A DNA stretch of 64,000 nucleotides, taken from positions 7,119 to 71,118 of the forward strand of contig CACZJZ010000018.1 of the NCBI GenBank assembly GCA_902781655.1, in the 5' to 3' direction. How positions within the stretch are numbered: position 1 is the stretch's first letter; the number at the start of each line of letters is the position of its first letter. The notes under the pieces were generated by a model, which was given only the letters and a program-made list of their open reading frames with translations, was not told the origin of the DNA and ran no database searches. The position numbers and the translations under genes were made by a program. Below, piece by piece: positions 1 to 64,000 of the stretch. The DNA is from an uncultured Lachnospiraceae bacterium (GTDB lineage: Bacteria; Bacillota; Clostridia; Lachnospirales; Lachnospiraceae).

Positions 1-1
1 G

Positions 2-655
2 TTTGCGGCATGGTCTCAGACCAAGTGCGCAAAGGCACAGGAAGAGGGTAAGTTCAAGGATGAGATCGTTCCGGTCACGGTGCATCAGAAGAAGCAGGAT
101 GTGATCGTGGACAAGGATGAGGGACCGAGAGGACCTCAGACGGCAGCGGACATCGCAAAGCTTCGCACCATCAACCCGGACGGCGTGACGACGGCGGCGA
201 ATGCCTCCGGCATCAACGACGGCGCAGCCGCGATGGTACTGATGAGTGAGGAAAAGGCGAAGGAGCTGGGAGTTAAGCCCATGGCGACCTGGGTTGCAGG
301 CGCGCTCGGCGGTGTCGATCCGGCGATCATGGGCGTGGGTCCGGTTGCCGCGACGCGCAAGGTGCTGACGAAGACCGGACTGACCATCGATGATTTTGAC
401 CTCTACGAGGCGAACGAGGCATTCGGTGCGCAGTCCGTCGCGGTCGGCAAGGAGCTTCATTTCGACATGAACAAGCTCAACGTCAACGGCGGCGCCATCG
501 CGCTCGGCCATCCGGTTGGAGCATCCGGCGCCCGGATTCTCACAACGCTTCTCTATGAGATGCAGAAGAGAAACAGCAAGCGTGGACTTGCAACCCTGTG
601 CATCGGCGGCGGCATGGGCTGCGCGACGGTTGTGGAGCGGTACGAGGAAAACTGA
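2..655 (+). CDS. thl: Acetyl-CoA acetyltransferase (thiolase), 5'-truncated by window edge
   Basis: Frame is open from base 2 (FAAWSQTKC...). Thiolase motifs [27 protein letters not shown] and CIGGGMG are present. First gene of the butyrate cluster. Confidence 0.95.
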
Positions 656-751
656 TTCCGTAAGGAACATGAATGATTCTGCGGTCGGACAGAAAAATCT
701 GCCCGACCGTTCGGTGTGTCCGGACAAGCAGAAGAGATAGGAGAAGGCATC

Positions 752-1546
752 ATGAGCTTTGTTGATTATGCAGTTGAGGGCGCGGTCGGCACGATTACCA
801 TCAACCGGCCGCAGGCATTGAATGCGCTGAACAGCGCGGTACTGGACGATCTGAACGCCGTGCTCGACAATGTGGATCTGGATACAGTCCGCTGCCTGGT
901 TCTGACCGGCGCGGGAGAAAAGAGCTTTGTCGCCGGCGCGGACATCGGAGAGATGAGCACGCTGACGAAGGCCGAGGGAGAGACATTCGGCAAGAAGGGC
1001 AATGATGTGTTCCTGAAGATCGAATCCTTCCCGATCCCGGTGATCGCCGCGGTGAATGGGTTTGCGCTGGGCGGCGGCAATGAACTCGCCATGAGCTGCG
1101 ACATCCGGCTCTGTTCCGACAACGCGGTCTTCGGCCAGCCGGAGACAGGACTCGGCATCACGCCCGGTTTCGGCGGCACGCAGAGACTGGCCCGTCTGGT
1201 CGGCATGGGTATGGCGAAGCAGATGGTCTACGCTGCGGCGAATATCAAGGCGGATGAGGCATACCGCATCGGCCTGGTGAACGCGGTGTATCCGCAGGAA
1301 GAGCTTCTCCCTGCCGCGCAGAAGCTGGCGGCAAGAATCGCCTCCATGGCGCCGATCGCCGTCAGAGCGGCAAAGGCAGCCATCAACGAGGGCTGCCAGG
1401 TCTCCATCGACAGCGGCGTACGCATCGAGGAGGAAAAGTTCGGCAGCTGCTTCGAGACGGAGGATCAGAAGGAAGGCATGGCGAACTTCCTCCGGAAGAA
1501 GGACGATCCGAAGAAGGTCAAGCACGTAGCGTTCCAGAATAAGTAA
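752..1546 (+). CDS. crt: Crotonase (enoyl-CoA hydratase)
   Basis: FVAGADI and GFALGGGNELAMSCD motifs; ATG at 752 after a GGAGAAGG RBS; operon context. Confidence 0.93.
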   Translation: MSFVDYAVEGAVGTITINRPQALNALNSAVLDDLNAVLDNVDLDTVRCLVLTGAGEKSFVAGADIGEMSTLTKAEGETFGKKGNDVFLKIESFPIPVIAAVNGFALGGGNELAMSCDIRLCSDNAVFGQPETGLGITPGFGGTQRLARLVGMGMAKQMVYAAANIKADEAYRIGLVNAVYPQEELLPAAQKLAARIASMAPIAVRAAKAAINEGCQVSIDSGVRIEEEKFGSCFETEDQKEGMANFLRKKDDPKKVKHVAFQNK

Positions 1547-1671
1547 GCAAAGCCGCAGGGCAGTGAGCAAACGGATAGGAACAGGATATACTGGCTGTCT
1601 TTACCCGGCAGCCTTGTATCAAAATAGAGAAACCATGATTCTTGAAAGCAAAATTTTGCAGGAGGAATGAC

Positions 1672-2550
1672 ATGAAGGTAGCGGTTATCGGTGCCGGCAC
1701 CATGGGAGCCGGGATTGCCCAGACATTTGCACAGTGCGACGAGGTCGAGAAGGTTTATCTGTGCGACATTAAGCAGGAGTTCGCAGACGGCGGACTGAAG
1801 AAGGTCAGGAAGAACCTGGATCGTCTGGTGGCAAAGGGAAAGATGGATCAGGCGAAGGAGGATGCGATTCTCGCCAAGTTCCAGACCGGCCTCAACACGC
1901 AGGCAGTCGATCCGGATCTCGTGGTCGAGGCAGCGCTTGAAGTCATGGACATCAAGAAGAACTGCTTCAAGGAGCTGCAGGAGAACATCGTGAAGAACGA
2001 GAACTGCATCTATGCCTCCAACACCTCTTCTCTGTCCATCACCGAGATCGGATCCGGTCTTCCGAAGCCGATCATCGGCATGCACTTCTTCAATCCGGCT
2101 CCGGTCATGAAGCTGGTTGAGGTGATCCAGGGCGCGAACACGCCGGCGGAGACAGTTGAGAAGGTCAAGGAGATCGCTGTCAAGCTCGGCAAGACACCTG
2201 TCCAGGTCAATGAGGCTCCAGGCTTTGTCGTCAACCGGATTCTTGTTCCGATGATCAACGAAGGTATCTTTGTCTATGCAGAGGGCGTTTCCGATATCCA
2301 GGGCATCGACACGGCGATGAAGCTCGGCTGCAATCATCCGATGGGGCCGCTGGAACTCGGCGATTATATCGGCCTTGATATCGTGCTTGCCATTATGGAC
2401 GTTCTGTACAAGGAGACCGGCGATTCCAAGTACCGCGCCTGCCCGCTGCTCCGCAAGATGGTGCGCGCAAAGCACCTCGGCGTGAAGACCGGCATCGGAT
2501 TCTACAAGTATAACGAAGACCGCACCAAGACCCCTGTGGATCAGCTTTAA
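1672..2550 (+). CDS. hbd: 3-hydroxybutyryl-CoA dehydrogenase
   Basis: VIGAGTMGAG Rossmann motif, SNTSSLSI, GMHFFNP, NHPMGPL; AGGAGG RBS. Confidence 0.95.
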   Translation: MKVAVIGAGTMGAGIAQTFAQCDEVEKVYLCDIKQEFADGGLKKVRKNLDRLVAKGKMDQAKEDAILAKFQTGLNTQAVDPDLVVEAALEVMDIKKNCFKELQENIVKNENCIYASNTSSLSITEIGSGLPKPIIGMHFFNPAPVMKLVEVIQGANTPAETVEKVKEIAVKLGKTPVQVNEAPGFVVNRILVPMINEGIFVYAEGVSDIQGIDTAMKLGCNHPMGPLELGDYIGLDIVLAIMDVLYKETGDSKYRACPLLRKMVRAKHLGVKTGIGFYKYNEDRTKTPVDQL

Positions 2551-2682
2551 TCTGGTCCGGGGCATTGAAAGGGCCATAACGGAGCTGACGCGCCGCCATG
2601 GCCCATCGCCATGCCGCGGCGCGGGAAATAAAAGCCCGATCGTTTGCGGCAGCGGTATTCAAAATCATGAAGGAGACAGATC

Positions 2683-3840
2683 ATGGATTTTACATTAGAC
2701 AAGAAGCATCTGATGGCAAGACAGCTGTTCAAGGATTTTGCCGAGAAGGAAGTCAAGCCGCTTGCACAGGAGATTGATGAGACGGAGCGCTTCCCCCGAG
2801 AGACGGTGGAGAAGATGGCAAAGGCCGGATTCATGGGCATCTCGATTCCGAAGGAATATGGCGGACAGGGCTGCGATCCGTTGACCTATGTGATGTGCAT
2901 CGAGGAGCTTGCCAAGCAGTGCGGCACCACAGCCGTCATTGTTTCCGCACACAGCTCTCTCTGCGCAGATCCGATTCTGATGTTCGGCACCGAAGAGCAG
3001 AAGCAGAAGTATCTGCCCGATCTCGCTGCAGGCCGCAAGCTTGGCGCATTCGGACTGACGGAACCCGGCGCCGGAACGGACGCGCAGGGCGTGCAGACCA
3101 AGGCTGTGAAAGATGAGGACGGAAACTGGGTTATCAACGGCTCCAAGATCTTCATCACCAACGGCAAGGAAGCGGATGTATATGTGATCTTTGCCCAGAC
3201 CGGAACGAAGCTGGATAAGAAGGGCCGCACGCAGAAGACCTTCACCGCATTCATTCTGGAGAAGGGCATGCCCGGATTCACCTTCGGCACGAAGGAGAAC
3301 AAGATGGGTATCCGCGCTTCTGCCACCTATGAGCTGGTCTTCAACGACGTGAAGGTTTCTGACGCGCAGCGCCTCGGTGCGGAGGGCAAGGGATTCCCGA
3401 TCGCGATGCATACGCTGGACGGCGGTCGTATCGGTATTGCGGCGCAGGCTCTCGGCCTCGCGGAGGGCGCCCTTGACAGAACCGTCGCCTATGTGAAGGA
3501 GAGAAAGCAGTTCGGCCGTGCGCTGGCTCAGTTCCAGAATACCCAGTTCCAGCTGGCTGATATGGCGACAAAGTGCCAGGCTGCCCAGTATCTTGTCTAT
3601 GCGGCGGCAAATGCAAAGGCAACGAAGGACCGCTACTCCGTGGAAGCAGCTATGGCAAAGCTCTGCGCAGCAGAGGTGGCGATGGAAGTCACCACCAAGG
3701 CGGTGCAGCTGCACGGCGGCTATGGCTACATGAAGGAATACGATGTCGAGCGCATGATGCGGGATGCCAAGATCACGGAGATCTATGAGGGCACGAGCGA
3801 AGTGCAGAGAATGGTCATCAGCGGCGCGCTGCTGAAGTAA
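2683..3840 (+). CDS. bcd: Butyryl-CoA dehydrogenase
   Basis: FGLTEPGAGTD, NGSKIFITN, GGYGY and IYEGTSEVQR acyl-CoA dehydrogenase motifs; lies next to etfB/etfA. Confidence 0.95.
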   Translation: MDFTLDKKHLMARQLFKDFAEKEVKPLAQEIDETERFPRETVEKMAKAGFMGISIPKEYGGQGCDPLTYVMCIEELAKQCGTTAVIVSAHSSLCADPILMFGTEEQKQKYLPDLAAGRKLGAFGLTEPGAGTDAQGVQTKAVKDEDGNWVINGSKIFITNGKEADVYVIFAQTGTKLDKKGRTQKTFTAFILEKGMPGFTFGTKENKMGIRASATYELVFNDVKVSDAQRLGAEGKGFPIAMHTLDGGRIGIAAQALGLAEGALDRTVAYVKERKQFGRALAQFQNTQFQLADMATKCQAAQYLVYAAANAKATKDRYSVEAAMAKLCAAEVAMEVTTKAVQLHGGYGYMKEYDVERMMRDAKITEIYEGTSEVQRMVISGALLK

Positions 3841-4046
3841 GCGTGTCTGCTGTCCGGCAGGACAGGCCGGAAAATGTACCATGCATGGAAGAATCAGGCT
3901 TGAACGTGGCGCAGACACACCATGTTCAGACTGACATTGTGCCGCTGGCACCAATGTCCCGGCCCGGGAGACGGCTCATTCGGGCAGTTCTCCTGCGGGA
4001 GCCGCATAACATGCGGCAAAGGGTATAATTTTGAAGGAGAGAATCA

Positions 4047-4841
4047 ATGAAAATTGTTGTCTGTGTAAAACAGGTACCCGATACCAAGGGCGGCGTCGTG
4101 TTCAATCCCGACGGAACGCTGAACAGAGCTGCAATGCTCGCAATCATGAATCCGGACGACAAGGCAGGCCTTGAGGCTGCGCTGGAGCTGAAGGACAAGT
4201 ACGGCGCAGAGGTGACGGTTCTGACGATGGGCCTTCCGAAGGCAGACGAAGTGCTCCGCGAAGCGATGGCGATGGGCGCTGACAAGGGAGTGCTTGTCAC
4301 CGACCGTGTGCTCGGCGGTGCGGACACCTGGGCGACGTCCCAGACGATTGCCGGCGCGATCCGCAATCTGGACTATGATCTGATTATCACCGGCCGTCAG
4401 GCAATCGACGGCGATACGGCGCAGGTCGGACCGGAGGTCGCGGAGCATCTGCATCTGCCGATGGTCACCTATGTACAGAAAATCGTCGATTACGACGAGG
4501 CGGCCAAGACCATTACCGTGGAGCGCCAGTTCGATGACCGCTACATGGTGGTCAAGGCAAAGCTGCCCTGCGTTCTGACCGCGCTGGGCGAGCTCGCAGA
4601 GCCCCGCTATATGACTCCTGGCGGAATCTTTGATGCGTTTGACAAGGAAGTGACTGTCTGGGGCAGGAAGGATCTGAAGGATGTGCTTGACAGCGATCTC
4701 GGCAAGGTCGGTTCACCGACGCAGATCGCCAAGGCGTCCGACAAGGTACGCAAGGGTGCCGGCGAAGTGAAGAAGGATCTTTCCCCTGCGGAAGCGGTCG
4801 ACTACATTGTGGAGAAGCTGCAGGCAAAGCATATCATCTGA
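4047..4841 (+). CDS. etfB: Electron transfer flavoprotein beta subunit
   Basis: MKIVVCVKQVPDT start and GRQAIDGDTAQVGP motif. Confidence 0.95.
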   Translation: MKIVVCVKQVPDTKGGVVFNPDGTLNRAAMLAIMNPDDKAGLEAALELKDKYGAEVTVLTMGLPKADEVLREAMAMGADKGVLVTDRVLGGADTWATSQTIAGAIRNLDYDLIITGRQAIDGDTAQVGPEVAEHLHLPMVTYVQKIVDYDEAAKTITVERQFDDRYMVVKAKLPCVLTALGELAEPRYMTPGGIFDAFDKEVTVWGRKDLKDVLDSDLGKVGSPTQIAKASDKVRKGAGEVKKDLSPAEAVDYIVEKLQAKHII

Positions 4842-4932
4842 CAAGACGCCGTCCCTGTCGCCGGTGTCCCGGGCGCGCGGAAATAACGGCGCGGCCGGCA
4901 GTGGATATTCATGGAGAATAAGGAGTCATAAA

Positions 4933-5941
4933 ATGGCAACAGCAAATAAGGAACAGTATAAAGGGGTATACATCTATGCCCAGCAGGTCGACGGCGAGCT
5001 CTCCGGCATCGCGCTGGAGCTTGTCGGAAAGGGAAAGGAACTGGCAGCTGACCTCGACACACAGGTCACGGCTGTTCTCATTGGTTCCGGCATCCGTGGA
5101 CTGGCGGATGAGCTTGGCGAGTATGGCGCGGACCGTGTCATCGTGGTCGATGATCCGGAGCTGAAGGATTACAGAACAGAGCCTTACGCGCATGCACTTG
5201 CCAGCGTCATCAATGAGTACAAGCCGGATGTGATGCTTGTCGGCGCAACGGCGATTGGCCGCGATCTCGGCCCCTGTGTTGCAGCGAGAGTGCACACCGG
5301 TCTGACGGCGGACTGCACGAGCCTTGCAATCGGCGACTTCCCGCTGAACCCGATTCCGGGTCAGGAGGACAAGCAGCTCCACAAGCAGCTGCTCATGACA
5401 GATGGCGACGGTCCGTCCTGGTGTCATGCAGAAGGGCGAGCGTGTGCCTGGTCGCAAGGCTGAGGTGATTGATTACAACCCTGGCTTCACACCGGACAAT
5501 CGCTACACCGAGATCCTGGAGATTGTGAAGAACACGAAGAAGGTCGCTGACATCATGGATGCGAAGATTCTTGTCTCCGGCGGACGTGGACTCGGCAGCG
5601 CTGAGAACTTTGCGATCCTCGATGATCTTGCAGCTGCCATCGGCGGCACTGTTTCCTGCTCCCGCGCAGTGGTCGATGCGGGCTGGAAGCCGAAAGATCT
5701 GCAGGTCGGCCAGACCGGAAAGACTGTCCGCCCGCAGGTGTACTTTGCCATCGGCATCTCTGGCGCCATCCAGCATCTCGCCGGAATGGAAGAGTCCGAT
5801 ATGATCATTGCGATCAACAAGGACGAGTCCGCACCGATTTTCGCCGTAGCAGATTACGGCGTGGTCGGCGATCTGTTCAAGATCGTGCCGAAGCTGACGG
5901 AGAAGATCAGGGAAGTCAGGGCTGCGGCAGCACAGAACTGA
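4933..5941 (+). pseudogene. etfA: Electron transfer flavoprotein alpha subunit, frameshifted at about 5400 by an apparent deletion (real or assembly error)
   Basis: The N-part (ATG 4933, GRDLGP...HTGLTADCT...QLLMT) and the C-part (MATVRPGVM...[11 protein letters not shown]...GISGAIQH) are in different frames. The conserved RPAFGG segment normally found between them is absent. Confidence 0.85.
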
Positions 5942-6075
5942 TCCCTGTTCCAGTGCACGCGGCCTGCTGCGCAGGATAATTCACAGGGAAGCTTCCTGTC
6001 TGGCTGGCGCAGAACGCGGATTATAGTACAAAATATTGGCTTGCAGGGACTTCTGAAATGCCGCCTGCAAATCAG

Positions 6076-6111
6076 AAGGCGCACCCGGGAAATCGACGGG
6101 TGCGCCTTTTT
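6076..6111 (+). terminator. Rho-independent terminator after the butyrate operon
   Basis: AAGGCGCACCCG...CGGGTGCGCCTT stem followed by a T-run. Confidence 0.75.
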
Positions 6112-6210
6112 GAACCAAAAATATATGAATTGGAACAAAAAACGGATTGACCTTTTGTCAGACTTTGGCATGATGTAAGAGGGATCAACATTCATCAGGG
6201 GGTATTTATC

Positions 6211-9200
6211 ATGAATCAGGAATTTGAGGAAGCTATTGTCAGAGATCCGCGGGTCTTCAAGCAGAATGCCATGCCGGCACATTCGGATCATCTTGTCTGT
6301 CAGACCTGGGAGGAACAGGAGAAGGGCGTGTCCGGATTTCGCTGGTCCCTGAACGGTCTATGGAAGTTTGCCCTGGCGCGCACACCGAAGGAGGCGCCGC
6401 AGGGGTTCTGGAAACAGGATTATGACTGTTCCCGCTGGGAAGATATCCGGGTCCCGTCGCCGATCCAGCTCGAGGGACATGGAGAGCCGGGATACCAGAA
6501 TGTGGCTTATCCCTGGGACGGGCATGAGGCGATCGATCCCGGCGACATTCCGGAGGGCTTCAATCCCACGGCCTGCTATGTGAAGGAATTCGTCATCCCG
6601 GAGGAGGCGGCGCGGCGCCCGCTGTTCATCAGCTTTCAAGGCGTGGAGAGCGGATTCGCACTCTGGATGAACGGGCAGTACGTCGGGTACAGTGAGGATA
6701 CCTTCACGCCCACTGAGTTTGACCTTACTCCATATCGGAAGGCGGGCGTCAATCGCATCGCGGTGAAAAATTACCGGTGGACCGCAGGCGCCTGGCTCGA
6801 GGATCAGGATTTCTTCCGCCTCTCAGGTATTTTCCGCGATGTTTATCTGTTTACCACGCCGGAGGCTCATCTCTATGATCTGCGCATCCGCGCTGTGCCG
6901 GAAGAGAATCTGCAGCGGGCGGAGCTTGCCGTCACATGGAACCTGGTGCTGTCGGAGGGCGCGGCGCCCGGTCATGCCGCGGTGCGTTACACCCTGCTGC
7001 GTGCGGGAAAGACCGTTCTGACCGGTACAGCCTCTGCCGCAGAGGGAAGAAAGATTCTCTTCGGACAGGATACCACGCTGACCGCAGAGCAGATGAAAGA
7101 GGGACGCACCGGGAATACCAGCGCAGTGCATCCTGTTAGTGCGTATCAGATCGCGACAGTGGATATCGTGGAGTCCCCTGCGCTGTGGAGCGCGGAGGAT
7201 CCGCAGCTCTACGATCTGAAGATCGAGGTGCTCGGCACGGACGGCACCTGCACGGAAGTGGCGCTGGAGAAGGTCGGATTCCGCCGGTTTGAGAAAAAGG
7301 ACGGGATTCTCTGCCTCAACGGAAAGCGCCTTGTATTTCGCGGCGTCAACCGCCATGAATTCTTCGCGGACAGCGGGAGAACACCGCAGCCTGACAAAAT
7401 CCGGGACGATGTCATCACCATGAAGCGGGCCAATATCAACGCGGTCCGTACCTGTCATTATCCGGATGCCTCCGTCATCTACCGGCTCTGCGACGAAATG
7501 GGTCTTTACATGATCGCAGAGAACAACATGGAGACCCATGGCGTGTGGCAGGCCTACGCGTCCGGCTGGAAGGATATCGAATACTGCGTGCCGGGGAACC
7601 GGCCGGAGTACCTGGAGCTGGTGATGGACCGGGTCAATTCCTGCTATCAGCGGGACAAGAACCACCCGGCTATCCTGATCTGGTCCGACGGCAATGAGTC
7701 CTACAGCGGCACGGATGTGCAGGCGATGACGGATAAATTCCACGCGCTCGATCCGGACCGGCTGGTGCATTACGAGGGCATCAGCCACGATCCCAGAACG
7801 CCGCAGGTCTCGGATATGTACTCGCAGATGTATACGCCGGCGGAGAAGATACCGGAATTTCTCCGGGAGCATACGGACCGCCCGCTCATTTTGTGCGAGT
7901 ACACGCATTCCATGGGAAATTCCAACGGCGGCATGTTCCGCTACCGCGATCTGGAGGAGCGGGAGCCGCGGTTCCAGGGCGGGTTCATCTGGGACTTTGT
8001 GGACCAGGCGTTTACGAAGAAAAACCGCTTCGGAGAATGGACGCAGGCGTACGGGGGAGATTTTGGCGAGCATCCCACGGACTATGAATTCAGCGGCAAT
8101 GGGATCGTGGACAGCCTCCGCCGCCCGTACGGCAAAATGCAGGAAGTGAAGTTCCTGTATCAGGCGATCCGGGCGGAGGTCGACACAGATGCCTGGACCG
8201 TCAGAGTCATCAACAAGAATGATTTTGTCGGGACGGACGCCTTCGACTGCTCTGCGAGACTGGAGCGGGAGGGGGAACTTGTGCAGGAGCTGCCGGTGCA
8301 GACGTCTGCCGCACCGCTCTCGGAGGAGGTCTGCGCGCTTCCGCTCTCCCGTCCGCAGGAGTCCGGGGAATACACGGTGACGGTCTCTTTCCGCCTCAGG
8401 AACGCGACAGACTGGGCCTGCCGGGGTTATGAGGTGGCCTTCGGGCAGAGCGCGTTCCGGATCAGCGGGGCGCGGCAGATTCCGCAGGCAGACCGGACCG
8501 GCTGCAGCGCAGCGCCGTCGGCGGCGTTCGGCGCGCTGAAGGGCTTTGCGCCGCTGCAGAGGCTGACCGTGATCCGGGGCGTAGAGGACATCGGCGTGTA
8601 CGGAGAGAATTTCGAGGTCCAGTTTTCCATGAGGCTCTGCAGACTGGTATCGTATGTCTACGGCGGGAAGGAACTGATCGGCAAATGCCCGGCGCCGAGC
8701 TTCTGGAGGGCACCCACGTCCAATGACGACGGAAACTTCATGGCGGCAAGACAGGGGATCTGGAAGCTGGCGAGCGAATATGCGGATGCGAGGCTGGCCG
8801 TCGTGGAGGATGCCTACCGCCATGTGAAGGGAATGCCCTATCCGGTCGTGGCACCGCGTATTCAGAGCGGTGAGGACCGCTTCTCCATCGGGTGGACGAT
8901 GATGATGCCGACGGTGCCGACCAGCGCGGTGGATATGACATATACCGTCACTGCGGACGGAACGGTCCGTATCGACATGGCTTACGAACCCACACCCGGC
9001 CTGCCGCCGATGCCGGAGTTCGGCATGAAGCTGGCGGTGGATGCCGACTATGACCATATCACCTGGTACGGAAATGGCCCGGAGGAGACCTACATTGACC
9101 GGGAAGAGGGCGGTAAGCTCGGCGTATATTCTGCGCTGGCGTCAGAGATGGTGCAGCCTTATCTTGTTCCGCAGGAGACCGGAAACCATACCGGGGTGCG

Positions 9201-9516
9201 CTGGGCGAGAGTGACCGACCGCCGGGGCAGAGGACTGCTGTTCACGGCTGCCGGCGGATATCTCGGTTCCCGCAGTGCGGCGGCAAAGGACGGAGCGCCG
9301 GTCATGAATTTTTCCGCGCTGCCCTGGTCGCCGGAGCAGATCGAGGAAGCAAAGCACGTCTGGGAGCTGCCGAGACCGTGCTGCACGACGATACGCTGCG
9401 CGGTGATGCAGCAGGGGGTTGCCGGCGACGACAGCTGGGGCGCGAGGACCCTCCCGCAGTTCCTTGTGGACAGCGGAGAACGGATCGGCTTCTCGGTCAC
9501 GATGAAGGGTATCTGA
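6211..9516 (+). CDS. lacZ: Beta-galactosidase, glycoside hydrolase family 2 (LacZ-type)
   Basis: 1101 aa. GVNRHE, WSDGNES (acid/base Glu), LCEYTHSMGNS (nucleophile region), GGFIWDFVDQ. Confidence 0.9.
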   Translation: MNQEFEEAIVRDPRVFKQNAMPAHSDHLVCQTWEEQEKGVSGFRWSLNGLWKFALARTPKEAPQGFWKQDYDCSRWEDIRVPSPIQLEGHGEPGYQNVAYPWDGHEAIDPGDIPEGFNPTACYVKEFVIPEEAARRPLFISFQGVESGFALWMNGQYVGYSEDTFTPTEFDLTPYRKAGVNRIAVKNYRWTAGAWLEDQDFFRLSGIFRDVYLFTTPEAHLYDLRIRAVPEENLQRAELAVTWNLVLSEGAAPGHAAVRYTLLRAGKTVLTGTASAAEGRKILFGQDTTLTAEQMKEGRTGNTSAVHPVSAYQIATVDIVESPALWSAEDPQLYDLKIEVLGTDGTCTEVALEKVGFRRFEKKDGILCLNGKRLVFRGVNRHEFFADSGRTPQPDKIRDDVITMKRANINAVRTCHYPDASVIYRLCDEMGLYMIAENNMETHGVWQAYASGWKDIEYCVPGNRPEYLELVMDRVNSCYQRDKNHPAILIWSDGNESYSGTDVQAMTDKFHALDPDRLVHYEGISHDPRTPQVSDMYSQMYTPAEKIPEFLREHTDRPLILCEYTHSMGNSNGGMFRYRDLEEREPRFQGGFIWDFVDQAFTKKNRFGEWTQAYGGDFGEHPTDYEFSGNGIVDSLRRPYGKMQEVKFLYQAIRAEVDTDAWTVRVINKNDFVGTDAFDCSARLEREGELVQELPVQTSAAPLSEEVCALPLSRPQESGEYTVTVSFRLRNATDWACRGYEVAFGQSAFRISGARQIPQADRTGCSAAPSAAFGALKGFAPLQRLTVIRGVEDIGVYGENFEVQFSMRLCRLVSYVYGGKELIGKCPAPSFWRAPTSNDDGNFMAARQGIWKLASEYADARLAVVEDAYRHVKGMPYPVVAPRIQSGEDRFSIGWTMMMPTVPTSAVDMTYTVTADGTVRIDMAYEPTPGLPPMPEFGMKLAVDADYDHITWYGNGPEETYIDREEGGKLGVYSALASEMVQPYLVPQETGNHTGVRWARVTDRRGRGLLFTAAGGYLGSRSAAAKDGAPVMNFSALPWSPEQIEEAKHVWELPRPCCTTIRCAVMQQGVAGDDSWGARTLPQFLVDSGERIGFSVTMKGI

Positions 9517-9536
9517 GGCGCCCGATGTGGGCAGGC

Positions 9537-10949
9537 TCATGAAACGGCTGCAGAGGCCTCCAGAATCGCACGGCAGAGTTCATGCGGATAAAGTCCCGTC
9601 AGGCCCTCCGGGTCGCACAGAGGGCCGTTCTGGAGGTCCCAGCGCATCAGGTTCCCGGTGAGGTAGGACGGCCCGCATGGCTTGGTCGAATAGTGTCTGC
9701 TCCATTCCGGGAAATAGCGGACCATGATGCCTGTTGCGGCCTCCATGGCCATACTGCTGTAGTGTCCCTCCCGGGTGACTGTGCCGGAGACCTGGACGCC
9801 GCCGTTCGGGGTGCTGTGGATCAGCATGACGCTGCCATCCCGGTATTGGCCGAGACTGATCCAGACGTGACCGTTCAGGCTGACAATGTCGCCCGGACGG
9901 TAATAGGTGATCTCCTCCCGCGGGACGAAACGCCCGAAGCCGCGCGCGGCGAAGGTCTGTGCCATCGCGGTCGAGGACATGACATATCCAGGCTCCTCTC
10001 CGTCTTTCCGGGCAAAGATCTGGTACAACGCCCAGCCGACGAACCCGGAGCAGTCCAGTCCATTCCCATGCTCGAACCGGTGCTGCCGGTAATTATAGTG
10101 GCCGGCATGCCCGTCAAAATAGGTATGCCAGGCCGGATTTTCGCCGAGCGTGAGGCCGTCCTTCCCGGCGCCCGAGTCCGCTTCGTTCCAGCCGCCTCCC
10201 CATACATACAATGTATGGCCGCAGGGCTGGAACGCATGGGTCAGGAACGCGCGCAGCGTCGGCCTGTCATGCGGTTCTGCCTTCACAGAACGGCGGACCA
10301 TGGCGGCAAAATACCGGAAGAGCGGTGCGCCGTCTGCCACCCCTTCCATCGCGGTATCCCAGCAGTTGACCTCCGGGTGCCACTGCGTGCCGAGGATCGG
10401 AAGCGTGTCGTGCACGATCATCTCGGCGACGCCGTCCCGGCTCTTCTGAATACAGCGAAGGCCTTCGCCGAGCTTTCCCAGGGCCTGATGATGGTAGCTG
10501 TTGGTCACGACGCTTCCGCCATACATATCGTAGAGAAACGTGCCGGGCAGAATCTCTGTCTCGTGGTATTCTCCGGAGTCATCCGCGTGATAGCAGTGAC
10601 GTGAGCGGAGCGGCTCGGGCAGATCCTGAATGAGCGTGCCGCCGAGGCCGACGTTGATGACCTGACAGCCCTTGCAGATGCCGAGCACCGGCCTGCCGGC
10701 ATCTGCAAACCGGTGGAAGAGTCCGAGCTGCACCTCATCCAGAGCGCGGTTGATGCCGCGGCTCCCCATGTTCTCCTGATGAAAGAAGGCGGGATCGATA
10801 TCGGATCCGCCGGGCAGAATCAGCGCGTCGTAAGAGTCCGCGTCCTCCGGGATCCGGTCAGTACAGGTATAGGCAAAGCCGAGGTGCTCCATGGCTTTCT
10901 GGTAGCGCGGCGTGTTCTCCGCTTTATTGGCAATCAGAATTTTGATCAT
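9537..10949 (-). CDS. Fusion protein: peptidase C26 (gamma-glutamyl hydrolase-type, class I GATase fold) plus NlpC/P60-like cysteine peptidase
   Basis: N-half has PGGSDIDP, LGICKGCQ and QWHPE. C-half has LYVWGGG, GLDCSGFVGW, GHVW and IHS. No signal peptide is visible. Confidence 0.8.
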   Translation of the reverse strand: MIKILIANKAENTPRYQKAMEHLGFAYTCTDRIPEDADSYDALILPGGSDIDPAFFHQENMGSRGINRALDEVQLGLFHRFADAGRPVLGICKGCQVINVGLGGTLIQDLPEPLRSRHCYHADDSGEYHETEILPGTFLYDMYGGSVVTNSYHHQALGKLGEGLRCIQKSRDGVAEMIVHDTLPILGTQWHPEVNCWDTAMEGVADGAPLFRYFAAMVRRSVKAEPHDRPTLRAFLTHAFQPCGHTLYVWGGGWNEADSGAGKDGLTLGENPAWHTYFDGHAGHYNYRQHRFEHGNGLDCSGFVGWALYQIFARKDGEEPGYVMSSTAMAQTFAARGFGRFVPREEITYYRPGDIVSLNGHVWISLGQYRDGSVMLIHSTPNGGVQVSGTVTREGHYSSMAMEAATGIMVRYFPEWSRHYSTKPCGPSYLTGNLMRWDLQNGPLCDPEGLTGLYPHELCRAILEASAAVS

Positions 10950-11084
10950 ATCGATCCTCCTTCTTTTAGATGGTAGTTGTGATCGGTTTCCAGATGCGGC
11001 TGGATGTACAGTGTATGCACAGGACGCACATCTGAGAAATACGAACGCCCCATGATTCCGGTTTGGAATGCATGGGGCTGATCG

Positions 11085-12128
11085 TCATTGATGCAGCATG
11101 CTGTGATATTCGTCCATTTCCTTCCCGTTGGCATAGATGAAATGGCCGGGAAGTATTTCATGGAAGGCCGGTTTATCCACGCTGTAGTCGTGCACGGAAG
11201 GATCGTAGACAAGAAGCTTTTTGTGCTTTTCTACCTCCGGATCCGGCTGCGGGATGGCGGAGAGCAGCGCCCTCGTGTACGGGTGCAGCGGATGCAGAAA
11301 AAGTTCCTCCGACTCTGCAAGCTCCACAATCCGGCCTTTGTGGATGACGGCAATGCGGTCGCAGATAAACCGCACTACCGATAGATCATGGGCGATAAAC
11401 AGGTAGGTCAGGCCGCGTTCTTTCTGGAGGCGGCTCATCAGGTTGAGCACCTGCGCGCGGATGGAGACATCCAGTGCTGAGATCGGTTCATCGGCAATGA
11501 TGAATCTGGGATTCATCACAAGCGCCCGGGCGATTCCAATCCGCTGCCGCTGCCCGCCGGAAAACTCATGGGGGAAACGGCTTGAGAACTCAGGGAGCAG
11601 TCCGACGTCAAGAAGCGCCTGATTTACCCGCTTCGTGCGCTCCTCCTCCGTCAGATTGTGGCCCGGCGCGTACAGCCCCTCCGCGACGATATAGCCGACC
11701 TTGGCGCGCTCGTTGAGGGAACTCATCGGATCCTGAAAGATCATCTGAATGTCCCGCGTGATCTGCTGATCTTCAGCCCGGCTCAGTTTTCCGGAGATGC
11801 GCCTGCCGTCGAACCGGATTTCGCCCTTTGAGATAGGATTGATGCGGATGATGGACCGGCCGATGGTCGTCTTGCCGGAACCCGATTCGCCGACGAGACC
11901 GAAAGTCTCGCCCTGATAAATCGCAAAACTGACATCGTCGACCGCGGTGAAGGGATGGCGCTTATTGCCGAACTGCACCTGAATATGGTCGACTTCCACA
12001 AGCTTTTTTCTGCCTTGCGCGGCGCTGCTCTTATTCTGCGGCATGGCAGCATCCGTTGCATTACCTCCGCGGCAGGCGTCTTTCTCCGGCGCCGCGGAGG
12101 GCGCCGGAGAGATGGTATTTTCAGTCAT
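11085..12128 (-). CDS. oppF: Oligopeptide ABC transporter ATP-binding protein
   Basis: [31 protein letters not shown]. Confidence 0.92.
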
Positions 12129-13293
12129 GAGAGGCCTCCTTCTTACAGCTGACAGCCCTGCCGTCAGGGGCGGCAGAAGATATGCTGCCGGCGTCTTCTC
12201 CGGATTCCGGAACCGCGGTGCCGTATTCCGGACCGGCAACGCCGAGCGCTATTCCCTTCTCCCGCAGCATACGGATATGCTCCGGCGGGTCCATTTTCGG
12301 CGCGCGCGGATCGGCGAGCCAGCTTCTGACATAATGCGTGTCTGTGATCCGGTACATCGGAGGTCTGCGGACAAAATCAATTTTGAGCGGATGCGGGTTC
12401 CTGGCGGCGAAGGCATCGCCGTGCACCTCGTAGAACAGGTTGGGCGGCGTGCCGACGATGGTGTAAAGGTCCTGTCCCTTGATGCCGAGCTGCGGCAGGG
12501 AGGAGAGCAGCGCCCAGGTGTAGGGATGGCGGGGATCATAGAAGATCTCGTTGCAGCTTCCGGTCTCGACAAAATCGCCGGCGTACATGACCGCGATGGA
12601 GTCGGCCACATTCGCGACTACGCCGAGATCATGGGTGATGTATATGGTGGTGAGGCTGTACTTCTCCTTCATTTGCTTCAGGATGCCCAGAATCTGCGCC
12701 TGAATTGTGACATCAAGGGCTGTCGTCGGCTCGTCGCAGATGAGAATCTCGGGACGGCAGGCGACCGCGATGGCGATGACCACGCGCTGACGCATGCCGC
12801 CGGAAAACTCATGCGGATATTGATGATAGCGGCGCTCCGGGTCGCTGATGCCGACCTCGCGGAGCAGATCGAAGACACGTTTTTTCGCTTCCTCTCCGTG
12901 TACTCCCTGATGGAGTTCGACTGCCTCCTGAATCTGGTATCCGATGGTCTTCAGCGGATTGAGAGAGGTCATGGGGTCCTGCATGACCATAGCAATTTTG
13001 CCGCCGCGGATTTGAAGCCAGTCCTCATTGGACTTCAGCTTAGTCAGGTCCTGGCCATGATAAAGGATGGAACCGCCGGTGATATGCCCGTTCGGGGCGT
13101 TCAGTCCCATGAGTGTGTTGACGAAGACGGATTTCCCTGAGCCGGACTCTCCGACGATGGCAAGACTTTCTCCCTTGCGGACAGACAGGCTGATGCCGCG
13201 CAGCGCGTGCAGCACCTGACCGCGGAGGGTGAATTCAAACTGCAGATTACGAACAGAGAGCAGAGGCTCCTGTGTGCTTGTTTCCTGAGGCAT
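12121..13293 (-). CDS. oppD: Oligopeptide ABC transporter ATP-binding protein
   Basis: [28 protein letters not shown]; GGGAGAG RBS before ATG 13293. Confidence 0.92.
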
Positions 13294-13442
13294 ATGCAAC
13301 TCTCCCATTTATACCCGGTGCCGCCAGATATCGCAGCACCCCGCGGGAGAAACGTCCGGATGGGCTTTCTCCCACATCGGGACATTGGCACCACTGGCAC
13401 CAATGTCAGTCAGCAAGTGGCGAATCGGCGCCAGATGCTGGC

Positions 13443-14471
13443 TTATCTCAGATGGTTTTTCGGATCGGCGGCATCCGCGAAGGCATTGCCGACGATATAC
13501 AGAGAAATCGTAATCGTGGCCAGAATCAGGACCGGGAAGAGCAGCTGATACCGGAGATTCGGCTGGCTCATCAGGAGACGTCCGGCCTGGACCAGATTGC
13601 CGAGCGAGGGAATGTCCGTCGGCAGGCCGATGCCGATGTAGGTGACAAACACCTCGTTTCCGATGGCCTCGGGGATGGCGAGGGATACCCGCAGCGCAAT
13701 CACCGAGACGAGGTAGGGCAGCAGGTTCCGGGAGATGATTCTTCCGGTTGTGGTGCCGAGACAGCGCGACGCAAGATTGTAGTCGCGGTCGCGGATGATG
13801 ACGACCATGTTGCGGATGAAGCGGGCCATAGACAGCCAGCCGGTCAGGCAGAGGGCAAAGATGATGGTGCCGACGCCGGGATTCATGATGTAGGAGATCA
13901 GAATCAGCACCAGTGTCTGAGGAACATTATCGAAGATGTTATACAGCTCGGTGAAGAAGGTATCGAGCTTTCGGACATATCCCCACAGAAGGCCGATCAG
14001 TGTTCCGAGCACTGCCTCCACGGATGCGACAGCAAATCCGATGCCGAGAGAGGTGCGGGTTCCCGCCCAGCATCTGGACCACAGGTCCTGACCGATGGAG
14101 TTTGTGCCGAACCAGAATTCGGAATCTGGCTGCTGGTTGATGATCTGTACGCCGCCCGCGTCGTTGTAGATTGTCTTCGGGTCCTTCTGATTTGGCAGAA
14201 GCGGCTGAATGAAGGTGAAGAGCAGGACGGAGATGATCACCACCAGGAAGAAGACGGCGACTTTGTCCTGAAAGAAACAGCGGAGCGTCGCGCCCCAGTA
14301 GGAATAGTTGGAGTATCCGGCCCGTTCGGCGTTGCTCTCGTCCACAGACGCCTCTGTGAAAAGCTCTTCCTCGGACAGGCCGCGGTATTGTTCATAGGGA
14401 GAGACCTGTTTCTTTAATTCCGCGGTCAGACTCCCCTCGAGCTGGGATGATTTTAAGCCATGCAGTGTCAT
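13443..14471 (-). CDS. oppC: Oligopeptide ABC transporter permease
   Basis: FGTNSIGQDLWSRCWAGTRTSL and transmembrane segments; operon order. Confidence 0.9.
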   Translation of the reverse strand: MTLHGLKSSQLEGSLTAELKKQVSPYEQYRGLSEEELFTEASVDESNAERAGYSNYSYWGATLRCFFQDKVAVFFLVVIISVLLFTFIQPLLPNQKDPKTIYNDAGGVQIINQQPDSEFWFGTNSIGQDLWSRCWAGTRTSLGIGFAVASVEAVLGTLIGLLWGYVRKLDTFFTELYNIFDNVPQTLVLILISYIMNPGVGTIIFALCLTGWLSMARFIRNMVVIIRDRDYNLASRCLGTTTGRIISRNLLPYLVSVIALRVSLAIPEAIGNEVFVTYIGIGLPTDIPSLGNLVQAGRLLMSQPNLRYQLLFPVLILATITISLYIVGNAFADAADPKNHLR

Positions 14472-15421
14472 GCCCTGGATCCCTCCTTTGTGGTGAAACT
14501 GATGCGCGGATCGAAGATGGCCATCATAATATCGCCCAGCAGCAGTCCGACGACGGAGAGCGCGGAGTAAATGACGACAAGGGCCTCCACCATCGTGTTA
14601 TCCTGAATTTTGATGACCTGCACCAGCAGACCGCCCATGCCCGGGATGGAATACAGCGATTCCACGTACAGAGATCCCATCAGCGTGAACAGGATGGAGT
14701 TGGGAATGTATTGAATCAGAGGTACAAATGCGTTGCGGAACACATGGACGCGGCTGATCTTTCCCTCCGGAACGCCCTTGGCTCTGGCGAGGCGGATGTA
14801 ATCCTTGTTGGCCTCATCCACCATATACCGGCGCAGCCACATTGCGTAGTAGACAATGCTGCCGATCGAGAGAGAGAAGACGGGAAGAATCCATGTGTAC
14901 CATTTGTCTGCGTCAAACAGCATCGGCACGCCGAGCCACTCGCTGCCATACAGCTGAATCAGGAGATGATAGACAGCGGATGGAACCGCCTCGATGATGA
15001 CGATGAGGACCGTGCCGAATTTATCCCAGATTTTGAAGCGGGACCTGGTGGACTTGGCCATTGCAATGCCGAGCGGGATGCCCAGCGCGAGCGCGAATGC
15101 CTGCGCAAGCAGGCCGAGCTCGATAGAGACAGGAATCTTTTTCGCGATGATTTTGGCGATGGGATAGCCGGCGCGATATTTGTTCGAGACGCCGAGGTTG
15201 CCGCGGAGGAGCTGGCCAAAATATTTGGCGATCTGTACAGGGGCAGGATCCTTCAGCCCGAGCTTCTGCAGCGTGACATTGACCTGGGCCTTCGACAGCT
15301 TGTCATAGTTGTTGAAGTAGCCCTCGATCGGCATGGCCCTGAGCAGCAGCAGTACGATCGCAATGACGATGCACAGCGTGATCAGGGAATGAATGATCCG
15401 TTTGATGATGTACCTGGCCAA
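14468..15421 (-). CDS. oppB: Oligopeptide ABC transporter permease
   Basis: EAA-loop-like DYIRLARAKG...HVFRNA and VESLYSIPGMG. Confidence 0.9.
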   Translation of the reverse strand: MARYIIKRIIHSLITLCIVIAIVLLLLRAMPIEGYFNNYDKLSKAQVNVTLQKLGLKDPAPVQIAKYFGQLLRGNLGVSNKYRAGYPIAKIIAKKIPVSIELGLLAQAFALALGIPLGIAMAKSTRSRFKIWDKFGTVLIVIIEAVPSAVYHLLIQLYGSEWLGVPMLFDADKWYTWILPVFSLSIGSIVYYAMWLRRYMVDEANKDYIRLARAKGVPEGKISRVHVFRNAFVPLIQYIPNSILFTLMGSLYVESLYSIPGMGGLLVQVIKIQDNTMVEALVVIYSALSVVGLLLGDIMMAIFDPRISFTTKEGSRA

Positions 15422-15597
15422 GACGAACAGCCTCCTCTTCCATTGATGATGTATACAATTATCCCGCTAACTGCCGGAAACGTAAACCGGGAAAATGGTT
15501 AAAATTTCAAAAAACAATGCCGGGCTGGAACAGCAATATGTCTCCTGACAAGGTACGGCAGAGAGCGGAGCGGGACAGGGCGGCCGCCAGAAGACAA

Positions 15598-15630
15598 AAT
15601 CCGGCGGACGGACAAGCCGTCTGCCGGATT
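15598..15630 (-). terminator. Hairpin between oppA and oppB (terminator or mRNA stabiliser)
   Basis: AATCCGGCGGACGG / CCGTCTGCCGGATT stem, T-rich on the minus strand downstream. Confidence 0.55.
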
Positions 15631-15667
15631 CTTCGAAATCTGAGAAAAGGTATTCTCCCCGGAATAT

Positions 15668-17713
15668 TCAGTTTGCGGAGGAAGCTTCCGTAGAAGCCGC
15701 GGCCGATGCTTCTGTGGAGGACGCCGAAGCATCGGAGGAAGCGCCGCCGGCCAGGGAAGCGGCTCTCGCGGTTTCCCAATCCTTCAGGGCCTGGTTGAAC
15801 TCATCCATACTCATGGACTTGTCATGGACCGTCTGGAACTTGTAGCGCTGGTTGACCACGCCGTAAGGAGCATACTCACCCTCGAACGGGTTGATCTTGG
15901 AAACCTGATATCCGTTGCCGGCGGAGATGGAGAACGGCACCACAACCGCATGGTCGATCAGCATTTTCTCTGCTTCGGCGAACGTCTCATAGCGGGCGCT
16001 GTCGTCATCCGCAATGGCAGTGGCCTTCGCGACCTGATCGCTGTACTCCGCGAAGAGCTTCTTTGTATTCTCGTCCTCGGAGGTATCCCAGAAGTTGTAG
16101 CTGTTGTCCGCACCGAACGGCTCAGACCAGGTCTGCGGATCCGCATAATCGGCGCCCCAGTTGCACTTCATGAAGGCATAATTTCCGGAGCGGCGGACTG
16201 CGGACAGGAAGCCGGTATCAGGGCCTGCCTGTACAATGATATCGATGAAGTCAGAGCCGAGCACGCTCTCCATCTGCTGCTCCACGACCTGGCACTCCTT
16301 GTCCCAGTTGGTGACAGACGGGTTGTACGGCATCAGGACCTTGACCGGGAAGGTGCACCCGGCCTTTGTCAGCTCTTCCTTCGCCGTGTCGCGGTATTTG
16401 ACCGCGGCATCCGCGTCGAAGCTGTTGCCGGCGGTGATTTCCTTGAGCGCGTCAAACTGCGTGTAATCCTTTCCGTCTGCCGATGCAAAGTTCGCGGGGG
16501 TGATGGTGTTGTTCACCAGATTCTCCGGGTTGTAGGGTTCGGAGACAGTCAGTGCCTTGACACGGTCAAGCGCAGCCATCAGAGCCTTGCGGAAATTCTC
16601 GTTGTTTACAGCGATCTTCCAGTTGTCCGGCTCGTATTCGGCATCGAACTCGGGGTCAAAGTTGAAGCAGTAGAAGTAACTGAAGGAGACATCCGGGCGG
16701 GAGCCGTGAACCTGATCCTTGACGGAGTCATCCTTGAGCCAGGAGTCGAGCAGATCGGCGCTGATGCTCGCGGTGTCGATCTCTCCGCTCTTGTACATGG
16801 CCGCTTCCACAGAGGAGGCGTCGGCATTGTAGGTGCTCGTGATGGTCCCGATGTGTACGTTATCCTTGTCCCAGTAGGACTCGTTTTTTGTCAGAACGTG
16901 CTTCTCCTGCGGCTCGTAGGTGGAGAGAATATAAGCGCCGTTGTACCAGAGGCTTTCGTTGTCCAGACCGAAGGAATCTCCGTACTCGTCCAGGCAGGCC
17001 TGCGCGACCGGCATATAGGAGGTGTAGGAGACGATGCTCAGGAAGAACGGGCAGGGCTGATCGAGCGTGTACACCAGTGTGTAGTCGTCCGGTGCCGTGA
17101 CTCCGATGTCATCCGCAGAGGCTTCCGGGACGGGATCGATCGCGTTGCCGTCCTCATCGGTCGTCTTCGTGCCGTTATCGCTGGAGATCATGTACGCGGT
17201 GTAGTCATAATATTCCTGCGCACCCTTTACGATGGCGCCGGTGTCGTACATGTACTGGTTGTCGCATTCATGGGCGGCGTCGTTGACGTATTTTGCCGTG
17301 GTGACCCAGTCGTTCGCGGTGACGTCGGCCTTTTCCTTGCCCTTGCTGTCAACCCACTTGACGCCCTTGCGGATGTGGAAGGTCCAGACGGTCTGGTCCT
17401 CGTTCGATTCCCAGCTCTCGGCAAGACCCGGCTTGATATTGCCGTACTGATCGTAGTCAACCAGGCAGTCAATGACATTCGCGCTGATGGCATAGTCATT
17501 GGTCGTGCTCGTGGTGAGGTAGTTCAGGGTCTGTACCTCTCCGGAGTAGAGCGTGTTGAACGTAGAGCTGCCGTCCGCGGCAGCCTCGCTTCCGGAAGCT
17601 CCGGCTGGGGCGCTGCTTGTGCCGCTTCCGGACGAGCCGCTGCCGCAGGCTGCCAGAGACAGACACATGGTGCCGGCCAGGGCGCCGGCAAGGAACCTGT
17701 TTGCCTTTTTCAT
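15668..17713 (-). CDS. oppA: Oligopeptide ABC transporter substrate-binding lipoprotein
   Basis: MKKANRF signal peptide with LAAC lipobox; family 5 SBP motifs (LAESWE, WTFHIRKGVKW, WGADYADP). Confidence 0.92.
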   Translation of the reverse strand: MKKANRFLAGALAGTMCLSLAACGSGSSGSGTSSAPAGASGSEAAADGSSTFNTLYSGEVQTLNYLTTSTTNDYAISANVIDCLVDYDQYGNIKPGLAESWESNEDQTVWTFHIRKGVKWVDSKGKEKADVTANDWVTTAKYVNDAAHECDNQYMYDTGAIVKGAQEYYDYTAYMISSDNGTKTTDEDGNAIDPVPEASADDIGVTAPDDYTLVYTLDQPCPFFLSIVSYTSYMPVAQACLDEYGDSFGLDNESLWYNGAYILSTYEPQEKHVLTKNESYWDKDNVHIGTITSTYNADASSVEAAMYKSGEIDTASISADLLDSWLKDDSVKDQVHGSRPDVSFSYFYCFNFDPEFDAEYEPDNWKIAVNNENFRKALMAALDRVKALTVSEPYNPENLVNNTITPANFASADGKDYTQFDALKEITAGNSFDADAAVKYRDTAKEELTKAGCTFPVKVLMPYNPSVTNWDKECQVVEQQMESVLGSDFIDIIVQAGPDTGFLSAVRRSGNYAFMKCNWGADYADPQTWSEPFGADNSYNFWDTSEDENTKKLFAEYSDQVAKATAIADDDSARYETFAEAEKMLIDHAVVVPFSISAGNGYQVSKINPFEGEYAPYGVVNQRYKFQTVHDKSMSMDEFNQALKDWETARAASLAGGASSDASASSTEASAAASTEASSAN

Positions 17714-18105
17714 TCGAACCTCCTCTTCCGCGGAATGGCCGCGGCATGATTTTTCCGGCTCCCGGTCCTGCTGCCACCTGGATGACGCGGGAGCTGGTTC
17801 TACACATCCGATCCAGACGCTGGATTGTGTCGGAACAATTCCTGACTGAAAGCGGCGCTGAATTGGTATAATTGTATACAAATATACGTCAGAGACACTA
17901 AGCTGTCAAGATTGCCCGGAAGTTCCGGGTTTGGGTTTACCTGTAAAAGAAAGGGCTGGAAAATCGCGCTGAAGATTTCTTGAACCGCGCGTGGATTGGG
18001 TTTATTGTACCCACTGTAGCTGCAGTCATCTCTATGCGGGACAGCCGGGCAGCGTTCCCGCACAGGTCATTCAAGACAGGCACAAAAGCAGGAGGATAGG
18101 CAACC

Positions 18106-19149
18106 ATGAAGTACATCGACATGCACTGTGATACGATCTCCGAGATCTGGTATGCTACGTTGTCCGGGGACCGCGGCAATCAGTCGCTTCGGCGCAATCA
18201 TCTGATGATTGATCTTGAGAAGCTGACAAAGGGGGACTGCCTCTGCCAGAATTTCGGCCTGTTTGTCAAGCTGCATCACTTCCTTGAATATCAGAAGGAT
18301 CCCTACCGCAGCGACAGCGAGAAGGTGACAGGGGATCTTGCTCCCTATGAGACGGTGAAGCGGCTGATCGGCGTATTCCGCGAACAGATCGCAGCAAATG
18401 CGGATCGGATCCGGCAGGTGACGAACGGTGACCAGATCCGGGAGAATGATCAGGCAGGACGGATCTCCGCACTGATGACGATCGAGGAGGGTGGCTGCTG
18501 CGAGGGATCGCTGGAGCATCTTCAGGAGCTATACGATGCAGGCGCCCGGATGATGACGCTGACCTGGAATTATGAGAATGAGCTGGCCTACCCGAATTAT
18601 CCGGAGGAGGCGCATTATTTTGCCTTCGAGCCCACAAATGACCACGGCCTCAAGCCGCGCGGGCAGGAATTCGTCCGGCGGATGGGGGAGCTGGGAATGC
18701 TGGTGGATGTCTCTCATCTCTCTGACGCGGGATTCATGGATGTCGCGGCTGCGGTGAAGGGTCCTTTTGTGGCCAGTCACTCCAATGCGAGAGCGGTCTG
18801 TGGGGTGAGCCGCAATCTGACGGATGAGATGATCCGGATGCTGGCGGAGCACGGCGGTGTGATGGGCCTTAATTTCTGCAAGGAATTTCTGGCAGAGAAC
18901 ATGGGCCGGACGAGGCAGGAGATGTGCGGGGCGGCTGCGAGGCACGCGAAGCACATCATCGATGTCGGCGGAGAGGACTGCATCGGGATCGGGTCGGATT
19001 TTGACGGCATCGGTGGATATGACGATATGGATGCCACTGTGCTGCCGGAGCTGGCAGAGACGCTGGAGCATGAGGGACTTTCGCACCGGCAGGTTGAAAA
19101 GATCTTTTACGGCAATGTACTCCGCGTGTATGATGAGGTATTGAAGTAA
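18106..19149 (+). CDS. Membrane dipeptidase family (M19) peptidase
   Basis: IDMHCD, LVDVSH, ASHSN, GIGSDFDG. Confidence 0.88.
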   Translation: MKYIDMHCDTISEIWYATLSGDRGNQSLRRNHLMIDLEKLTKGDCLCQNFGLFVKLHHFLEYQKDPYRSDSEKVTGDLAPYETVKRLIGVFREQIAANADRIRQVTNGDQIRENDQAGRISALMTIEEGGCCEGSLEHLQELYDAGARMMTLTWNYENELAYPNYPEEAHYFAFEPTNDHGLKPRGQEFVRRMGELGMLVDVSHLSDAGFMDVAAAVKGPFVASHSNARAVCGVSRNLTDEMIRMLAEHGGVMGLNFCKEFLAENMGRTRQEMCGAAARHAKHIIDVGGEDCIGIGSDFDGIGGYDDMDATVLPELAETLEHEGLSHRQVEKIFYGNVLRVYDEVLK

Positions 19150-19257
19150 ACTCCCGCAGGATGCCGGCGCGGGGAAAAAGTGCAGATATACCGGAAGGCG
19201 GAGCGGACAGGAAGGCAATAGACAAAACAGATATTTATTATGGAGAGGAGAGCACAC

Positions 19258-20802
19258 ATGGAGCCATTTCACTATCAGGATTTGGAAGCACTGGGAACGA
19301 ATCTGCCGGACGACATTCTGAGCCGGAAGATGGCCGGGGATTTTGACGGAGAGCGGAGACTGATCGATCTGTGGCTCGGCAGGGACATCAGCGGGGCGCT
19401 GCGCGGCAAGCTCCGGGTGGAGCGGGAGATTTCCCGTTTCCTCGAGGCGGATTATCCATACACCTATGAGCAGGCTCTCGAAAAGGCGCGCGGTGTGCTG
19501 CCGGGCCTTACGGAGGCACAGTTTGCGCGGCTGCAGGATGAGGGACGGATCGACTGGATCTATGTCCACGGGCAGGAGCATTTCATCAGAAGCACCGCGG
19601 GGACGCTGCGGAATGATCTGGCACATGCAAAGACGCGCAGGCTGCTGGAGGAAATCGGTGCGGTGCCGCCGGCTGATAAGAACGGAAGCGGCGCCGCTGC
19701 GGCGCAGGGGACGAGCGGCAATCCGGAACCGGAGAAGGAGAGCACATGGCTGTGCTCTCTGCGGGACATGCATGAGAAGGGGAAGGACAGCTGGACCTTC
19801 CGCATCCGCTTCACGCTGAAGATCGAGGATAGCGCGTTCCGCCCGGGACATGTGAAGGTATATCTGCCGGTGGTCTGTGCGTGCGATTATGTCAGCGATA
19901 TCCGGATTCTCGAAACATCGTCGGACCAGTACGTTCTGGCGCGCGAGGATGCGCCGCAGCGGACGATTCTGTTTGAGGAGAATATGACGGAGAATCACCC
20001 GTTCTTCGTCGAGTATGAGTTCACATCCACGCCGGTCTATCATGATCTGTGGTCAGAGACGGCGAAGGAGGAGAACCGGAAGGCTTCGGCGGCGATGACG
20101 GCAGCCGGAGGCGCCGAAGGCGATGCAAAGAGGCGCGGCGGAATCGGCATTCTGCGGCCGGACGGGCCGCTGCCGGATGGTGTCAGCCCGGAGGATCTCA
20201 CGGAGCAGCTGCCGCATATCGCGTTCACTCCTTTTATGCGGAGTCTTGCGGAGAAGCTGACCGGACAGCTGGAGACGCCGCTCGAGAAAGCGCAGGCGAT
20301 CTATGACTACATCACAGAAGAGGTCACCTATTCCTATGTGCGGTCGTATTTTGCAATCGAGAATCAGGGAGAGTACTGCGCACTGAACCGCAAGGGAGAC
20401 TGCGGGCTGCAGGCGCTGATGTTCATTACGCTTGCCCGCATCGCCGGTATTCCCGCGAGATGGCAGTCAGGCAATGAGTTTGACGATTGCCCGCCTGGCT
20501 GCCACGACTGGGCTCAGATGTATCTGGCGCCGTGGGGGTGGCTTTACTGCGATCCGTCCTATGGCGGAGGAGCATTCCGCTCGGGCAGAGAGGAGAGGAG
20601 ACGCCACTATCTCGGGAACCTCGATCCGTTCCGGATCCCGTCCAACCCGGCGTTTCAGAAGCAGTTCGAGCCGCCGATGGTGTATCTGCGCCATGACCCG
20701 TACGACAACCAGTCCGGCGAGGTGGAGTATGACGACGGCAGTCTGACTGAGGCGGAGTACGATACGGAGAAGAAGCTGGTATCCCAGGTTCATCTGGGAT
20801 GA
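19258..20802 (+). CDS. Transglutaminase-like domain protein
   Basis: GDCGLQA (Cys), HDWAQ (His) and YCDPS (Asp) triad motifs; GGAG RBS. Confidence 0.8.
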   Translation: MEPFHYQDLEALGTNLPDDILSRKMAGDFDGERRLIDLWLGRDISGALRGKLRVEREISRFLEADYPYTYEQALEKARGVLPGLTEAQFARLQDEGRIDWIYVHGQEHFIRSTAGTLRNDLAHAKTRRLLEEIGAVPPADKNGSGAAAAQGTSGNPEPEKESTWLCSLRDMHEKGKDSWTFRIRFTLKIEDSAFRPGHVKVYLPVVCACDYVSDIRILETSSDQYVLAREDAPQRTILFEENMTENHPFFVEYEFTSTPVYHDLWSETAKEENRKASAAMTAAGGAEGDAKRRGGIGILRPDGPLPDGVSPEDLTEQLPHIAFTPFMRSLAEKLTGQLETPLEKAQAIYDYITEEVTYSYVRSYFAIENQGEYCALNRKGDCGLQALMFITLARIAGIPARWQSGNEFDDCPPGCHDWAQMYLAPWGWLYCDPSYGGGAFRSGREERRRHYLGNLDPFRIPSNPAFQKQFEPPMVYLRHDPYDNQSGEVEYDDGSLTEAEYDTEKKLVSQVHLG

Positions 20803-20812
20803 CGGCAGGGGT

Positions 20813-22102
20813 GTGACGGTGAAGATCGCAGGTGTGATCGCAGAATGCAATCCTTTCCATGAGGGGCACCGGTATGTGCTCGCAAAGGCCAGAGAGATCA
20901 CGGGAGCAGACCGGGTGGTCGTGCTGCTGTCGGGAGATTTCGTCCAGCGGGGTGAGCCGGCGGTGGAGCCGAAGGAGATCCGGGTGCGGCAGATTCTCGC
21001 CGGCGGTGCGGATGCCGTGCTGGAGCTGCCGGTGCTGTATGCCGCCTCAAGCGCCGAGTATTTCGCGGACGGCGCGGTGAACCTCTTTAACCGTCTCGGC
21101 GGAGTGACGGATCTGGTATTCGGTTCGGAGAGCGGCTCGCTCGAGCCACTCTCCAAAGCGGCAGATCTCCTTCTCCGGGAGCCGGAGCAGTTCCGGCAGG
21201 CACTGCGGCGGCATCTCGCGGAGGGAATGACGTATCCTGCGGCCCGGAGCGCAGCCGCGGCGGAGACTGCCGGTATCCGGCTGCCGGATACGTCCAATGA
21301 TCTGCTGGGAATGGAATATCTTCTCAGCGTTCTGCGCCTGCGGAAGGGCGGTTCGAAGGTGACATCGAATCGTCGCGTTCAAACTTGCATGAATCCCTGT
21401 GGAACCAATGTCCCGATGGGGGAAAAGTCCCCCTCGGGCATTTCTCCCGCGGAGACCGCAGAGGGCACGGCTGGCAGTGGCGCCTGCCGGTTCACACCGC
21501 ATGTGGTAAAGCGGATCAGTACGGTTTCCGCCTCTGCGCTTCGGGAAGAGCGGAGAAGGGCAGATCCGGCGGCAGTCTGTCCGGATGACTTTTCGGACAT
21601 GCTGTATTATCGGATCCGAAGCGTGCTGCAGGAGGAGCGCACGCGGCCGGGAGCGCCGGCGCTGGATGATTTTCTCGATGTCACGCCGGATTTTGCGGAC
21701 AAAATCCGGCGTGCGCTGCCGGAGTATGAGGGCTTTTCTGCCTTTACGGCGCGGCTGAAGTCGAAGGATCTCACCTATACCAGAGTGTCGCGAGCCCTGC
21801 TCCACATCCTTCTTGATATCCGGAAGAGCGACCTAGCGGCGTTCCGCCTGCCGGGCTATGTGCGGCTTCTCGGTCTCTCCGGGGATGCGGGAAAGGCGGG
21901 GGATCTGATTGGTACGCTGGCGTCTGGGCAGCTGCCGGTGATCGCGGCGCTCGGACGGGATCAGAGCAGGATACCGGCCCCCTATGAACGGATGCTGCAG
22001 ACAGATCTGTTCGCCTCGGAGCTGTACGATGCTGTCTATGCCCGGAAAACAGGGCGCACGGCGGTCCTTTCGGAGTATGCAAAGCAGGTAATCCGGGTGT
22101 AA
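20813..22102 (+). CDS. tmcAL: tRNA(Met) cytidine acetate ligase (nucleotidyltransferase family)
   Basis: IAECNPFHEGH (HIGH-like), SGDFVQRGEP, SAEYFADGAV, YTRVSRALLHILL. Confidence 0.85.
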   Translation: MTVKIAGVIAECNPFHEGHRYVLAKAREITGADRVVVLLSGDFVQRGEPAVEPKEIRVRQILAGGADAVLELPVLYAASSAEYFADGAVNLFNRLGGVTDLVFGSESGSLEPLSKAADLLLREPEQFRQALRRHLAEGMTYPAARSAAAAETAGIRLPDTSNDLLGMEYLLSVLRLRKGGSKVTSNRRVQTCMNPCGTNVPMGEKSPSGISPAETAEGTAGSGACRFTPHVVKRISTVSASALREERRRADPAAVCPDDFSDMLYYRIRSVLQEERTRPGAPALDDFLDVTPDFADKIRRALPEYEGFSAFTARLKSKDLTYTRVSRALLHILLDIRKSDLAAFRLPGYVRLLGLSGDAGKAGDLIGTLASGQLPVIAALGRDQSRIPAPYERMLQTDLFASELYDAVYARKTGRTAVLSEYAKQVIRV

Positions 22103-22112
22103 AGGAATAGAA

Positions 22113-22604
22113 ATGGCAAAGAAAGAAAAGGAAGTCAAAACGAACGCGATGCGGATTCTCGAGCGGGAGAAGATACCCTTCGAGCACTTTTCGTATGAGC
22201 CGGACACCGAATTTGTCGACGGTGTACAGACGGCCGACAAGCTGGGACTGCCGCATGAGATGGTATATAAGACACTGGTGGCGGTGGGATCGGACAGGAA
22301 TCATTATGTGTTTGTCATTCCCATCGAGGCGGAACTCGACCTCAAAAAATGCGCCAGGTCCGTCGGCGTCAAATCCGTGGAGCTGATTCATGTGAAGGAG
22401 CTGTTCGGTCTCACGGGTTATGTGCGCGGCGGCTGCACGGCGATCGGGATGAAGAAACAGTTCGAGACAAGGGTGGATGAGAGCGCACGGCAGCAGACGC
22501 AGATTTACGTGAGCGCCGGACGGATCGGCGCGCAGATCCGGCTTGCACCGGATGATTTTCTCAGGGCGGCGCGGGCGCAGTACGCGGACCTCACGGAGAA
22601 ATAA
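22113..22604 (+). CDS. ybaK: Cys-tRNA(Pro) deacylase
   Basis: KTNAMRIL, VYKTLV, GYVRGGCTAIG. Confidence 0.9.
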   Translation: MAKKEKEVKTNAMRILEREKIPFEHFSYEPDTEFVDGVQTADKLGLPHEMVYKTLVAVGSDRNHYVFVIPIEAELDLKKCARSVGVKSVELIHVKELFGLTGYVRGGCTAIGMKKQFETRVDESARQQTQIYVSAGRIGAQIRLAPDDFLRAARAQYADLTEK

Positions 22605-22681
22605 GCATAGCCTTGCCATACTGGTTTCCGACAGGAATAGGGGAACAGTCCGTGCGGAATGAGGAGGCTGACGGGAGACGG

Positions 22682-23686
22682 ATGGAAAAGACGATACTGA
22701 TTCTGAATACCGGAGGAACGCTCTCTTCTGTGATGAAGGAGAACGGTCTTGCACCCGGGCTGACGACCGCGGATATTCAAAAGGAATTGCACATGGTGTC
22801 TCAGGGAGTCAATCTGGAGATGCAGGACTTCTGGTCGGTCGACAGTGCCAATATCTTTCCGGAGGACTGGGCGGCACTGGCCGCGAAGATCGCCGGCATC
22901 TGGCAGGATTATGACGGTATCGTCGTGATTCATGGCACGGATACCATGGCGTATACCTCGTCTATGCTTTCTTTTATGCTGCTGAACATCAGTATTCCGG
23001 TGGTTCTGACCGGGTCTCAGCTGTCCATGTCGGATCCTGTCGCAGACGCCATGGAGAATCTGCGGTGCGCCATTCATTTTGCCGCGACGGGCTGCGCAGG
23101 CGTCTATGTAGCGTTCAACCGGAAGGTGATGCTGGGCTGCCGCACGTCAAAGGTGCGGTCGTTCTCCTTTGATGCGTTCGACAGCATAAATTATCCTGAG
23201 GCTGCACACATCAGCTCTCTGGGAATGCGGGTCAATGAGGCTGTCCTTCCGAGGCGGAGCGGCGTGTTTCATCTGGAAAACTCGTATTCGGACCGCGTAT
23301 TTCTGCTCAAGATGTTTCCGGGCATTCACCGCGAAATTCTGCGCAGTCTGGCGGGTGCAGGATACCAGGGAATATACATTGAGGCCTATGGCATGGGAGG
23401 CATGCCTTTTCTTAAGCATGATTTCATTGCGGAGATCGCGGATCTGACGGCGCAGGGGATCACCGTGCTGGTCGGCACACAGTGCCGCTATGAGGGGAGT
23501 ACACTCAGCGTCTATGAGACGGGCAGGCGCGCGCTGGAGGCAGGCTGTCTGCAGGCGTTTGACATGACCGGCGAGGCGGCACTGACAAAACTGATGTGGG
23601 TCCTCGGGAAGACGAAGGATCCGCAGGAGATTCGGGATTATTTCTCGGTCAGTCTCTGCAGCGAGGTCTCTGCAGGTGTATACTGA
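22682..23686 (+). CDS. ansA: L-asparaginase, cytoplasmic type
   Basis: NTGGTL, HGTDTMAY and TGSQ motifs. Confidence 0.88.
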   Translation: MEKTILILNTGGTLSSVMKENGLAPGLTTADIQKELHMVSQGVNLEMQDFWSVDSANIFPEDWAALAAKIAGIWQDYDGIVVIHGTDTMAYTSSMLSFMLLNISIPVVLTGSQLSMSDPVADAMENLRCAIHFAATGCAGVYVAFNRKVMLGCRTSKVRSFSFDAFDSINYPEAAHISSLGMRVNEAVLPRRSGVFHLENSYSDRVFLLKMFPGIHREILRSLAGAGYQGIYIEAYGMGGMPFLKHDFIAEIADLTAQGITVLVGTQCRYEGSTLSVYETGRRALEAGCLQAFDMTGEAALTKLMWVLGKTKDPQEIRDYFSVSLCSEVSAGVY

Positions 23687-23719
23687 AGAAACAAAAGCTA
23701 TAAATCAGGAGGCATCAAA

Positions 23720-24907
23720 ATGGGTAGAAGAGTAGTACTTGCCGGAGCCTGCAGAACGGCCATCGGCAAAATGGGTGGGACGCTCAGCACAACTCCGGCC
23801 CCGGCACTGGGTACGATCGTGATCAGGGAAGCACTGAAGCGTGCCGGCGTCCGTCCGGATCAGGTCGATGAGGTCTACATGGGCAATGTCATCCAGGCCG
23901 GACTCGGTCAGAATCCGGCCCGCCAGGCAGCTGTCAACGCGGGAATTCCAGTTGAGGTGCCCGCGACCACGATCAATGTGCTCTGCGGATCCGGTCTGCA
24001 CTGCGTCAATCTGGCCGCAAAGCTGATCTCCATGGGAGACGCCGATATCATTGTCGCCGGCGGTATGGAAAATATGTCCATGGCACCGTATCTGCTGTAC
24101 GGCGGGCGCTACGGATACCGCATGGGTTCCGCGACGATCGACGATGCGATGATCAAGGACGCTCTGACGGACGCGTTCGGCGGCTATCACATGGGCATCA
24201 CTGCGGAGAACATTGCGCACGACTGGCATCTGACCCGGGAGGAGCTGGACGAATTCGCAGCATGGTCCCAGCAGAAGGCGGAGAAGGCCATCAAGAGCGG
24301 CGCTTTCAAGGACGAGATCGTTCCAGTCACGGTGAAGTCAAAGAAGCAGGAAATTGTGTTTGACACGGATGAGGGTCCGCGTTTCGGGACAACCGTGGAG
24401 ACACTGGCAAAGCTAAAGCCGGCGTTCCTCAAGGATGGCACCGGCGTGGTCACGGCAGGCAATTCCTCCGGAATCAATGATGCGGCTTCCGCCATCGTCG
24501 TCATGAGTGAGGAAAAGGCCAAGGAGCTTGGAAGCGAGATTCTCGGCTACTGGGTCGGCGGCGAGCTTGCCGGTGTGGAACCGCGCATCATGGGAATTGG
24601 TCCGGTCGCTGCCACGAAGAAGGTCTGCGCGAAGACCGGATACAAAGTCGCGGATTTTAATCTCATTGAGGCGAATGAAGCGTTTGCGGCGCAGTCTGTG
24701 GCAGTTGCAAAGGAGCTGGGATTTGACAGGAGCAAACTCAACATCAACGGCGGCGCGATCGCGCTCGGCCATCCGGTCGGATGCTCCGGAAACCGCATTC
24801 TTGTCACGCTGCTCTATGAAATGAAGAAGGCGGGCGCACACAAGGGTCTTGCAACACTCTGTGTCGGCGGAGGCATGGGCTGCGCGGCCATCGTGGAGAG
24901 ACCCTGA
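23720..24907 (+). CDS. thl: Acetyl-CoA acetyltransferase (second thiolase paralogue)
   Basis: [35 protein letters not shown]. Confidence 0.93.
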
Positions 24908-24981
24908 GCGGCCATCCCGGCGGGAACAGGTCTGGCACGGAAAATGGGATAATGGAATGATTCAAACGAAAAAACATACCA

Positions 24982-25010
24982 TTGACAGATCCTGAAGTTT
25001 TTCGTACAAT
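24982..25010 (+). promoter_or_regulatory. Sigma-70-type promoter of tRNA-Arg
   Basis: TTGACA-17 nt-TACAAT. Confidence 0.75.
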
Positions 25011-25046
25011 AATCTTCGCTGTCGGGGTTCCGGCGGCGGAGAATGT

Positions 25047-25120
25047 GCGTGCGTAGCTCAGCTGGATAGAGCGTCTGGCTACGGACCAGAAGGTCGCGAG
25101 TTCGAATCTTGTCGCACGCA
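25047..25120 (+). tRNA. tRNA-Arg(ACG)
   Basis: GCGTGCG/CGCACGC acceptor stem, CT-ACG-GA loop, TTCGAAT T-loop. Confidence 0.95.
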
Positions 25121-25140
25121 TTACCCCATATGATTTCACA

Positions 25141-25182
25141 ACAGGAAAACTCCCGGAGCGGCCGCTCCGGGAGTTTTCCTGT
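25141..25182. terminator. Perfect 42-bp palindrome, probable bidirectional terminator
   Basis: ACAGGAAAACTCCCGGAGCGGCCGCTCCGGGAGTTTTCCTGT lies between convergent tRNA-Arg and cbp. Confidence 0.7.
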
Positions 25183-25241
25183 TTAAGGTTAAAAAAGCCC
25201 GGACGGTTTTCTGAAATGAAAACCTGTCCGGGACAGTTCTG

Positions 25242-27692
25242 TCAGCCCATGACGACGGTCACGTCGACGGACTTCTTCGAAGCATCAAACGGAATGACAT
25301 TTCCGCTGATCCGGGTGCCGTCCACAGTCATTTCCTTTACGCCCTTTTCGACATGATCGGGATTGGAGACGCTGATGTTATATTCCACGCCGCGGAATAC
25401 GCGGTGGATGCGGAAATCGCCGAAATCCGCCGGCACGCAGGGGTCAATCCGGAGACCTCTGTGGGTCGGAGCGATGCCCAGAATATACTGGGAAACATCA
25501 AGGAAGGTCCACGCGGCGGTGCCTGTCAGCCAGCTGTTTTTGCCCTCGCCGAAGTACTTTGCCTCCTTGCCTGCGACCATCTGGCAGTATACATAGGGTT
25601 CGGTCCGGTGAATCTCGGAAATATCCTCGGTATAAGCCGGGCAGGTCTTGCGGTAGATGTCAAACGCCCGGTTGCCGTGCCCGAGAACGGTCTCGGCGAT
25701 CGATACCCAGGGGTTGTTGTGGCAGAAGATGCCGCCGTTTTCCTTGTATCCCGGCGGATAGCTCGAGATTTCTCCGAGTTCCAGGTGATACCGCTTGTAC
25801 GCAGGCCAAAGGATGCAGATGCCGTATTTCGTGTCGAGCAGCTCCTCCACGGACCGGAGCGCGGTCTCCGCCTGGCCGGTCTCGACGCCGCAGCCAGCCA
25901 GCACACAGAAGCCCTGCGGCTCGATGAAGATTTTGCCGTCCTCACATTCGTCCGACCCGACCTTATCGCCGTGCGCATCGTATGCCCGGAGGAACCAGCG
26001 GCCGTCCCAGCCTGCGGTCAGAACCGCCTCATTCATATCCCGGACCGCGCTGCGTGCTCTTGCCGCTTCCTTCTCATCGCCGCGCACTTCACAGAGCTCG
26101 GCATATTCTTCGCCGTATTTCACAAACATGCCGCCGATGAAGACGGACTCGGCCACCGGCCCCTCGGAAGGGCCGAAAGTCTGGAAGGACTCGCCGGGAT
26201 GCGCGGAGAAGCAGTTGAGATTCAGGCAGTCGTTCCAGTCGGCGCGGCCGATGAGCGGAAGCCCGTGCGGACCGCGATGATTGATTGTGAAGTCGAGGGA
26301 CCGCTTCAGATGCTCCATCAGACTGGTCGCCACAGACATATCGTTGTCGTAGGGAACGGTCTCATCCAGAATGGAATAGTCGCCGGTCTCACGGGTGTAC
26401 GCGCTGACCGCAGCAATCAGCCACAGCGGATCGTCGTTGAAGCCGGAGCCGATGCCGGCGTTGCCCTTCTTCGTGAGGGGCTGATACTGATGGTAGGCGG
26501 AACCGTTCTGGAACTGCGTGGAGGCGATATCGATGATGCGTTCCCTTGCTCTCTCAGGGATCAGATGGACGAAGCCGAGGAGATCCTGACAGGAGTCGCG
26601 GAAGCCCATGCCACGTCCGATGCCGGATTCAAAATAAGACGCTGACCGGCTCATGTTGAAGGTCACCATGCATTGGTACTGGTTCCAGATGTTGACCATC
26701 CGATTCACCTTGTCGTTGCCGGACTCCAGGTGGAAGCGGCCGAGAAGATTCTTCCAGTATGAACGGAGCTCCTCGAAGCTGGCCTCAACCTGTGCGTCTG
26801 TCTGATAGCGGCTGAGCATCTCGTGGGCTCTTGTCTTGTTAATAATTTCATCCCGCGCGGTTGTGCCTGCCGCCCACTTTTCGTCCTCCGGATTTTCGAT
26901 GTAGCCGAGGATAAACTCAAAGGTTTTCGTTTCGCCCGGCGCAAGGGTGACATTGATCTGCTGCGCCGCGATCGGGGACCAGCCGCTGCAGACGGAGCCG
27001 CGGCAGCCGCCGCTCAGAATTGCCTCGGGCTGATCGGCGCCGTTGTACATCCCGATAAATTCCGAACGAATGGTATCAAAGCCGTCGATCGGGCAGTTTA
27101 CAGAACGGATGGCGTAGTGATTGCGCCGCTCGCGATACTCGGTCTTGTGGTAGATCGTGGACCCCTCGATCTCTACCTCGCCGGTGGAGAGATTGCGCTG
27201 GAAATTCTCGCAGTCGTCGGACGCGTTCCACAGACACCACTCCACATAGGAGTAGAGCTGCACGGATTTTGTCTCCGGGGAGTCGTTCGTCAGCTTCACC
27301 TGATCGATCTGGCAGGCGTCGCGAAGCGGAACGAAGGAGAGCACCGACGCAGTGATGCCGTTCTTACGCCCGGTGAAGCGGCTGTAGCCGAGACCGTGCC
27401 TGCACTCATAGAAGTCCAGATCGGTTCTGGTCGGCTGCCAGGCCGGGTTCCAGAGAGTATCTCCGTCCTTGATATAAAAATACCGGCCGTTGTTGTCGTA
27501 GGGCACGTTGTTGTAGCGGTAGCGCGTGAGCCGGAGCAGCTTGGCATCCTTATAAAAGGAATAGCCGCCCATTGTGTTGGAGATCAGACTGAAAAAGTCT
27601 CTGGTTCCGAGATAATTGATCCAGGGCAGAGGCGTTTTCGGAGTGGTGATGACATACTCCTGATCTGCATCGTCAAAATATCCGAATTTCAT
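25242..27692 (-). CDS. cbpA: Cellobiose phosphorylase (GH94)
   Basis: MKFGYFDD...[10 protein letters not shown] start, [37 protein letters not shown]; about 816 aa. Confidence 0.9.
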
Positions 27693-27857
27693 ACTCTCTT
27701 CCTGTTGTCCTTTCTGCCGCGGATGCGCGGCACTGAGAGAGGAACCTGCCTGCGTGGAGGGTTCCTGATGAATGAGCGTTAAAAATGCCGGGCTGATGTC
27801 CATGACTGCCGCGCCTGTGATGTCCATTGCTGCGGCCTGCTCTCTGCCCGTTCTTTG

Positions 27858-27869
27858 TTAAACGTTTAA
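27858..27869. promoter_or_regulatory. Candidate LacI-family operator
   Basis: TTAAACGTTTAA palindrome in the cbp/LacI intergenic region. A second LacI-like site, CGAAAACGATTGCG, is at 28099-28112. Confidence 0.5.
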
Positions 27870-28145
27870 GGAACGCAATAGAAAGCTTCGCCACAAATTA
27901 TACAACGGGTGATTTTGGGAATGCAACTGAAACTGATGGCGGTGCCGATGAACTGCAGGCAGATATCTCTGAAATTATGTGCATTATGTTTGAATATGGC
28001 ACGAAATAAATAAATATATTGTTCAAAACGACATTTTATATTGAGATGCTGCCTTGCAATATCCTTCTATTTGTAATACTATTTTCGGAAGGAAGGTCCG
28101 AAAACGATTGCGAAATCCGGGCTGCAATGCATAAGGGGGAAAAGC

Positions 28146-29165
28146 ATGGTTTCATTGAAGGATATTTCTGCCGCGTGCGGCGTTTCCATAGCGACGGTCA
28201 GCAAAGCCCTCAATCATCACACGGATATCAGTGAGGAAACCCGGGCAAATGTCCTGCGTGTGGCCAATGAGATGGGGTACTATCCGAACTCCGCGGCTAA
28301 GGCACTGAAGACCAACCGCACCCACAACATCGGTGTTTTGTTCGTGGACAATGCACAGAGCGGACTGACGCATGATTTTTTTGCCTATATTCTCAACAGC
28401 TTCAAGGAGAGCGCCGAGGCGAGAGGATATGATCTGACCTTTATTAACAGCAACAAGACAAGGCCGAACAAGATGTCCTATCTGGCACATGCCAGGTACC
28501 GCGGGTTTGACGGCGTATGCATCGCGTGCGTCAATTTTTATGACCCAGAGGTGATCGAGCTGGTGCGCAGTGACATCCCGATCGTGACAATTGACCATAT
28601 GTTTAACAACCGGACAGCCATTCTCTCGGACAATGTCAGGGGAATGCACGACCTGCTGACCTATGTCTACGGGAAAGGGCACCGCCGGATCGCCTATATC
28701 CACGGAGAGGAAAACTCGGCGGTCACGCACAGCCGGCTCTCCAGCTTCTTTCGAACGGCGGATGAGCTTGGGCTGACGGTTCCTGATGATTATATCAAAG
28801 AGGCGCCGTACCGTTCGACCAGGGAAACTGAGCAGCGCACGGCGGAGCTGCTGGACCTGCCGGAGCCGCCGACCTGCATTCTGTACCCGGATGATTTCTC
28901 GGCGTTCGGAGGAATGAATGCCATCACGGAGCGCGGATTGTCTGTGCCTGGCGATGTCTCTATCGCGGGGTACGACGGCATCCGGATTGCCCGTCACATC
29001 GAGCCGCAGCTCACGACCATCCGGCAGGACACGCAGCGGATGGGCAGGGAAGCGGCCGATGAGCTGATTGAACTCATCGAACATCCGAAGACCACACTGG
29101 TCAAGCAGATCATTGTCGAGGGAAGCGTCTACGAAGGCGGAACGGTGAAGGACATCCGCGTGTAA
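28146..29165 (+). CDS. LacI-family transcriptional regulator
   Basis: SLKDISAACGVSIATVSKALN HTH, PQLTTIRQ; divergent from cbp. Confidence 0.93.
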   Translation: MVSLKDISAACGVSIATVSKALNHHTDISEETRANVLRVANEMGYYPNSAAKALKTNRTHNIGVLFVDNAQSGLTHDFFAYILNSFKESAEARGYDLTFINSNKTRPNKMSYLAHARYRGFDGVCIACVNFYDPEVIELVRSDIPIVTIDHMFNNRTAILSDNVRGMHDLLTYVYGKGHRRIAYIHGEENSAVTHSRLSSFFRTADELGLTVPDDYIKEAPYRSTRETEQRTAELLDLPEPPTCILYPDDFSAFGGMNAITERGLSVPGDVSIAGYDGIRIARHIEPQLTTIRQDTQRMGREAADELIELIEHPKTTLVKQIIVEGSVYEGGTVKDIRV

Positions 29166-29303
29166 GGAAGAAACGCCGACCCCCATTCCGCAGCCGGGCT
29201 TGCCTGTATTCTGGCATCGCCCGGATTTCAGTATCGCGGGAGGATCAGCAGCCTGCCGCCCGCGGCGAACGGCCGCCGGGCGACTGGAACTGCATCGGAG
29301 GAA

Positions 29304-30851
29304 TCAAAGGGTGTAGTCGAACTGCTCCTCCCCGAACTCGTGGTGATGAAAGGAGAGGAGAAGCTGAAGGCAGACAGGGCGGCGGTGCTCCTCGCAGAAG
29401 GAAATCGCGTCCAGCACCTGCGCCTGGCTTAATATATGCAGAGAGAGGACCTGGCGGAGTACGCCGGGGTCATCTCTCCGGGTCATTTCAGACAGCAGAT
29501 CGGGGAGGTTAGCCGTGAGCCAGCCGCGGTAGAATTCCTCCCGTCCGGAGGACAGGTCAATCGGCCAGGCGAGACGGCTGATGGCGATGGCGGCCCGCTC
29601 CATCGCGCCTGCATAGGTTTCAAACAGGCAGTCGTACGCGCGGAACTGAAAGAGCGTGCCCGGATCGGGCTCAAACACAAGCTTCTGTCCGAGACAGACG
29701 AGATCCTTTGCCTGGGGCAGAAACAGCGCCTCGATATCATCCTTTCGAAAGACCACGTCGGGAAAGAGGACGGATGCTGGCGCCGCCATGCCGGCAGCTT
29801 CGCCGGGATCAAAATCAAATCGTTCCAATTTACTGTTCCCGGTGAATGCGGACGGCTCAACCTGCCGGACGGAGGCGGGAAAACGGATGGCTCTCAGATC
29901 TGTCCGATGAAAGGCTCCGGTGCGGATCACGGTGACCGGTGCCGGGATGGTGTACTGCGTATCGTGGCCGAAGTAGCGAACGAGACAGCAGGCGTCTCCG
30001 TCCCGAAGCAGCAGAGAAGAACTCTCGATGGAGCAGGCGCCGCCGTGAGTGCGGATTGGAATGAGGCTGTCCACCTGATCGTTCCACCCGCTGTTTTCCA
30101 GCGCCGCCTCGCCGATCCGGCGGACGGAGGCGGGGAGGTCAAAGCAGGTGAGCGCGGGACAGTCCCGGAATGCGTGATCGCCGATTGTCTCTAAAGTATC
30201 CGGCAGGGTCAGCTCCCGCAGGTGGGACTGCCCCTCGAATGCCTGCGTGCCGATTTCTACAGTGCCCGGCAGTACGGCGTAGGAGGAGCGCTCCGAGGCG
30301 GAGGAAACGGAGATAAGACGGAGAGGCGCCGCCGGGCCGACTGGACCGTCGTACTCTGTCAGCCTCTCGTAAAGAGCATACCCGTCTGCCACGAATCTGC
30401 CCTGGACTGATCTGTCGGGCGATCCGTTCGGTCCGTGCGGTGTTCCCGGATCCTGATCGGTCTTCACCCGCAGTGCATTCAGCAGATACGGCCTGTCGAT
30501 CCGACGCACACTGGCGGGCAGCGTAAGCTCTTCCATGGAACCGCAGAAGGAGAGAAAACCGCCGCCGATCGTTTCCACGCCATGGCCAAGATCGAGCAAC
30601 TCCAGCAGGTAGCAGTAGGCAAAGGCCTCTTCGCCGACTGAGCGGATGGTATCCGGTAGGTGGATCTCCATAAGCGTCGTGCCTTTGTCGGAGAATGCTC
30701 TCGGTTCGATGGCAGTCACAGTAGCACCGCCAAGGGTATCCGGCACCAGAATGGACAGAGAATCTGACGAGGCGGGAAGGCCCAGAAAGCGGGTGATTAC
30801 CGCTCCATCCCGCCGCACTTCATATTCAAACAGCTGATCTTCTGAAATCAT
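29304..30851 (-). CDS. BspA-type leucine-rich repeat protein with a helical C-terminal domain
   Basis: Repeated LPDTI/L..IG..AF motifs. Confidence 0.8.
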   Translation of the reverse strand: MISEDQLFEYEVRRDGAVITRFLGLPASSDSLSILVPDTLGGATVTAIEPRAFSDKGTTLMEIHLPDTIRSVGEEAFAYCYLLELLDLGHGVETIGGGFLSFCGSMEELTLPASVRRIDRPYLLNALRVKTDQDPGTPHGPNGSPDRSVQGRFVADGYALYERLTEYDGPVGPAAPLRLISVSSASERSSYAVLPGTVEIGTQAFEGQSHLRELTLPDTLETIGDHAFRDCPALTCFDLPASVRRIGEAALENSGWNDQVDSLIPIRTHGGACSIESSSLLLRDGDACCLVRYFGHDTQYTIPAPVTVIRTGAFHRTDLRAIRFPASVRQVEPSAFTGNSKLERFDFDPGEAAGMAAPASVLFPDVVFRKDDIEALFLPQAKDLVCLGQKLVFEPDPGTLFQFRAYDCLFETYAGAMERAAIAISRLAWPIDLSSGREEFYRGWLTANLPDLLSEMTRRDDPGVLRQVLSLHILSQAQVLDAISFCEEHRRPVCLQLLLSFHHHEFGEEQFDYTL

Positions 30852-30860
30852 GGCAATACC

Positions 30861-32411
30861 TTATTGCAGGGCCGGCGCGTCTCCGAGCAGGGAGGGGTCG
30901 ATGGCATCGAGTTCGCGGGAGAGCGCCTCGCCGCGGTCATAAATTTCGTATTTTTTCGCATACCGGAAATAGCTGTCACAGTGGTGCGAGGAGAGAAAAC
31001 GCACGGTGTCCCGATTTACAGAGAGGTTGGTCGTGAGAAGCAGCATTTCGTTGCCCTGTCCGAATACCTCATCCACAAAGGAGAAGAGGTGATTCAGGTG
31101 CTGCTCTGCAGCCTGTGCGTTCTGTTTCATCTGATTGACCGCCCTGGTGTATTCTTCCCGGATTTTTTCAAATGCAGCTGGTCCGTCTGTGGCCTCGGTC
31201 AGTCCCTGCTGACGGAGCAAGTCGGCCAGTTCGTCCAGCAGATCGGCCAGGGCCTGGGACTGACGCTCCTTTTCGGGGGAGAGCGCGCCTGCCATACGGC
31301 TCTGACTGCACTCTTCCTCGACTGCACTTCTGTGATCATTCAGTACAGCATCCGGCGTCCGGGTTCCCTCTGCCATCTCCTCCTTTGTACTCCGAAGCAT
31401 CGGGAGAACCCGGCGCAGCGTATCGTCGCGGCGCTGCACAGTCCGGATTTCACCCTGGACTGCATCAGTCAACAGGCCGAGAAGGGAGACACGCTCATCG
31501 AAGCCGGCAGCCTTTGCACGCCGGCAGAGTTCGCGGGAAGCGCGGCCTTCCAGAATTTCCGGCACCTGATATTCTTCGCGATATTTCTTGTACAGCTCAT
31601 AGTATGTGGCAAACTGGCGCGCGATTTTCTTGCTGCGGATGTACTGCAGAACGAGGGCATCGTCAACCGGGAAGTCATGTTCCTCGTAGAGCCGCATGGC
31701 ATCGGACAGGTCTTCCCAGCCTCGCGCTGTGCAATAGGTTTTGCCATCGACTGTGTTCTCAATCCGGTAGAAGTCGTCGCTGCGGATATCGAGGTAGGTC
31801 AGGATGGCGGGATGAATGTCGCGCTCCACAGCGTAGGCACGCCAGACGCGGTAATCGGGATCGACCTCAAGGATCTTGAGACGGTCCATCATGGCAATAT
31901 CAAATTCCCGCACGGAGCGGTTAAACTGCGGCGGATTTCCGGCTGTGACGATAATCCAGCCATCCGGAACCCGGTGCGTACCGAAGGTCTTATACTGCAG
32001 AAACTGCAGCATGGCGGGCGCCAGAGTCTCGGACACGCAGTTGATTTCGTCGAGGAACAGGATGCCCTGACGCCTGCCGCTGCGGGCCATGGATTCATAG
32101 ACGGCGGCAATGATCTCGCTCATGGTGTACTCGGTCACCTGAAAGGTCTGTCCGTCATATTCCACATCCCGGATCTGAGGCAGACCCAGAGCGCTCTGCC
32201 GGGTGTGATGTGTCATCGAATAAGAGACCAGACCGATCCCGAGCTCCGAGGCAATCTGTTCCATAATCGCCGTCTTACCGATTCCGGGCGAACCGATCAT
32301 GAAGATCGGGCGCTGACGCTGTACAGGAATCTTGTACTGCCCATGGGCGTCCTTTTCCAGATAGATGGTGATGGTCTGACGAATCTGTTCCTTTGCTTCC
32401 TGAATGTTCAT
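30861..32411 (-). CDS. MoxR-like AAA+ ATPase
   Basis: GSPGIGKT Walker A, ILFLDEIN Walker B, IVTAGNP. Confidence 0.85.
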   Translation of the reverse strand: MNIQEAKEQIRQTITIYLEKDAHGQYKIPVQRQRPIFMIGSPGIGKTAIMEQIASELGIGLVSYSMTHHTRQSALGLPQIRDVEYDGQTFQVTEYTMSEIIAAVYESMARSGRRQGILFLDEINCVSETLAPAMLQFLQYKTFGTHRVPDGWIIVTAGNPPQFNRSVREFDIAMMDRLKILEVDPDYRVWRAYAVERDIHPAILTYLDIRSDDFYRIENTVDGKTYCTARGWEDLSDAMRLYEEHDFPVDDALVLQYIRSKKIARQFATYYELYKKYREEYQVPEILEGRASRELCRRAKAAGFDERVSLLGLLTDAVQGEIRTVQRRDDTLRRVLPMLRSTKEEMAEGTRTPDAVLNDHRSAVEEECSQSRMAGALSPEKERQSQALADLLDELADLLRQQGLTEATDGPAAFEKIREEYTRAVNQMKQNAQAAEQHLNHLFSFVDEVFGQGNEMLLLTTNLSVNRDTVRFLSSHHCDSYFRYAKKYEIYDRGEALSRELDAIDPSLLGDAPALQ

Positions 32412-32450
32412 GTTATACCTCGCTGTGCTGCGTCTTTTACGGTATCCGTG

Positions 32451-33959
32451 CTACAGGTCACTCTCGCTCATATGTGCGACGATAGCCCACGGCGGGATTT
32501 TGCTGTCTGCGATGTTGTCGCCGCCGTCGAGGAGAATGAAAGCGGCAGGGTAGGCCGGCGGCCTCCCGGGATAGGTGCCGTTGCCGTCGGTGAAATAGAT
32601 CATGCCCTTGAGATTCGTGAAGACACGGTCTGCGATCAGGCGGTCCACATACTCGAAGACCGGGCGGAAGTCCGTCCCGCCGAAGCCGGACAGCTCGATG
32701 GTGTTCATATATCGGTCAAAATCCGCGTCGCAGGTGACGACGGTGTCCTCCTGCACCTTTGCATCGCACTGGATGATGTGGATGTTGACGGTCTCAAAGA
32801 AATCGTTCGAACTCTTCAGGATGGAATAGGTTTTTCGGAGAAACCGCTCTACCACGGCGCCCTGGCAGGAGCCGGAGGTGTCGAGCGCAATGACAAATTC
32901 GCGAATACGGTCGGTCTCGCGATATTCAAGCGGTTCGATGAGCGGCATGCGGTCGTAATGCTCCATACCGTAGGTGTAGTAGATGTAATCGAAGGAATCC
33001 TGATCGATGTGCATCTCTTCGCCGAGAACCTTGAACTTTTTCAGAAATTCGGAGTAATTGAAGCGGTCCCGGAGGGCAGCGGACAGATTCACCTTCACGG
33101 CGCCAAAATTACTGTCGGGATCGGAAGTATAAGCGCGCAGATCGGTCTGTGCGAGATCTGAAATCTCGCTCCAGTCATTCCGGCGTCGGCCGAGCAGTCC
33201 CTCTTCGGCCTCCTCGGTGGCATTTTCGTCCTGATCGGCCTCATGACACCCGAGATCGCCGATCATATTTGTGCCGCGGTGCGTGGAGGACTGATTCAGG
33301 GCGGAGGCGGGGTCCTTTTCTCTGCCGCGGAACCAGAGTCTGTGATCGTCGATAGTAAAAAGCTCCGCCTTTGCCGCGATCTCACCGAACCGCTGCGGGT
33401 TGCGGATGAGCCAGCGGTAGATTCGGAATACTGTCAGGGAGTGCACCTCCCGCTGAAAATCGGAAAGGAACAGGTGCAGATCACTGTCTGTGGAAAGGGC
33501 CGCGCCGGGAAGATTCAGGCCCAGAATCGAATTCTCCACAGCAATATCGGAAGCTACGTCCCAGAAAATCAGATTTCGGTTCCGCTCTCCGGCATCGAAC
33601 GGATGCTGGTAGAGGTAGTGCAGAATGCAGTGAAGAAAGGCCCTGGCTGGATAATTGCGGTCTTCCCGGGCACGCCGGATGAGAAAACGGTCGTTGTACC
33701 AGAAGGTGTCGCCGTTCGCACCGAAGGACTCGGTGAAATCACCGCCCACCAGCGGCATCCGAAAGAAAGCGCGGGATAGGAAGGGGAGAGAGAGCATGAT
33801 CCGGTCCCGCCCGTACGCCATCAGCGCTCCAGCCAGCGAGGAGAGACGACTGTCATCCGTCTGCTTCAAAATACTGGTTTCCGGTGCGGACGACTCCGTC
33901 TGCGCGGCACTTTCCGGCTGATAATCCGGATGAAATTTTGCAAAAAGGGAAATTGGCAT
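32451..33959 (-). CDS. DUF2201-like N-domain plus vWA-like domain protein
   Basis: LHCILHYLYQH, WDVASDIAVE, IALDTSGSC (MIDAS-like), GGTDFRPVF, YFTDG. Confidence 0.8.
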   Translation of the reverse strand: MPISLFAKFHPDYQPESAAQTESSAPETSILKQTDDSRLSSLAGALMAYGRDRIMLSLPFLSRAFFRMPLVGGDFTESFGANGDTFWYNDRFLIRRAREDRNYPARAFLHCILHYLYQHPFDAGERNRNLIFWDVASDIAVENSILGLNLPGAALSTDSDLHLFLSDFQREVHSLTVFRIYRWLIRNPQRFGEIAAKAELFTIDDHRLWFRGREKDPASALNQSSTHRGTNMIGDLGCHEADQDENATEEAEEGLLGRRRNDWSEISDLAQTDLRAYTSDPDSNFGAVKVNLSAALRDRFNYSEFLKKFKVLGEEMHIDQDSFDYIYYTYGMEHYDRMPLIEPLEYRETDRIREFVIALDTSGSCQGAVVERFLRKTYSILKSSNDFFETVNIHIIQCDAKVQEDTVVTCDADFDRYMNTIELSGFGGTDFRPVFEYVDRLIADRVFTNLKGMIYFTDGNGTYPGRPPAYPAAFILLDGGDNIADSKIPPWAIVAHMSESDL

Positions 33960-34065
33960 AATTAACTATCGATGAGAGGAGAAAAAAGGTGTCTTCATAT
34001 TCTTGCCTGGATATCAGAAAAAGCGGCATGGGGATATGCCCCATGCCGCTTTCAGCATCCGCAGG

Positions 34066-35490
34066 TCAAACAGAGGCAGAAGCGGACTTCTTGTCCTTCT
34101 TCCAGCTGTCGAGATCCATGTGACCGGCATCCCAGAGCTTATCTGCCACGGGAGCCCAATCCTTCGCATACTCGTCGCATTTTGCCGTCAGATGCTCGAC
34201 AGACTCCGGAGAAGCCATATCTGTGGACGGAGCACCTGTCTCCTTGATGATACCGCGCAGCTTGTCCGGGTTCTCAAGCATCGGGCACGGACGGAGGTAA
34301 TTGTCATTGAACGGCTGTCCCGCCTGATATGCCTTGAACAGCGGCTGCTGCAGGCACTCGATGAGGCTCTTCTCCTTGATGTTGGCCTGGCTGTAATGAA
34401 TGAAGACGCAGGGTTCCACATCGCCGTTCGGGTTGATGTGGCAGTAGTACTTGCCGCCGGCGATACAGCCGTGCACCATTTCGCCATCGTTCTGGAAATC
34501 AATGGCAAAGATCGGAAGACCGGTCTTGTAGCCGCGGATTTCGCGGACTCTGTGATACATATATTCGCGCTGCTCCGGATTCAGAAGAAGCGCAGTGGAG
34601 GCCTCGTTTCCGACCGGCATATAGTGGAAGTACCAGGTGAAATACACACCCTTGTCGATCAGCATCTGCAGGAACTCGTCGCTGGTGACGGTCTTGTAGT
34701 TGACCGAGGTGTAGCAGATGGAGGTGGCAATCGGCAGGTGATGCTCGCGCAGGATATCCATGGCATGCATGACCTTGTCGAAGCAGCCATCGCCGCGGCG
34801 GCTGTCATTTGTCTCGGCAAACCCCTCGACGGAGATGGAGGGGATCAGGTTGCCGACCCGAAGCATGTCCTCAGCGAACTGATCGTCGATCAGCGTGCCG
34901 TTGGTGAATATCATGAAATAGGAGGTGTTGTGCTTCTCGCAGAGCTTGAAAACATCTGCCTTGCGGGTGGTCGGCTCGCCGCCGGTCATGACCCATGCAT
35001 GAATGCCGAGCTCCTCGCCCTGCGTGATGACGGAATCGAGCTGCTCATAGGTCAGGCTCTTGGTGTGGCCGTACTCTGCTGCCCAGCATCCAGTGCAGTG
35101 CATATTGCAGGCGGAGGTGGGATCGATCAGAATGACCCACGGAATGGAGACGCCATACTTCTTTGAATTCTTCTGCACCTGCTTGAATCCGGAGAAACCG
35201 GCTTCAAATCCCAGATTGAGCAGCTGCGTTTTCAGAATCTTCGGATCGATGTTGTCCAGAATCTTGTTTGTGAACTGCATGTACTTGGAATTGGGATCGC
35301 GAAAGACATTGCGGAGATTATCGTAGGCGGTCGGACTCCAGGTATCTCCGTTGAACTTCTGGACCAGATCAACGATTTTGATCATATTGGCCGCACGGTC
35401 TTTATTGACGTTCTTGATGGCAGCATCCAGAACGACGCTCAGTGCCTTGCGCTCTGCAAGATGTGCTGCATTTGCTACTGCATTTGCCAT
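34066..35490 (-). CDS. Radical SAM protein with SPASM/twitch-like C-terminus
   Basis: CNMHCTGC, TGGEP, CIAGGKYY...NGDVEPC. Confidence 0.88.
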   Translation of the reverse strand: MANAVANAAHLAERKALSVVLDAAIKNVNKDRAANMIKIVDLVQKFNGDTWSPTAYDNLRNVFRDPNSKYMQFTNKILDNIDPKILKTQLLNLGFEAGFSGFKQVQKNSKKYGVSIPWVILIDPTSACNMHCTGCWAAEYGHTKSLTYEQLDSVITQGEELGIHAWVMTGGEPTTRKADVFKLCEKHNTSYFMIFTNGTLIDDQFAEDMLRVGNLIPSISVEGFAETNDSRRGDGCFDKVMHAMDILREHHLPIATSICYTSVNYKTVTSDEFLQMLIDKGVYFTWYFHYMPVGNEASTALLLNPEQREYMYHRVREIRGYKTGLPIFAIDFQNDGEMVHGCIAGGKYYCHINPNGDVEPCVFIHYSQANIKEKSLIECLQQPLFKAYQAGQPFNDNYLRPCPMLENPDKLRGIIKETGAPSTDMASPESVEHLTAKCDEYAKDWAPVADKLWDAGHMDLDSWKKDKKSASASV

Positions 35491-35687
35491 GACTTCATAC
35501 CTCTTTTCCCTGCATTCTTAGGCCTATATCTGACCCCATTTATACGTAATTTACCATCCGGGGAAAATGACTGCAAGGGACAGAATAGAGGGGTTGGGTA
35601 AAGATGACTGAACGTCAGAAAAGCAAAATCCGGACGCGCGCAGGCCGGACCGGAATGACCGGCACGCATCGGGACAGAAGGCAACCA

Positions 35688-35767
35688 TGCGGCTTACAGG
35701 ACTTGAACCTGCACCCTCTCGGAATAGAACCTAAATCTATCGTGTCTGCCAATTCCACCAAAGCCGC
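35688..35767 (-). tRNA. tRNA-Leu(TAG)
   Basis: Reverse complement GCGGCTT...ATAGA-TT-TAG-GT-TCTAT...GTTCAAGTC...AAGCCGCA. Upstream TTGCCT-17-TATAAT on the minus strand (35797-35825). Confidence 0.92.
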
Positions 35768-35836
35768 CTGCGGCAGGGATTTCTGCCAACTGTTTTATTA
35801 TAGCGGATCGGCCGTGGGCAGGCAACAAAAAAGTGG

Positions 35837-35865
35837 TTGACACCCGGAGCAGGCTCCTCTATAAT
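35837..35865 (+). promoter_or_regulatory. Consensus sigma-70 promoter of the tRNA cluster
   Basis: TTGACA-17 nt-TATAAT. Confidence 0.9.
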
Positions 35866-35895
35866 ACAGAATGCGTCGCGGAAATGAGAACCAAG

Positions 35896-35969
35896 CGAGG
35901 TGTGGCTCAGTCTGGTAGAGCGCCTGGTTTGGGACCAGGATGTCGCAGGTTCGAATCCTGTCACCTCGA
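35896..35969 (+). tRNA. tRNA-Pro(TGG)
   Basis: CGAGGTG/CACCTCG stem; CCTGG-TT-TGG-GA-CCAGG. Confidence 0.95.
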
Positions 35970-36030
35970 TTTCGCGTAGGAAATTCACAAAAGAGCGTTC
36001 CTCAGCGAGAGCGCCCGGTCATGTATTTAT

Positions 36031-36101
36031 GCGGGTGTAGTTCAATGGTAGAACACTAGCCTTCCAAGCTAGATACGTGGGTTCGATTCCCATCACCCGC
36101 T
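36031..36101 (+). tRNA. tRNA-Gly(TCC)
   Basis: GCGGGTG/CACCCGC stem; CTAGC-CT-TCC-AA-GCTAG. Confidence 0.95.
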
Positions 36102-36106
36102 CTTTT

Positions 36107-36180
<74 letters not shown>

Positions 36181-36203
36181 CGAGCCGTAAGGCCCACACA
36201 TAT

Positions 36204-36278
36204 GGTGGGTGTGGCGCAGTTGGTTAGCGCGCCAGATTGTGGTTCTGGAGATCGTGGGTTCGAGTCCCACTACCCACC
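36204..36278 (+). tRNA. tRNA-His(GTG)
   Basis: CCAGA-TT-GTG-GT-TCTGG anticodon arm. Confidence 0.93.
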
Positions 36279-36365
36279 CTTGTCTCGGTAAGGTTCCGAA
36301 AGGTTCTTTCGGAACCTTTTTCCGGAGAAAGAGCTCCGGTTGCAGCCCGGTGCTTATATTTGCAA

Positions 36366-36438
36366 TGGGCTATAGCCAAGGGGCTAAGGCATGAGATTTT
36401 GATTCTCACATTCGCCGGTTCGAATCCGGCTAGCCCAG
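36366..36438 (+). tRNA. tRNA-Gln(TTG)
   Basis: TGGGCTA/TAGCCCA stem; TGAGA-TT-TTG-AT-TCTCA. Confidence 0.93.
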
Positions 36439-36441
36439 CAT

Positions 36442-36514
36442 GGGGCATTAGCTCAGTCGGTAGAGCACTTGACTTTTAATCAAGTTGTCGCGGGTTCGAT
36501 TCCCGCATGCCTCA
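36442..36514 (+). tRNA. tRNA-Lys(TTT)
   Basis: CTTGA-CT-TTT-AA-TCAAG anticodon arm. Confidence 0.95.
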
Positions 36515-36524
36515 GTTTTCAAAG

Positions 36525-36567
36525 AATCCCGTAAGTGCGCGAGAACCGCGTGTTTACGGGATTTTTT
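36525..36567 (+). terminator. Long hairpin/terminator after tRNA-Lys
   Basis: AATCCCGTAA...TTACGGGATT outer stem, inner GCGCG/CGCGT, T-run. Confidence 0.6.
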
Positions 36568-36692
36568 GCGTCTCACGAGTGAAACTGTAGTACCAAAAAT
36601 TGGACGATTTTCCGACATTTTGGAATAAAAGTTGACACGAAACTTGGCACGAATTGTCATGAAGAGGCTGACTTTTCAAAAAACTTGTTCAT

Positions 36693-36724
36693 GAAGCCCC
36701 TCGCAGAGGGGCTGGTATTGAAAT
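36693..36724 (+). CRISPR. Solitary CRISPR-like repeat, copy 1 (type I-C architecture)
   Basis: GAAGCCCCTCGCAGAGGGGCTGGTATTGAAAT: 32 nt, hairpin at positions 4-20, 3' end ATTGAAAT. No cas genes in the window. Confidence 0.55.
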
Positions 36725-37164
36725 CTTGAAGCGTTTAACACAAAGGGTGCGCTGAAAGTCCGCTCTGCCCTGCTCAGATACACCGCGGAGAAATACCAGG
36801 GAGACGAGCTTATCCGGAGCGTGGAGAAATATCAGGATGCCTATACCGCAGTGGAAAAGACGAAAACGGTAAGTGCTGCCATGGGCGAGATGATGAATGA
36901 CGCCATGTCCGGCATTTTCTCATCGAAGGAAGGCATTCATGATCTTTCAGAATGGCTGAATAAAAAGCAGGGCGTAAAGGAACAGAAATCAGTTCTCGGA
37001 ACGCTGGCGGACCATTTCAGGGGAATAGAGACCGCCATGCGTAATCTGCTCAACAGGGGCACTCTGACTTCATCCGGGCGCCATGCTGCCATGATCGCAG
37101 AGAAGAATGCATCGAAGATCCGGAAGATGATTCTGGACGAGATGGATGTGGCAATCGAAAATGC
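36693..37164 (+). repeat. 472-bp direct repeat (repeat unit plus constant coding block C1), copy 1; copy 2 at 40926-41397
   Basis: Manual alignment gives about 17 substitutions, mostly at third codon positions. Confidence 0.95.
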
Positions 37165-38012
37165 GCAGAATGCGTCGCTGGATGAGAACGCGAAGAGTTC
37201 TGCAGCATATTCAGTCGGCGATTATGTTTTCGGACAAAAATCCTATACGTATGATGCAAAGAACAATGAGTTTGTATCGGATGATGGCCGGATTATCCCA
37301 GTGGCGGACAAAATTTTCTCTGTTAGCGATATAAAGAATGCAGAATACATTGTTCGTGAATTAGTTGCTGATCGAAAAGGTCCGCATATCGAGGAGATTT
37401 TCTAAAAAATATACCCACAACGGATTTATGAAATACGCGCCAGCAAAAGATAAGTCTGTCAAGATGAACATGTCTGCTGATGTGACCGACCTTATCGAGA
37501 ATGCAACCGGACTACGGCATGAACCTGATAAGAATGGGAAACATGGTGTATTCGCTGGAAGAGGATGGAATTATTATGACGCAGATATTGCTGTAAAGTT
37601 CAGAAACGAGTATCAGATATTCCGATCGGAGCTGCAAATAGCGTTATGTTTATGATATAAAGAATCCAAAAAAATCTCATCATGGGGTGCGGCTACTTCG
37701 GAAAATCCTTCTGCCTCACTGACTGGGAAGCCAGCTTTACGCCCCATGAGAGATTTATCTGCTAATAGTGTAGTGCAAGAAAGCAATGAAGTCAATGCAA
37801 AGCAGGATTATCAGGAGATCGAGGATAGTGTTCCGGATGTCAAACGCTTCTCCATCGATGTAGACCATACGGTCCAGCAGACGAAAGACCTGATTGCTGT
37901 TCACAACCTCAATGAGGAGAACCTGCGGTTTTCTATCAATATCAGCGATGCTGAAAAGAAGCAGATTTTTTTGCTACAAAAAATGGAAATGAGATAATTA
38001 TTTATATCGGCC
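36725..38012 (+). pseudogene. Cassette 1: polyvalent-protein fragment (C1 + frameshifted LPD3/BECR-like domain + J)
   Basis: ORF pieces 36821-37405, 37365-37655 and 37746-37997. DLIENAT...KH...GWNYYD and YVYDIK motifs are split across frames. Confidence 0.7.
37872..37969 (+). repeat. 98-bp identical repeat (junction block J); second copy at 42194-42291
   Basis: GTCCAGCAGACGAAAGACC...GAAGCAGATTTT. Its 5' half also matches 39069 onward and its 3' half resembles 40418-40441. Confidence 0.95.
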
Positions 38013-38224
38013 ACGCTGGCGGACCATTTCAGGGGAATAGAGACCGCCATGCGTAATCTGCTCAACAGGGGAACTCTGACTTCATCCGGGCGCCATGCTG
38101 CCATGATCGCGGAGAAGAATGCATCGAAGATCCGTAAGATGATTCTGGACGAGATGGATACTGCTATTGAGAATGCGCAGAATGCGAAGGTCGATGAGAA
38201 CGCGAAGAGCTCGGCGGCATATTC
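38013..38224 (+). repeat. Partial third copy of C1 (matches 37001-37212)
   Basis: ACGCTGGCGGACCATTTCAGGGG...GCATATTC. Confidence 0.93.
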
Positions 38225-40925
38225 TCTCACAAATAAGGACGATTATGCGATCTTCCTTTATCAGAATAATGATGAACAGAAGAGAGACGAGAGGCTAAGA
38301 GATACAAGTATAAAAATAGAAAATGCGAATAATGAAAACTATTCACAGCTTACTAAAGGTCAACTTTCGTCTATCGTGAATGCAAGATCGTTAAAAGAGA
38401 TTGAGAATATTTTCAAAAATTACTGCGGGAAAATAAAAATATGGGGAACGCAGTTCCGCTCTCCTGAACTCGATTTTGAATATGGATTTTCTGTCGGCGC
38501 ATTGCATGAAAGCGTACACAAGCAATCATTAATTAAAACTGGTAGTGAGGAAAATAACAAATTTTTAGCTCTTGCCAAAGCGATTGCGTCTGCAAATAGT
38601 ATCACAAGCAACGCAAAGTTACTTGAGATGCATACGGACCAGGATTATGCGAAAAGCATTGAGCCGAATCACAAAGTAAATTCTAATATTAAATATACTT
38701 ACGAGCTTATTTCCGGCTATATAGATGGGGAAAATATAGTTCCAGTAAAGATTACAGTTAAGGAATATTTAGAAAGAGCGAATACACCAAATATGATGTA
38801 TGTCCTTGAATCATTACCTGCAATAAATAAGGACAGCATCACTATGAAGGCCATCCCTGACATGAATCAGGGAAGACGCGACACTCCGCTGTCCGATAAC
38901 TATAGTTTAGCAGACATTCTTAGCGTTATCAAGAATAGCGCAGCTGATGACGAACGGCTTGATAAGGCAGTCGGCAGATATATTCCCGATCAGTTTGCCA
39001 ATACAACAAAATCATTAACTGAGAATATCCCGACTAAAGCAAAGTTGTCCATTGATGTAGACCAGCCTGTCCAGCAGACGGAAGACCTGATTGCTGTTCA
39101 CAACCTTGACGAGGAGAAACTGCTTGCCGACATCAACGAGCTTGGCGGCTTCCCTGCTCCATCCATTGCTATCATCCGGCAGGGGATGGAACACAATGGA
39201 TATGGGGATATTTCAGTTCTGTTCGAGAAGGACACGATCGACCCGGAACGCAGCAAGTACAACCATGTGTATGGTGGGGATGCGTGGACACCTACATTCC
39301 CGTCCGTTGAGTACGACATCAATAACGATGTTTTTTATAAGGCCAGAGAGAAATTCAAAGCTCTTAAGGGCAGAATCCTGTCTTATCTTTATGAGGAGGC
39401 GCTGCGGGTCAACAATAACGGAACAGGAAACGTCGAATATTCTGGTATGGATAGCTTTGTTCAGAAGATGGAGCAGAACTACGGAATCCGTGCTGCATAT
39501 GTCGCTTCAAAGGGCATTCAAATTGATGACAATGCGAAGCGGACGGAAGTTGGCAAATATGATGATAGCGAAGTAAAGGCGTTCGAGGCAGAGCGCAATA
39601 CCCTGAGTCATATCGGCGTTACGGGCGAAGAGCTTCGCGAAATGCCGGTTAATCAAGTAAAACAGGAATACGGGGATCTTAGACTCCAGGCATATCAGGA
39701 TAGGGCCAATACCATGGACAAGAAGAAAGCGGAACGGTTCATGGAGAAAGCAAAATCCAATTATGATGGCCCGGTCTTCGTGTTCAGAAACATGGTGGAT
39801 AGCATTGCCAATGCGTTGGATTATTACAAAAATGGAAATCCGACGCATACAGAATATGAACGCGATGAGAATGCTATCCGGGAGAAAATTGATTCGAATA
39901 TCAATGAGAAGGACCTTGAAAGCTGGATCAGGGACACCTATGAGGGCCTTGTTGGGAATAAAGGTATCTCTAATGGGGTGGACCCGTATACTCCATCCGG
40001 TAACCGGAGGGGCTTCCGTGCAACACATTATGCATTCATTCTTGATAATGTTGTCCGCGCTATGAGAGAACAGCAGGCCGAAAAAGGAGCTAACGCGTTT
40101 GCTGAAACCGGATTTACTGCTGTATCTACGAAGGATTTCAAGAATATCGATGATATTCACGCAAATGAAGATCCGATACAGAGCCTTTCGGAAGAGGAAT
40201 ATAAGAGCCTGCGAAAGAACATAGACGACAAGGTAGATGAAATTGCAAACTTGAGGCAAAGCCGATGCGGGCCGTCGGTCTGGAAGAAATTGCGGACGTA
40301 ATTGCTCCGGATACTGTCTCTGACGAACTGAAGCAGGCACTTGAGAGCAATAACATTCCGTATGAACTGTACAAGGCAGGAGACAACGCAGACCGTACAC
40401 TGAAGATGAATGCGCATGAAAATCTGCGGTTCTCAATCAATGTTGATAATGAAGGAAACCAGCTGAGCCATGACCAGAAGAACTATTTCAAGAATTCAAA
40501 AGTCCGTGATGATGAAGGAAATCTTCTTGTTATGTATCATGGTACTCCGCAGGGCGGCTTCACAAAGTTCCGTAACGGTCTCACTTATTATTTCACAAGT
40601 AACCCAGAATATGCACAGGAGTATGAAGGAAAGAATCCCCAGCGCGGACAGCAGAGCAATCCTCAGATTTATAAGGTATATCTGAATATTACTCATCCGT
40701 TTGATACCAGAAATGCTGCTGACCGGAAACTGTTCATAAATCAGTATGCGAAGGGAGGATATGCCCTTGGCATTGACCCATACAGCGGCGAGACAGGACT
40801 TTCAGAGAATGGACTTCCGGATTGGAATGAAGCAGATAACATTTATGATTTCCTTGAAGAAAATGACCTGCTCGATAAGTATGATGGTATGGTCATTGAT
40901 GAGGCAGGAAGCGCACGAGGCTCAG
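38013..40925 (+). pseudogene. Cassette 2: polyvalent-protein fragment (partial C1 + LPD3-like domain + LIAVHNL domain + truncated ART-like domain)
   Basis: ORFs 38049-40301 and 40265-40954, with a frame change at about 40250. Motifs LHESVHK...VPVKITVKEY; LIAVHNL...GGFPAPSIA...DAWTPTFP; YHGT...YYFT...VYLNITHP. Confidence 0.72.
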
Positions 40926-40957
40926 GAAGCCCCTCGCAGAGGGGCTGGTATTGAAAT
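40926..40957 (+). CRISPR. Solitary CRISPR-like repeat, copy 2 (identical 32-mer)
   Basis: Same 32 nt as 36693-36724, 4233 bp downstream. Confidence 0.55.
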
Positions 40958-40990
40958 CTTGAAGCGTTAAATACAAAGGGCGCGCTGAAA

Positions 40991-42670
40991 GTGCGCTCTG
41001 CCCTGCTCAGATACGCCGCGGAGAAATACCAGGGAGACGAGCTTATCAGGAGCGTGGAGAAATATCAGGATGCCTATACCGCGGTGGAAAAGACGAAAAC
41101 GGTAAGTGCTGCCATGGGCGAGATGATGAATGACGCCATGTCCGGCATTTTCTCATCGAAGGAAGGTATTCATGATCTTTCTGAATGGCTGGATAGGAAG
41201 CAGGGCGTAAAGGAACAGAAATCAGTTCTCGGCACGCTGGCGGACCATTTCAGGGGAATAGAGACCGCCATGCGTAATCTGCTCAACAGGGGCACTCTGA
41301 CTTCATCCGGGCGCCATGCTGCCATGATCGCGGAGAAGAATGCATCGAAGATCCGGAAGATGATTCTGGACGAGATGGATGTGGCCATAGAGAATGCAGC
41401 GAAAGCGAATGTGGTGGAAGGAGTTGGAGAAAACAAAGTATTTTCTCTCAAACAACAGGAGAAAACAAAATTAAGAGACAGAATAAATCTGGTAATGCAA
41501 GGCAGAAATTTTGAAAATGATATGGTATTTCTGAGAAATACTCCAAAAATATTGATTGATGAAATAGGACTTGAGGATATTCCAATGGCCATGACATCGA
41601 ATCATGTATATTCAGATATCGTAAGCAGAGAAGAAGCAATCAGAAATGGAAGATTCAAAGAGAAAGTAAATTATCACGACTTAGGAAAGTATGGGTTTAT
41701 ACATGCAATCGACAATCTGGATGATCCAATAATCATTGTAAAATCCAGAAACGAGGATGCAAACACAGATATTGTTGCTGTAACGGATACCATTGATAAA
41801 AATGGAAATACCGTACTGGCTGCAATTCGAGTGGGGAAAGAAGGTAACATTTCTGGAACGAGAACCTACATCAATGATATTGGAAGTGTTTATGGAAAGA
41901 AGAATACGATTATTGGATATATTGAGAATGCCTATAGCAAGGGGAGAATATTGTATTTGAACAAAATTAAAGCCAGAAATGAGAATGCACCCGGGTTCCA
42001 ATTACCCGACCGGATCCTCAACACTGGCTTTAAGTCAAATGTAGAACACTATAGGGACATTGTCAATAAAAAACGCATAAATAAACAAAATCAAAATACG
42101 ATAGCAAGCCAGAGAAAGGCAGAAAATGATATATCGAATAAAATCAATGATCTACCAGAAGAAAGACATTTCTCCCTTGATGTGGATGAGCCTGTCCAGC
42201 AGACGAAAGACCTGATTGCTGTTCACAACCTCAATGAGGAGAACCTGCGGTTTTCTATCAATATCAGCGATGCTGAAAAGAAGCAGATTTTAAATGAAGA
42301 GAAAAGACTTCAAAAGCAGATCGATAACTGGAATGGAATTGATGAGTCGATACATTTTGAGGTAGCAAAAACTCCGGATATTCTCAAGAACAAACTGAAT
42401 TTTGAATCTTTGTCCATAGAGATCGACTCTTCAAAGGTGAAGAAAATAAGTGTACAGAAGATAACGAGTACATACGCAAAAGAAAACGCCCAGCATATCC
42501 TTGATCAAAGCGATATTGAGTACGTTAATCAAGACAAAAAAATTACCATCAGCTGGCAGAAACTTACTAGGCTCCAATTGCCGTTCGTGAATCTGAATGC
42601 TGGTGGTTATAATAATACTTTATCACACAGTGCGAACATCAGCAATAACATTCAAACTCCCGGTTTATAA
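40991..42670 (+). CDS. Cassette 3: open polyvalent-protein fragment (C1 + MuF-C-like domain + J + internally deleted second MuF-C-like domain)
   Basis: 559-aa ORF with a GTG start. TPKILI..GLEDIPMAMT..H...HDLG...DPIIIVKS...NDIGSVYGK; later TPDILK and KITSTYAK...LQLP. Confidence 0.65.
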   Translation: MRSALLRYAAEKYQGDELIRSVEKYQDAYTAVEKTKTVSAAMGEMMNDAMSGIFSSKEGIHDLSEWLDRKQGVKEQKSVLGTLADHFRGIETAMRNLLNRGTLTSSGRHAAMIAEKNASKIRKMILDEMDVAIENAAKANVVEGVGENKVFSLKQQEKTKLRDRINLVMQGRNFENDMVFLRNTPKILIDEIGLEDIPMAMTSNHVYSDIVSREEAIRNGRFKEKVNYHDLGKYGFIHAIDNLDDPIIIVKSRNEDANTDIVAVTDTIDKNGNTVLAAIRVGKEGNISGTRTYINDIGSVYGKKNTIIGYIENAYSKGRILYLNKIKARNENAPGFQLPDRILNTGFKSNVEHYRDIVNKKRINKQNQNTIASQRKAENDISNKINDLPEERHFSLDVDEPVQQTKDLIAVHNLNEENLRFSINISDAEKKQILNEEKRLQKQIDNWNGIDESIHFEVAKTPDILKNKLNFESLSIEIDSSKVKKISVQKITSTYAKENAQHILDQSDIEYVNQDKKITISWQKLTRLQLPFVNLNAGGYNNTLSHSANISNNIQTPGL

Positions 42671-42777
42671 TGCAAGAGAAGCGGGATAAATCCCCCGGCG
42701 CGAATATCGCTGACATTAAGAATAATGCGGGATGATAATATAATATTATAGGGAAGGTCTCAGGCAGGAGAGAGGAT

Positions 42778-43551
42778 ATGCAGACTCGTAATTTCAAGTT
42801 TATCATCAGCTATGATGGCACGCGGTATTTTGGCTGGGAGCATCAGCCGAATACGGAACTGACGATTCAGGGAAAGCTGGAGAGGGTGCTCACGGAGATG
42901 CACCAGGCGGAACACGGCGCGCCGCCGGAAAAGCCGATTGTCGTGATCGGCGCGGGTCGCACGGATGCGGGCGTGAGCGCGCGCGCCATGACGGCGAATG
43001 CGCTTCTCGACACGGCAAAGTCGGAGATGGAAATTCAGCAGTACATGAACCGTTATCTGCCGGAGGATATCAGCGTCAGCGAGGTGCGGCAGGCAGCGGA
43101 TCGGTTTCACAGCCGCTTTAAGGCGGTCGGCAAGACATACCGCTATACGCTCTGGTACAGCGGAGACGGGACAAAGCCGGTTTTTGACCGGAAATATGTC
43201 TATGTGCTCGAAGAAAAGCCGGATCTGGCACGCATGGAGGAGGCTGCAGCGCGGCTGTGCGGGATGCATGACTATCGTTCCTTCTGCGGCAATCCGCATA
43301 TCAAAAAATCCACGGTGCGCGTCGTGGACACCATCCGGATTGAGACAAGCGGGCGCTATATTCGTCTTTATTTCCATGGAAACGGATTTCTGCAGAACAT
43401 GGTCCGGATCATGACCGGGACGCTCCTGGAATGCGGATATGGCAAAATCCGTCCTGACGAGATCGACGATATTCTGGAGGCCCGCGACCGGAAGCGGGCC
43501 GGTTTTACCGCGCCTGCCTGCGGGCTGTGTCTGATGAAGGTGGATTATTGA
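42778..43551 (+). CDS. truA: tRNA pseudouridine(38-40) synthase
   Basis: SYDGTRYFGW, GAGRTDAGVSA, GFLQNMVRI, TAPACGLCL. Confidence 0.95.
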   Translation: MQTRNFKFIISYDGTRYFGWEHQPNTELTIQGKLERVLTEMHQAEHGAPPEKPIVVIGAGRTDAGVSARAMTANALLDTAKSEMEIQQYMNRYLPEDISVSEVRQAADRFHSRFKAVGKTYRYTLWYSGDGTKPVFDRKYVYVLEEKPDLARMEEAAARLCGMHDYRSFCGNPHIKKSTVRVVDTIRIETSGRYIRLYFHGNGFLQNMVRIMTGTLLECGYGKIRPDEIDDILEARDRKRAGFTAPACGLCLMKVDY

Positions 43552-43554
43552 AAT

Positions 43555-45612
43555 ATGCTCTATGAAATAAGGGATGGATCTGTGAGTCAGCAGGGGGAGC
43601 CGGTGCTTTCCCACTTTGATTTTGCAATCCGCGGGACAGAAAAAATAGCCATCGTCGGGCGGAACGGCGCGGGCAAGTCGACGCTGCTGGAGGCGCTCGC
43701 GGGAGAAAAGGAAATCGAAATCAACCGCAAAAATCCTGCGTCAGGAGTCTTCCGGTCGAGAGCGTTCACGGTAGGAGTACTGCGGCAGCAGGCCTGTGAA
43801 AACCCGGATGAGACGGTGGAAGACTGCATTATGAGGGGTGTGAAAGCACTCTGGAAGAACGAGCGGGAATTCCCCCCGGAGGCGATGATGCCCGAAGAGA
43901 ACATGACAGTGCAGGGCGTGGCATCCGAAGCGGACACAACAGTGCAGGGCGTGGCATCCGTGGGAGTGAATGACGATATTGCCGAAAGCGCCGGACTGTA
44001 TTCGCGGGAGCGGTATGATTTTGAACAGCGTTATGACCGTATCTTCACAGGATTCGGGTTTTCCCTGGAGGATAAGAAGAAAAAGCTGGGCACGTTTTCC
44101 GGCGGGGAGCAGACGAAGATCTGCCTGATCCGGCTGCTGCTGGAGGAACCGGATGTTCTGGTGCTGGATGAGCCGACCAATCACCTCGATCTCGCGGCGG
44201 TGGAGTGGCTTGAGACATATCTGCGGGCGTATTCGAAGGCGGTGGTGTGCGTGTCGCACGACCGGTATTTTCTCGATCAGACGGCGGAGGTGGTCTGGGA
44301 GGTGTCGGGCGGGCGGCTGACCCGGTATGTCGGAGGATATACAGCGTATCGGGCGGAGAAGCAAAAGCGGGCTGCAAAGGCAGCGAAGGCTTATGAGGCG
44401 CAGCAGGCGGAGATTGCGCGGCTGAGCGACCTGATCCGGAAATTCCGCGGCAAACCGCGCAAGGCCTCGTTTGCCCGGTCCCGCGCCAAAATTCTGGAAC
44501 GCATGGAGCGGATGGAAAAGCCGGATGCGGATGAGGCTGTCATTCACACAGGCGCCATTTTGCCAGCCCGCCCGGGCAGCAGGTGGGTGGTGGAATGTGA
44601 GGATTTGAAGATCGGATATGACCATCCGATCCGGGAGCTGTCACTGCGCATCAGGCGGGGACAGAAGATCGGAATCATCGGGCCGAACGGCACCGGAAAG
44701 TCAACCTTTCTCAAGACGGTGGCGGGTCTCCTTCCATCGATTGCGGGAAAATGCAGGGTAGGGGAAAATGTTGATCTCGCTTATTTTGACCAGATGACGG
44801 CGCGTTTCACGTCGGACAAGACGGTGATCGACTGGTTTCACGATCAGTTTCCGGCGATGGAGATGGGAGAGACGAGGCGAGTTCTCGCCGGGTTTCTGTT
44901 CCGGGGAGACGATTGTGGAAAACCGGTGTCGGGCTTGTCGGGCGGAGAAAAGGCACGGCTGATGCTGGCGGCGATTCTGGAGAGGCGGCCGAATTTTCTT
45001 GTGATGGACGAGCCGACTAACAATATGGACATTCCGGCGAAGGAAACACTGGAGTCGATCTTCCGGAGCTTTCAGGGAGCAATTTTGTTTGTGTCGCATG
45101 ACCGTTACTTTCTCAGCCAAGTGGCGGAGGCACTGCTGGTGTTTGAACCGGGGACGAACAGAGTATGGTACTATCCCGGGAACTATCGGCATTACAAGGA
45201 ACGAAAGGATCGCGTTCAGGCGGGGGAGGATGCCGATCTGCTGCGGACAGCGGAGGAACAGAGGCTGATCGAGGGGCTGCGTTCTGTTCCGAAGGGCGAG
45301 AAGGGGATGCTGCGGCGCATTTCGGATGCGGAGCAGGAGTTTGACTGGCGCTTTGCGGTGAACCGCACCGGGCGTGAGACTGCGGAGCAGGCGTTCGCAG
45401 AGGCTTTGGAGCGCGCGGAATATGCGGATGCGGAGCGGGCGCGGGATATCTGGACCCGGACGCTTCTTGACTGGTATGATATCTGGCTCGACCGGGAGGC
45501 GTACCGGCACGGCGTTTCTGCGCCGGAAGAAGGGATGAGCAGTGAGGAAGAGGAATGTTCTGCACAGGAACAGAATGCGGCCGGACAGGACGGACGACAG
45601 GCCGGCAGATAA
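43555..45612 (+). CDS. ABC-F family ATPase
   Basis: Two ABC cassettes (GRNGAGKST / FSGGEQTK and GPNGTGKST / LSGGEKAR), no transmembrane domain. Confidence 0.9.
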   Translation: MLYEIRDGSVSQQGEPVLSHFDFAIRGTEKIAIVGRNGAGKSTLLEALAGEKEIEINRKNPASGVFRSRAFTVGVLRQQACENPDETVEDCIMRGVKALWKNEREFPPEAMMPEENMTVQGVASEADTTVQGVASVGVNDDIAESAGLYSRERYDFEQRYDRIFTGFGFSLEDKKKKLGTFSGGEQTKICLIRLLLEEPDVLVLDEPTNHLDLAAVEWLETYLRAYSKAVVCVSHDRYFLDQTAEVVWEVSGGRLTRYVGGYTAYRAEKQKRAAKAAKAYEAQQAEIARLSDLIRKFRGKPRKASFARSRAKILERMERMEKPDADEAVIHTGAILPARPGSRWVVECEDLKIGYDHPIRELSLRIRRGQKIGIIGPNGTGKSTFLKTVAGLLPSIAGKCRVGENVDLAYFDQMTARFTSDKTVIDWFHDQFPAMEMGETRRVLAGFLFRGDDCGKPVSGLSGGEKARLMLAAILERRPNFLVMDEPTNNMDIPAKETLESIFRSFQGAILFVSHDRYFLSQVAEALLVFEPGTNRVWYYPGNYRHYKERKDRVQAGEDADLLRTAEEQRLIEGLRSVPKGEKGMLRRISDAEQEFDWRFAVNRTGRETAEQAFAEALERAEYADAERARDIWTRTLLDWYDIWLDREAYRHGVSAPEEGMSSEEEECSAQEQNAAGQDGRQAGR

Positions 45613-45778
45613 ATTCGGTATTTTTCACAGAATGTTCAGATTTTAAAAGGCAATATTTATCCATGATGGACTATAATTAAGCTTGGTGGCAGGAAAGGAA
45701 GAGAAAGCCTTCCGGAATCCATGCACCGCAATAGCCCGGGGGCTGCATGGCTTCCGCAGATAGAAGGAGGAACGATCA

Positions 45779-46138
45779 ATGGGACTGTTTGGAGGAGATT
45801 CTGTAGAGGAAATCGCAAAGCTTGCCGCGAAGGGCAAGTCTGACAAGATTATCAAAATTATTGATAAGAAGAATGAGCCAAAGGAAGTGATCGCTGCGGC
45901 GATCAAGGCGCTCGGGGAACTCACTGCAAAGAACGACGAGGACAGCCAGAACAAGCTGACCGATCTGCTCGACAGCGAGGATCCGGAGATCCGCACAGCA
46001 GCGGCCAAGGCGGGCATTGAGACGGGATCGGACTACATGAAGACCAGGATCCAGCAGCTCATCGCGAACGAGAAGGATCCGAAGGTTGTGGAGGCGATCC
46101 GCGAGGACTATCACAAGAAATTCTTCGCGAACAACTGA
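45779..46138 (+). CDS. Small HEAT-repeat-like protein
   Basis: AGGAGG RBS; helical repeats (LLDSEDPEIRTAAAKA). Confidence 0.75.
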   Translation: MGLFGGDSVEEIAKLAAKGKSDKIIKIIDKKNEPKEVIAAAIKALGELTAKNDEDSQNKLTDLLDSEDPEIRTAAAKAGIETGSDYMKTRIQQLIANEKDPKVVEAIREDYHKKFFANN

Positions 46139-46318
46139 GAGATGCGAGAGCAGCACAGGGCGCCGGGAGATAGCCGTTTCAAGATGGCATGGATGGCGCT
46201 GCTGTCAGGGGTGTGCCTAGGCATTTCAGAAAGCGTGCGTTATAATAGCGGTTGCCGGATCGTTCCGGCAGCCGCTATTTATATATATCATTATTTGTCA
46301 TGATTTGGAGAATTTTAT

Positions 46319-47779
46319 ATGTCGGATACTATGGTGGTCACACGTTTTGCTCCGTCGCCGACGGGGTTCATGCATGTCGGAAATCTGCGCACGGCATTGT
46401 ATTCTTATCTGATTGCAAAGCACAGCGGGGGTAAATTTATTCTCCGGATCGAGGATACGGATCAGGAACGGTTTGTGGAGGGCGCGACGGAGGTGATTTT
46501 GAATACGCTCCGGATGACGGGACTCCAGTATGACGAGGGACCGGATGTCGGGGGGCCGAACGGGCCATATATTCAGAGCCAGCGCAAGGAGATTTATCAG
46601 AAATATGCGAAGTGGCTGGTCGATCACGACTATGCCTATTACTGCTTCTGCTCCGAGGAGCGGCTTCGCTCGCTGCATGATGAGAACGGAATCGGCGGGT
46701 ATGACCGCCACTGCCGCAACCTTCCGAAGGAGGAGATTGAGGCACACCTGAAAAACGGAGACCCTTATGTCATTCGGCAGAAAATGCCCCTCACCGGGAC
46801 AACCACGTATTTTGACGAGGTATATGGCGAGCAGTCGGTGGAAAACAAGGAGCTGCAGGACCAGATTCTCATGAAGGCCGACGGTTACCCCACCTATAAT
46901 TTTGCCCACATCGTGGATGACCATCTGATGGGCGTCAATTATGTCGTGCGGGGCAATGAGTATATCACCTCGACGCCAAAATATGTTCTGCTGTACGACG
47001 CGTTCGGCTGGGAGCGCCCGCACTACGTGCATCTGCCGCTGCTGTGCGGCAAGAATCCGGACGGATCTGTCTCGAAGCTGTCGAAGCGGCACGGCGCGGT
47101 ATCGTTTGAGGAGCTGGTAAAACAGGGATATCTGCCTGACGCCATCGTCAATTATCTTGCGTTTCTCGGCTGGGCGCCGAAGGACTCGACGCAGGAGATC
47201 TTCTCACTGGAGGAGCTGGTAAAAGTTTTCACCATCGACGGGATTGGCAAATCCAACGCGGTATTCGATTACGAGAAACTGAAATGGTTTAATGCAGAAT
47301 ATCTGAAGAAGCTTAACCCGGAGGACTTCTTTGAGCGGATCAGGCCGATCTGGGCTGCAGCGGGTATGCCGGCCTATGTCAATCAGAAGAAACTTGCGGG
47401 TCTTGTGCAGTCGCGTGTCAGCACACTGAACGAGAGCGCCGATATTGTGGATTTTGTCCTGAGTCGGCTCCCGTACGATGCGGAGCTGTATACCAATAAG
47501 AAGAACAAGACAACGCCCGAGCTGTGCCTTCAGATTCTGAAGACCGTGCGTCCCGCGCTGGATGCGGCTCCTGCGTGGGAAAACGATGCCCTGTTCGAAC
47601 TCCTTCAGCAGACCGCGGCGGACCTCGGCGTGAAGAAAAATGCCGTCATGTGGGCTGTCCGCATCGCAATTGCGCGCAAGGCCGTGACGCCGGGCGGCGC
47701 CACAGAGCTGATGGAAGTGCTTGGCAGAGAGGAGAGCCTGTCCAGGATGGACCAGGCAATACGAGAACTCGAGGCATGA
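46319..47779 (+). CDS. gltX: Glutamate--tRNA ligase
   Basis: RFAPSPTGFMHVGN (HIGH) and KLSKRHG (KMSKS). Confidence 0.96.
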   Translation: MSDTMVVTRFAPSPTGFMHVGNLRTALYSYLIAKHSGGKFILRIEDTDQERFVEGATEVILNTLRMTGLQYDEGPDVGGPNGPYIQSQRKEIYQKYAKWLVDHDYAYYCFCSEERLRSLHDENGIGGYDRHCRNLPKEEIEAHLKNGDPYVIRQKMPLTGTTTYFDEVYGEQSVENKELQDQILMKADGYPTYNFAHIVDDHLMGVNYVVRGNEYITSTPKYVLLYDAFGWERPHYVHLPLLCGKNPDGSVSKLSKRHGAVSFEELVKQGYLPDAIVNYLAFLGWAPKDSTQEIFSLEELVKVFTIDGIGKSNAVFDYEKLKWFNAEYLKKLNPEDFFERIRPIWAAAGMPAYVNQKKLAGLVQSRVSTLNESADIVDFVLSRLPYDAELYTNKKNKTTPELCLQILKTVRPALDAAPAWENDALFELLQQTAADLGVKKNAVMWAVRIAIARKAVTPGGATELMEVLGREESLSRMDQAIRELEA

Positions 47780-47787
47780 GCGGGGTT

Positions 47788-47854
47788 TTGTCCCTAACGA
47801 GTTTAGCTTGTTTGGTACAATTTGTACCAAACAAGCTAAACTCGTTAGGGACAA
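47788..47854. repeat. Perfect 67-bp palindrome (33-bp arms, 1-nt centre)
   Basis: TTGTCCCTAACGAGTTTAGCTTGTTTGGTACAA-T-TTGTACCAAACAAGCTAAACTCGTTAGGGACAA. Confidence 0.95.
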
Positions 47855-48336
47855 TTTTTGATTTCCGGGTGGAGTTCTCCGGTGCGGTCGTCGATCCGGA
47901 GAAGGATGTAGGTGGGGCGGTATCCTGGCTGGCGGGGCCTTGACAGGCTGCCGGGGTTCATGACGAGGACATCGCCGCATTGGATCAGCAGTGGGACGTG
48001 GGTATGGCCGAAGATGGCGATGTCACAGCCGTTCTGGCGGGCGGCGTCAGCGACGGCCTCCGGTCCGGCAAAATCGACGTGATAGCGGTGGCCGTGGGTG
48101 AGGAAGACGCGGTGGGAGCTGAGGGAGAAGATATCCGTCTCGGGCAGCCTGCCGGACCAGTCGGTATTGCCGCACGCAAAATGGCACTGGCAGCGGAGAT
48201 AATCGCGGTAGAATTGTTCGCTGCCGCCGATGTCGCCAGCGTGGATCAATACATCGAGGTTTTCAGAAAGACTGCGGCGGATGGTGAGGATGCGGGAATC
48301 GTCGCCGTGGGTGTCGCTGATGATCAATGCGAGCAT
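47845..48336 (-). CDS. YfcE/MJ0936-family metallophosphoesterase
   Basis: ISDTHG, HAGD, GNTD, THGH, FGHTH, NPGS. Confidence 0.9.
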   Translation of the reverse strand: MLALIISDTHGDDSRILTIRRSLSENLDVLIHAGDIGGSEQFYRDYLRCQCHFACGNTDWSGRLPETDIFSLSSHRVFLTHGHRYHVDFAGPEAVADAARQNGCDIAIFGHTHVPLLIQCGDVLVMNPGSLSRPRQPGYRPTYILLRIDDRTGELHPEIKNCP

Positions 48337-48350
48337 GGATTCCTCCCTGG

Positions 48351-49037
48351 TTATTCCGTCTGTGCCGGGAATTGCTGCCTGAGTGCGGCAAGTGCCTTCC
48401 GGAGCGCCTGACCGCGGTGACTGATGGCGTTCTTTTGTTCCGGCGAGATTTCCGCGCTGGTTTTACCAAACTGGGGCAGGTAGAAGAACGGGTCATAACC
48501 GAAGCCATTTGTACCGGCGATTGCATATCCGATGCGTCCCTCCATCGTGCCGCGCACGACAAAATCTGTGCCGTCCGGCAGAACGGCGGCTACAGCGGCC
48601 ACGAACCGGGCGCCCCGCCGATTCGCCGGAACCTGCTTCATCCGGTCCAGAATGGTATTCATCTTGAACTGATAGGAGGTATCCCGCCCGAGATAGCGTG
48701 CGGAGAGGATTCCTGGCGCTCCGCCCAGGGCGTCAATACAGAGTCCGGAGTCATCGGAGAGTACGACGAGCGGACGGGCGGGATCAAGACCATGGGAGGC
48801 TATAAAGGCGTCCCGTGCCGGACCGCACGGAGGAAGAAGAGCGGCGAGGGCGCGCGCTTTGATGAGGGCGTTTTCCTCAAAGGTGGAACCGGTCTCCTCC
48901 GGATCGGAGACAAGGCCTGCCTCTCCGGCGGAGATCACGGGCGTGCCGGCGAGGGAAGGAGTTTCCTCCAGAATTTCGTGGACTTCTCTTACTTTATTCT
49001 GATTTCCTGTCGCAAAAATGATCTGAAATCCTGTCAT
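48351..49037 (-). CDS. rdgB: Non-canonical purine NTP pyrophosphatase (RdgB/HAM1)
   Basis: FATGNQNK, DDSGL, GFGYDPFF, KNAISHRG. Confidence 0.93.
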   Translation of the reverse strand: MTGFQIIFATGNQNKVREVHEILEETPSLAGTPVISAGEAGLVSDPEETGSTFEENALIKARALAALLPPCGPARDAFIASHGLDPARPLVVLSDDSGLCIDALGGAPGILSARYLGRDTSYQFKMNTILDRMKQVPANRRGARFVAAVAAVLPDGTDFVVRGTMEGRIGYAIAGTNGFGYDPFFYLPQFGKTSAEISPEQKNAISHRGQALRKALAALRQQFPAQTE

Positions 49038-49058
49038 AGGATGCCATCCCCCTGCTTT

Positions 49059-50372
49059 CTAACGGCTGCTCCTTTTCGGTGGTTTTGGCCCCGGAAACTG
49101 GTAGAAATAGGTTCTCAGCATTCCGTTGTAGATTTTGCGGTTTTTCGAAGCATGCATCCCCAGCTGACGTTCGCAGTCCTCATAGGAAGTGATGAGGTAG
49201 AGGGACCATGAATCGAGACCGCGGAAGCGCTCGCCGAGCGTACGGTAAAGCGCAGCGATTTCGGCGGGAGCGTCCGGAAGGGCGTCTTTCCCGGACCTGC
49301 GCGCTGCGGCTGCGGAAGAAGTATCCCGGACGGGTCTCAGCCCGTCATGTAAAATGGAGCGGCCCGCGGCGGCTTCCCGTTCCGCGCGGGTCTCGGCGAC
49401 GCTCCTCGGGGCGTTGCTGCCGGGAGTGAAGGAGGCGATGCGTTCTCCGTAGGGCGGATTGGTGATGATAAACCCATATTTTTTGGGATGACTGAGCTGG
49501 TCGACGGGGCGAACCTGTAGGTGAAGCAGGCTGGAAACACCGGCCTGCGCCGCGTTGGCACGCGCGGCAGCGATGGCATCCGGGTCAATGTCGTACCCCT
49601 GGATGTCGGTTTCGATGGAGAGATCCACCATGTCCTCCGCCTCTTCCCGGGCGTCCTTCCAGTATCGTTTGTCGATGAGTCCGGTCCAGTGTTCGGCGGT
49701 AAAATGACGATGCATGCCGGGGGCAATATTCGCAGCGATCATGGCAGCCTCGATCGGAATGGTGCCGCTTCCGCAGAACGGATCCACGAGGATGCGGTCG
49801 CCACGCCAAGGCGTGAGCAGAATGAGGCCGGCAGCGAGATTCTCGGCGATCGGCGCTTTGACGGCCATGCGGCGGTAGCCACGCTTGTGAAGAGACTCTC
49901 CGCTGGTATCGATCGCGGCAGTGACCTGATCTTTCATGAGAAAGACCCGGACAGGGTAGGCGTCTCCGTCCTCGGGAAACACGGCAAGGTGGTAGCGCGT
50001 CTTCATCTTTTCCACCATCGCCTTCTTCATCACGGACTGGATGTCAGAAGGAGAGAAGAGCGCGGACTTCACTGACGAAGCCTTCGTCACCCAGAATCTG
50101 GCGTCGCATGGAAGAAAATCTTCCCAGGGGAGCGCATAGGTGCCCTGAAACAGCTCTTCCCACGTTTTGGCCTCAAACTGACCCACCTTAAGCAAAATAC
50201 GTTCTGCCGTGCGCAGCCCGATGTTAGCCCGTGCAATGGCGTCCGCATCTCCGAGAAAGGTGACGCGCCCGTCACTGACATCCGTGATTTCATAGCCGAG
50301 ATCATAGATTTCGTTTTTTACTACGCTTTCCATGCCGAAATGACAGGGAGCGATGAGCTCATATGTCTGCAA
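49059..50372 (-). CDS. THUMP-domain SAM-dependent RNA methyltransferase (RlmL-like)
   Basis: TTG start after GGAGG; SLHKRGYR, DPFCGSGT, ITNPPYG. Confidence 0.88.
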   Translation of the reverse strand: MQTYELIAPCHFGMESVVKNEIYDLGYEITDVSDGRVTFLGDADAIARANIGLRTAERILLKVGQFEAKTWEELFQGTYALPWEDFLPCDARFWVTKASSVKSALFSPSDIQSVMKKAMVEKMKTRYHLAVFPEDGDAYPVRVFLMKDQVTAAIDTSGESLHKRGYRRMAVKAPIAENLAAGLILLTPWRGDRILVDPFCGSGTIPIEAAMIAANIAPGMHRHFTAEHWTGLIDKRYWKDAREEAEDMVDLSIETDIQGYDIDPDAIAAARANAAQAGVSSLLHLQVRPVDQLSHPKKYGFIITNPPYGERIASFTPGSNAPRSVAETRAEREAAAGRSILHDGLRPVRDTSSAAAARRSGKDALPDAPAEIAALYRTLGERFRGLDSWSLYLITSYEDCERQLGMHASKNRKIYNGMLRTYFYQFPGPKPPKRSSR

Positions 50373-50502
50373 GGAAACCTCCTGCCCCGCGCGCGGGGGA
50401 ATATAATAGCCGAAACCGTACTTATTGTAATGCACAGAAACGACGCCGCGCAAGAAAAGTTCGGAGCTGGACCCGGTTCGTACCAGAGAGCAGGAAAAGT
50501 GT

Positions 50503-50532
50503 TTGACACGCTCGGAAGGGGAGCCTTATAAT
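50503..50532 (+). promoter_or_regulatory. Promoter of rplM-rpsI
   Basis: TTGACA-18 nt-TATAAT, followed by a leader of about 200 nt. Confidence 0.75.
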
Positions 50533-50743
50533 AGTCTCCGTGCGACGGCACAGACAGCGGCTGAATTCTGCACTTTTGAGATCGGAACAGATTGTTCCGC
50601 ATCGCACCTGTGCAGTGGAAGAGAAATCTTTTCCTGCCCATCAGTCTAGCGGACTCCCCGGTTTTAGCGAATCTGTCTCATGCCCCTGCGAATCGCATAC
50701 TGAAAGGGCAGATGGAACCTGAACTTTTCTTGGAGGAATGACG

Positions 50744-51172
50744 ATGAAGACATATATTCCCAGCGCTGCTGCCATCGAACGCAAATGGTATGTGGTTGAT
50801 GCGACTGATAAAACTCTTGGCCGTCTTGCATCTGAAGTGGCAAACGTCCTTCGCGGCAAGAACAAGCCGATTTATACTCCTTTTCTGGACTGCGGCGATT
50901 ACGTGATCGTGATCAACGCTTCCAAAATCAAGGTCACCGGAAAGAAGATGACCGACAAGATCTATTTCAAGCACACCGGATGGATCGGAAATGCAAAATA
51001 TGCGACTCTTCGTGAAATGCTCGAGAAGAAGCCCTGCAAGGTAATTGAGCATGCAGTAAAGGGCATGCTGCCGGGCGGTTCTCTTGGCGATCAGATGGGC
51101 AAGAAGCTGTATGTTTACGAGGGCGCTGAGTACAAGCAGGTTGCACAGAAGCCTGAGAAACTCGAGTTTTGA
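50744..51172 (+). CDS. rplM: 50S ribosomal protein L13
   Basis: RKWYVVDA...LGRLASEVA...KNKPIYTP...[10 protein letters not shown]. Confidence 0.97.
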
Positions 51173-51192
51173 TCGGAGAAGGAGATTAGACA

Positions 51193-51591
51193 ATGGCTAA
51201 AGCAGTTACGTATTATGGAACCGGCAGAAGAAAGTCTTCTGTTGCCAGAGTTTTCATGACCCCCGGTAAGGGAAACATCACGGTCAATGGCAAGTCTCTC
51301 GACGAGTATTTCGGACTTGAGACACTGAAGAGAATCGTTCTTCAGCCTCTTGCAGCGACCGGCACGGCGGATCAGTTCGATGTCAAGGTCACCGTAAAGG
51401 GCGGCGGCACGACCGGCCAGGCTGGCGCAGTTCGCCACGGCATTGCCCGTGCACTGAACGAGGCTGACAGAGAAGCCTACAGACCGATCCTGAAGAAAGA
51501 GGGATTCCTCACCAGAGATTCCCGCATGAAGGAAAGAAAGAAGTACGGCCTCAAGGCAGCTCGTCGCGCACCTCAGTTCAGCAAGAGATAA
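51193..51591 (+). CDS. rpsI: 30S ribosomal protein S9
   Basis: [10 protein letters not shown]; [19 protein letters not shown]. Confidence 0.97.
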
Positions 51592-51638
51592 TCGTTTCAC
51601 AACTTATTACGTCTTTGGACAATCATATACGATTTATT

Positions 51639-51671
51639 ACACCTCAGGACAACTGTTCTGGGGTGTTTTTT
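51639..51671 (+). terminator. Terminator after rpsI (inside the islet)
   Basis: ACACCTCAGGAC...GTTCTGGGGTGT stem plus T-run. Confidence 0.7.
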
Positions 51672-51787
51672 ATTACATTGAGATAATCACTAAAAATGTA
51701 GAATTCTACAATTTTATTGATTATGACAATATAAGGCGATAACATATAATTGACAAAAATGTAGAAGTCTACAATTTAGGAGATTAT

Positions 51788-53095
51788 ATGATAAAGCGAG
51801 ATAGATATCTGAATCAGTTGATCAATGCCAAAAATAATGGATTTCCGAAAGTGATAACAGGCGTAAGGAGATGCGGTAAGTCATTTCTTCTTAAAGAGAT
51901 ATATAGGGAGTACTTACTTTCAGAGAACATTCCAGAGAGTAGGATAATTATCTTGGAATTGGATGATGATAAAAACAGCAAGTATCGCGATCCTTTAGAA
52001 CTAGGAGCTTATATAAGGGAAAAATGCAAAGAAAAAGATAATTACTATGTTTTTATAGATGAAATACAGAAGGTATATTCTATAATCAATCCAAATTTCA
52101 CTGATGGTAAACATATTTTGGCTGATGCTAATAATACTGAAGTAATTTCATTCGTAGACGTTGTCCTTGGCCTATCAAGAGAAAAAAATATAGATTTATA
52201 TGTGACTGGATCAAATTCTAAAATGTTGTCTTCGGATATTGTTACTGAATTCAGAGATAAGGCAACAAACATAAAGCTGTCTCCACTGTCATTTGAAGAA
52301 TATTATGGATATGTCGGAGGATCAGCAACTGAAGCAATATATAAATATATGCAATACGGTGGAATGCCGTTAGCTGTATTAAAAAGCGACGAAGAGAGAA
52401 AAGAATATCTAAAGAGCTTGTTCGCTACGACATATTTCGCTGATATTGTTGAAAGAAATCAGTTGAAAAAAGGAGAGGCCTTGGATGAGCTCTGTAACAT
52501 AATTAGTTCTTCGACAGGCTCACTACTTAATTCAGAAAAAATAGCCAATACGTTTGAAAGTGTTAGACATGAAAAGATTGATAAGCAGACAGTTGAAAAC
52601 TATATTGGTTACTTTAAAGATGCATTCCTTTTGCGTGAGGCTAAACGTTATGACTTAAAGGGAAGAAAAGAAATAGGTGCTCTTAGAAAGTATTATTTTA
52701 TTGATACTGGTCTACGAAATGCTCGCCTGAATTTCGCTTTTCCAGATGAAGGTCAAATGCTTGAAAACATTGTTTATAATGAACTGTGTTATAATGGTTA
52801 TTCTGTTAATGTCGGTGCTTTTGACACTGTTGAAAAAGATAAAAATGGAAAATCTATAAGGAAAAATAATGAAGTGGATTTTTATGCCACTAAAGGGCTT
52901 AGATCTCTTTATATACAGGTGACTGCTGATATCTCTAATGCAGAAACAAGAGAAAGAGAAATACATCCTTATTTTAAGTTAAATGATCAAGTACAAAAGA
53001 TACTTGTTGTAAATAGACCGATTGGTGAAACACTAGATGAGAATGGATTCTTAATCATAGGGATTACTGAATTTTTATTGAAATATATCAAGTAA
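51788..53095 (+). CDS. AAA_14/DUF4143-type ATP-binding protein
   Basis: GVRRCGKS, FIDEIQ, VTGSNS, YGGMP, KYYFIDTGLRN, ENIVYNEL, EVDF...YIQV. Confidence 0.88.
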   Translation: MIKRDRYLNQLINAKNNGFPKVITGVRRCGKSFLLKEIYREYLLSENIPESRIIILELDDDKNSKYRDPLELGAYIREKCKEKDNYYVFIDEIQKVYSIINPNFTDGKHILADANNTEVISFVDVVLGLSREKNIDLYVTGSNSKMLSSDIVTEFRDKATNIKLSPLSFEEYYGYVGGSATEAIYKYMQYGGMPLAVLKSDEERKEYLKSLFATTYFADIVERNQLKKGEALDELCNIISSSTGSLLNSEKIANTFESVRHEKIDKQTVENYIGYFKDAFLLREAKRYDLKGRKEIGALRKYYFIDTGLRNARLNFAFPDEGQMLENIVYNELCYNGYSVNVGAFDTVEKDKNGKSIRKNNEVDFYATKGLRSLYIQVTADISNAETREREIHPYFKLNDQVQKILVVNRPIGETLDENGFLIIGITEFLLKYIK

Positions 53096-53385
53096 AATAA
53101 TATTACACAAAATGTTTGTTTATGCTAGGAGGAGCCAGCATCAACTATAACATCATAGGGTTTATGCTCAGTTATGGTATCATTTTTTATAGAAGTTCTG
53201 AAATCTGAATAGGGAGATAGTAGATGAAAAAGTTTACTAGAGTTGCCACCAGCCGCATACAGTAGCCCTGAGCTTTCTACCGTACGCAGCAGGTAAACGG
53301 CAACTCGCCTTACAAATGCCCAAAACAAGGCATTTAAGACAGTAAGAAAGTTCTCCAAGAGATAATCGAGAACAAGAGATCATCG

Positions 53386-53420
53386 AAAAAGCCCGGAAGT
53401 ACGCCATTTCCGGGCTTTTT
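53386..53420 (+). terminator. Terminator just outside the right att copy
   Basis: AAAAAGCCCGGAA...TTCCGGGCTTTTT. Confidence 0.75.
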
Positions 53421-53872
53421 CTTTACCCAAATCTCTTTGAAGCCTTTTCGAGACTTTTGAAGAAAAATCGCTCCGATTAAGTGGTTAATACTGGGGCAAC
53501 GATCTCTTAGTAGTTAATTTTTGGGGCACCACACGCGAAAATGCAGATCTGGAGCTATTAGAAAAATTGGAACCGGGAGAGGAACAAAATACCTGAAAAG
53601 CTAAGTCTGGATGATTCTAAGACGCAGGAACCGTCCCATACCATACGTGGAAAAGTGACATGGACCAGAGCAGGGAGTGGCATGCACCCGCAAGTTTACT
53701 TGCAGGGGTGCATGCCACTCTTGTTGTTTATAGCGCGCCAGCGCGACATGAGTCGGACGCGGAGCGGACGACGAAGAAAGTCGCGGGATTTAGGTTCCAT
53801 TTAGGAAGGCGCGGTATGCTCTCCTACAAGGCGGGGATAACCCGCTGGCAAAAGCGGGACAGGAGGCACAGG

Positions 53873-54805
53873 ATGGGCGGATTTCAGGACACATTCCAGA
53901 GAAAAGAGATCAAATATATTCTGAACGCAGCGCAGTATCGGGAAATGCTCCGCTGGCTTCAGCCGATTGCGAGGGTGGATTCCTACGGCGAGACCACGAT
54001 TCAGAACATATATTTTGACACGCCGGATTTCCGGCTGGTGCGCAGCTCTATGGAGAAGCCTCTGTACAAGGAGAAGCTGCGGCTCCGCACGTATGGAATT
54101 CCGGAAGTTGGTTCTACCGCGTTCATTGAAATCAAGAAGAAGTATCACGGTGTGGTGTATAAGCGGAGAATCGGCATGCCATACGGAGAAGCGCTGCGGG
54201 TGCTGTGTCATGGAGAGCTGGAGCGCCTGCTGGGAATGGCCCGGGCACAGCGGAGACTGGAAGAACAGGCGCAGAATGACAGGTACACCGAAGCGCAGAT
54301 CGCGGAGGAGATCGCCTGGTTCTGCAGGGTGCATCGCCCGCTTCTTCCCGCGATGAAGATCCGGTACGACCGGATCGCGATGGTGGGCATCGCGGACCCG
54401 TCGCTCCGGATCACGTTTGACCGGAATCTGCGGTGGTCGATGCATCTGGACCTGCGGGATGCCGCGGAAGGAGAAGCGCTGTTACAGCCGCAGCAGGCTC
54501 TGATGGAGATCAAAATACAGGGCGCGATACGTCCGGATATTGCGCATATACTGAGCGGGCTGGGTGTATATCCGGCATCCTTTTCCAAGTATGGCGAAGG
54601 CTTTGCGCAATATTACGAGGATGCGCGGCGAAGCCGCCGCACCTTATCCTGGCTGGCGGAGCGGGCCTGGCAGAACGCCCGGGATACCTTCGGGCGTCCG
54701 GCGTGCGATCACGATGATCCGGAAGTGCCAGGGCAGAGCGGCGGCAATCTGGAGAACAGATGGCAGCAGCAGACACAGAGAACAGGAGGTCTTATCTATG
54801 CTTAA
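53873..54805 (+). CDS. VTC (polyphosphate polymerase/CYTH-like) domain protein
   Basis: RKEIKY, IYFDTPD, EKLRLRTY, EIKKK, YDRIA, RITFD, MEIK, FSKY; AGGAGG RBS. Confidence 0.88.
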   Translation: MGGFQDTFQRKEIKYILNAAQYREMLRWLQPIARVDSYGETTIQNIYFDTPDFRLVRSSMEKPLYKEKLRLRTYGIPEVGSTAFIEIKKKYHGVVYKRRIGMPYGEALRVLCHGELERLLGMARAQRRLEEQAQNDRYTEAQIAEEIAWFCRVHRPLLPAMKIRYDRIAMVGIADPSLRITFDRNLRWSMHLDLRDAAEGEALLQPQQALMEIKIQGAIRPDIAHILSGLGVYPASFSKYGEGFAQYYEDARRSRRTLSWLAERAWQNARDTFGRPACDHDDPEVPGQSGGNLENRWQQQTQRTGGLIYA

Positions 54806-55481
54806 CACGATATTTTCATCCGTCATCACAGCCGGAACGATCACACCGGCATCCTTTTTTGTATCGACCGCTGTGGCATTTGTGCTCGGAATTTGCATTG
54901 CGCTCTGCTCCCTGCGCATGCAGGAGCATTCGCAAAGCTTTGCAATTACACTCGCGCTGCTTCCGATGATTGTCGAGGCCGTCATCATGCTGGTGAACGG
55001 GAACCTCGGAGCGGGCGTCGCGGTCGCAGGGGCTTTTTCCCTTGTCCGCTTCCGCAGCGCACAGGGGACCGGGCAGGAAATCACGCAGGTATTTCTGGCC
55101 ATGGCGGTTGGACTCGCAGCCGGCATGGGATATCTGGCGATCGCGGCAATCCTCACCGGCCTGGTGCTTTGCGCCTCCATGCTGCTGTACCGCTGCGGCT
55201 TCGGGACCGGAAACCACAGGGAGAGGACGCTTCGCATCACTATCCCCGAGACGCTGGATTTTGAAGGAGTATTCGACGATCTGTTTGCAAAATACACGGC
55301 CCGCGCAGAGCTTATGGATGTCCGGACGACGGGCATGGGATCGCTCTACCGTCTGAGTTATCGGATTGTGATGCGGGACAATGTCTCGCAGAAGCAGATG
55401 ATCGACGAGATGCGGACAAGAAATGGCAACCTGGAAATTGTCTGCTCAAGAGAAATCCGAACGCGGACGGAAGAGCTGTGA
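54798..55481 (+). CDS. DUF4956-type membrane protein
   Basis: GNLGAGVAVAGAFSLVRFRS...AVGLAAGMG; typical VTC neighbour. Confidence 0.85.
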   Translation: MLNTIFSSVITAGTITPASFFVSTAVAFVLGICIALCSLRMQEHSQSFAITLALLPMIVEAVIMLVNGNLGAGVAVAGAFSLVRFRSAQGTGQEITQVFLAMAVGLAAGMGYLAIAAILTGLVLCASMLLYRCGFGTGNHRERTLRITIPETLDFEGVFDDLFAKYTARAELMDVRTTGMGSLYRLSYRIVMRDNVSQKQMIDEMRTRNGNLEIVCSREIRTRTEEL

Positions 55482-55580
55482 TGGATCATAGACCGACGGC
55501 ATCTATGGTCTGAGCAGGGAACGGTTCGCGCAGGCAGTACAGACATACGCGGCGCGGGGAAGAAAGAAGAGGAAACAGAG

Positions 55581-57443
55581 ATGAAAATACAGTCTGTGAT
55601 AAAGCTTTTGGCAGTGATTGTGTCGGTACAGCTTGCGATGACAGGCTGCGCCAATGCGGACTCGGGAAGCGCGGAAAGCAGTCCGGTAAGTCTGTCAGCC
55701 GCTGATAGTACTGCCGGAGACGCTGGCGAAGAGGATGCAGACGCGGCGGGAGATACGGATACGGCGGAGACGGAGGAAGGCCTGCTGGTGAAGCTGGAGG
55801 ACCTCGATCTGGAGGATCAGTTCTCGGACCGGGATCAGGACGCCTCTTATGATAAAGCAACAGCCACAGGCATTGCGCTGGATGGCGACACTGCCAGCGT
55901 GTCAGGAGACGGCGTGACGGTGGATGGCTCTACGGTCACGATCACGGCGGCGGGAACCTACGTCGTCACCGGGGAACTGGACAGCGGACAGATTGTCGTC
56001 GATGCCGGGGATGACGACAAAGTACAGATCGTGCTCGCCGGCGCCTCGATCACTGCCGGGGAGAACGCGGCCATACTGGTCAAAAATGCAGACAAGATCT
56101 TTCTGACGCTCGCGGACGGCACGACAAACACGCTCTCGGACAGCGGAGAGGCGTATGTGCAGCCGGAAGATCTGGAACAGACGGTGGACGGCGTGATTTT
56201 TGCCCTGTGCGATCTGACCCTGAACGGCAGCGGGACGCTCGAGGTGGCAGCGAAGACAGGCCATGGCATCGTCTGTAAGGACGATCTGGCGATCACAGAT
56301 GGCTCTTATCACATCACGGCGGCGGGCAAGGGACTCGCGGCAAACGATTCCATTCGGATTATGGATGGGACATTTGACATTGATGCGGAAGACGATGCCA
56401 TCCATACCAGTAAGGATGACACGGAGGGAAAGGGCTATATTTTCATCCAGGGCGGAACGTTCCGGCTCGCGTCAGGGGATGACGGCATTCACGCGGCGAC
56501 AGCGCTGATCATCCAGGGCGGTGATATCAATATAACAGAATCTAATGAGGGTCTCGAGGGAGATTCCGTTGATATTCTGGATGGAACAATCACGATTGCC
56601 GCCTCGGACGACGGTATTAACGCATCGTCGAATGCAAGCGCCCAGAATGCGGAGAATGGCGGAGATGGGGCGCAGGGAGACGGCGGCTTGCCGAGCGGAA
56701 CCCGGCCGCAGGGAAAGGATGGAATCCATCAGGGATGGAAGACAGCAGATGGAGAGAATCAGACCGGGGCGGAACAAGCTGATACAGAAGATGCAGGGGC
56801 AGAAGGCGCCAGTACAGATGATACTGGAACAGAGGATGCCAGAGCGGAAGGGACAAAGGCAGAGGAAGCAGGGCAGACACCTGCGGCGCCATCTGGCGGC
56901 GCGCGGGGGATGGGCAGAGGGATGAACGCAGACCCGTATGCGTATATCCGGATCAGCGGAGGCACGATTGTGGTCGATGCGGATGGCGACGGTCTTGATT
57001 CGAACGGATCGCTCTATATCGACGGCGGAGATGTGACGGTATATGGGCCGACAGATGATGGAAATGGGACGCTCGATTTCGGGGATGGCGGCGATGCGGT
57101 GGCTGAAATCACCGGCGGTACGGTACAGGCTTCCGGCTCTTCCGGTATGGCGGTGACATTTGCTGATACGTCCACGCAGTATTCTGTGATGTATGTGTTT
57201 GAGGAATCGCAGGCGGCGGGCACGACGGTCACGCTCAGCGACAGCAAGGGGAATGCGATTGCGGAGATGACTCCGGAAAAGGCGTTCCAGTCGGTGATCT
57301 TCAGCAATGCCGATCTGAAGGAAGGCACGTATACGATCACAGCAGGAGATACGGAGGACACGATCACGGTAGACAGTATCTCCGTCACCGCGGGGACACA
57401 GGCTGGCGCAGCAAAGGGAGGCGGGGGCAGGCCCATAGCGTGA
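55581..57443 (+). CDS. Cthe_2159-like carbohydrate-binding beta-helix lipoprotein
   Basis: MTGC lipobox; repeated I.GG.I.I...DDGIHA and DGLDSNG motifs. Confidence 0.82.
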   Translation: MKIQSVIKLLAVIVSVQLAMTGCANADSGSAESSPVSLSAADSTAGDAGEEDADAAGDTDTAETEEGLLVKLEDLDLEDQFSDRDQDASYDKATATGIALDGDTASVSGDGVTVDGSTVTITAAGTYVVTGELDSGQIVVDAGDDDKVQIVLAGASITAGENAAILVKNADKIFLTLADGTTNTLSDSGEAYVQPEDLEQTVDGVIFALCDLTLNGSGTLEVAAKTGHGIVCKDDLAITDGSYHITAAGKGLAANDSIRIMDGTFDIDAEDDAIHTSKDDTEGKGYIFIQGGTFRLASGDDGIHAATALIIQGGDINITESNEGLEGDSVDILDGTITIAASDDGINASSNASAQNAENGGDGAQGDGGLPSGTRPQGKDGIHQGWKTADGENQTGAEQADTEDAGAEGASTDDTGTEDARAEGTKAEEAGQTPAAPSGGARGMGRGMNADPYAYIRISGGTIVVDADGDGLDSNGSLYIDGGDVTVYGPTDDGNGTLDFGDGGDAVAEITGGTVQASGSSGMAVTFADTSTQYSVMYVFEESQAAGTTVTLSDSKGNAIAEMTPEKAFQSVIFSNADLKEGTYTITAGDTEDTITVDSISVTAGTQAGAAKGGGGRPIA

Positions 57444-57514
57444 AGGTTCGTCCGCGGCATGGTATACTGAACCCGGAAAAGCACCAGGCCGGGTAATATG
57501 GGGAGGGCAATACG

Positions 57515-58291
57515 ATGAAGCTGCTGCTGGCGGACGACGAGGAGGAACTGTCCCGTGCGCTCAGCGCGATTCTGAGACACGCCGGGTATACCGTCGATGC
57601 GGTTGACAATGGCAGGGACGCCCTGGAGTATGCAAGAGTCGGTGCCTACGACGGGATGATTCTGGATATCATGATGCCGCAGATGGATGGGATGACAGTG
57701 CTGCAGAAGCTGCGGGCGGAGGGTGTGACGTCGCCGGCGCTGTTTCTCACAGCAAAATCCGAGATCGACGACCGGATTCGGGGGCTGGATCTCGGAGCGG
57801 ATGATTATCTGACGAAGCCATTCGACATGGGCGAACTCCTCGCCAGAGTCCGCGCGATGCTCCGGCGGAGGCAGAATTTTGCACCGGGAGAATTGTCCTG
57901 CGGGAGTGTGTCGCTGGATCGCGCAAGCTGTGAGCTGCATCGCGAAGGATATGCGCCCGTTTGGCTCTCCGCACGGGAGTTTCAGATGATGGAAATGCTG
58001 ATGGAGTCGCCCGGGCGGATCATTTCCGTCGATACCTTCATGGACCGCATCTGGGCGGACGGCTCTGCGGATTCAGATATTGTCTGGGTGTATATTTCGA
58101 ATCTGCGCAAGAAGCTGCGGTCGCTCGACGCGGATGTCGAAATCCGGTCCACCAGGGGATTGGGATATTCGGTGCAGGCTGGCCGGCGGGGATCACTGCC
58201 TGAGGCGGAAGTGAGAACATCTCTACGGAAAACCGGAAAAGCGGAGAACGGGAAAGAACAGAACGCGGAAAAAGAAGAACAGAAAGCGTGA
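57515..58291 (+). CDS. OmpR-family response regulator
   Basis: ADDE, ILDIMMP, GADDYLTKPF, STRGLGY. Confidence 0.93.
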   Translation: MKLLLADDEEELSRALSAILRHAGYTVDAVDNGRDALEYARVGAYDGMILDIMMPQMDGMTVLQKLRAEGVTSPALFLTAKSEIDDRIRGLDLGADDYLTKPFDMGELLARVRAMLRRRQNFAPGELSCGSVSLDRASCELHREGYAPVWLSAREFQMMEMLMESPGRIISVDTFMDRIWADGSADSDIVWVYISNLRKKLRSLDADVEIRSTRGLGYSVQAGRRGSLPEAEVRTSLRKTGKAENGKEQNAEKEEQKA

Positions 58292-58394
58292 AAAGCAGGA
58301 AGCAGGGACAGCGGAGCAGGGAATGGAGCAGAGCAGCTGGATAAAATGGAAGAAGTGGAACCCGGTCCGGTTTTTCGGCCGGCAGGAGGCGCCG

Positions 58395-59738
58395 ATGATC
58401 CGGAAGCTCCGCAGAAAGTTTGTGCTGACAGCGATGGGAGCGCTGCTGATTATTCTGGTGCTTCTGCTGGGATTCATCAATGCGGGCAATTTTATCCAGG
58501 TGGAGCGCCGGGCGGAGGCAATGCTGACAATTCTGCTGGATCACGACGGTACATTTCGGCAGGAGAGGCCGGCAGAACAGGCGGTGAATGATGGCAATGT
58601 CGACCGCCAGACCGGGAACGCTCCGGGAACAGAGGAGCGGAGAGATCCCATCGGAGCGCCCGGCAATTTTGAATGGAATCATCAGGTGGAGGCGCCGTTT
58701 GAGACACGCTATTTCTCTGTGGTGATTGCGGCCGACGGGACGGCGGCGGAGACGAACGTCGAGCATATCGCGGCTGTCACGAGTGCACAGGCGGATTGCT
58801 ATGCGGCAGAAGCAGTTTCCGGCGAGCGGACGAGGGGGCATCTCGGGCCGTATTTATACGGGACGAAAACGCTGGAGAACGGGTCGGCACTGGTGGTTTT
58901 CGTGGACCGGTCATCCGGTCTCGCGGCGGCCGCAGATCTGATGCGCAGTACCCTGCTGATCGGCGCGGCGGCGCTTGTTTTGATGTTTCTTCTGGTCTGG
59001 CTGCTGTCCGGCATGGCGGTCCGACCGGTGGTGGAATCGCTGGAGAAGCAGAAGCAGTTTATCTCGGATGCAGGACATGAGCTGAAGACGCCGCTTTCCA
59101 TCATCTCCGCCAATGTCGATGTGCTGGAGATGGATGGGGAAAAGAATGACTGGACGATATCGATCCGCCATCAGGTCCGACGCATGACTGATTTGGTCAA
59201 CAATATGCTGACGCTCTCCCGGATGGAAGAGGATCTGGTGCGGCAGACATTCACGGAGGTCAACCTGTCGCAACTGGTCAGAGAGAGCGCGGAGCCGTAC
59301 ATTGCGACGGCCAGAGCCGGAAACCGCAGCTATCATGTCGATATCCGGGAGGGAATCTGGATGAACGGGGACCGGCGATCCCTGATGGAGCTGTGCGGAC
59401 TGCTTCTGGATAACGCGATGAAATACTCTGATAAGGGCGGCAGCGTGCATCTTTCTCTGACGGCGGAGCGCCGCCGCATTCTGCTCGAGGTCGCCAATAC
59501 CTGCGATGCGATACCGGAAGGAAATCTGGACCGATTGTTCGAACGGTTTTACCGCGCGGATGCCTCGCGGAGCCGGGCAGGGGGAGGATTCGGCATCGGA
59601 CTTTCCGCGGCGAAGGCAATCTGTGAATGCCATCACGGTTCGATCCGCGCTGTTCGGGACGGGGATCACATCATCCGGTTCCAGGCATCTCTGCCGGAGG
59701 GAAAAGAGCCGGGCAGCAGGAAGGCGGGAAATCAGTGA
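58395..59738 (+). CDS. Sensor histidine kinase
   Basis: Two TM segments, DAGHELKTP H-box, LLDNAMKY, GFGIGLS. Confidence 0.93.
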   Translation: MIRKLRRKFVLTAMGALLIILVLLLGFINAGNFIQVERRAEAMLTILLDHDGTFRQERPAEQAVNDGNVDRQTGNAPGTEERRDPIGAPGNFEWNHQVEAPFETRYFSVVIAADGTAAETNVEHIAAVTSAQADCYAAEAVSGERTRGHLGPYLYGTKTLENGSALVVFVDRSSGLAAAADLMRSTLLIGAAALVLMFLLVWLLSGMAVRPVVESLEKQKQFISDAGHELKTPLSIISANVDVLEMDGEKNDWTISIRHQVRRMTDLVNNMLTLSRMEEDLVRQTFTEVNLSQLVRESAEPYIATARAGNRSYHVDIREGIWMNGDRRSLMELCGLLLDNAMKYSDKGGSVHLSLTAERRRILLEVANTCDAIPEGNLDRLFERFYRADASRSRAGGGFGIGLSAAKAICECHHGSIRAVRDGDHIIRFQASLPEGKEPGSRKAGNQ

Positions 59739-59752
59739 GAAAGGCGGCGGCT

Positions 59753-61180
59753 ATGGGCCGGGATGATGTGGAATACCGGGTTATTTTTCATGTAGATGTC
59801 AACTCTGCCTTTTTATCCTGGTCCGCGCTGAAACGGCTCCGGGTGGATCCGGATTCTGTGGATCTGCGCACGATCCCCTCCGCGATCGGCGGGGATGTGA
59901 GCAGGCGCCACGGCGTGATCACAGCAAGATCCATTCCAGCGAAAAAGTATGGCGTTACCACCGGAGAGCCTGTGGTGAGCGCTGTGCGGAAATGTCCGAA
60001 TCTGGTGCTGGAACAGCCGGATTTTGCAGTATATCGGGAGTACTCCCGCCGGTTCCTTCAGATTCTGCGGACCTATTCGGACCGAGTGGAGCAGGTCTCC
60101 ATCGATGAGGCGTTCCTCGATATGACGGAACGGTTCCGTGAGGAGAAGCTTGTCCGGGATCATTCTCCGGAGAGCGGATTTCTCACGAAAGGGTCGGATC
60201 TGCTGCAGCTCCGAAGAAAGAACGGGAAGACGCAGGAGAATGTGGAAACCAGGCCTGGTGGTGTCAGAGATGGCGCCCTGTGCGCAGAAGCACATGTGCC
60301 GGGCGGGAATCCGGCAGCGATGGCTGTGCGGCTGGCAAATGAGATCTTTGACACCCTCGGGTTTACGGTGAATGTCGGAATTTCCGGAAACAAGCTGCTC
60401 GCAAAGATGGCCAGTGATTTCAAAAAGCCCGGGAGGGTGCACACGCTGTGGCCGGAGGAGATCGCGGACAAAATGTGGCCGCTCGCCATCGGAGAGCTTT
60501 ACGGCTGCGGGCGGAAGACCGCGGACAAGCTCCGGTCCATCGGAATCCGGACCATCGGGGAGGCGGCTGCAGCAGACCCGGAGATGCTCTGCTCCTACCT
60601 GGGGGAACGGGCCGGACTGGGCATAGCCGCCAGTGCAAACGGCATCTCGAACGACGAAGTGAACGCAGAGGAGGAAGACGCCAAGAGCTATTCCAATGAA
60701 ACAACCACCAGCGCTGACATCACCGCCACGAATTTTGACCGGGATGCGATGCCGGTAGTCAGGGAATTGTCGCAGAGTGTGGCACGGCGGCTCAGCCGGG
60801 ACGGCATGTTTGCGGGAACGATTGAGGTCAGTGTCAAGAGCAGCGATTTTCACCGATATTCGAGGCAGACGAGGCTGGAGAGCTCGACAAACGATCCGCA
60901 GGTGATATTCGAGACGGCTGTCAGGCTCCTCCGAAAGCTGCTGTATGGAAACGGCGGGCTGTTCCACGAAGGCCGCGGTGTGCGGCTCATCGGAGTCGGC
61001 GGAACGAATCTGGATGACGGGAGCTGTCGGCAGATGGAACTTTTTACATATTTAAGCCAGAAGGTTCAGGAGGAGCGTCAGGAGAACCGGCAGGAGGAAC
61101 GACAGAGAAAGCTGGAAGCTATGATGCAGAGCATTCGCGCAAAATACGGAGAGAATGCGGTGCACCGCGGAAGGCAGTGA
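59753..61180 (+). CDS. dinB: DNA polymerase IV (Y-family)
   Basis: FHVDVNSAF, SIDEAFLD, NKLLAKMASD. Confidence 0.92.
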   Translation: MGRDDVEYRVIFHVDVNSAFLSWSALKRLRVDPDSVDLRTIPSAIGGDVSRRHGVITARSIPAKKYGVTTGEPVVSAVRKCPNLVLEQPDFAVYREYSRRFLQILRTYSDRVEQVSIDEAFLDMTERFREEKLVRDHSPESGFLTKGSDLLQLRRKNGKTQENVETRPGGVRDGALCAEAHVPGGNPAAMAVRLANEIFDTLGFTVNVGISGNKLLAKMASDFKKPGRVHTLWPEEIADKMWPLAIGELYGCGRKTADKLRSIGIRTIGEAAAADPEMLCSYLGERAGLGIAASANGISNDEVNAEEEDAKSYSNETTTSADITATNFDRDAMPVVRELSQSVARRLSRDGMFAGTIEVSVKSSDFHRYSRQTRLESSTNDPQVIFETAVRLLRKLLYGNGGLFHEGRGVRLIGVGGTNLDDGSCRQMELFTYLSQKVQEERQENRQEERQRKLEAMMQSIRAKYGENAVHRGRQ

Positions 61181-61386
61181 TGTTCGGGAGAAGACCCGCT
61201 GCGGGCGGATAAACGGGGTTTGAGCGGGCAAATAGCAGAAAGCGCTTGCTTTTTTCGGAGTCAGGTGGGTATAGTAAGTTGATTTTGTGCGGCCAGCGGA
61301 GAATTTCTTTGGTGGTCGCTTTGCAATGAAAGCGTTTTGGGGCACTCTGCCTGGATGCAGAAAAGAATTGAAAGGCAAGTTGTTTT

Positions 61387-63456
61387 ATGAGTAATACGCC
61401 GAAGGATGATGCAGAGCGTTTTGCGAGGCCGGAGAAGCCGGAGAGACCGGAAGAGGGGTATCTGGACGAGACGGTCACGATGGAACTCACGGACGTTGCG
61501 CAGGAGATCAGCAGGCAGGAGCAGAATGCTCCGGAGAAGAGAGAGACGGAGACCGGCAAAGAGAAGGAGGCCGCAGCAGACGCCGGCGGAGAAGATGAAT
61601 CCGGGACGGCGGACGGTGACGAAAAAGGTGAAAAAGGGCTGGCTGACGGCGGCGAAAAAGGTGACAAAAGGCTGGGCGACGGCGATGCGGAGAAGGCACT
61701 TGACGAGCTGGTGCTCCCGGAGGCGCTGGCATCGGGCAAAGAGAAGAGAAGAGGATTTTTCCGTCGCCATACGGTGCTGACAGTTCTGCTGATTGTATTC
61801 GTGGTGTTCGATTCCGTCGCCGGAGCGGGATACGGCTATTTTCATTCGAAGTACCGCCTGATGCAGATCAGTAATGGCGAGGTCGATCAGCCGACAGAGA
61901 TGACGGCGGAGGAAGAGAAGGACAACGCCATTCAGAACGAGGCACTCAAGGAACAGACCGCAGACATTGCGGAGGCGAAGACGATTCAGGCGGAGGGCGA
62001 TATTTTCTCCGACAGCGACGTGTATAACATTCTTCTCATCGGCAGCGATGACCGCACGCAGAAGTTCAATGAGAATGCGAGAGGAGATACCTGTATTCTG
62101 CTCTCTATCAATAAGGAGAGAAAACAGGTTCACCTGGTGAGTTTTGAGCGGGCGAGCGGTATGCCGATCCTCGATGGGGAGTATGAGGGACAGTACGACT
62201 GGCTGACGCATACGTTCCGCTACGGCGGCGCCTCCCTGATGACGCGCGAGATTCGCGAGTGCTTCAAGCTCGACGTGACAAAATATATCCGGGTCAATAT
62301 CTGGACGTTTATCAAGCTGGTGGATGCCGTCGGCGGCGTGGATATCGACATGACCGAGGCGGAAGCGGACAACATCAACCATCCGGAGGGAACCTACACT
62401 GAGGGGTACATCAAGGGCATGCACGTGCAGAAGGAGGTACAGCAGGATCTCCATGTGGGAGTGAACCATCTGAACGGCGCAACGGCGATGTGCTATGCCC
62501 GCCTCCGTTCGATCGACTCCGACTGGTTTCGTGTCCAGCGGCAGCGCAAGGTCATTCTCGCGGCCGTGGAACAGATGAAGAAGCTGAGCGTCACAGAACT
62601 CGACAATCTTCTGAACCAGGTGCTCCCGATGGTGCAGACGAACCTGACGGAGTCTGACTGCGCGGAGCTGATTACCCTGGTACCTGAATATCTGAATGCG
62701 GAATTTGACGATTTCACGATGCCGTTCAAGAATACCTACGGCATGATGACCGGCATGGAGGGACGGCGCATGTTCGCCGTGGATTTTGACACCTGTGCCA
62801 AAATTCTCCATTCTGTGCTGTACAACGGAGCCGATGCGGAGAGGCTGCAGACCTACTACGAGAATCTGTCGCAGCCCACGTACTACACGAGCGCCAGTTA
62901 CAAGGCGGCGAACGGTACCGCGGGAAACAGTCAGGCGGGAAAGAGCACGCCATCGGGAACGGGCACTGCGCAGCATACCGCTGGAGGTACCGGCTCCGGG
63001 ACGACCGCAGGGACTTCCTCCGGGACGGACGCGGCAGCTTCTCAGGGACAGCAGCCTGCGGCTGCCGGCACGGCTGGCGGTCAGGGCGGCATCCCGGCGG
63101 AGACGAGGGTGGATCCGAATACCGGATATCTGTATGATCCGAACACGGGCATTGTGTATGATCCGAACAGCGGCGCGGCCATCGGTACAGTGCCGGACAC
63201 CTCGGTGCTGAATCAGAATGCCGCGCAGAGTCAGGGCGCAGGCGCTGCGGCTCAGACCGGGACAGCCGGTGCGGATGCAGGTGCCGGCGCGGCCACGGGA
63301 ACCGGAGCGGATGGAACGGCCGGCACGGCGGCAGGAACGGTTGGAAATGCCGCAGGAGCTGCCGGGTCAGCGGGCGCGGTAGCAGGAAGCGGAACGGCGG
63401 CAGCAGGAAACGGAACGGCGGCAGCGGGCGCGGCTGCTGTTCCGGCAGCGCAGTGA
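61387..63456 (+). CDS. LCP (LytR-CpsA-Psr) family protein with long low-complexity termini
   Basis: Single TM segment, ILLIGSD, RGDT, YARLRSIDSDWFRVQRQR; Ala/Gly/Thr-rich tail. Confidence 0.88.
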   Translation: MSNTPKDDAERFARPEKPERPEEGYLDETVTMELTDVAQEISRQEQNAPEKRETETGKEKEAAADAGGEDESGTADGDEKGEKGLADGGEKGDKRLGDGDAEKALDELVLPEALASGKEKRRGFFRRHTVLTVLLIVFVVFDSVAGAGYGYFHSKYRLMQISNGEVDQPTEMTAEEEKDNAIQNEALKEQTADIAEAKTIQAEGDIFSDSDVYNILLIGSDDRTQKFNENARGDTCILLSINKERKQVHLVSFERASGMPILDGEYEGQYDWLTHTFRYGGASLMTREIRECFKLDVTKYIRVNIWTFIKLVDAVGGVDIDMTEAEADNINHPEGTYTEGYIKGMHVQKEVQQDLHVGVNHLNGATAMCYARLRSIDSDWFRVQRQRKVILAAVEQMKKLSVTELDNLLNQVLPMVQTNLTESDCAELITLVPEYLNAEFDDFTMPFKNTYGMMTGMEGRRMFAVDFDTCAKILHSVLYNGADAERLQTYYENLSQPTYYTSASYKAANGTAGNSQAGKSTPSGTGTAQHTAGGTGSGTTAGTSSGTDAAASQGQQPAAAGTAGGQGGIPAETRVDPNTGYLYDPNTGIVYDPNSGAAIGTVPDTSVLNQNAAQSQGAGAAAQTGTAGADAGAGAATGTGADGTAGTAAGTVGNAAGAAGSAGAVAGSGTAAAGNGTAAAGAAAVPAAQ

Positions 63457-63495
63457 ATCGAAGCAGGGCGGCAATACGCGGTACGGTTTATTTCA

Positions 63496-64000
63496 ATGAG
63501 CGAACATCATACACCGACAATCAAAATACTGGTGGGAACGCACAAGGCGTACCGTATGCCATCGGATCCGATGTATCTGCCGATCCGGCTCGGGGCGGCG
63601 CTGCACAGGGATTCGGATCTGGTGCTGCGTGGATACCAGAGAGACGACACCGGGGACAATATCTCCGCAAAAAATCCGCTTTACTGCGAGCTCACGGGGC
63701 TTTACTGGGCGTGGAAGAACCTGGATGCCGATTATATCGGCCTTGTCCACTATCGCCGGCATTTCGGCTCCCGGCGCCGGGAAAGGCGCTGTGCAGGGGA
63801 TCCATTTGACCGTGTGATTCTGTCGGATGAGATTCTGCCTCTCCTGCCGAAGACAAAGGTCTTCGTGCCGGCAAGGCGGCACTATGTGATCGAAACGCTG
63901 ATGTCGCATTACGAACATACGCACTACGGCATCCATCTGATAGAGACACGGCGGATCCTCGCGTCTCTCTGTCCGGAATATCTTCCGACGTTTGACAGGG
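63496..64000 (+). CDS. DUF4422-type glycosyltransferase-like protein, 3'-truncated by window edge
   Basis: Frame read by hand: KILVGTHKAY...DDTGDNISAKNPLYCELTGLYWAWKNLDADYIGLVHYRRHF. Confidence 0.85.
   Translation, partial: MSEHHTPTIKILVGTHKAYRMPSDPMYLPIRLGAALHRDSDLVLRGYQRDDTGDNISAKNPLYCELTGLYWAWKNLDADYIGLVHYRRHFGSRRRERRCAGDPFDRVILSDEILPLLPKTKVFVPARRHYVIETLMSHYEHTHYGIHLIETRRILASLCPEYLPTFDR

Follow-up and report, generated by a model that had tools for sequence, protein, structure and literature searches.

A solitary type I-C CRISPR repeat fused twice to phage polyvalent-gene DNA in a Lachnospiraceae chromosome

A repeat-bordered island between tRNA-Lys and truA

The stretch of DNA analyzed here (the window, 64,000 nucleotides in full) carries a 6.0-kb insertion, at approximately 36693–42695, between the genes for tRNA-Lys and truA. 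It starts with a repeat, followed by 4.2 kb, a second repeat and a further 1.7 kb. This repeat, R, is the 32-mer GAAGCCCCTCGCAGAGGGGCTGGTATTGAAAT; its two exact copies, R1 and R2, lie on the + strand, and phage coding DNA follows each of them. The features of the locus are as follows:

36441..36515, + strand: tRNA-Lys(ttt), last of a tRNA cluster; native chromosome left of the island (ARAGORN)
36516..36692, + strand: native intergenic DNA, conserved in the closest relative (G008) up to R1; not a leader
36693..36724, + strand: R1, foreign type I-C repeat, exact 32/32 match; left island border
36725..37164, + strand: A1, segment of a giant polyvalent gene, starting mid-domain (LEAFNTKG) and flush with R1
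37165..37969, + strand: remainder of phage piece 1, LPD3-like (Pfam LPD3), with an 'RFSxxVD...LIAVHNL' linker
38007..40925, + strand: phage piece 2 (self-BLAST, Pfam, comparison with L044/L045)
40926..40957, + strand: R2, foreign type I-C repeat, exact 32/32 match; closes the ART frame
40958..41397, + strand: A2, same phage segment as A1, with the same phage start nucleotide and a different allele
41398..42670, + strand: rest of phage piece 3, with a MuF_C domain (Pfam), a linker and a tail
42671..42695, + strand: right-border 25 nt (compared with G008 and the sister strain L046); no significant match to R
42778..43551, + strand: truA, native chromosome right of the island (translation; Pfam PseudoU_synth_1)

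We regard the 6.0-kb segment as an insertion because the site is empty in G008, where the same tRNA cluster lies ~200 bp from truA. Homology between the two genomes (BLAST, with the alignment inspected by eye) stops at window position 36693 and resumes at ~42696–42705. The left end of the island is, within 1 nt, the first base of R1, and native DNA begins again from ~42696. A terminator-like hairpin (36527–36567) followed by an AT-rich stretch is present in the native intergenic DNA before R1. At the right border, a candidate third, degenerate repeat (GAAGCGGGATAAATCCCC...) was rejected, as it scored no better than shuffled sequence. A Hamming scan found no degenerate repeats inside the island, and no Rfam family matched it.

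The base that directly follows each R is also where homology to the phage sets in, position 7676 of phage contig L043 corresponding to both 36725 and 40958. Segment A1 is 94.8% identical to L043 7676–8115 and matches positions ~1014–1160 of the PHROG profile phrog_22978. Together with R it forms a direct repeat of ~470 bp at 96% identity (36689–37164 = 40922–41397 by self-BLAST). The A1 and A2 alleles differ at 17 positions (~12.5 synonymous and ~4.5 non-synonymous), the first of them 12 nt from R. The remainder of piece 1 is collinear with polyvalent genes of the P0007 type and is interrupted in this assembly, relative to L039/L040, by a 47-bp deletion at 37373 and a 23-bp one at 37643. In phage piece 2, half of a third A domain (its C-terminal part) is accompanied by an unnamed domain, a linker, a PBECR5 nuclease domain and an ART-PolyVal domain; native ART coding DNA ends at 40924/5, flush with R2, exactly where the continuation in L044/L045 departs. 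Downstream of R2, A2 and the rest of piece 3 form an open frame of 559 aa with a plausible GTG start at 40991, 34 nt after the repeat.

An intact homologue, the 3492-aa protein P0003, is encoded on L043 by a gene that adjoins holin and lysozyme genes. We collected 3038 polyvalent homologues, and most of the best 150 of these were ~2000–4500 aa long. Polyvalent-protein domains (PBECR5, ART-PolyVal, MuF_C and LPD3, along with phrog_22978) are recognizable in the island, where they do not form one continuous ORF but are spread over at least five frames by stops, frameshifts and rearrangements. No further phage genes were found in the island. A prophage related to L043 was sought in the host genome and none was found, matches being limited to the island and to CRISPR spacers. 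On sequence comparison, both long units are fragments of a giant polyvalent (MuF-type) gene of phages that the host's CRISPR array now targets.

These results bear out much of the initial annotation, which had described identical 32-mers at 36693 and 40926, an in-frame TGA within R ending the upstream coding frame, a flush fusion of R to kilobase-scale phage coding DNA, and the same mid-gene polyvalent position after both repeats. Recoding or read-through of the TGA was considered and rejected: L044 and L043 together show that the sequences flanking R come from non-adjacent parts of polyvalent genes. The peptide encoded by R, SPSQRGWY*, is in register with the native ART C terminus ...SRGFAW; we treat this as a coincidence, since the closest native ART (L044) reads GSNGFSY and has another length.

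The repeat, its arrays elsewhere and the host's own CRISPR system

R has the form of a type I-C repeat, i.e., 32–33 nt with a stable stem-loop and an 11-nt single-stranded tail ending in AUUGAAAU/C (the Cas5c handle). Its predicted fold consists of 2 nt, an 8-bp stem and an 11-nt tail (..((((((((...)))))))).........., MFE −15.1 kcal/mol). The unit, initially annotated as "type I-C-like," is in fact a genuine type I-C repeat, letter for letter that of real arrays: R is identical to the repeat of a ~49-repeat array beside cas1 in Lachnospiraceae bacterium YH-ros2226 and to the repeats of type I-C arrays in metagenome contigs. Variants that differ from R in the loop only form arrays of up to ~150 repeats on one metagenome contig. 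The variant arrays adjoin cas3-cas5c-cas8c-cas7-cas4-cas1 (NCBIfam Cas3, Cas5c, Cas8c, Cas7/Csd2, Cas4 and Cas1c), so that R is a repeat unit of arrays adjoining a type I-C cas operon. The leaders of R-type arrays share a conserved end, ...AATATTGCT. No leader was found upstream of R1; this end is absent, and the DNA there is native and shared with G008. Explanations of the hairpin as part of a diversity-generating retroelement or as a terminator were discarded: adenines are not preferentially changed, a T-run is lacking, and the unit is an array repeat.

A third copy of R with up to three mismatches was found neither in the window (0 expected from shuffles) nor in the whole 2.76-Mb genome, and searches of 40 relatives and of 400 genomes from the same order gave no copy of R. 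Organisms that carry R arrays are distant, the array flanks being only ~66% identical to this genome. The cognate array for which the initial annotation suggested a search does exist, though in another organism and not in this genome. Judged by its letter identity to these arrays, R belongs to a distantly related Lachnospiraceae lineage and not to the host's I-C system. Four matches to an 18-mer junction probe, in searches of phage and plasmid collections, were attributed to chance.

The statement that there is no array and there are no cas genes holds within the window and fails at the scale of the genome. A complete type I-C operon and a 61-repeat array with the repeat GTCGGGTCCCGCAAGGGACCTGTGGATTGAAAT are present on contig C8, and a second CRISPR array on contig C26. 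The host's I-C repeat has the same layout as R and the same 3′ end (AUUGAAAU); about half of the positions differ between the two. The three newest I-C spacers of the host match L043 at 97–100% identity with TTC PAMs, from which we conclude that the operon is evidently active. Their protospacers lie 2.4–4.3 kb from the fusion point in the same phage, and all four host spacers directed against this phage have a TTC PAM. No R-type cas genes or remnants were found in the host genome, its sole set being the divergent I-C operon, whose products are 24–39% identical to R-type Cas proteins (28–39% for Cas1, Cas2, Cas4 and Cas5c; 28% for Cas5c).

Possible origins of the joints

All joints of the island fall on the two borders of R: chromosome to the 5′ end of R1, ART gene to the 5′ end of R2, and the 3′ end of R to the same phage nucleotide twice. 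The Cas1-Cas2 integrase attacks the phosphodiester bonds at both borders of a repeat, and spacer integration duplicates the repeat. Since every joint lies on a repeat border, and there is no leader, residual spacer or PAM, we tentatively read the island, at not quite even chances, as a fragment of a foreign I-C array, orphaned and without a leader, whose kilobase "spacers" were joined by Cas1-Cas2-type chemistry. Kilobase-long phage DNA would have been joined to the borders of R by integrase-type transesterification, either in a half-site reaction or in two independent one-ended events. Alternatively, DNA ends made by integrase nicks at the repeat borders could have been end-joined. Homologous recombination among the repeated phage modules may have reshuffled the island later. 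We infer that one-ended integration, or a giant spacer, is the best fit to the junction geometry.

Several observations weaken this reading. We know of no in vivo case in which Cas1-Cas2 integrated kilobase-long DNA, and the complex normally measures prespacers of ~35 bp. The acting integrase would be missing or of uncertain specificity, because R-type cas genes are lacking and the host proteins are only 28–39% identical. Integration at random ends would need an added duplication or conversion step, as different alleles begin at the same phage nucleotide. Finally, the right end of the island bears no repeat, and no consensus promoter was found upstream of R1 or R2. Compared with type I-C arrays, the island has the exact repeat (32 nt, 8-bp stem, 11-nt tail, ATTGAAAT/C end) with its two copies pointing the same way, and foreign (phage) DNA lies between them and beyond the second. 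It differs in the distance between the repeats (4233 bp here and 4303 bp in other assemblies, against ~65 bp in arrays, and unlike the regular 30–40-nt array spacing), in having no leader, cognate cas genes or source-site PAM, in a first repeat that adjoins native chromosome, and in a right end without a repeat.

The intact phage L043 reads ...HEGMGEV|LEAFNTKG across the junction and has there neither the hairpin nor ATTGAAAT; the initial annotation had named these, if native to intact phages, as grounds for abandoning its proposal. Its expectation of a TTC/TTN PAM did not hold: the flank is GTG, a Val codon conserved in P0003 and P0007. TTC precedes none of the three junction-adjacent 31–36-nt stretches, although TTC, the I-C motif used in this test, may not be the motif that the R-type system recognizes. 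A comparison of two leader-proximal R-array spacers with viral sequences, made to find that motif, gave no match. A limited sample, 13 R-array loci with 372 unique spacers, contained no match to the phage, the island or the host's own genome. The GTG flank and the 0/372 result lend no support to a canonical spacer origin.

They also count against spacer-protospacer homologous recombination, a rival that we consider unlikely. Here, spacers of an R array would have crossed over with phage DNA, the hybrid later being moved into the chromosome. The model calls for one spacer starting CTTGAAGCG... and one ending ...GGCTCAG, with crossovers inside 35-nt spacers, and predicts a 31–36-nt spacer CTTGAAGCGTT... 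between two copies of R, with a PAM fitting GTN. Flush R-phage joints follow from it by construction; it accounts for the phage start nucleotide shared by both units, and the phage family does meet CRISPR in the community, as the match of the host's three newest spacers to L043 attests. However, the alleles diverge 12 nt after R, leaving almost no spacer homology for a crossover, the joint between chromosome and R1 would require a self-matching spacer, and the R-array hosts are distant. Varble and colleagues reportedly described, in 2019, recombination of this kind between staphylococcal phages and CRISPR loci. The island resembles such hybrids in that a repeat is joined exactly to phage DNA at a would-be protospacer start. 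It differs in that there is no PAM and no matching spacer, in the early divergence of the allele, and in its repeat-chromosome joint, which that mechanism does not predict.

Slightly less probable still is a phage-borne solitary repeat unit (SRU, a candidate RNA anti-CRISPR or Racr): a phage lineage would have carried R within the region of its polyvalent gene as a mimic of the repeats of I-C hosts, the island being a decayed piece of such phage DNA. Host-mimicking SRUs are widespread among viruses and prophages; 83% of them match the host CRISPR subtype, and one Racr of type I-C is already validated (Camara-Wilpert et al., 2023, PMC10651486). The host subtype is indeed I-C, R1 and R2 are each solitary by the 100-bp criterion (a full-length repeat with no neighbouring repeat), and the open frame after R2 has a plausible GTG start. 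The island shares with SRUs and Racrs of phages and plasmids (PMC10651486, which also cites Faure et al., 2019) a lone repeat outside an array, an association with phage DNA and the subtype of the host's system. Against this, a search of 2.9 million viral contigs (IMG/VR) did not turn up R, INPHARED and PLSDB gave no DNA or protein match, and in metagenome contigs R is confined to arrays and one IS21-disrupted site. Nor is the setting that of an SRU carrier (a virus, prophage or plasmid, with the repeat intergenic and behind a promoter): R lies flush inside broken coding DNA, where it splits two protein domains, and at a chromosome junction, R1 adjoining native DNA with no phage DNA on its left. 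No short A-domain proteins starting at the junction point were found outside the island. About half of its positions depart from the host repeat. R is the repeat of a distant organism and no mimic of the host's.

A chance hairpin, or contigs mis-joined through the shared 32-mer, has a negligible probability even though every source is a metagenome-derived assembly: identity of 32/32 to an array repeat, twice, is impossible by chance, and the same island recurs in two other independent assemblies (three in all; one made with k=141, at which a repeat of only 32 nt is too short to mis-join contigs) and, as a variant, in the diverged sister strain L046, which keeps the joint of ART, R and A with one substitution, in the R loop.

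Solitary CRISPR repeats in mobile DNA are already known. In the present case, a foreign R has three different partners: the chromosome and two phage domains (ART and, twice, A). This arrangement suggests that CRISPR machinery is able to join kilobase-long DNA at repeat borders. If integrase chemistry made the joints, it follows that Cas1-Cas2 sometimes splices long DNA in vivo. Solitary repeat units could then arise, and repeats pass from one genome to another, by this route, and the question lends itself to in vitro work. Were the island a mere fossil, it would still document the horizontal transfer of a CRISPR repeat without cas genes or leader.

Possible function of the island

As a CRISPR memory, the island probably does nothing essential now. 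If it were transcribed, the fold of R would suit cleavage by Cas5c, yielding an RNA with the 11-nt handle and a phage-matching 5′ end. That the island works as a mini-array, with host Cas5c processing R and the first ~35 nt of A1 or A2 serving as candidate guides for interference or priming, appears to us quite doubtful. The complete and evidently active host operon speaks for it, as do the fold and 3′-terminal AUUGAAAU that R shares with the host repeat and the presence of an intact repeat in two strains. Set against these are the lack of a PAM at the GTG flank of the intact phage, 7 mismatches in the first 35–37 nt, seed position 3 included, between the guide and L043 (the only intact phage to hand), the absence of a downstream repeat to set the 3′ end and of a consensus promoter, and the 28% identity of host Cas5c to the cognate protein. 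Conservation of the 32-nt element is not significant at the divergence of the sister strain.

An extension of the mini-array idea, in which alleles of infecting phages replace the guide by way of the long homology, has an equally slim chance of being right. A1, A2 and the sister-strain copy differ from one another mainly at synonymous sites (pN/pS ~0.1 in alignments). This is not simple neutral decay of the phage-derived copies, and it is the pattern expected if phage alleles are imported. The divergence of the island is, however, no proof of import, because host genes compared with those of the sister strain vary in pS from 0.03 to 0.27; for the same reason, its use as a clock for allele import was dropped. 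A memory refreshed by recombination would fit the origin of the host's three newest spacers, a few kilobases from the fusion in the same phage. The compound proposal, that Cas1-Cas2 giant spacers have been retained as a source of guide or priming RNA and renewed by exchange with infecting phages, likewise strikes us as a long shot. Even so, given the live arms race that those newest spacers reveal, the locus is a good natural case in which to look for orphan fusions feeding crRNA-like RNAs or priming.

Virus-borne mini-CRISPR arrays reportedly take part in inter-virus conflict, as Medvedeva and colleagues are said to have described in 2019. The island is similarly very short and leaderless, with a "spacer" that matches a conserved gene of related viruses; it differs in its kilobase units and in its carrier, a 6-kb chromosomal segment without other viral genes. 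Its modular build has a parallel in orphan toxin cassettes of CDI/Rhs systems, in which a constant homology block is followed by variable modules. Three A-domain copies are followed here by LPD3, PBECR5 plus ART, and MuF_C, respectively, variation is largely synonymous, and L040 provides evidence of recombination between copies. Unlike those cassettes, the island consists of phage polyvalent modules with mostly broken frames, a CRISPR repeat heads the blocks, and no immunity genes are evident. Some of the phage-derived frames, at least the 559-aa frame joining A2 to MuF_C, may be expressed; gene calling on three contigs gives this ORF as protein P0002.

The repeat and its relatives

The 32-mer R (GAAGCCCCTCGCAGAGGGGCTGGTATTGAAAT) occurs in two identical copies in the window, R1 at 36693-36724 and R2 at 40926-40957, as the initial annotation had claimed. 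With up to three mismatches allowed, these are the only copies, both in the window and across the entire genome (2.76 Mb, 99.5% complete). The direct repeat extends ~470 bp past the start of R at 96% identity. When one genome per prokaryotic species was scanned, only Lachnospiraceae bacterium YH-ros2226 contained the 29-nt core of R, as the repeat of a ~49-unit array with spacers of 31-35 nt; cas1 and an AT-rich leader lie upstream of this array, and its unit boundaries correspond exactly to the 32-mer. A scan of metagenomes, with any loop sequence allowed, gave 12 R-type loci, 11 of them regular arrays (~150 repeats on one contig), and the hairpin loop is the sole difference from R in most of the 11. 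One R-type array is preceded by genes scoring as type I-C Cas3, Cas5c, Cas8c, Cas7, Cas4 and Cas1c. Because R is thus the unit of real arrays, one with type I-C cas genes adjacent, it is a genuine type I-C repeat, the kind originally proposed. The organisms with R arrays are not close relatives of the window's own: the flanks of R arrays are only ~66% identical to the host genome, and neither 40 relatives nor a sample of 400 genomes from the order contained R.

Two metagenome loci depart from the regular pattern. A lone exact R (OCVV011244822.1, 436-467, minus strand) adjoins an IS21-family element (IstA/IstB) and an antitoxin-like gene; here the IS has probably broken up the end of an array. 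On another contig (~1760-1810), the first repeat of an R-type array is cut down to its 3' 20 nt.

The island and its borders

In the closest same-genus genome (truA 92% identical), tRNA-Lys lies ~200 bp from truA, and homology with the window runs up to 36693 (...TCATG) and begins again from ~42696-42705. By this homology, 36516-36692 is native intergenic DNA and not a leader; all R-type leaders end ...AATATTGCT, a motif that 36516-36692 does not carry. The first inserted base is base one or two of R1. At the right border, 25 nt follow the last stop codon; their likeness to R is no greater than chance. The island is present with the same joints in two other assemblies, whose only differences are an additional 47 bp at 37373 and 23 bp at 37643; with these, two window frameshifts are gone and the first two frames fuse into an ORF of 303-323 aa. 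In a sister strain, whose flanking DNA is ~97% identical to the window from truA onward, the ART frame, R (with one substitution in the loop) and the A segment that follows it adjoin truA. Since the same joints recur in two assemblies and the ART-R-A arrangement in the sister strain, the island is real.

From 36722 to 42670 the island translates as a chain of frames, split by stops and frameshifts, with the LPD3, PBECR5, ART-PolyVal and MuF_C domains of phage polyvalent proteins. Partial copies of the A module lie at 38007-38224, and linker copies at 37833, 39030 and 42155. An exhaustive protein search returned 3038 homologues of the island proteins; most of the best listed are ~2000-4500 aa. 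The closest intact homologue among the matches listed is P0003 (3492 aa), which is neighboured by holin and lysozyme genes on a 16-kb phage contig, L043. DNA homology to L043 starts at 36725 (94.8% identity) and at 40958 (92.9%), in both cases the first base 3' of R and in both cases L043 position 7676. P0003 reads ...HTLIHEGMGEV/LEAFNTKG... there, a break in mid-domain, and the post-R segment maps to ~1014-1160 of the 3513-position profile phrog_22978. The fusion of R to phage DNA, described at the outset as two instances of coding homology beginning directly after the repeat at one mid-gene position, is hence confirmed and sharpened.

To the left of R2, it is the ART frame that enters the repeat. 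Native ART contigs continue from GGCTCA with AATGGCTTCTCC..., whereas the window reads GGCTCA, G, GAAGCCCC; ART DNA therefore stops no more than one base from where R2 begins. The sequences concerned are as follows.

Features of the repeat and the island
R 3' tail, 11 nt, predicted Cas5c handle: GGUAUUGAAAU
Joint sequences of the island, three: TTGTTCATGAAGCCCC; GGCTCAGGAAGCCCC; ATTGAAATCTTGAAGCG

Read in the ART frame, R2 (40926-40954) encodes SPSQRGWY and a stop, in register with the native ART-PolyVal C terminus of distant homologues (...GGVTSRGFAW), so that the end of the 229-aa ART frame resembles the domain's own final strand; the likeness is probably a coincidence. The bases just 5' of R1 and R2 (36687-36692 and 40920-40925; GTTCAT/GAAGCC and GGCTCAG/GAAGCC) share TCA(T/G); this may be accidental (~1 in 64), or the process behind the joints may have favoured such targets.

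Origin of the joints

The joints are of three kinds, native DNA to the R 5' end, ART DNA to the R 5' end and, twice, the R 3' end to a phage A segment. All lie on R borders to within a base, and no leader or spacer remnants were found at them. Flush borders of this sort can be obtained by Cas1-Cas2 transesterification or by crossover inside spacers. The bonds that Cas1-Cas2 attacks are exactly those between leader and repeat and between repeat and spacer, and its reaction duplicates the repeat; the joints would then have been made by transesterification at R's two borders. This is the origin that we favour, with a little less than even confidence. To our knowledge, integration of long DNA by Cas1-Cas2 is not established, and an integrase cognate to R is not in the host genome. 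That two different alleles begin at one and the same phage nucleotide also calls for a further step: a duplication and then conversion, or else some directed process.

Crossover inside spacers predicts bona fide R-array spacers at the joint positions, and we found no support for it. The intact phage has no hairpin upstream of the joint position (catgagggcatgggcgaggtg), as a spacer origin would have it, but the 3-nt flank is GTG instead of a TTC/TTN PAM. Moreover, none of the three stretches of 31-36 nt that adjoin the junctions has TTC on its 5' side, 0 of 372 unique R-array spacers match, and the alleles of A1 and A2 (the segments directly 3' of R1 and R2) first differ only 12 nt from R. Ordinary illegitimate recombination pays no heed to repeat borders, as the truncated and IS-interrupted metagenome loci illustrate. 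The interpretation first proposed is partly supported: type I-C identity and flush phage joints stand, whereas no TTC PAM was found and no R-array spacer matched. The island is a variation on known orphan or solitary CRISPR repeats and phage-CRISPR hybrids, with a junction geometry that is unusual and testable.

Host immunity, possible functions and sequence variation

The initial annotation noted neither an array nor cas genes. The host has both on another contig, C8, in a type I-C operon (cas3-cas5c-cas8c-cas7-cas4-cas1(-cas2)) with a 61-repeat array (repeat GTCGGGTCCCGCAAGGGACCTGTGGATTGAAAT); the statement holds for the window only. No remnants of an R-type operon were found in the genome.

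Host array
C8:256-4252, own type I-C array

R and the host repeat have their last 8 nt in common and the same predicted fold (2 nt, 8-bp stem, loop, 11-nt tail), whereas host and R-type proteins are divergent (Cas5c 28%, Cas1 36% identity). A second host array of another type lies at C26:4829-5504 (~10 repeats, GTGTCAATGCCCTTAATCGGGCTCTCTCCATTTCTAC).

Four spacers of the type I-C array, namely the three nearest the leader and spacer 43, match L043 at 30/33 to 35/35 positions (L043 3410, 3884, 5216 and 953; one inside the polyvalent gene), and a 5'-TTC PAM flanks all four matches. No host spacer matches the island itself. It follows that the phage family behind the island's DNA infects the host and is targeted now. 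The matches indicate that host adaptation against the family that supplied the island was recent; it was probably primed.

The predicted fold, the handle and host Cas5c make a guide role possible in form. The available phage L043 argues against it: its flank is GTG, and over the initial 35-37 nt it has seven mismatches. A role like that of RNA anti-CRISPRs (cf. PMC10651486) is possible too, but the context of R is atypical for one. No consensus promoter was found upstream of either R, and no Rfam match in the island.

A1 and A2 differ by 12.5 synonymous and 4.5 non-synonymous changes (pN/pS 0.10), A2 and its sister-strain copy by 17.5 and 6.5 (pN/pS 0.11); ART against native ART gives 0.12. 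With such filtered, mostly synonymous variation, the island is not a neutral fossil: either distinct phage alleles that were functional gave rise to its copies or converted them, or there is expression of, and selection on, some of the frames. This variation gives no date, as host genes between the window strain and the sister strain span pS 0.03 to 0.27. The upper value is that of gltX (46319-47779 against sister-strain 6451-7911), with neighbouring truA and the ABC-F ATPase gene at 0.03-0.06, a contrast that suggests recombination of the host backbone between strains. In one of the other assemblies, copy 1 has six changes at 36934-37000, each of which makes it more like copy 2, as gene conversion from one A segment to the other would do.

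Elsewhere in the window, a perfect 67-bp palindrome (33-nt arms, 1 nt between) lies at 47788-47854, and a 33-bp tandem duplication (88% identical) at 43892-43957 adds an in-frame 11-residue repeat to the ABC-F ATPase gene.

Follow-up and report, generated by a model that had tools for sequence, protein, structure and literature searches.

Architecture of the insert and its insertion site

The locus lies in a 64,000-nt stretch of the genome of an uncultured Lachnospiraceae bacterium (GCA_902781655.1 CACZJZ010000018.1:7119-71118; hereafter the window, from whose start all coordinates are counted). It is a strain-variable insert of ~6 kb (36693-~42692), made up of three constant-variable-constant units (C1, effector, J) that come from the central part of a phage gene for a polyvalent protein, and it carries LPD3, LPD3-like, PBECR5, truncated ART, MuF-C, and truncated second MuF-C modules (Table 1). 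The left chromosomal flank ends in a six-tRNA cluster closed by tRNA-Lys(UUU), which has the same orientation as the cassettes, and the insertion point is ~180 nt (178 nt) downstream of this tRNA. In the nearest species, G008, the site is empty: the tRNA-cluster flank (window up to 36693) and the truA flank (window from 42705) are ~30 nt apart in the alignment. Homology to G008 ends at 36693 after a left flank of 95% identity, and chromosomal homology is back by 42705-42707 in alignments with both G008 and a close relative of the window strain, L008. The insert is missing from 36 congeners, and its GC content is 36-50% versus 55-58% in the flanks. Both flanks are syntenic with G008, in line with an initial interpretation made from the DNA alone (the sequence-only reading), according to which no other phage genes survive here.

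No integrase ORF, integrase remnant, or recombinase was found at the insert, and the left and right junctions have no direct repeat of ≥8 nt in common, i.e., no att repeat. A whole-genome protein search and blastn recovered no further copy of any part of the insert elsewhere in the genome, nor any full-length polyvalent gene or expression locus sharing the constant regions. PADLOC gave zero matches on the insert, including its only long antisense ORF (39507-40436). Immunity genes and separate small ORFs between the modules were likewise absent from the insert, and a promoter scan found no consensus upstream of either R1 or R2.

Table 1. Features of the insert and its borders, in window coordinates
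Feature	Position	Strand	Evidence
tRNA-Lys(UUU)	36441..36515	+	ARAGORN; Rfam tRNA match, 77 bits
R1, 32-nt CRISPR repeat, first 32 nt of insert	36693..36724	+	Exact type I-C repeat GAAGCCCCTCGCAGAGGGGCTGGTATTGAAAT
C1 copy a, conserved polyvalent-protein segment	36725..37212	+	P0009 residues 1139-1302
Interior 1, broken LPD3 effector module	37213..37871	+	Pfam LPD3, E=4e-4 (weak), at 37377-37550
J copy 1	37872..37969	+	98/98 identical to 42194-42291; Pfam PBECR5 profile positions 2-33
Filler at illegitimate joint	37970..38006	+	No homology to phage gene; in-frame TAA at 37995
Partial C1, C-terminal ~75 residues	38007..38224	+	P0009 residues 1228-1307 (tblastn); 92% to copy a
Interior 2	38225..39029	+	Homologous to LPD3-like interior of L008/P0004
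J', complete PBECR5 nuclease domain (39057-39728), and conserved tail	39030..40250	+	Pfam PBECR5, E=1.9e-45
Pre-ART linker (P0009 residues 1973-2036) and ART-PolyVal truncated C-terminally	40251..40925	+	Pfam E=4.6e-12
R2, second exact 32-nt CRISPR repeat	40926..40957	+	TGA within R2 ends ART frame
C1 copy c	40958..41445	+	92.9% to L010 by blastn, the alignment beginning exactly at 40958
Interior 3, MuF_C (PBECR-fold) module, apparently complete	41446..42193	+	Pfam MuF_C, E=1.1e-15, profile positions 4-102 of 103
J copy 2	42194..42291	+	Identical to 37872-37969
Truncated second MuF_C-type module, internal deletion, TAA stop	42292..42670	+	Pfam MuF_C, E=4.9e-4, profile positions 57-100
Right junction zone of insert	42671..42704	.	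G008 and L008 alignments

Cassettes 1 and 3 share their borders and have unrelated interiors, as the sequence-only reading had proposed. The left border occurs twice (36689-37212 and 40922-41445), the repeat plus C1 being ~96% identical between the two copies (36693-~37175 versus 40926-~41408; 19 mismatches in 487 nt); the J copies are identical throughout, and interiors 1 and 3 gave no alignment to each other. These repeat lengths and identities are far beyond chance. The left border had been read as phage sequence throughout, but its first 32 nt are an exact CRISPR repeat. J itself joins the first ~19 PBECR5 residues, through an LRFSIN linker, to the opening 9 codons of a MuF_C-type module.

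For cassette 2, the partial C1 and the third interior (to ~39030) were recognized correctly; its extent, however, is far longer than a single slot, as it continues to 40925 through a complete PBECR5, a conserved tail of ~0.7 kb, and a truncated ART-PolyVal. Cassette 3 also has to be amended, with a truncated second MuF_C module following J (42292-42667) that lacks ~75 residues relative to P0003. The profile searches proposed in the earlier reading matched Pfam LPD3 (weakly), MuF_C, and ART-PolyVal, and additionally PBECR5, so that at least two conflict-effector domains of the polyvalent repertoire are present. Interior 2 matched no Pfam family and is 36% identical to P0004 (BLASTP, E=2e-35), itself a weak LPD3 match. 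The ART-PolyVal match covers profile positions 1-86 of 140, and the last strand, seen in P0160, is missing.

Frame breaks, decay, and soundness of the assembly

The coding path through the insert contains two frameshifts and three in-frame stops, and no polypeptide is intact across the locus. Without exception, the breaks are deletions or recombination joints: relative to two further assemblies, L033 and L034, interior 1 is missing 47 nt behind 37373 and another 23 nt behind 37643 (with an additional 1-nt shift at an A7 run); comparison with L032 points to a ~190-nt deletion/frameshift at 40250/40251; and the others are the filler, which is also found in L008, and the TGA in the repeat. The 47-nt and 23-nt deletions arose inside an otherwise identical lineage (window versus L033/L034), and structural decay is thus ongoing. 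That the breaks are all structural, including deletions within one lineage, argues against selection on the coding frames. C1 copies c and a, by comparison, have 25 nucleotide differences over 456 nt (13 synonymous and 8 non-synonymous codons); differing mainly at synonymous sites, they diverged as working phage alleles.

We also considered whether the tandem structure could be an assembly artefact, i.e., a chimera of co-occurring phages, given that the genome is metagenome-derived and that the two indels separate the window from the two other assemblies. This is hardly credible. L033 and L034 (each ~100 kb) carry the same structure, and the three assemblies agree on the order and on both chromosomal flanks. 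The repeats share no identical run above 98 nt, which is below the k of 141, and contigs from two more samples (L041 and L042) end exactly inside the J repeat, as expected of a true repeat. Moreover, L008 independently has the series ART, repeat, and C1 joined to truA. The structure is no one-off assembly artefact.

The parent phage gene and variation among relatives

All three units map to positions ~1014-1895 of phrog_22978, equivalent to residues 1139-~2040 of P0009, plus ART, and the claim that three tandem cassettes derive from one gene region therefore stands. P0009, the parent, is a giant polyvalent virion-module protein of 3,492 aa, whose gene is on phage contig L010, in phage surroundings that include upstream genes for holin and lysozyme. 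C1 copy a is 94.8% identical to L010 in a blastn alignment starting exactly at 36725, and its translation is 92% identical to P0009 (tblastn; phrog_22978 positions 1014-1180). Judged by such alignments, all segments of the insert apart from the CRISPR repeats appear to be of phage origin. Only the L010 parent has all domains in one intact polypeptide among virion/late genes, the insert being flanked instead by the tRNA cluster and truA. The earlier reading had suggested looking for a full-length parent in a resident prophage; the genome has none.

The view that the insert samples a swappable effector slot is borne out by the full-length phage proteins, in which the position after C1 is hypervariable (ART, ART+PBECR3, MuF_C twice, LPD3+ART, and unknown modules). 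Comparison of the tRNA-Lys to truA interval, suggested as a way of finding cassette gain, loss, or swapping, bore this out in part: the order is the same in L033/L034, the site is empty in G008, and at the same chromosomal junction in L008 an LPD3-like module replaces the MuF_C of the window, between repeat plus C1 (96%) and J. Sequence comparison thus indicates a module swap between close relatives in which the constant flanks were kept.

Strain-variable arrays of the same gene region were also found in a second bacterial lineage, between tRNA-Leu and pyrF, with many sample variants. These arrays hold only parent residues ~884-2142, as scrambled partial copies. Modules are 93-96% identical between the window and the second lineage, in contrast to C1, which is just 68-72% identical. 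For example, the PBECR5/tail region of the window (39030-40250) is 95% identical to L032, a member of the second lineage, over 1,199 nt, and 95% identical to L030 and L009, a mosaicism set against the diverged C1. As arrays of only this region recur in another lineage, at a second site that also adjoins a tRNA, simple random decay of a prophage does not describe the locus adequately; this, together with the interior swap in L008, agrees with the sequence-only reading.

We regard it as very unlikely that a single complete prophage integrated at the tRNA-Lys site and that ordinary deletion then left this locus, even though the DNA is tRNA-adjacent, phage-derived, AT-rich, and visibly decaying. 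The insertion is ~180 nt beyond the tRNA and its terminator, with neither an att/direct repeat nor an integrase remnant. Three partial copies from diverged alleles could not be supplied by a single prophage, and no relative was seen to carry a prophage at the site.

The swap and the second-lineage arrays are also what would be expected of a dedicated silent-cassette reservoir that supplies infecting or resident phages with modules, or of a trap that recombines defective modules into the phage polyvalent gene. Both the interior exchange between conserved borders and the sharing of nearly identical modules across different C1 backgrounds fit such a role, and recombinational cassettes have been raised for polyvalent proteins (Iyer et al. 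2017, PMC5512222). Nonetheless, the genome has no expression locus, recombinase, or immunity genes, the breaks are all structural with new deletions inside one lineage, and neither repeat is preceded by a promoter consensus; we consider this role rather improbable. With no expression locus, full-length gene, immunity genes, or recombinase, the analogy to vls/pilS or orphan polymorphic toxins drawn in the sequence-only reading does not hold.

Foreign CRISPR repeats at two joints

Cassettes 1 and 3 both begin with a 32-nt sequence identical to the type I-C CRISPR repeat of a different Lachnospiraceae bacterium (L029), in which an array of 49 repeats with spacers of 31-35 nt lies beside a Cas1c-like gene. 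The repeats occupy the joints between chromosome and C1 and between truncated ART and C1. Phage homology begins at the first base after each (36725 and 40958; blastn to L010), and R2 is flush with phage DNA on both sides. No third copy was found with up to 9 mismatches allowed, and the parent gene in L010 has no repeat at the start of C1. A single copy of the repeat is also found in L028, an unrelated contig, where it lies next to an IS21 element and a toxin-antitoxin pair, and no IMG/VR contig carries it.

The host encodes a complete type I-C system, with the cas operon and arrays on other contigs and a repeat of its own that is different in sequence; the foreign repeat folds like it, with an 8-bp stem and an 11-nt tail ending AUUGAAAU. 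Host spacers 1, 2, 3, and 44 match L010, the contig carrying the parent gene, over the full spacer length with 1, 0, 3, and 1 mismatches, respectively. Spacers 1-3 are leader-proximal, and a 5'-TTC PAM accompanies each of the four protospacers. These matches indicate a CRISPR memory of the parent phage in the host.

One explanation of the exact boundaries is that 36725-40925 (4,201 bp) and 40958-~42690 (~1.7 kb) are giant spacers set beside the repeat through CRISPR adaptation chemistry, with Cas1-Cas2 integration at a solitary repeat, which would duplicate it, or else through spacer-protospacer recombination; the locus would then be a two-repeat mini-array of phage-gene slices. Both repeats are complete, with phage DNA beginning directly after each and abutting R2 on either side, and the repeat was duplicated exactly although the adjacent C1 is 4-5% diverged. 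Host type I-C adaptation has also been active against the same phage, and the foreign repeat has the fold of the host repeat. However, there is no terminal repeat, leader, or adjacent cas gene, and the repeat is not the host's own. In place of the TTC PAM of the four genuine protospacers, C1 in the closest phage allele is directly preceded by GTG, and neither the beginning of C1 nor the end of ART is matched by any of the 48 L029 spacers. The common start nucleotide and the 100% J identity fit duplication and gene conversion better than two independent integrations. On balance, we think that giant spacers are unlikely, albeit the strongest competitor among the alternatives.

Alternatively, the repeats could be Racr candidates (RNA anti-CRISPR-like solitary units) from an anti-defence region of a phage or mobile element, with the polyvalent fragments as cargo. 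They are solitary and exact, no array or cas genes lie nearby, and their subtype, I-C, is that of the host system; such a match is seen in 83% of prophage solitary repeat units (PMC10651486). R2 overlaps the upstream ART stop codon, resembling RacrIC1, located 11 nt after acrIC5 (PMC10651486), and the equal fold and the single repeat beside the toxin-antitoxin pair and IS21 in L028 are in keeping with this origin. Yet the repeat is absent at this position from the L010 parent gene and from all IMG/VR contigs, a promoter-like site just upstream was not found, and R2 cuts the ART domain short rather than following a complete gene. We give this origin little credence, about as much as the reservoir or trap.

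A proposed recombination-built array of effector-slot fragments

The explanation we favor, and for which we see roughly balanced chances of being right or wrong, is that recombination with infecting phages, both homology-anchored and illegitimate, built and reshaped an orphan array that is now decaying. All fragments would stem from the central part of the polyvalent gene of a host-infecting phage, where the effector slot lies, and the array was inserted downstream of tRNA-Lys, at a site that is empty in the sister species. As two joints are exact foreign type I-C repeats, the founding DNA probably passed through a junction of repeat and phage DNA, which may have come from a Racr-like solitary repeat unit borne by a phage or by mobile DNA, or have formed when a phage recombined with a CRISPR array. 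With C1, J, and the R-F/H/Y-S-I/L-D/N linkers that separate effector modules serving as homology arms, incoming related phage DNA would replace or add effector modules, other ends being closed by illegitimate joins and deletions, and rounds of such recombination could produce the tandem constant-variable-constant units. We infer that the locus has no dedicated function, and that it would be a partly decayed recombination substrate rather than a library of genes served by an expression site. It resembles a scrapyard of phage modules put together by recombination, and cannot be called a proven gene library.

Several observations sit uneasily with this explanation. Retention of a single region, in two lineages and downstream of and co-oriented with a tRNA, is more regular than neutral debris should be, and three long frames (750, 229, and 559 aa, interior 3 being within the last, an open 559/571-aa frame) are still open in AT-rich DNA. 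Full repeats, with R2 abutted by phage DNA on both sides, are expected of an integrase-type (Cas1-Cas2) reaction, not of generic illegitimate recombination. The duplication endpoint is exactly the left border of the repeat, which the passive model leaves unexplained. It is conceivable, if quite doubtful and somewhat less probable than the reservoir, that such arrays are kept as a store of effector-slot DNA transcribed by tRNA read-through, with the repeats making Cascade-loadable guide or decoy RNA against C1 or marking kilobase "spacers" put in place by the adaptation machinery. If so, the chromosome would retain a memory of, or a depot for exchanging, the hypervariable portion of a phage counter-defence gene, upheld jointly by CRISPR-type junctions and homologous recombination.

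Comparison with known systems

Relaxed homologous recombination between phages and cryptic prophages, in which defective prophage remnants act as gene donors, was reportedly described by De Paepe et al. in 2014. Like such remnants, the locus is chromosomal phage DNA that is mosaic with circulating phages and hence a plausible donor or acceptor; it differs in keeping only one hypervariable segment, tandemly multiplied, with no other prophage genes. With a CRISPR array it has in common two direct, bona fide repeat copies, and phage-gene DNA of kilobase length (36725-40925) exactly fills the interval between two full repeats, as a spacer would. The repeat, however, is foreign to the genome, 4,201 nt separate the two copies, and there are no spacers of ~30-40 nt, terminal repeat, leader, or adjacent cas genes.

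The domains LPD3, PBECR5, MuF-C, and ART-PolyVal are those of phage-type polyvalent proteins (Iyer, Burroughs, Anand, de Souza, and Aravind 2017, PMC5512222). Host-acquired remnants (a "third context"), cassette-like small ORFs near polyvalent genes, and chromosomal polyvalent copies without mobile-element context have been described, and recombinational cassettes suggested (PMC5512222). Here, in contrast, one sub-region of the gene is present as tandem partial copies with no intact polypeptide, the locus varies between close relatives, and CRISPR repeats occupy two joints, none of which was described in that work. Like solitary repeat units and RNA anti-CRISPRs (Camara-Wilpert et al. 2023, PMC10651486), R1 and R2 are exact single repeats away from arrays and cas genes in phage-derived DNA, with a subtype matching the host I-C system and, for one copy, a position directly after a coding frame. 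The repeats studied here differ in lying at recombination joints of a fragmented structural gene region with no evident promoter.

Finally, orphan polymorphic-toxin cassettes (Rhs/CDI; MuF toxins of temperate phages, PMC5576092) and vls/pilS loci share with this locus variable modules, constant flanks as possible homology arms, tandem units, and content that differs between strains. The present array has neither a full-length expression gene nor immunity genes, its constant sequence lies on both sides of the variable module, and the presumed recipient gene is in the infecting phage, not in the cell.

Origin of the insert in a phage polyvalent-protein gene

The insert between tRNA-Lys and truA (36693 to ~42692) is built from pieces of a phage polyvalent-protein gene. 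When the conserved left segment, C1, was searched against 1.8 billion representative proteins, it had 159 matches at E ≤ 0.001; among the 150 of these listed, most are proteins of 2,400–4,500 aa in which C1 lies near residue 950–1,300. The best full-length match, P0009 (3,492 aa, 93% identity), is encoded on a phage contig, L010; upstream of it lie genes for holin and lysozyme, along with one of 506 aa. Nucleotide homology to L010 starts exactly at 36725 and 40958 (93–95% identity), and every segment of the insert maps to P0009 residues 1139 to ~2040 plus the ART module, as well as to positions 1014–1895 (of 3,513) of phrog_22978. A megablast of the whole insert against phage collections returned no match, nor did searches of IMG/VR and the genome-contig collection with the C1 protein or of IMG/VR with the DNA pattern of the C1 start.

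In full-length relatives, C1 is followed by ART, by ART with PBECR3, by two MuF_C domains, by LPD3 with ART, or by unknown modules. Because the relatives differ in this way, the premise of the sequence-only reading that the position after C1 is a hypervariable effector slot is correct. A short motif, R-[FHY]-S-[LI]-[DN] (e.g., RFSID, HFSLD, LRFSIN, RYSLD), recurs between effector modules in the full-length relatives (P0009–P0025); several of the joints left by recombination or deletion fall on it. The motif could also be where the polyvalent protein is cleaved during proteolytic processing.

Anatomy and decay of the insert

The coding path from tRNA-Lys to truA is nearly continuous on the + strand (frame 2, 36722–37402; frame 0, 37365–40298; frame 2, 40241–42667), broken by two frameshifts and by in-frame stops at 37653, 37995, and 40952. 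Repeat analysis and pairwise alignment bore out the earlier description of cassettes with shared borders, a partial C1 in cassette 2, and unrelated interiors. Positions 36689–37212 match 40922–41445, with the first ~480 nt ~96% identical, and a third, partial copy of C1 lies at 38007–38224 (92%). The right border, J, is identical at 98 of 98 positions (37872–37969 and 42194–42291), and the cassette interiors do not align to each other. Interior 2, in which no Pfam family was found, is homologous to the LPD3-like interior of a relative (36% identity, E = 2e-35). In cassettes 1 and 3, J is the start of PBECR5 joined to the next LRFSIN linker, and a deletion of this type is seen again in L008, a close relative.

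Every frame interruption in the insert is structural (see table). In addition, the ART domain ends before its last strand, and the second MuF_C has lost an internal stretch. Recoding of the stop codons in an alternative-code phage was ruled out, as the seven stops mix TGA and TAA and each falls at a joint, a deletion, or the 32-nt border repeat.

Features of the insert and its neighbors, in window coordinates (L033 and L034, other ~100-kb assemblies; L032, contig of a second lineage; R2, repeat copy opening cassette 3)
Feature	Position	Strand	Location or type	Source
tRNA-Lys	36441-36515	+	left chromosomal neighbor of insert	
LPD3			interior 1	Pfam
PBECR5, first ~33 positions			right border J	Pfam
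PBECR5, full (E = 1.9e-45)			3' of interior 2	Pfam
ART-PolyVal	40508-40753			Pfam
MuF_C, complete			interior 3	Pfam
MuF_C, second, truncated	42292-42667		tail	Pfam
Linker motif R-[FHY]-S-[LI]-[DN]	37900-37925, 39050-39075, 40430-40450, 42222-42247			
Window-specific 47-nt deletion (vs L033/L034)	after 37373		frame interruption	
Window-specific 23-nt deletion (vs L033/L034)	after 37643		frame interruption	
A7 slip			cassette 1; frame interruption	
Filler joint with TAA	37970-38006		frame interruption	
~190-nt deletion vs L032	40250/40251		frame interruption	
TGA within R2			frame interruption	
truA	42778-43551		right chromosomal neighbor of insert	

Insertion and assembly

The stretch is an insertion. 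GC content is 55–58% in the flanks and 36–50% within the insert, and in G008, the nearest species (flanks 90–95% identical), the tRNA-cluster flank (window ≤36693) lies ~30 nt from the truA flank (window ≥42705). None of the 36 congeners searched has a homolog of the insert. The two junctions share no direct repeat of at least 8 nt, so there is no att site or target-site duplication of that length, and no integrase was found at the locus. No part of the insert recurs elsewhere in the host genome. A parent gene or prophage was looked for in the host genome, as suggested beforehand, and was not there.

Assembly of the region is credible. Identical runs between the repeats are ≤98 nt, and hence a k=141 assembly can bridge them; contigs from two further samples start exactly within J, as expected if the J repeat is genuine. 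L033 and L034 have the same order as the window and are identical to it except for two indels, the 47 and 23 nt that both contain and the window lacks. These gaps, which may be either real population micro-deletions or assembler differences, produce the frameshift and TGA of cassette 1; with the 47 and 23 nt restored, cassette 1 is an open C1-LPD3 frame as far as the A7 run. Elsewhere in the window, a self-inverted BLAST match in the comparison with these assemblies marks a 67-nt near-perfect palindrome (47788–47854) at the end of a convergent phosphoesterase gene. A 33-nt tandem duplication (43892–43957, 88% identical) in the ABC-F ATPase gene 3' of truA adds an 11-residue repeat (…VQGVAS…).

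A CRISPR repeat at the cassette borders

Cassettes 1 and 3 each open with one copy of a 32-nt repeat, GAAGCCCCTCGCAGAGGGGCTGGTATTGAAAT (R1, 36693–36724; R2, 40926–40957), which occurs nowhere else in the host genome; from 11 nt before the repeat end, the sequence at R1 and R2 reads GGUAUUGAAAU... The same sequence is the repeat of a chromosomal CRISPR array in L029, from a Lachnospiraceae isolate (49 repeats, 31–35-nt spacers). Next to that array is a gene that NCBIfam matches best to type I-C Cas1c (under the curated cut-off), and trpE/trpG lie on the array's trailer side. The isolate genome is a distant relative of the host and has no polyvalent homolog. Across the family, the repeat was found in 0 of 300 genera (one genome per genus), and it had no match in IMG/VR. 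Since the 32 nt are an exact CRISPR repeat, an integron attC, an IS end, and a REP element were ruled out as the identity of the border hairpin.

One metagenome contig, L028 (OCVV011244822.1), carries a solitary exact copy of the repeat at 436–467. On one side of it is a Phd/YefM-like antitoxin gene fragment and on the other an IS21-family element (istA/istB), whose left end faces the repeat; this mobile-element setting has no connection with the polyvalent gene. A link between the border repeat and IS21 was rejected, as the element is simply a neighbor of that copy and the host genome is without an IstA homolog. No degenerate further repeat was found within 9 mismatches, whether 30–40 nt beyond R1 and R2 or at the right end of the insert, where a hairpin has only GAAGC in common with the 32-nt repeat. 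The second-lineage arrays and L010 have no other I-C-like solitary repeats; Rfam gave no hit other than the tRNA, and no promoter consensus was found upstream of R1 or R2.

The host itself carries a complete type I-C operon (cas3-cas5c-cas8c-cas7-cas4-cas1, contig C8:305–12511), with Cas5c, Cas8c, Cas7c, and Cas1c above curated cut-offs. The operon adjoins an array of 61 repeats whose repeat, GTCGGGTCCCGCAAGGGACCTGTGGATTGAAAT, differs from the border repeat; the two fold identically, each with a stem of 8 bp and an 11-nt tail that ends in AUUGAAAU. Host spacers 1–3 (leader-proximal) and 44 match L010 with 1, 0, 3, and 1 mismatches, respectively, over the full spacer length, and all four protospacers have a 5'-TTC PAM. 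Given that the leader-proximal spacers match, the host recently met the phage whose gene resembles the cassettes, and the matches tie an otherwise unannotated Logan phage contig to a recent host. None of the host's own spacers matches the insert, i.e., there is no self-targeting. A second host array (contig C26:4829–5502; 10 copies of the 35-nt repeat GTCAATGCCCTTAATCGGGCTCTCTCCATTTCTAC, 36–41-nt spacers) has no spacer matching the insert or L010.

The locus combines a remnant of a polyvalent gene with a solitary repeat unit, both of known kinds. Because two of its joints are CRISPR repeats, the founding DNA had a repeat-phage junction, for which three origins are considered. A solitary repeat unit may have been carried with phage or mobile DNA, which fits the Racr literature in that the subtype matches that of the host and one copy stands directly after a coding frame. 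Alternatively, the junction may stem from past recombination between a phage and a CRISPR array; spacer-protospacer recombination is one such mechanism, and a literature search on it found no usable account. The third candidate, integration by adaptation enzymes, would explain the full repeats, the exact duplication of the repeat, and phage DNA lying flush with both sides of R2, but there is no terminal repeat and no leader, and both putative spacers share their start point and have an identical J. Spacers of the L029 array match neither the C1 start nor the ART end, contrary to the idea of giant spacers. The PAM is also absent, with GTG rather than TTC before the C1 start in the closest phage allele (L010), which is negative evidence, although not decisive.

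Evidence for module exchange between loci

The flanks of L008 are 97% identical to those of the window over 3.5 kb, and its array joins the truA flank where that of the window does. The order in L008 is truncated ART, repeat (one loop mismatch), C1 (96%), a differing LPD3-like interior, and J; PBECR5/tail and the second MuF_C are missing. A second lineage, with housekeeping flanks ~70–76% identical to the window's genome, has arrays that vary between strains in its tRNA-Leu/pyrF interval (L031, L030, and the complete locus L043; also L045 and L046) and an array beside nrdR (L009). These contain only parent residues ~884–2142, as scrambled partial copies that include partial-C1 joints (e.g., ...EELREI joined to VATMAEKR...). 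In some samples, the tRNA-Leu/pyrF array has an additional 438-aa ORF containing an HTH_38 domain, perhaps a transposase. P0166, a protein of the second-lineage arrays, comprises 46 member sequences, and the index lists it in 35 contig-collection blocks (24 contigs read).

Between the window and the second lineage, the PBECR5/tail stretch is 95% identical over 1.2 kb and the pre-ART segment 95–96%, the LPD3 interiors show close protein similarity by eye, and C1 is only 68–72% identical. Similarly, the L008 interior is close by eye to an L030 interior, although C1 differs. Copies a and c of C1 in the insert differ at 25 of 456 nt (13 synonymous and 8 non-synonymous codons, 4 of the latter at the variable boundary). 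As these differences are mostly synonymous, the copies diverged as functional phage alleles rather than as chromosomal duplicates.

Judging from anatomy and comparison, the best-supported reading is that the insert is an orphan array that would grow and change as infecting phages related to the parent phage recombine with it. C1, J, and the linkers would serve as homologous sequence at one side or at both, allowing clean interior swaps such as that in L008. One-sided homology combined with an illegitimate join would add partial units (e.g., the partial C1 after the filler, or PBECR5 joined to a partial C1 in the second lineage), and recombination at short motifs (ENL...RFSIN) would lead to loss of internal stretches.

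The observations of the sequence-only reading stand, and its interpretation, a silent-cassette reservoir or a host allele trap refilled by infecting phages, finds partial support. Against a dedicated system, no full-length recipient gene was found in the host genome, no recombinase or immunity ORF at the locus, and no match to PADLOC defense-system HMMs. A functional reading of the arrays has a modest probability. It stays alive because the phenomenon is regular: two lineages have arrays, which comprise the slot region only and closely follow tRNA genes in the same orientation.

Significance and relation to known systems

In the current view, polyvalent virion proteins serve as the toolbox that a phage injects against host defenses. 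The locus described here and that of the second lineage show that a host chromosome can store precisely the swappable region, in tandem stocks that vary between strains, with modules shared at 93–96% identity between hosts whose housekeeping genes are only ~70–76% identical. The arrays offer a concrete, testable path by which phages could exchange modules through the host chromosome. That a CRISPR repeat is fused exactly to kilobase-scale DNA of a phage targeted by the host's CRISPR bears on the possible capture of large invader DNA by CRISPR loci or solitary repeats, and on the role of solitary repeats. Even if merely debris, the locus would usefully mark earlier encounters of phage and host, as well as C1, J, and the RFS linkers as hot spots of recombination.

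Polyvalent proteins were described by Iyer et al. 2017 (PMC5512222), who interpreted chromosomal copies as host-acquired remnants and pointed out that small ORFs resembling cassettes, close to one polyvalent locus, might be recombined into that locus. Solitary CRISPR repeats are known in prophages, and some are RNA anti-CRISPRs, including a type I-C example (PMC10651486). What appears to be new here is the combination of tandem orphan arrays limited to the effector-slot region, demonstrable module turnover between close relatives, module sharing across hosts, and joints made of CRISPR repeats, these in a host with a CRISPR system that targets the parent phage.

Follow-up and report, generated by a model that had tools for sequence, protein, structure and literature searches.

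The chromosome of an uncultured Lachnospiraceae bacterium carries two complete copies of a type I-C CRISPR repeat that is identical to the repeat of another organism, and both copies bound kilobase-long fragments of phage genes that begin or end exactly at the edges of the repeat. We judge it somewhat more probable than all other readings together that phage DNA took the place of a spacer beside such a repeat, was copied and later exchanged patches with phages, and that the differences between the two copies of the phage sequence, including four in the first 36 nt after the repeat, are standing polymorphism of the phages rather than mutations acquired in place or traces of escape from CRISPR immunity.

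The window, by which we mean the whole 64,000-nt stretch that was analysed (part of contig C18 of genome G000), is bacterial chromosomal DNA of ~58% GC, into which an island of 41-47% GC is set on the forward strand from position 36694 to ~42656, the right border being approximate. The island was delimited by composition and by comparison with an empty site, and it is flanked by a tRNA array (Pro, Gly, Arg, His, Gln, Lys; 35896-36515) on one side and by truA (from 42778) on the other. The empty site is found in a genome of the same genus (G008), where tRNA-Lys, a terminator and a spacer of ~180 nt lead directly to the truA leader, and where homology with the window stops at 36693; the same empty-site sequence was also seen as loose ends in pig and sheep gut runs (X3, X5). 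The island has the appearance of a clean insertion, and the host DNA on either side shows no obvious loss or duplication. A possible degenerate terminal copy of the repeat near 42690 (GAAGC and another hairpin), which has no more than the first 5 nt in common with it and is placed in the host flank, was rejected by eye. In G008 itself, the tRNA-Gly gene (L004, ~2100-2160 on the minus-strand ruler) is apparently reduced to its 3' end (..acgattcccatcacccgctc), with the remaining tRNAs of the array intact. Elsewhere in the window, a repeat search returned a perfect palindrome of 67 nt (47788-47854; 33-nt arms with 1 nt between them), and a second low-GC stretch at 51000-54000, which reaches its minimum of 32.5% GC at 52001-53000 against ~58% around it, may be another foreign insert.

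The coding content of the island consists entirely of pieces of the polyvalent proteins of phages and conjugative elements (Pfam LPD3, PBECR5, ART-PolyVal and MuF_C), with matches to phrog_22978. The family is represented by 147 homologues, mostly of 2500-4400 aa, that carry several LPD or effector domains, and our intact reference among these relatives is P0005, of 3492 aa. Equivalents of the polyvalent gene in this genome are limited to residues 1139-2036 of P0005 and all lie inside the island; no island fragment comes from upstream of residue 1139. As in the polyvalent proteins described by Iyer et al. (2017), a constant segment, which we call C1, is followed by a slot with varying effector domains, and this architecture accounts for all coding material of the island; unlike them, the island has no single giant ORF but three pieces, which are broken and in part duplicated. 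When compared with alleles from metagenomes, the island is without 47 nt at 37373, ~100 nt at 37594-37671 and 190 nt at 40250, and these three deletions, in places where related phage contigs of several metagenomes keep the sequence, break the frames of cassettes 1 and 2. Variant copies of the locus are held by sister assemblies (P0004, P0150), and an identical 559-aa product is recorded from three contigs of ~100 kb. In its present state the locus is probably a decaying relic. No close relatives of the island DNA were found in phage and plasmid records, no relatives of C1 were confirmed by peptide patterns in IMG/VR, GTDB species genomes or JGI metagenomes, and none were present in 400 genomes of the same order.

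The first copy of the 32-nt repeat (GAAGCCCCTCGCAGAGGGGCTGGTATTGAAAT) occupies 36693-36724, its first base adjoining host DNA, and the second, identical to it, occupies 40926-40957, both on the forward strand; these are the only two copies in the genome and they lie 4233 nt apart. A search of 185,579 species genomes with a 25-nt core of the repeat returned one record, Lachnospiraceae bacterium YH-ros2226, in which the identical 32-mer forms a 49-unit array (spacing 63-67 nt, spacers 31-35 nt). Upstream of that array, in the same orientation, lie cas2 and an AT-rich leader, and a Cas8c/Csd1 gene is found on the same contig. Contigs with repeat-spacer-repeat order and this same repeat also occur in a bioreactor run (X2). 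The sequence folds into 2 nt, a stem of 8 bp with a 3-nt loop and an 11-nt tail (GGUAUUGAAAU) at -15.1 kcal/mol, which is the form of a type I-C repeat, i.e., a stem-loop followed by an 11-nt tail ending in ATTGAAA(C/T). Because an array of 49 identical units stands with cas2, a leader and Cas8c in YH-ros2226, the island 32-mer is a genuine type I-C CRISPR repeat. The island itself is not a CRISPR array, with two repeats 4233 nt apart and with the cas genes and array of the host located on contig C8. That system is also of type I-C (cas1, cas8c and an array of 61 repeats at the contig end) and has a different repeat (GTCGGGTCCCGCAAGGGACCTGTGGATTGAAAT), which folds in the same way as the island repeat (2 nt, 8-bp stem, 11-nt tail) and agrees with it at 9 of the 11 tail positions. 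Two spacers of the host array (C8:240-4266), at 2670 and 3001, are duplicates of one another with 97% identity, and a second host array of nine repeats (C26:4888-5520) has an unrelated 37-nt repeat.

The island repeat was not detected in IMG/VR contigs or in phage and plasmid records, and three matches of a 19-nt repeat core in viral contigs proved to be the same coding stretch without a hairpin and were put down to chance. No Rfam family covers the repeat region, and a promoter scan gave no promoter-like site upstream. A degenerate repeat 33-37 nt after each copy was considered and rejected, with 10 of 32 matches by hand count, and the range 31-37 nt downstream held none either. The first repeat contains an in-frame TGA at 36719-36721, and the idea that recoding of TGA as Trp would open a frame through the repeat was also discarded, since a suppressor tRNA is absent among the eight tRNAs and translation table 4 merges or spoils the flanking host genes. 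On a metagenome contig (OCVV011244822.1; L014:436-467, minus strand) the 32-nt repeat stands alone, with 35 nt after it and no further repeat behind them, at ~150 nt from an IS21-family element (an IstA-like transposase and IstB); it resembles the remainder of an array that an insertion sequence has cut.

Directly after the first repeat, at 36725-37165, lies copy A of C1, whose 147 codons match residues 1139-1285 of P0005 at 146 of 147 amino acids and phrog_22978 at 1014-1180; its first 12 codons (36725-36760; LEAFNTKGALKV) have no start codon near them, the codon at 36758 being GTC, and blastx alignments to intact proteins begin exactly at 36725. Copy B of C1 (40958-41398) stands in the same position after the second repeat, and its first 36 nt (40958-40993; LEALNTKGALKV), at which both blastx and the match to a phage contig begin, include a possible start codon, GTG at 40991, from which an open frame of 559 aa with a MuF_C domain (40991-42670) extends. 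A third, partial copy, with the 3' half only and no repeat ahead of it, lies at 38013-38224 (repeat family D1, 92% identity to copy A). Ahead of the second repeat an ORF for an ART-PolyVal fragment (40265-40954; Pfam PF18760) ends in a stop codon, TGA at 40952-40954, that lies inside the repeat. The order in intact relatives is C1, a variable slot, PBECR5 and further modules. In one intact homologue, P0006, the ART domain follows C1 directly (residues 1214-1380, with a counterpart at 40376-40882 of the window), and the slot after C1 would thus take ART, LPD3, MuF_C or other modules, depending on the allele. Cassettes 1 and 3 share an internal scar, in which ...HNLNEENL is joined directly to RFSINISDAEKKQI, where cassette 2 has a full PBECR5 domain. 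The products P0002 and P0149 both begin at the GTG codon 12 residues into C1, which hints that units of repeat and C1 exist in other, diverged contexts.

Related phage contigs from four metagenome studies (runs X2, X3, X4 and X5) were compared with the island around the repeats. On the ART side, contigs from X2, X3 and X5 match over 3037, 1818 and 1250 nt, respectively, and in each case the match stops at 40925 and the contig itself continues. On the C1 side, a match from X2 starts exactly at 40958, in a phage contig of 6928 nt that has 5754 nt upstream of this point, the matches from X4 and X5 start at 40964, and one from X3 starts at 36731, with 1497 nt upstream; blastx alignments to intact proteins start at 36725 and 40958. 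The repeat is absent at both positions from the related phage contigs of the four metagenomes. The boundaries are exact, at 36724/36725, 40925/40926 and 40957/40958, with host DNA at 36693, and because the phage contig matches stop precisely at the repeat edges, each repeat junction is a breakpoint. Intact proteins continue uninterrupted across the cut, with ...HEG(M/V)GEV before it and LEAFN... after it, and the HE..GE motif ahead of the cut is conserved across the family, from which it follows that the repeat stands in place of the upstream portion of a conserved domain. Moreover, since the natural order is C1, slot and PBECR5, with ART placed after C1, the succession of ART, repeat and C1 in the island is not a natural adjacency.

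The preliminary description of this locus drew attention to variation between the two C1 copies, and most of what it reported holds on formal comparison. In an ungapped register (offset 4233) the stretches 36725-36760 and 40958-40993 differ at 36736 (T/A), 36739 (C/T), 36748 (T/C) and 36760 (C/G), i.e., at four third-codon positions in the frame from 36725, as had been stated; three of the four changes are synonymous, and the other, TTT to TTA, replaces F with L. Counted from the repeat, they fall at +12, +15, +24 and +36, and over the first 11 nt the copies do not differ. The estimate of about 13 further differences in the next 404 nt was correct (exactly 13 at 36761-37164), the 32 nt of the repeat have none (36693-36724 against 40926-40957), and the 3' border is divergent, from ~37153. 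The statement that the variation is codon-aware and mostly synonymous is likewise borne out, with 14 synonymous differences against 4 non-synonymous ones in the 147 codons of C1. By the method of Nei and Gojobori, dS between copies A and B is 0.156 and dN 0.012 (dN/dS 0.076; binomial P 1e-6 against neutrality), and for the third, partial copy dN/dS is 0.09-0.10 against A and against B.

Such low values in fragments that are now broken argue that the copies diverged when the frame was still a functional gene under selection, i.e., in phages. This agrees with the earlier proposal that the copies are naturally diverged phage alleles and not the product of drift after duplication, as does the recurrence of their variants in public proteins. 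The residues D79 and R80 of copy B are common to P0002, P0149 and P0150, whereas L4 and A20 are private to copy B. Both types of 3' border (QNA..DENAK and AAKA..VEG) are also seen, differently combined, in other public proteins, which points to recombination among alleles. In P0150, the equivalent of copy A in a sister assembly, D-R stands where the window has N-K. Judged by these patterns of shared residues, natural alleles are combined in the copies as a mosaic, and the copies have also exchanged sequence with each other.

For the origin of the locus we favor, with a confidence a little above even, a history in which phage DNA would have joined a type I-C array once, at the boundary of a repeat and a spacer, through a spacer that matched it and allowed recombination, or else because spacer integration went wrong. 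The unit of repeat and C1 would then have come into this chromosome and been duplicated, and afterwards homologous recombination, both between the copies and with infecting phages, may have swapped patches of C1 and replaced the variable interiors; the polymorphism between the copies arose under purifying selection on the protein. Since both copies start at the same mid-domain breakpoint right after a complete foreign repeat, the phage DNA stands where a spacer would. Both the way in which the junction was made and the sequence of a single origin followed by duplication are reconstructions, the latter favored because cassettes 1 and 3 share not only the junction of repeat and C1 but also the unrelated internal scar.

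Recombination between spacers and protospacers is known from phages and CRISPR arrays (Varble et al. 2019, Nat Microbiol 4:956, as summarised in PMC8616872). According to that summary, a crossover inside a spacer that matches the phage gives exact repeat boundaries. The same boundaries would be given by integration chemistry at the repeat ends. The island resembles the products of such recombination in that its phage sequence abuts the repeat exactly where a spacer would begin or end, so that phage homology starts or stops at a repeat boundary. It differs from them in that it lies in a chromosome with a different repeat of its own, has no adjacent leader or cas genes and shows the arrangement twice, and in that its fragments are kilobases long and decayed. 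A further difference, which counts against our main reading, is that no spacer identical to 36725-36758 or 40892-40925 was present among 48 spacers of the YH-ros2226 array (the one reference array), five from X2 and 68 of the host, and comparison of these spacers with the island and 150 homologous proteins gave nothing beyond chance. The usual PAM of type I-C systems is TTC. That the codon before C1 in intact relatives is GTN (Val) and not TTC also counts against the reading. The proposed origin gives no account of the clean placement between tRNA-Lys and truA, where the left border coincides with the first base of the repeat, and differences as close as 12 nt to the junction are awkward for an exchange of patches with phages that lack the repeat.

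Solitary CRISPR repeats that match the CRISPR subtype of the host are known in prophages, and RacrIC1, for example, lies 11 nt after an acr gene in the same transcript (Camara-Wilpert et al. 2023, PMC10651486). By analogy, the two island repeats could have been the solitary repeats of a mobile element that act as Racr-like RNA anti-CRISPR decoys and soak up Cas proteins, with C1 as a passenger whose variation has nothing to do with the repeat. We regard this as improbable, yet it is the strongest of the alternatives. The island does have single I-C repeats outside an array, in phage-derived DNA of a host with a type I-C system, and the host repeat has the same geometry, with 9 of 11 tail bases equal; the second copy, in addition, stands directly at the end of an ORF of a counter-defense type, overlapping the end of the ART-PolyVal frame. 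A Racr unit, however, is borne by the element, intergenic, placed behind a promoter and expressed as a small RNA, whereas here the repeat is missing at both positions from the phage relatives in four metagenomes, a conserved domain is cut by the gene breakpoints on its two flanks, an ORF end is overlapped and no promoter-like site was found upstream. Also unfavorable are the absence of the repeat from IMG/VR contigs and from phage and plasmid records, and its complete identity to the repeat in the array of another organism and not to that of the host.

A somewhat less probable alternative, which we consider unlikely, is that two phage alleles were each joined to the repeat independently at the same nucleotide, in which case the differences from +12 onwards would predate capture. 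Pieces of phage genes would have been captured into I-C spacer positions as kilobase-long "mega-spacers," either by adaptation proteins that inserted untrimmed DNA or by one spacer that recombined twice, and a fragment of the array would have moved to another chromosome, where it would still recombine with incoming phages. The room for two captures comes from the differences near the junction, which are all at third positions, with three of three such changes upstream of the GTG that is the only possible start. It is also in keeping with this alternative that every island fragment starts at or after residue 1139, and that both edges of the second repeat and the left edge of the first are exact repeat boundaries. 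Against it are the shared deletion scar of cassettes 1 and 3, which is unrelated to the junction and indicates a common ancestor, the lack of a TTC codon before C1 in close relatives and the identity of the first 11 nt in both copies. We know of no case of kilobase-long spacer insertion.

The part of the preliminary description that fared less well concerns the first 36 nt after the repeat, which were said to be dense in differences over the length of a guide. One-sided Fisher's test gives P 0.042 for these 36 nt against the next 404 nt, for a window that was picked after the data had been seen and whose last difference lies at its very end, +36. For windows of spacer length (33-35 nt; arrays with this repeat have spacers of 31-35 nt) there are three differences and P is 0.13-0.14, and for synonymous sites alone, in the first 12 codons against the rest, P is 0.11. 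The 36-nt window with the most differences, five, is another one, at 36929-36969, and when 17 differences are placed randomly in a block of 472 nt, some window of 36 nt holds at least four in 78% of trials. The excess is thus not beyond chance. At the protein level, the variability of the segment is that of the family as a whole: among 76 full-length homologues the first 12 residues of C1 have an entropy of 2.41 against a mean of 2.39 and rank 73 of 136 windows, which is the uniform picture that had been named beforehand as speaking against a special role.

Escape from type I systems concentrates in the PAM and positions 1-8, and Cascade does not pair every sixth position of the target (here 12, 24 and 36). 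None of the four differences is in positions 1-8, three of the four are on multiples of six, as is expected of third codon positions in this register, and +36 is beyond any spacer of this repeat family. Since the copies agree throughout the first 11 nt and differ mostly, at three sites of four, on multiples of six, two "guides" of these sequences would be nearly equivalent, which is the opposite of what escape and guide updating would leave. The proposal that the differences record CRISPR escape followed by updating of a guide finds no footing in these data, with no significant excess, no seed differences and average family variability. It is accordingly very unlikely that the repeat and the ~36 nt after it make, or made, a working crRNA-like guide against phages with C1. 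Arguments in its favor are that the repeat is a real I-C repeat in sense orientation relative to the leader of the real array, that the host has type I-C cas genes and that the uncorrected Fisher value is below 0.05. Set against these are the lack of a closing repeat downstream within 4.2 kb, the failure of the scan to find a promoter and the GTN rather than TTC before the target in close relatives (Phe is the commonest residue just before C1 in the wider family), and 123 spacers were examined, none of which matched this gene family. In comparison with virus-borne mini-CRISPR arrays and crRNA-like RNAs (Medvedeva et al. 2019; bioRxiv 10.1101/2024.10.29.618823), the island likewise has a repeat followed by sequence identical to a gene of related viruses, and could in principle guide Cas proteins against competitors; it differs in having no second repeat after the guide, no PAM evident in close relatives and a chromosomal rather than viral location.

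Least probable of all is a chimera, in which the assembler threaded reads from an array and reads from a phage through short shared words: the assembly consists of 53 contigs and probably derives from a bovine gut metagenome, and at least one sample (X2) contains both related phages and arrays with this repeat, but the junction of host and repeat shares at most 1 nt, so that there is no k-mer path, the fragments have deletions and frameshifts that live phage alleles lack, and the 559-aa product is the same on all three of its ~100-kb contigs, with P0004 and P0150 as variant neighbors.

In itself the pattern of differences in the first 36 nt after the repeat is ordinary, and what it does show is that the fragments still worked as phage genes at the time of their divergence. 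The setting is a natural case of phage DNA at the exact boundaries of complete CRISPR repeats, outside an array and in a host whose own I-C repeat is different, and with its complete foreign repeats bounding kilobase fragments of phage genes the locus is an unusual variant of known phenomena, either of recombination between repeats and phages or of solitary repeats. If the junctions go back to spacer-guided recombination or to faulty spacer integration, the locus would be a field record of the exchange of DNA between arrays and phages and of the origin of lone repeats, and the natural alleles that it holds could serve to date the steps.

Follow-up and report, generated by a model that had tools for sequence, protein, structure and literature searches.

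The 98-bp block J, present twice in a small chromosomal island of a gut bacterium, is probably one joint that was copied later, within a strain-variable island of pseudogenised phage gene fragments. That the two copies go back to a single origin is almost certain. In J the stub of a PBECR5 domain is fused in frame to the leader of a following module, and the exact joint was found at one chromosomal locus. The fragments around it form a patch-wise mosaic of alleles from a family of temperate phages that is matched by CRISPR spacers of the host.

A chromosomal island of three phage gene fragments

Polyvalent proteins are multi-effector proteins injected by phages. The analysed window is a 64,000-nucleotide stretch from an uncultured Lachnospiraceae bacterium (GenBank assembly GCA_902781655.1, contig CACZJZ010000018.1, positions 7,119 to 71,118, forward strand). 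From about 36694 to 42656 it contains a 6-kb low-GC island, located in the chromosome between a tRNA-Lys gene and truA and made of three tandem pseudogenised fragments of a temperate-phage polyvalent-protein gene (cassettes 1-3). The three C blocks are 85-95% identical (95.5% between cassettes 1 and 3), and each is followed by variable modules: LPD3 in cassette 1, an uncharacterised module with PBECR5 and ART in cassette 2, and MuF_C in cassette 3. With Pfam the polyvalent-type domain families LPD3, PBECR5, ART-PolyVal and MuF_C were detected, and the island matches columns 1033-1900 of the 3513 columns of phrog_22978. The features are listed below; L and P numbers denote related loci and genes.

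36441..36515, + strand: tRNA-Lys, last of a six-tRNA cluster (ARAGORN); left chromosomal flank, aligning with the sister species G008 on to 36693
36693..36724, + strand: R copy 1, a 32-nt look-alike of a type I-C repeat, GAAGCCCCTCGCAGAGGGGCTGGTATTGAAAT, marking the island's left end (repeat comparison)
36725..37212, + strand: C block of cassette 1, corresponding to the conserved stretch that follows the zincin motif in the phage gene; 95.2% to L033 13415-13871
37213..37745, + strand: LPD3 module of cassette 1, decayed (Pfam LPD3)
37746..37871, + strand: LPD3-type linker of cassette 1 ending KRFSIDVDHT; the same linker precedes the PBECR5 N-terminus in L038
37872..37969, + strand: J copy 1, four parts from the 26-nt box to the start of T (alignments)
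37970..38006, + strand: AT-rich filler between J copy 1 and cassette 2, an illegitimate joint; no significant similarity to T or the rest of the island
38007..38239, + strand: partial C block of cassette 2, starting in mid-block and without R; 94.5% to L033 13686-13865
38240..39044, + strand: uncharacterised module of cassette 2; 43% to P0003, where it also follows the C block
39045..40414, + strand: linker and complete PBECR5 of cassette 2 (Pfam E = 1.9e-45, residues 337-560)
40415..40441, + strand: HENLRFSIN leader behind the PBECR5 of cassette 2, the counterpart of the J joint on the right-hand side; 18/21 to J 37920-37940
40442..40925, + strand: ART-PolyVal of cassette 2, truncated at 40925 (Pfam positions 1-86 of 140)
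40926..40957, + strand: R copy 2, adjoining the point where the ART homology to phage stops (alignment)
40958..41446, + strand: C block of cassette 3; 92% to L033 13415-13903
41447..42090, + strand: MuF_C module of cassette 3 (Pfam MuF_C E = 1.1e-15)
42091..42193, + strand: L033-type linker of cassette 3 ending RHFSLDVDEP; 42091-42231 is 97.2% to L033 14491-14631
42194..42291, + strand: J copy 2, in an extended native context with phage-like matching sequence on both sides (alignments)
42292..42656, + strand: module T, the second MuF_C-like one, cut off where the island ends on the right; 92-94% to L033 13898-14095 and 14282-14495
42657..42777, + strand: right chromosomal flank upstream of truA (start 42778), aligning with G008 from 42705

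The island does not encode one long uninterrupted polypeptide; its open reading frames of 83-750 aa are split by stops and frameshifts. Together with small strain-specific deletions and neighbouring IS elements these are signs of decay. In the LPD3 module of cassette 1, deletions of 47 bp and 23 bp are specific to this genome and a frameshift is common to other strains, while the PBECR5 frame of cassette 2 is shifted between 40265 and 40301. Cassette 3 is an open frame of 559 aa. A decayed T as the source of the filler (37970-38012) was discarded, since the similarity was no better than for shuffled controls.

No other phage gene is present at the island between tRNA-Lys and truA. The sister species G008 has an empty site, in which 30 nt separate the flanks and the motif CCGGTTT(T)AT is shared with the right flank. 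The island was not found in any of the 60 relatives searched, which cover all related species sampled. The three-cassette form with both J copies was recovered in two independent metagenome assemblies and is thus not an assembly artefact. Elsewhere in the genome neither the C block nor J nor the cassette 2 protein recurs, and there is no full-length polyvalent gene. With megablast, no match to the island was obtained among INPHARED phages or PLSDB plasmids, cassette 3 had no relatives in IMG/VR, and Rfam and PADLOC returned nothing for the island. We saw no evidence for a function of the island, which may well be a by-product without a function of its own.

Intact relatives in temperate phages

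Five phage contigs (L027 and L033-L036) carry intact genes of 3173-3508 aa that are 90-97% identical to segments of the island. In these temperate phages the gene lies between the lysis genes and the integrase. The ART module of cassette 2 is 92.6-92.9% identical to L034 and L035 up to position 40925, and the order of C followed by MuF_C seen in cassette 3 recurs in the intact gene P0005. Read from the alignment, the linker of cassette 3 agrees fully with L033 until the 26-nt box with which J begins, and all mismatches lie after this box. Module T has an amino-acid identity of 86% to P0151 and P0152 and carries, relative to the phage, an in-frame internal deletion of 186 bp. An origin of the island as a leftover of integration at the att site of the phage itself was rejected, because the phage contigs show no similarity to the tRNA or the flanks; in the donor phages no integrase or att similarity to the island was detected.

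Anatomy of the J block

The sequence-only reading had described J as two identical segments, 37872-37969 and 42194-42291. The identity extends over exactly 98 bp and has sharp edges: outside J the copies agree at 31/60 nt upstream and 18/60 nt downstream. The translation given for it, VQQTKDLIAVHNLNEENLRFSINISDAEKKQI, is correct as well. Copy 1 is composed of a 26-nt box (37872-37897), which is nearly invariant in every phage or chromosomal allele examined, the remainder of the PBECR5 N-terminus (37898-37919), a 21-nt leader (NLRFSIN) of the post-PBECR5 type (37920-37940) and the start of the MuF_C-like module T (37941-37969). Since the first 26 nt are nearly the same in all alleles, the identity that is specific to J amounts to about 72 nt.

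Compared to the 239-position model of the PBECR5 nuclease domain (PF18814), the ORFs that bear J match only positions 2-33 and 5-33, whereas cassette 2 matches positions 6-224. The approximately 1.3-kb body of PBECR5 is missing from J and about the first 19 codons of the module are fused in frame to what follows, which makes "deletion scar" a reasonable reading. The proposal that J joins the two ends of this domain through a short homology agrees with the joint itself: the stub continues in frame into the NLRFSIN leader within a microhomology E-(N/K)-L, at the DNA level GAGAA-CTG. The sequence is GAGGAGAA(A/C)CTG on the left, CATGAAAATCTG on the right and GAGGAGAACCTG in J. As an example, a 40-mer that spans the joint is CACAACCTCAATGAGGAGAACCTGCGGTTTTCTATCAAT.

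Cassette 2 had been taken to show the undeleted state. It does contain both ends of the domain as described, with LIAVHNLDEEKL at 39087-39122 and HENLRFSIN at 40415-40441. The leader of J agrees with the post-PBECR5 leaders of cassette 2 (18/21) and L024 (17/21) better than with the phage leader of T itself (13/21). Over the next 29 nt, J follows T of phage L035 (27/29) and not the ART module (13/29) that stands behind the leader in cassette 2. Cassette 2 is hence an analogue of the undeleted state but not the parent.

On its left side, J resembles sequences that run on into a full PBECR5: this was the case for 13/13 other representative proteins with the AVHN motif, for cassette 2, and likewise for 5/5 loci from IMG/VR and GTDB genomes. 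One natural allele, L029, reads AVHNLNEENL followed directly by LKTLKLG.

Distribution of the J joint

A search of phage genomes had been suggested as a check of whether the scar is specific to the locus. The exact J joint was found only at this chromosomal locus, including single-cassette strains. Among 5.8 billion proteins, searched in three length ranges, it occurred only at the same truA locus; it was absent from IMG/VR and from one genome each of 185,579 species. A degenerate pattern of J gave no hit in IMG/VR or JGI metagenome contigs, and tblastn of the J peptide against INPHARED phages gave no match. In IMG/VR and GTDB genomes the left half of the peptide alone was found, always ahead of a full PBECR5. 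These joint searches rest on exact words and patterns, by which diverged copies can be missed.

According to the sequence-only reading, J as a natural allele in intact phage genes would refute its proposal. While J itself was not seen there, other PBECR5-less joints were: P0153 joins VQQTKD to RTQKMNAHENLRFSINV, and P0152 joins SANISNN to IPYELY. J could thus have formed in a phage before capture.

Mosaic exchange between strains and phages

In the L037 strain the locus comprises R, C, LPD3 and 71 nt from the start of J, followed by the truA flank via an AATAT microhomology and without flank bases that the window and G008 have kept. Compared to cassette 1 of the three-cassette strain, it shows a background mismatch of about 1.2% and two dense allelic patches, which match other alleles. 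Also within the C blocks the pattern of variable sites switches between phage allele types, and the differences between cassettes 3 and 1 are natural phage polymorphisms. The patch pattern between the strains supports an in-place exchange with phage alleles that appears to be anchored at the borders. Replacement of cassette interiors had indeed been predicted from the sequence; the exchange is border-anchored and patch-wise, involving patches smaller than a cassette rather than whole interiors.

A CRISPR-type repeat at two cassette borders

The two copies of R are 4233 bp apart, without a regular array or adjoining cas genes, and their junctions with the phage gene fall on the same base. In length and shape R corresponds to a type I-C repeat, and its ATTGAAAT tail is shared with the host's own repeat. 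The host cas genes and its type I-C array of about 60 repeats, whose repeat is different from R, lie on another contig. The CRISPR-DR families of Rfam did not match R. An exact copy adjoins an IS21-family element in an unrelated contig; in IMG/VR no exact copy was found. R as a part of the phage gene or of attP was dismissed, since it is absent from the phage contigs. Likewise, a canonical type I-C spacer junction was rejected, as the phage reads GTG instead of TTC before the shared start.

Six of the 58 host type I-C spacers match the donor phage family, all with a TTC PAM, and no host spacer matches the island itself. A second locus with polyvalent fragments is located just behind the trailer end of a type I-C array.

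Origin of the two J copies

In the explanation that we favour, the PBECR5 stub would have been fused in frame to the NLRFSIN leader, followed by T, within the E-N-L / GAGAA-CTG microhomology. The joint would have arisen once and would have come to stand in two cassettes when the locus grew by intralocus duplication or by recombination between conserved borders. The left one of these borders would consist of R and the approximately 450-bp C block, the right one of the invariant 26-nt box with which J opens. Later the contents of the cassettes, even parts of C, may have been overwritten patch-wise by homologous recombination with related phage DNA; the donor phages would infect the host and be cleaved by its CRISPR system of type I-C. 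Finally, deletions at microhomologies could have trimmed the array, e.g. to the single-cassette form of other strains. The order of these events, and whether the deletion took place in the chromosome or in a phage, are what we infer from the present arrangement.

Several observations count against this explanation, among them the in-frame state of J and of the 186-bp deletion in T and the analogous joints in intact phage genes. The C blocks of cassettes 1 and 3 differ by 4.5% and the J copies by 0%, with a probability of about 0.01-0.04 if both were equally old; the two borders therefore do not share one simple duplication history. Of the earlier proposal of one scar followed by duplication, the common origin of both copies remains and the single simple duplication does not. 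Furthermore, the searches brought up no allele with T behind PBECR5 that could have been the parent of J. In the phages closest to the island T precedes the stub, so that J is a backward joint relative to them.

The first alternative, that J is a natural phage allele with an in-frame loss of PBECR5 which reached both cassettes by separate recombination events with phages, appears unlikely to us but merits consideration. Both J and the 186-bp deletion of T are in frame, which hints at formation in a working phage gene. Such an origin would also agree with the PBECR5-less joints in P0153 and P0152 and with the phage allele patches that the cassettes demonstrably take up. It is opposed by the failure to find the joint in IMG/VR, the genomes of 185,579 species, JGI metagenomes or INPHARED, and by its restriction to the truA locus among the proteins.

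We consider it distinctly unlikely that J is an array-level joint, in which unequal or illegitimate recombination linked the PBECR5 stub to the C/T boundary of a neighbouring cassette. The phage order in L033 and L035 (C, T, linker, stub, PBECR5) does point in this direction, as J jumps backward relative to it from phage coordinate 14631 to 13898. All other joints between cassettes of the island are backward jumps as well, and a similar backward joint exists in L038, from another species. However, the leader at the joint (21 nt) belongs to the post-PBECR5 type and is not T's own, and in relatives several different modules follow an NLRFSIN-type leader, such that T behind this leader is plausible.

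A working system, be it a store of silent cassettes or repeat-headed units that give guide-like RNAs or homology traps with J and C kept as borders, would fit the type I-C shape and host-like tail of R, the fragment locus behind a type I-C array, the spacers against the donor phages, the open frame of cassette 3 and the cassette-like recombination raised for polyvalent loci (Iyer et al. 2017), yet it is very unlikely in view of the decay by frameshifts, stops, strain-specific deletions and IS neighbours, the missing TTC PAM at the phage site beside R, the lack of a match in Rfam and PADLOC, the lack of a full-length polyvalent gene as expression site and the absence of the island from all related species sampled.

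Comparison with known systems

To our knowledge, module shuffling in polyvalent proteins has so far been inferred only from domain architectures. The locus described here provides nucleotide-level detail, with a constant block of about 450 bp and an invariant box of 26 nt around a variable slot. PBECR5 appears to have been lost several times independently at short homologies, in intact phage genes as well as in chromosomal fragments, and the chromosome retains such fragments, exchanging patches with phages against which the CRISPR system of the host is directed. A chromosomal store of polyvalent-gene modules, with R and C as one fixed border and the 26-nt box or J as the other, is a rather improbable reading of the island; CRISPR-cut phage DNA would be recombined into such a store time and again, and it would act as homology trap, as source of guide-like RNA or as a donor of modules by which phage polyvalent proteins are remodelled. 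Feedback of modules to phages, or processing of the repeat-headed units, would amount to a phage-host exchange of a new kind, and a store headed by type I-C-like repeats would link CRISPR loci to the capture of phage DNA at the kilobase scale. Otherwise the island is a thoroughly documented example of decay and gene conversion of the ordinary kind.

Small ORFs beside polyvalent loci have been described as reminiscent of polymorphic-toxin cassettes (Iyer, Burroughs, Anand, de Souza and Aravind 2017, PMC5512222). The island shares the domain families of the polyvalent proteins defined there and has close intact relatives of 3173-3508 aa in temperate-phage contigs. It differs from them in that a chromosome carries just the central region, in three incomplete and disrupted copies, with neither an intact protein nor a phage. 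Cryptic prophage remnants are similar in their low GC content, the neighbouring tRNA cluster, frameshifts, minor deletions that are specific to a strain and junctions at short homologies, and likewise in being absent from sister species. In contrast to such remnants, the island represents the middle of one gene only, three times and from at least three alleles, and shows no integrase or att similarity.

Varble et al. reportedly described in 2019 and 2021 recombination between phages and CRISPR loci and the integration of prophages into CRISPR repeats. Here, too, a CRISPR-type repeat directly adjoins phage DNA, the phage family concerned is a target of the host's CRISPR system, and the second fragment locus abuts a type I-C array. 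Unlike in those cases, R is solitary, is not the host's repeat, lies outside an array and is absent from the phage contigs, and the phage site beside it lacks a TTC PAM.

Orphan cassette arrays of Rhs and CDI systems are tandem units of a constant block followed by variable modules, in which recombination via the constant block swaps the contents. The island has the same tandem arrangement of constant block and variable modules. Its units, however, are phage-derived and pseudogenised, come without a full-length expression gene or immunity genes, and are bounded on the right by a second fixed border, formed by the 26-nt box and J.

Anatomy of the J block

Block J is exactly 98 bp long and identical at 37872-37969 (cassette 1) and 42194-42291 (cassette 3), in agreement with the sequence-only reading. 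It encodes the peptide VQQTKDLIAVHNLNEENLRFSINISDAEKKQI. Outside J the copies diverge, such that 31/60 nt agree upstream and 18/60 downstream. The island with both J copies is present in two independent metagenome assemblies. The first copy is composed of the following segments:

37872-37897, 26-nt box, GTCCAGCAGACGAAAGACCTGATTGC
37898-37919, remainder of the PBECR5 N-terminus
37920-37940, NLRFSIN leader
37941-37969, start of T, the second MuF_C-like module

Eleven copies of the box, from the window, a further strain, two phages and three other species, differ by 0-2 mismatches and lie within variable flanks. The leader is identical at 18/21 positions to the post-PBECR5 leader of cassette 2 and at 17/21 to that of L024, a locus of another species, but only at 13/21 to the leader preceding T in phages. 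For the start of T, 27/29 positions agree with phage contig L035 and 13/29 with cassette 2. Judged by these identities, J is a PBECR5 stub fused in frame to a post-PBECR5 leader, followed by T. The fusion lies within E-N-L / GAGAA-CTG, i.e. the microhomology proposed earlier. Natural relatives with the AVHN motif (13 representative proteins, 5 loci) all continue into full PBECR5; one of them reads AVHNLNEENL/LKTLKLG (slashes mark joints, or the corresponding position, here and below).

We lean, with somewhat better than even confidence, towards the following account: A single joint would have formed, most likely by microhomology deletion of PBECR5, and would then have been copied within the locus. 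Later changes would have come from gene conversion, with infecting CRISPR-cut phages as the source, and from microhomology deletions; the island would have no function of its own.

Setting and decay of the island

The island has a low GC content (about 0.43 vs 0.56) and the following parts and neighbours:

left neighbour, tRNA cluster ending in tRNA-Lys
cassette 1, C block (the conserved left part) and LPD3
cassette 2, partial C block, unknown module, full PBECR5, truncated ART-PolyVal
cassette 3, C block and MuF_C
right neighbour, truA

Every ORF of the island is a piece of a phage polyvalent protein, and the same 32-nt element R stands at the start of cassettes 1 and 3. In the sister species G008 the tRNA-Lys and truA flanks are separated by 30 nt only, which places the island bounds at about 36694-42656. 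The island was not found in 60 related genomes, and nothing resembling it was found elsewhere in the host genome.

Decay of the island is evident from frameshifts, from a stop within R and from two deletions, of 47 bp and 23 bp, that only the host genome has. The deleted bases are missing from cassette 1 (37373/37374 and 37644) and kept in two metagenome assemblies of the island; the 23-bp loss sits at an ATAGCG repeat. Module T carries at 42443-42448 an in-frame internal deletion of 186 bp with respect to phage contig L033 (14096-14281), the two sides of the joint overlapping by 6 nt. A promoter-like site (37971-37998; TTGCTA, 16 nt, TG GATAAT) lies in the filler that separates J from cassette 2, about 50 bp 5' of the ATG with which the 750-aa ORF of that cassette starts. 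Further to the right, the end of gltX holds a perfect 33-nt inverted repeat with a 1-nt centre (47788-47854).

Occurrence of the joint and loss of PBECR5

In scans that required exact words or patterns, the exact J joint was not found in IMG/VR, in one genome each of 185,579 species, in JGI metagenome contigs, in INPHARED or in long proteins among 5.8 billion sequences. It is present in the short ORFs P0156 and P0158. P0156 lies on contig L037, which covers the island's locus in a different strain (truA flank 98.5% identical) with the order tRNA-Lys, R, C, LPD3, linker, first 71 nt of J and truA upstream region. This single-cassette form is derived, since its joint lies in an AATAT microhomology and flank bases 42657-42702, kept in the window and in the G008 empty site, are lost. 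J being shared with this locus, it predates the split of these strains. So far J is specific to the truA locus.

Loss of PBECR5 is common in the polyvalent gene family. In the intact phage gene P0153 the joint reads RHFSLDVDKPVQQTKD/RTQKMNAHENLRFSINV, and P0152 is without the module altogether (SANISNN/IPYELY...). Chromosomal fragments of other species break directly after the box:

L024, DLIA/DRTQKMNAH
L025, DLIAV/LAPG-stop
P0155 on L053, EENL/DISETAQ

Since J and the 186-bp deletion of T are both in frame, J could have formed in a phage. The idea of a phage-born allele that was imported twice gains from this and from the same-kind PBECR5-less joints in the intact genes P0153 and P0152. J as a natural allele of intact phage genes had been named as what would speak against a scar; such joints do occur there, but J itself was absent from the phage genes searched, and we regard a phage birth as rather unlikely.

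Several fragment loci have further features. An ISL3 transposase lies downstream of the fragments in L024 (1762-3126), and an IS200-type Y1 transposase gene, read from translation, directly upstream of those in L025 (1-470). In L038 of another species (9423-10863) a tRNA-Gly and an apparent C-terminal remnant of a tyrosine integrase (minus strand) are followed by two tandem partial cassettes (LPD3 end, linker, PBECR5 N-terminus) that are 76% alike and connected by a backward joint, GGFPAPS/...HGVFAG.

Cassette 2 contains the two sites between which the deletion was proposed, LIAVHNLDEEKL at 39087-39122 and HENLRFSIN at 40415-40441. J may reasonably be read as a deletion scar, yet cassette 2 offers an analogue of J and not its undeleted state, because ART follows the leader there. 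A change of frame in cassette 2 (40265-40301), after the PBECR5 module and ahead of the leader preceding ART, puts the two ends in different frames there, while J is in frame. The nearest phages have the order C, T, linker, stub, PBECR5, with T upstream of the stub; on phage coordinates J is thus a backward step, from 14631 to 13898. Since in addition no allele with PBECR5 and then T was found, an array-level backward joint between neighbouring cassettes remains a rival. It is weakened by the J leader being of the post-PBECR5 type, and we consider it improbable.

Probable single origin and patch-wise exchange

The copies share 72 nt of identity specific to J, across an illegitimate joint, and this cannot plausibly have come about twice; a single origin of the scar had also been proposed earlier. 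The cassette 3 copy has an extended native context: its linker stays identical to L033 as far as the box, and T extends to the right. The cassette 1 copy is a bounded patch with an LPD3-type linker on one side and unrelated filler on the other. The C blocks of cassettes 1 and 3 differ by 4.5%, the differences being natural phage polymorphisms (e.g. NK vs DR). If J were as old as the C blocks, the probability of 0 differences in 72-98 nt would be 0.01-0.04. The C and J borders therefore do not share one simple duplication.

Between strains, cassette 1 shows a flank-like background mismatch of about 1.2% and two dense patches, one being the C block and the other the LPD3 end at about 25%. Sites of the C block in L037 change from C1-like to C3/L033-like and back. 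Homologous recombination with phage alleles has thus replaced sequence patch by patch, with crossovers in C and the 26-nt box. The earlier idea of in-place exchange thus holds for the fixed borders, but what is exchanged are patches smaller than a cassette, not whole cassettes swapped cleanly. At least three phage alleles have contributed material to the three cassettes. Three independent insertions had been argued against, and we concur because the R/C joint and J are each common to cassettes.

Element R, donor phages and host CRISPR

R (GAAGCCCCTCGCAGAGGGGCTGGTATTGAAAT) was found at these positions:

36693-36724, window
40926-40957, window
437-468, minus strand, unrelated metagenome contig L052

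It is exactly 32 nt long, has the shape of a type I-C repeat and has the tail ATTGAAAT in common with the host repeat. The single, exact copy in L052 lies just outside an IS21-family istA/istB element; R was not found in phage contigs. Both window copies join the phage gene at an identical base; the phage sequence there is HEGMGEV/LEAFN, and this phage site has no TTC PAM. That the island is a functional cassette or a repeat-headed system, which would be compatible with the other readings, appears very doubtful to us.

In another organism, contigs L053 (1-5300) and L054 (1-4700) have a type I-C array (cas1, cas2, array) whose last repeat is truncated, and polyvalent-gene fragments follow this repeat downstream at a distance of about 0.9 kb. 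The fragments include P0155, in which a PBECR5 stub leads into another module; a prophage is inserted after them in L053 and not in L054.

Intact polyvalent genes of 3173-3508 aa (P0002, P0151, P0152, P0153) came from a full HMMER search and from a word search restricted to a region. The Logan contigs on which they lie also encode capsid, holin, lysozyme and integrase. In DNA, island segments share 90-97% identity with these polyvalent genes. On another contig (C8:1-9227 of G000; L021-L023) the host encodes a type I-C CRISPR-Cas system (Csd1, Cas1), with the repeat GTCGGGTCCCGCAAGGGACCTGTGGATTGAAAT present about 60 times. Of the 58 spacers, six match the donor phage family (94-100%, TTC PAM each), one of them within the 5' portion of the polyvalent gene, so that this family infects the host lineage. 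None of the 58 matches the island.

Comparison with known systems

By domains and relatives, the source gene belongs to the polyvalent proteins of Iyer et al. 2017 (PMC5512222), where cassette-like recombination at polyvalent loci was already raised. The island itself is neither a polyvalent protein in the sense of Iyer et al. 2017 nor a polymorphic-toxin array, a CRISPR array or a simple prophage remnant, since in each case it lacks a defining feature.
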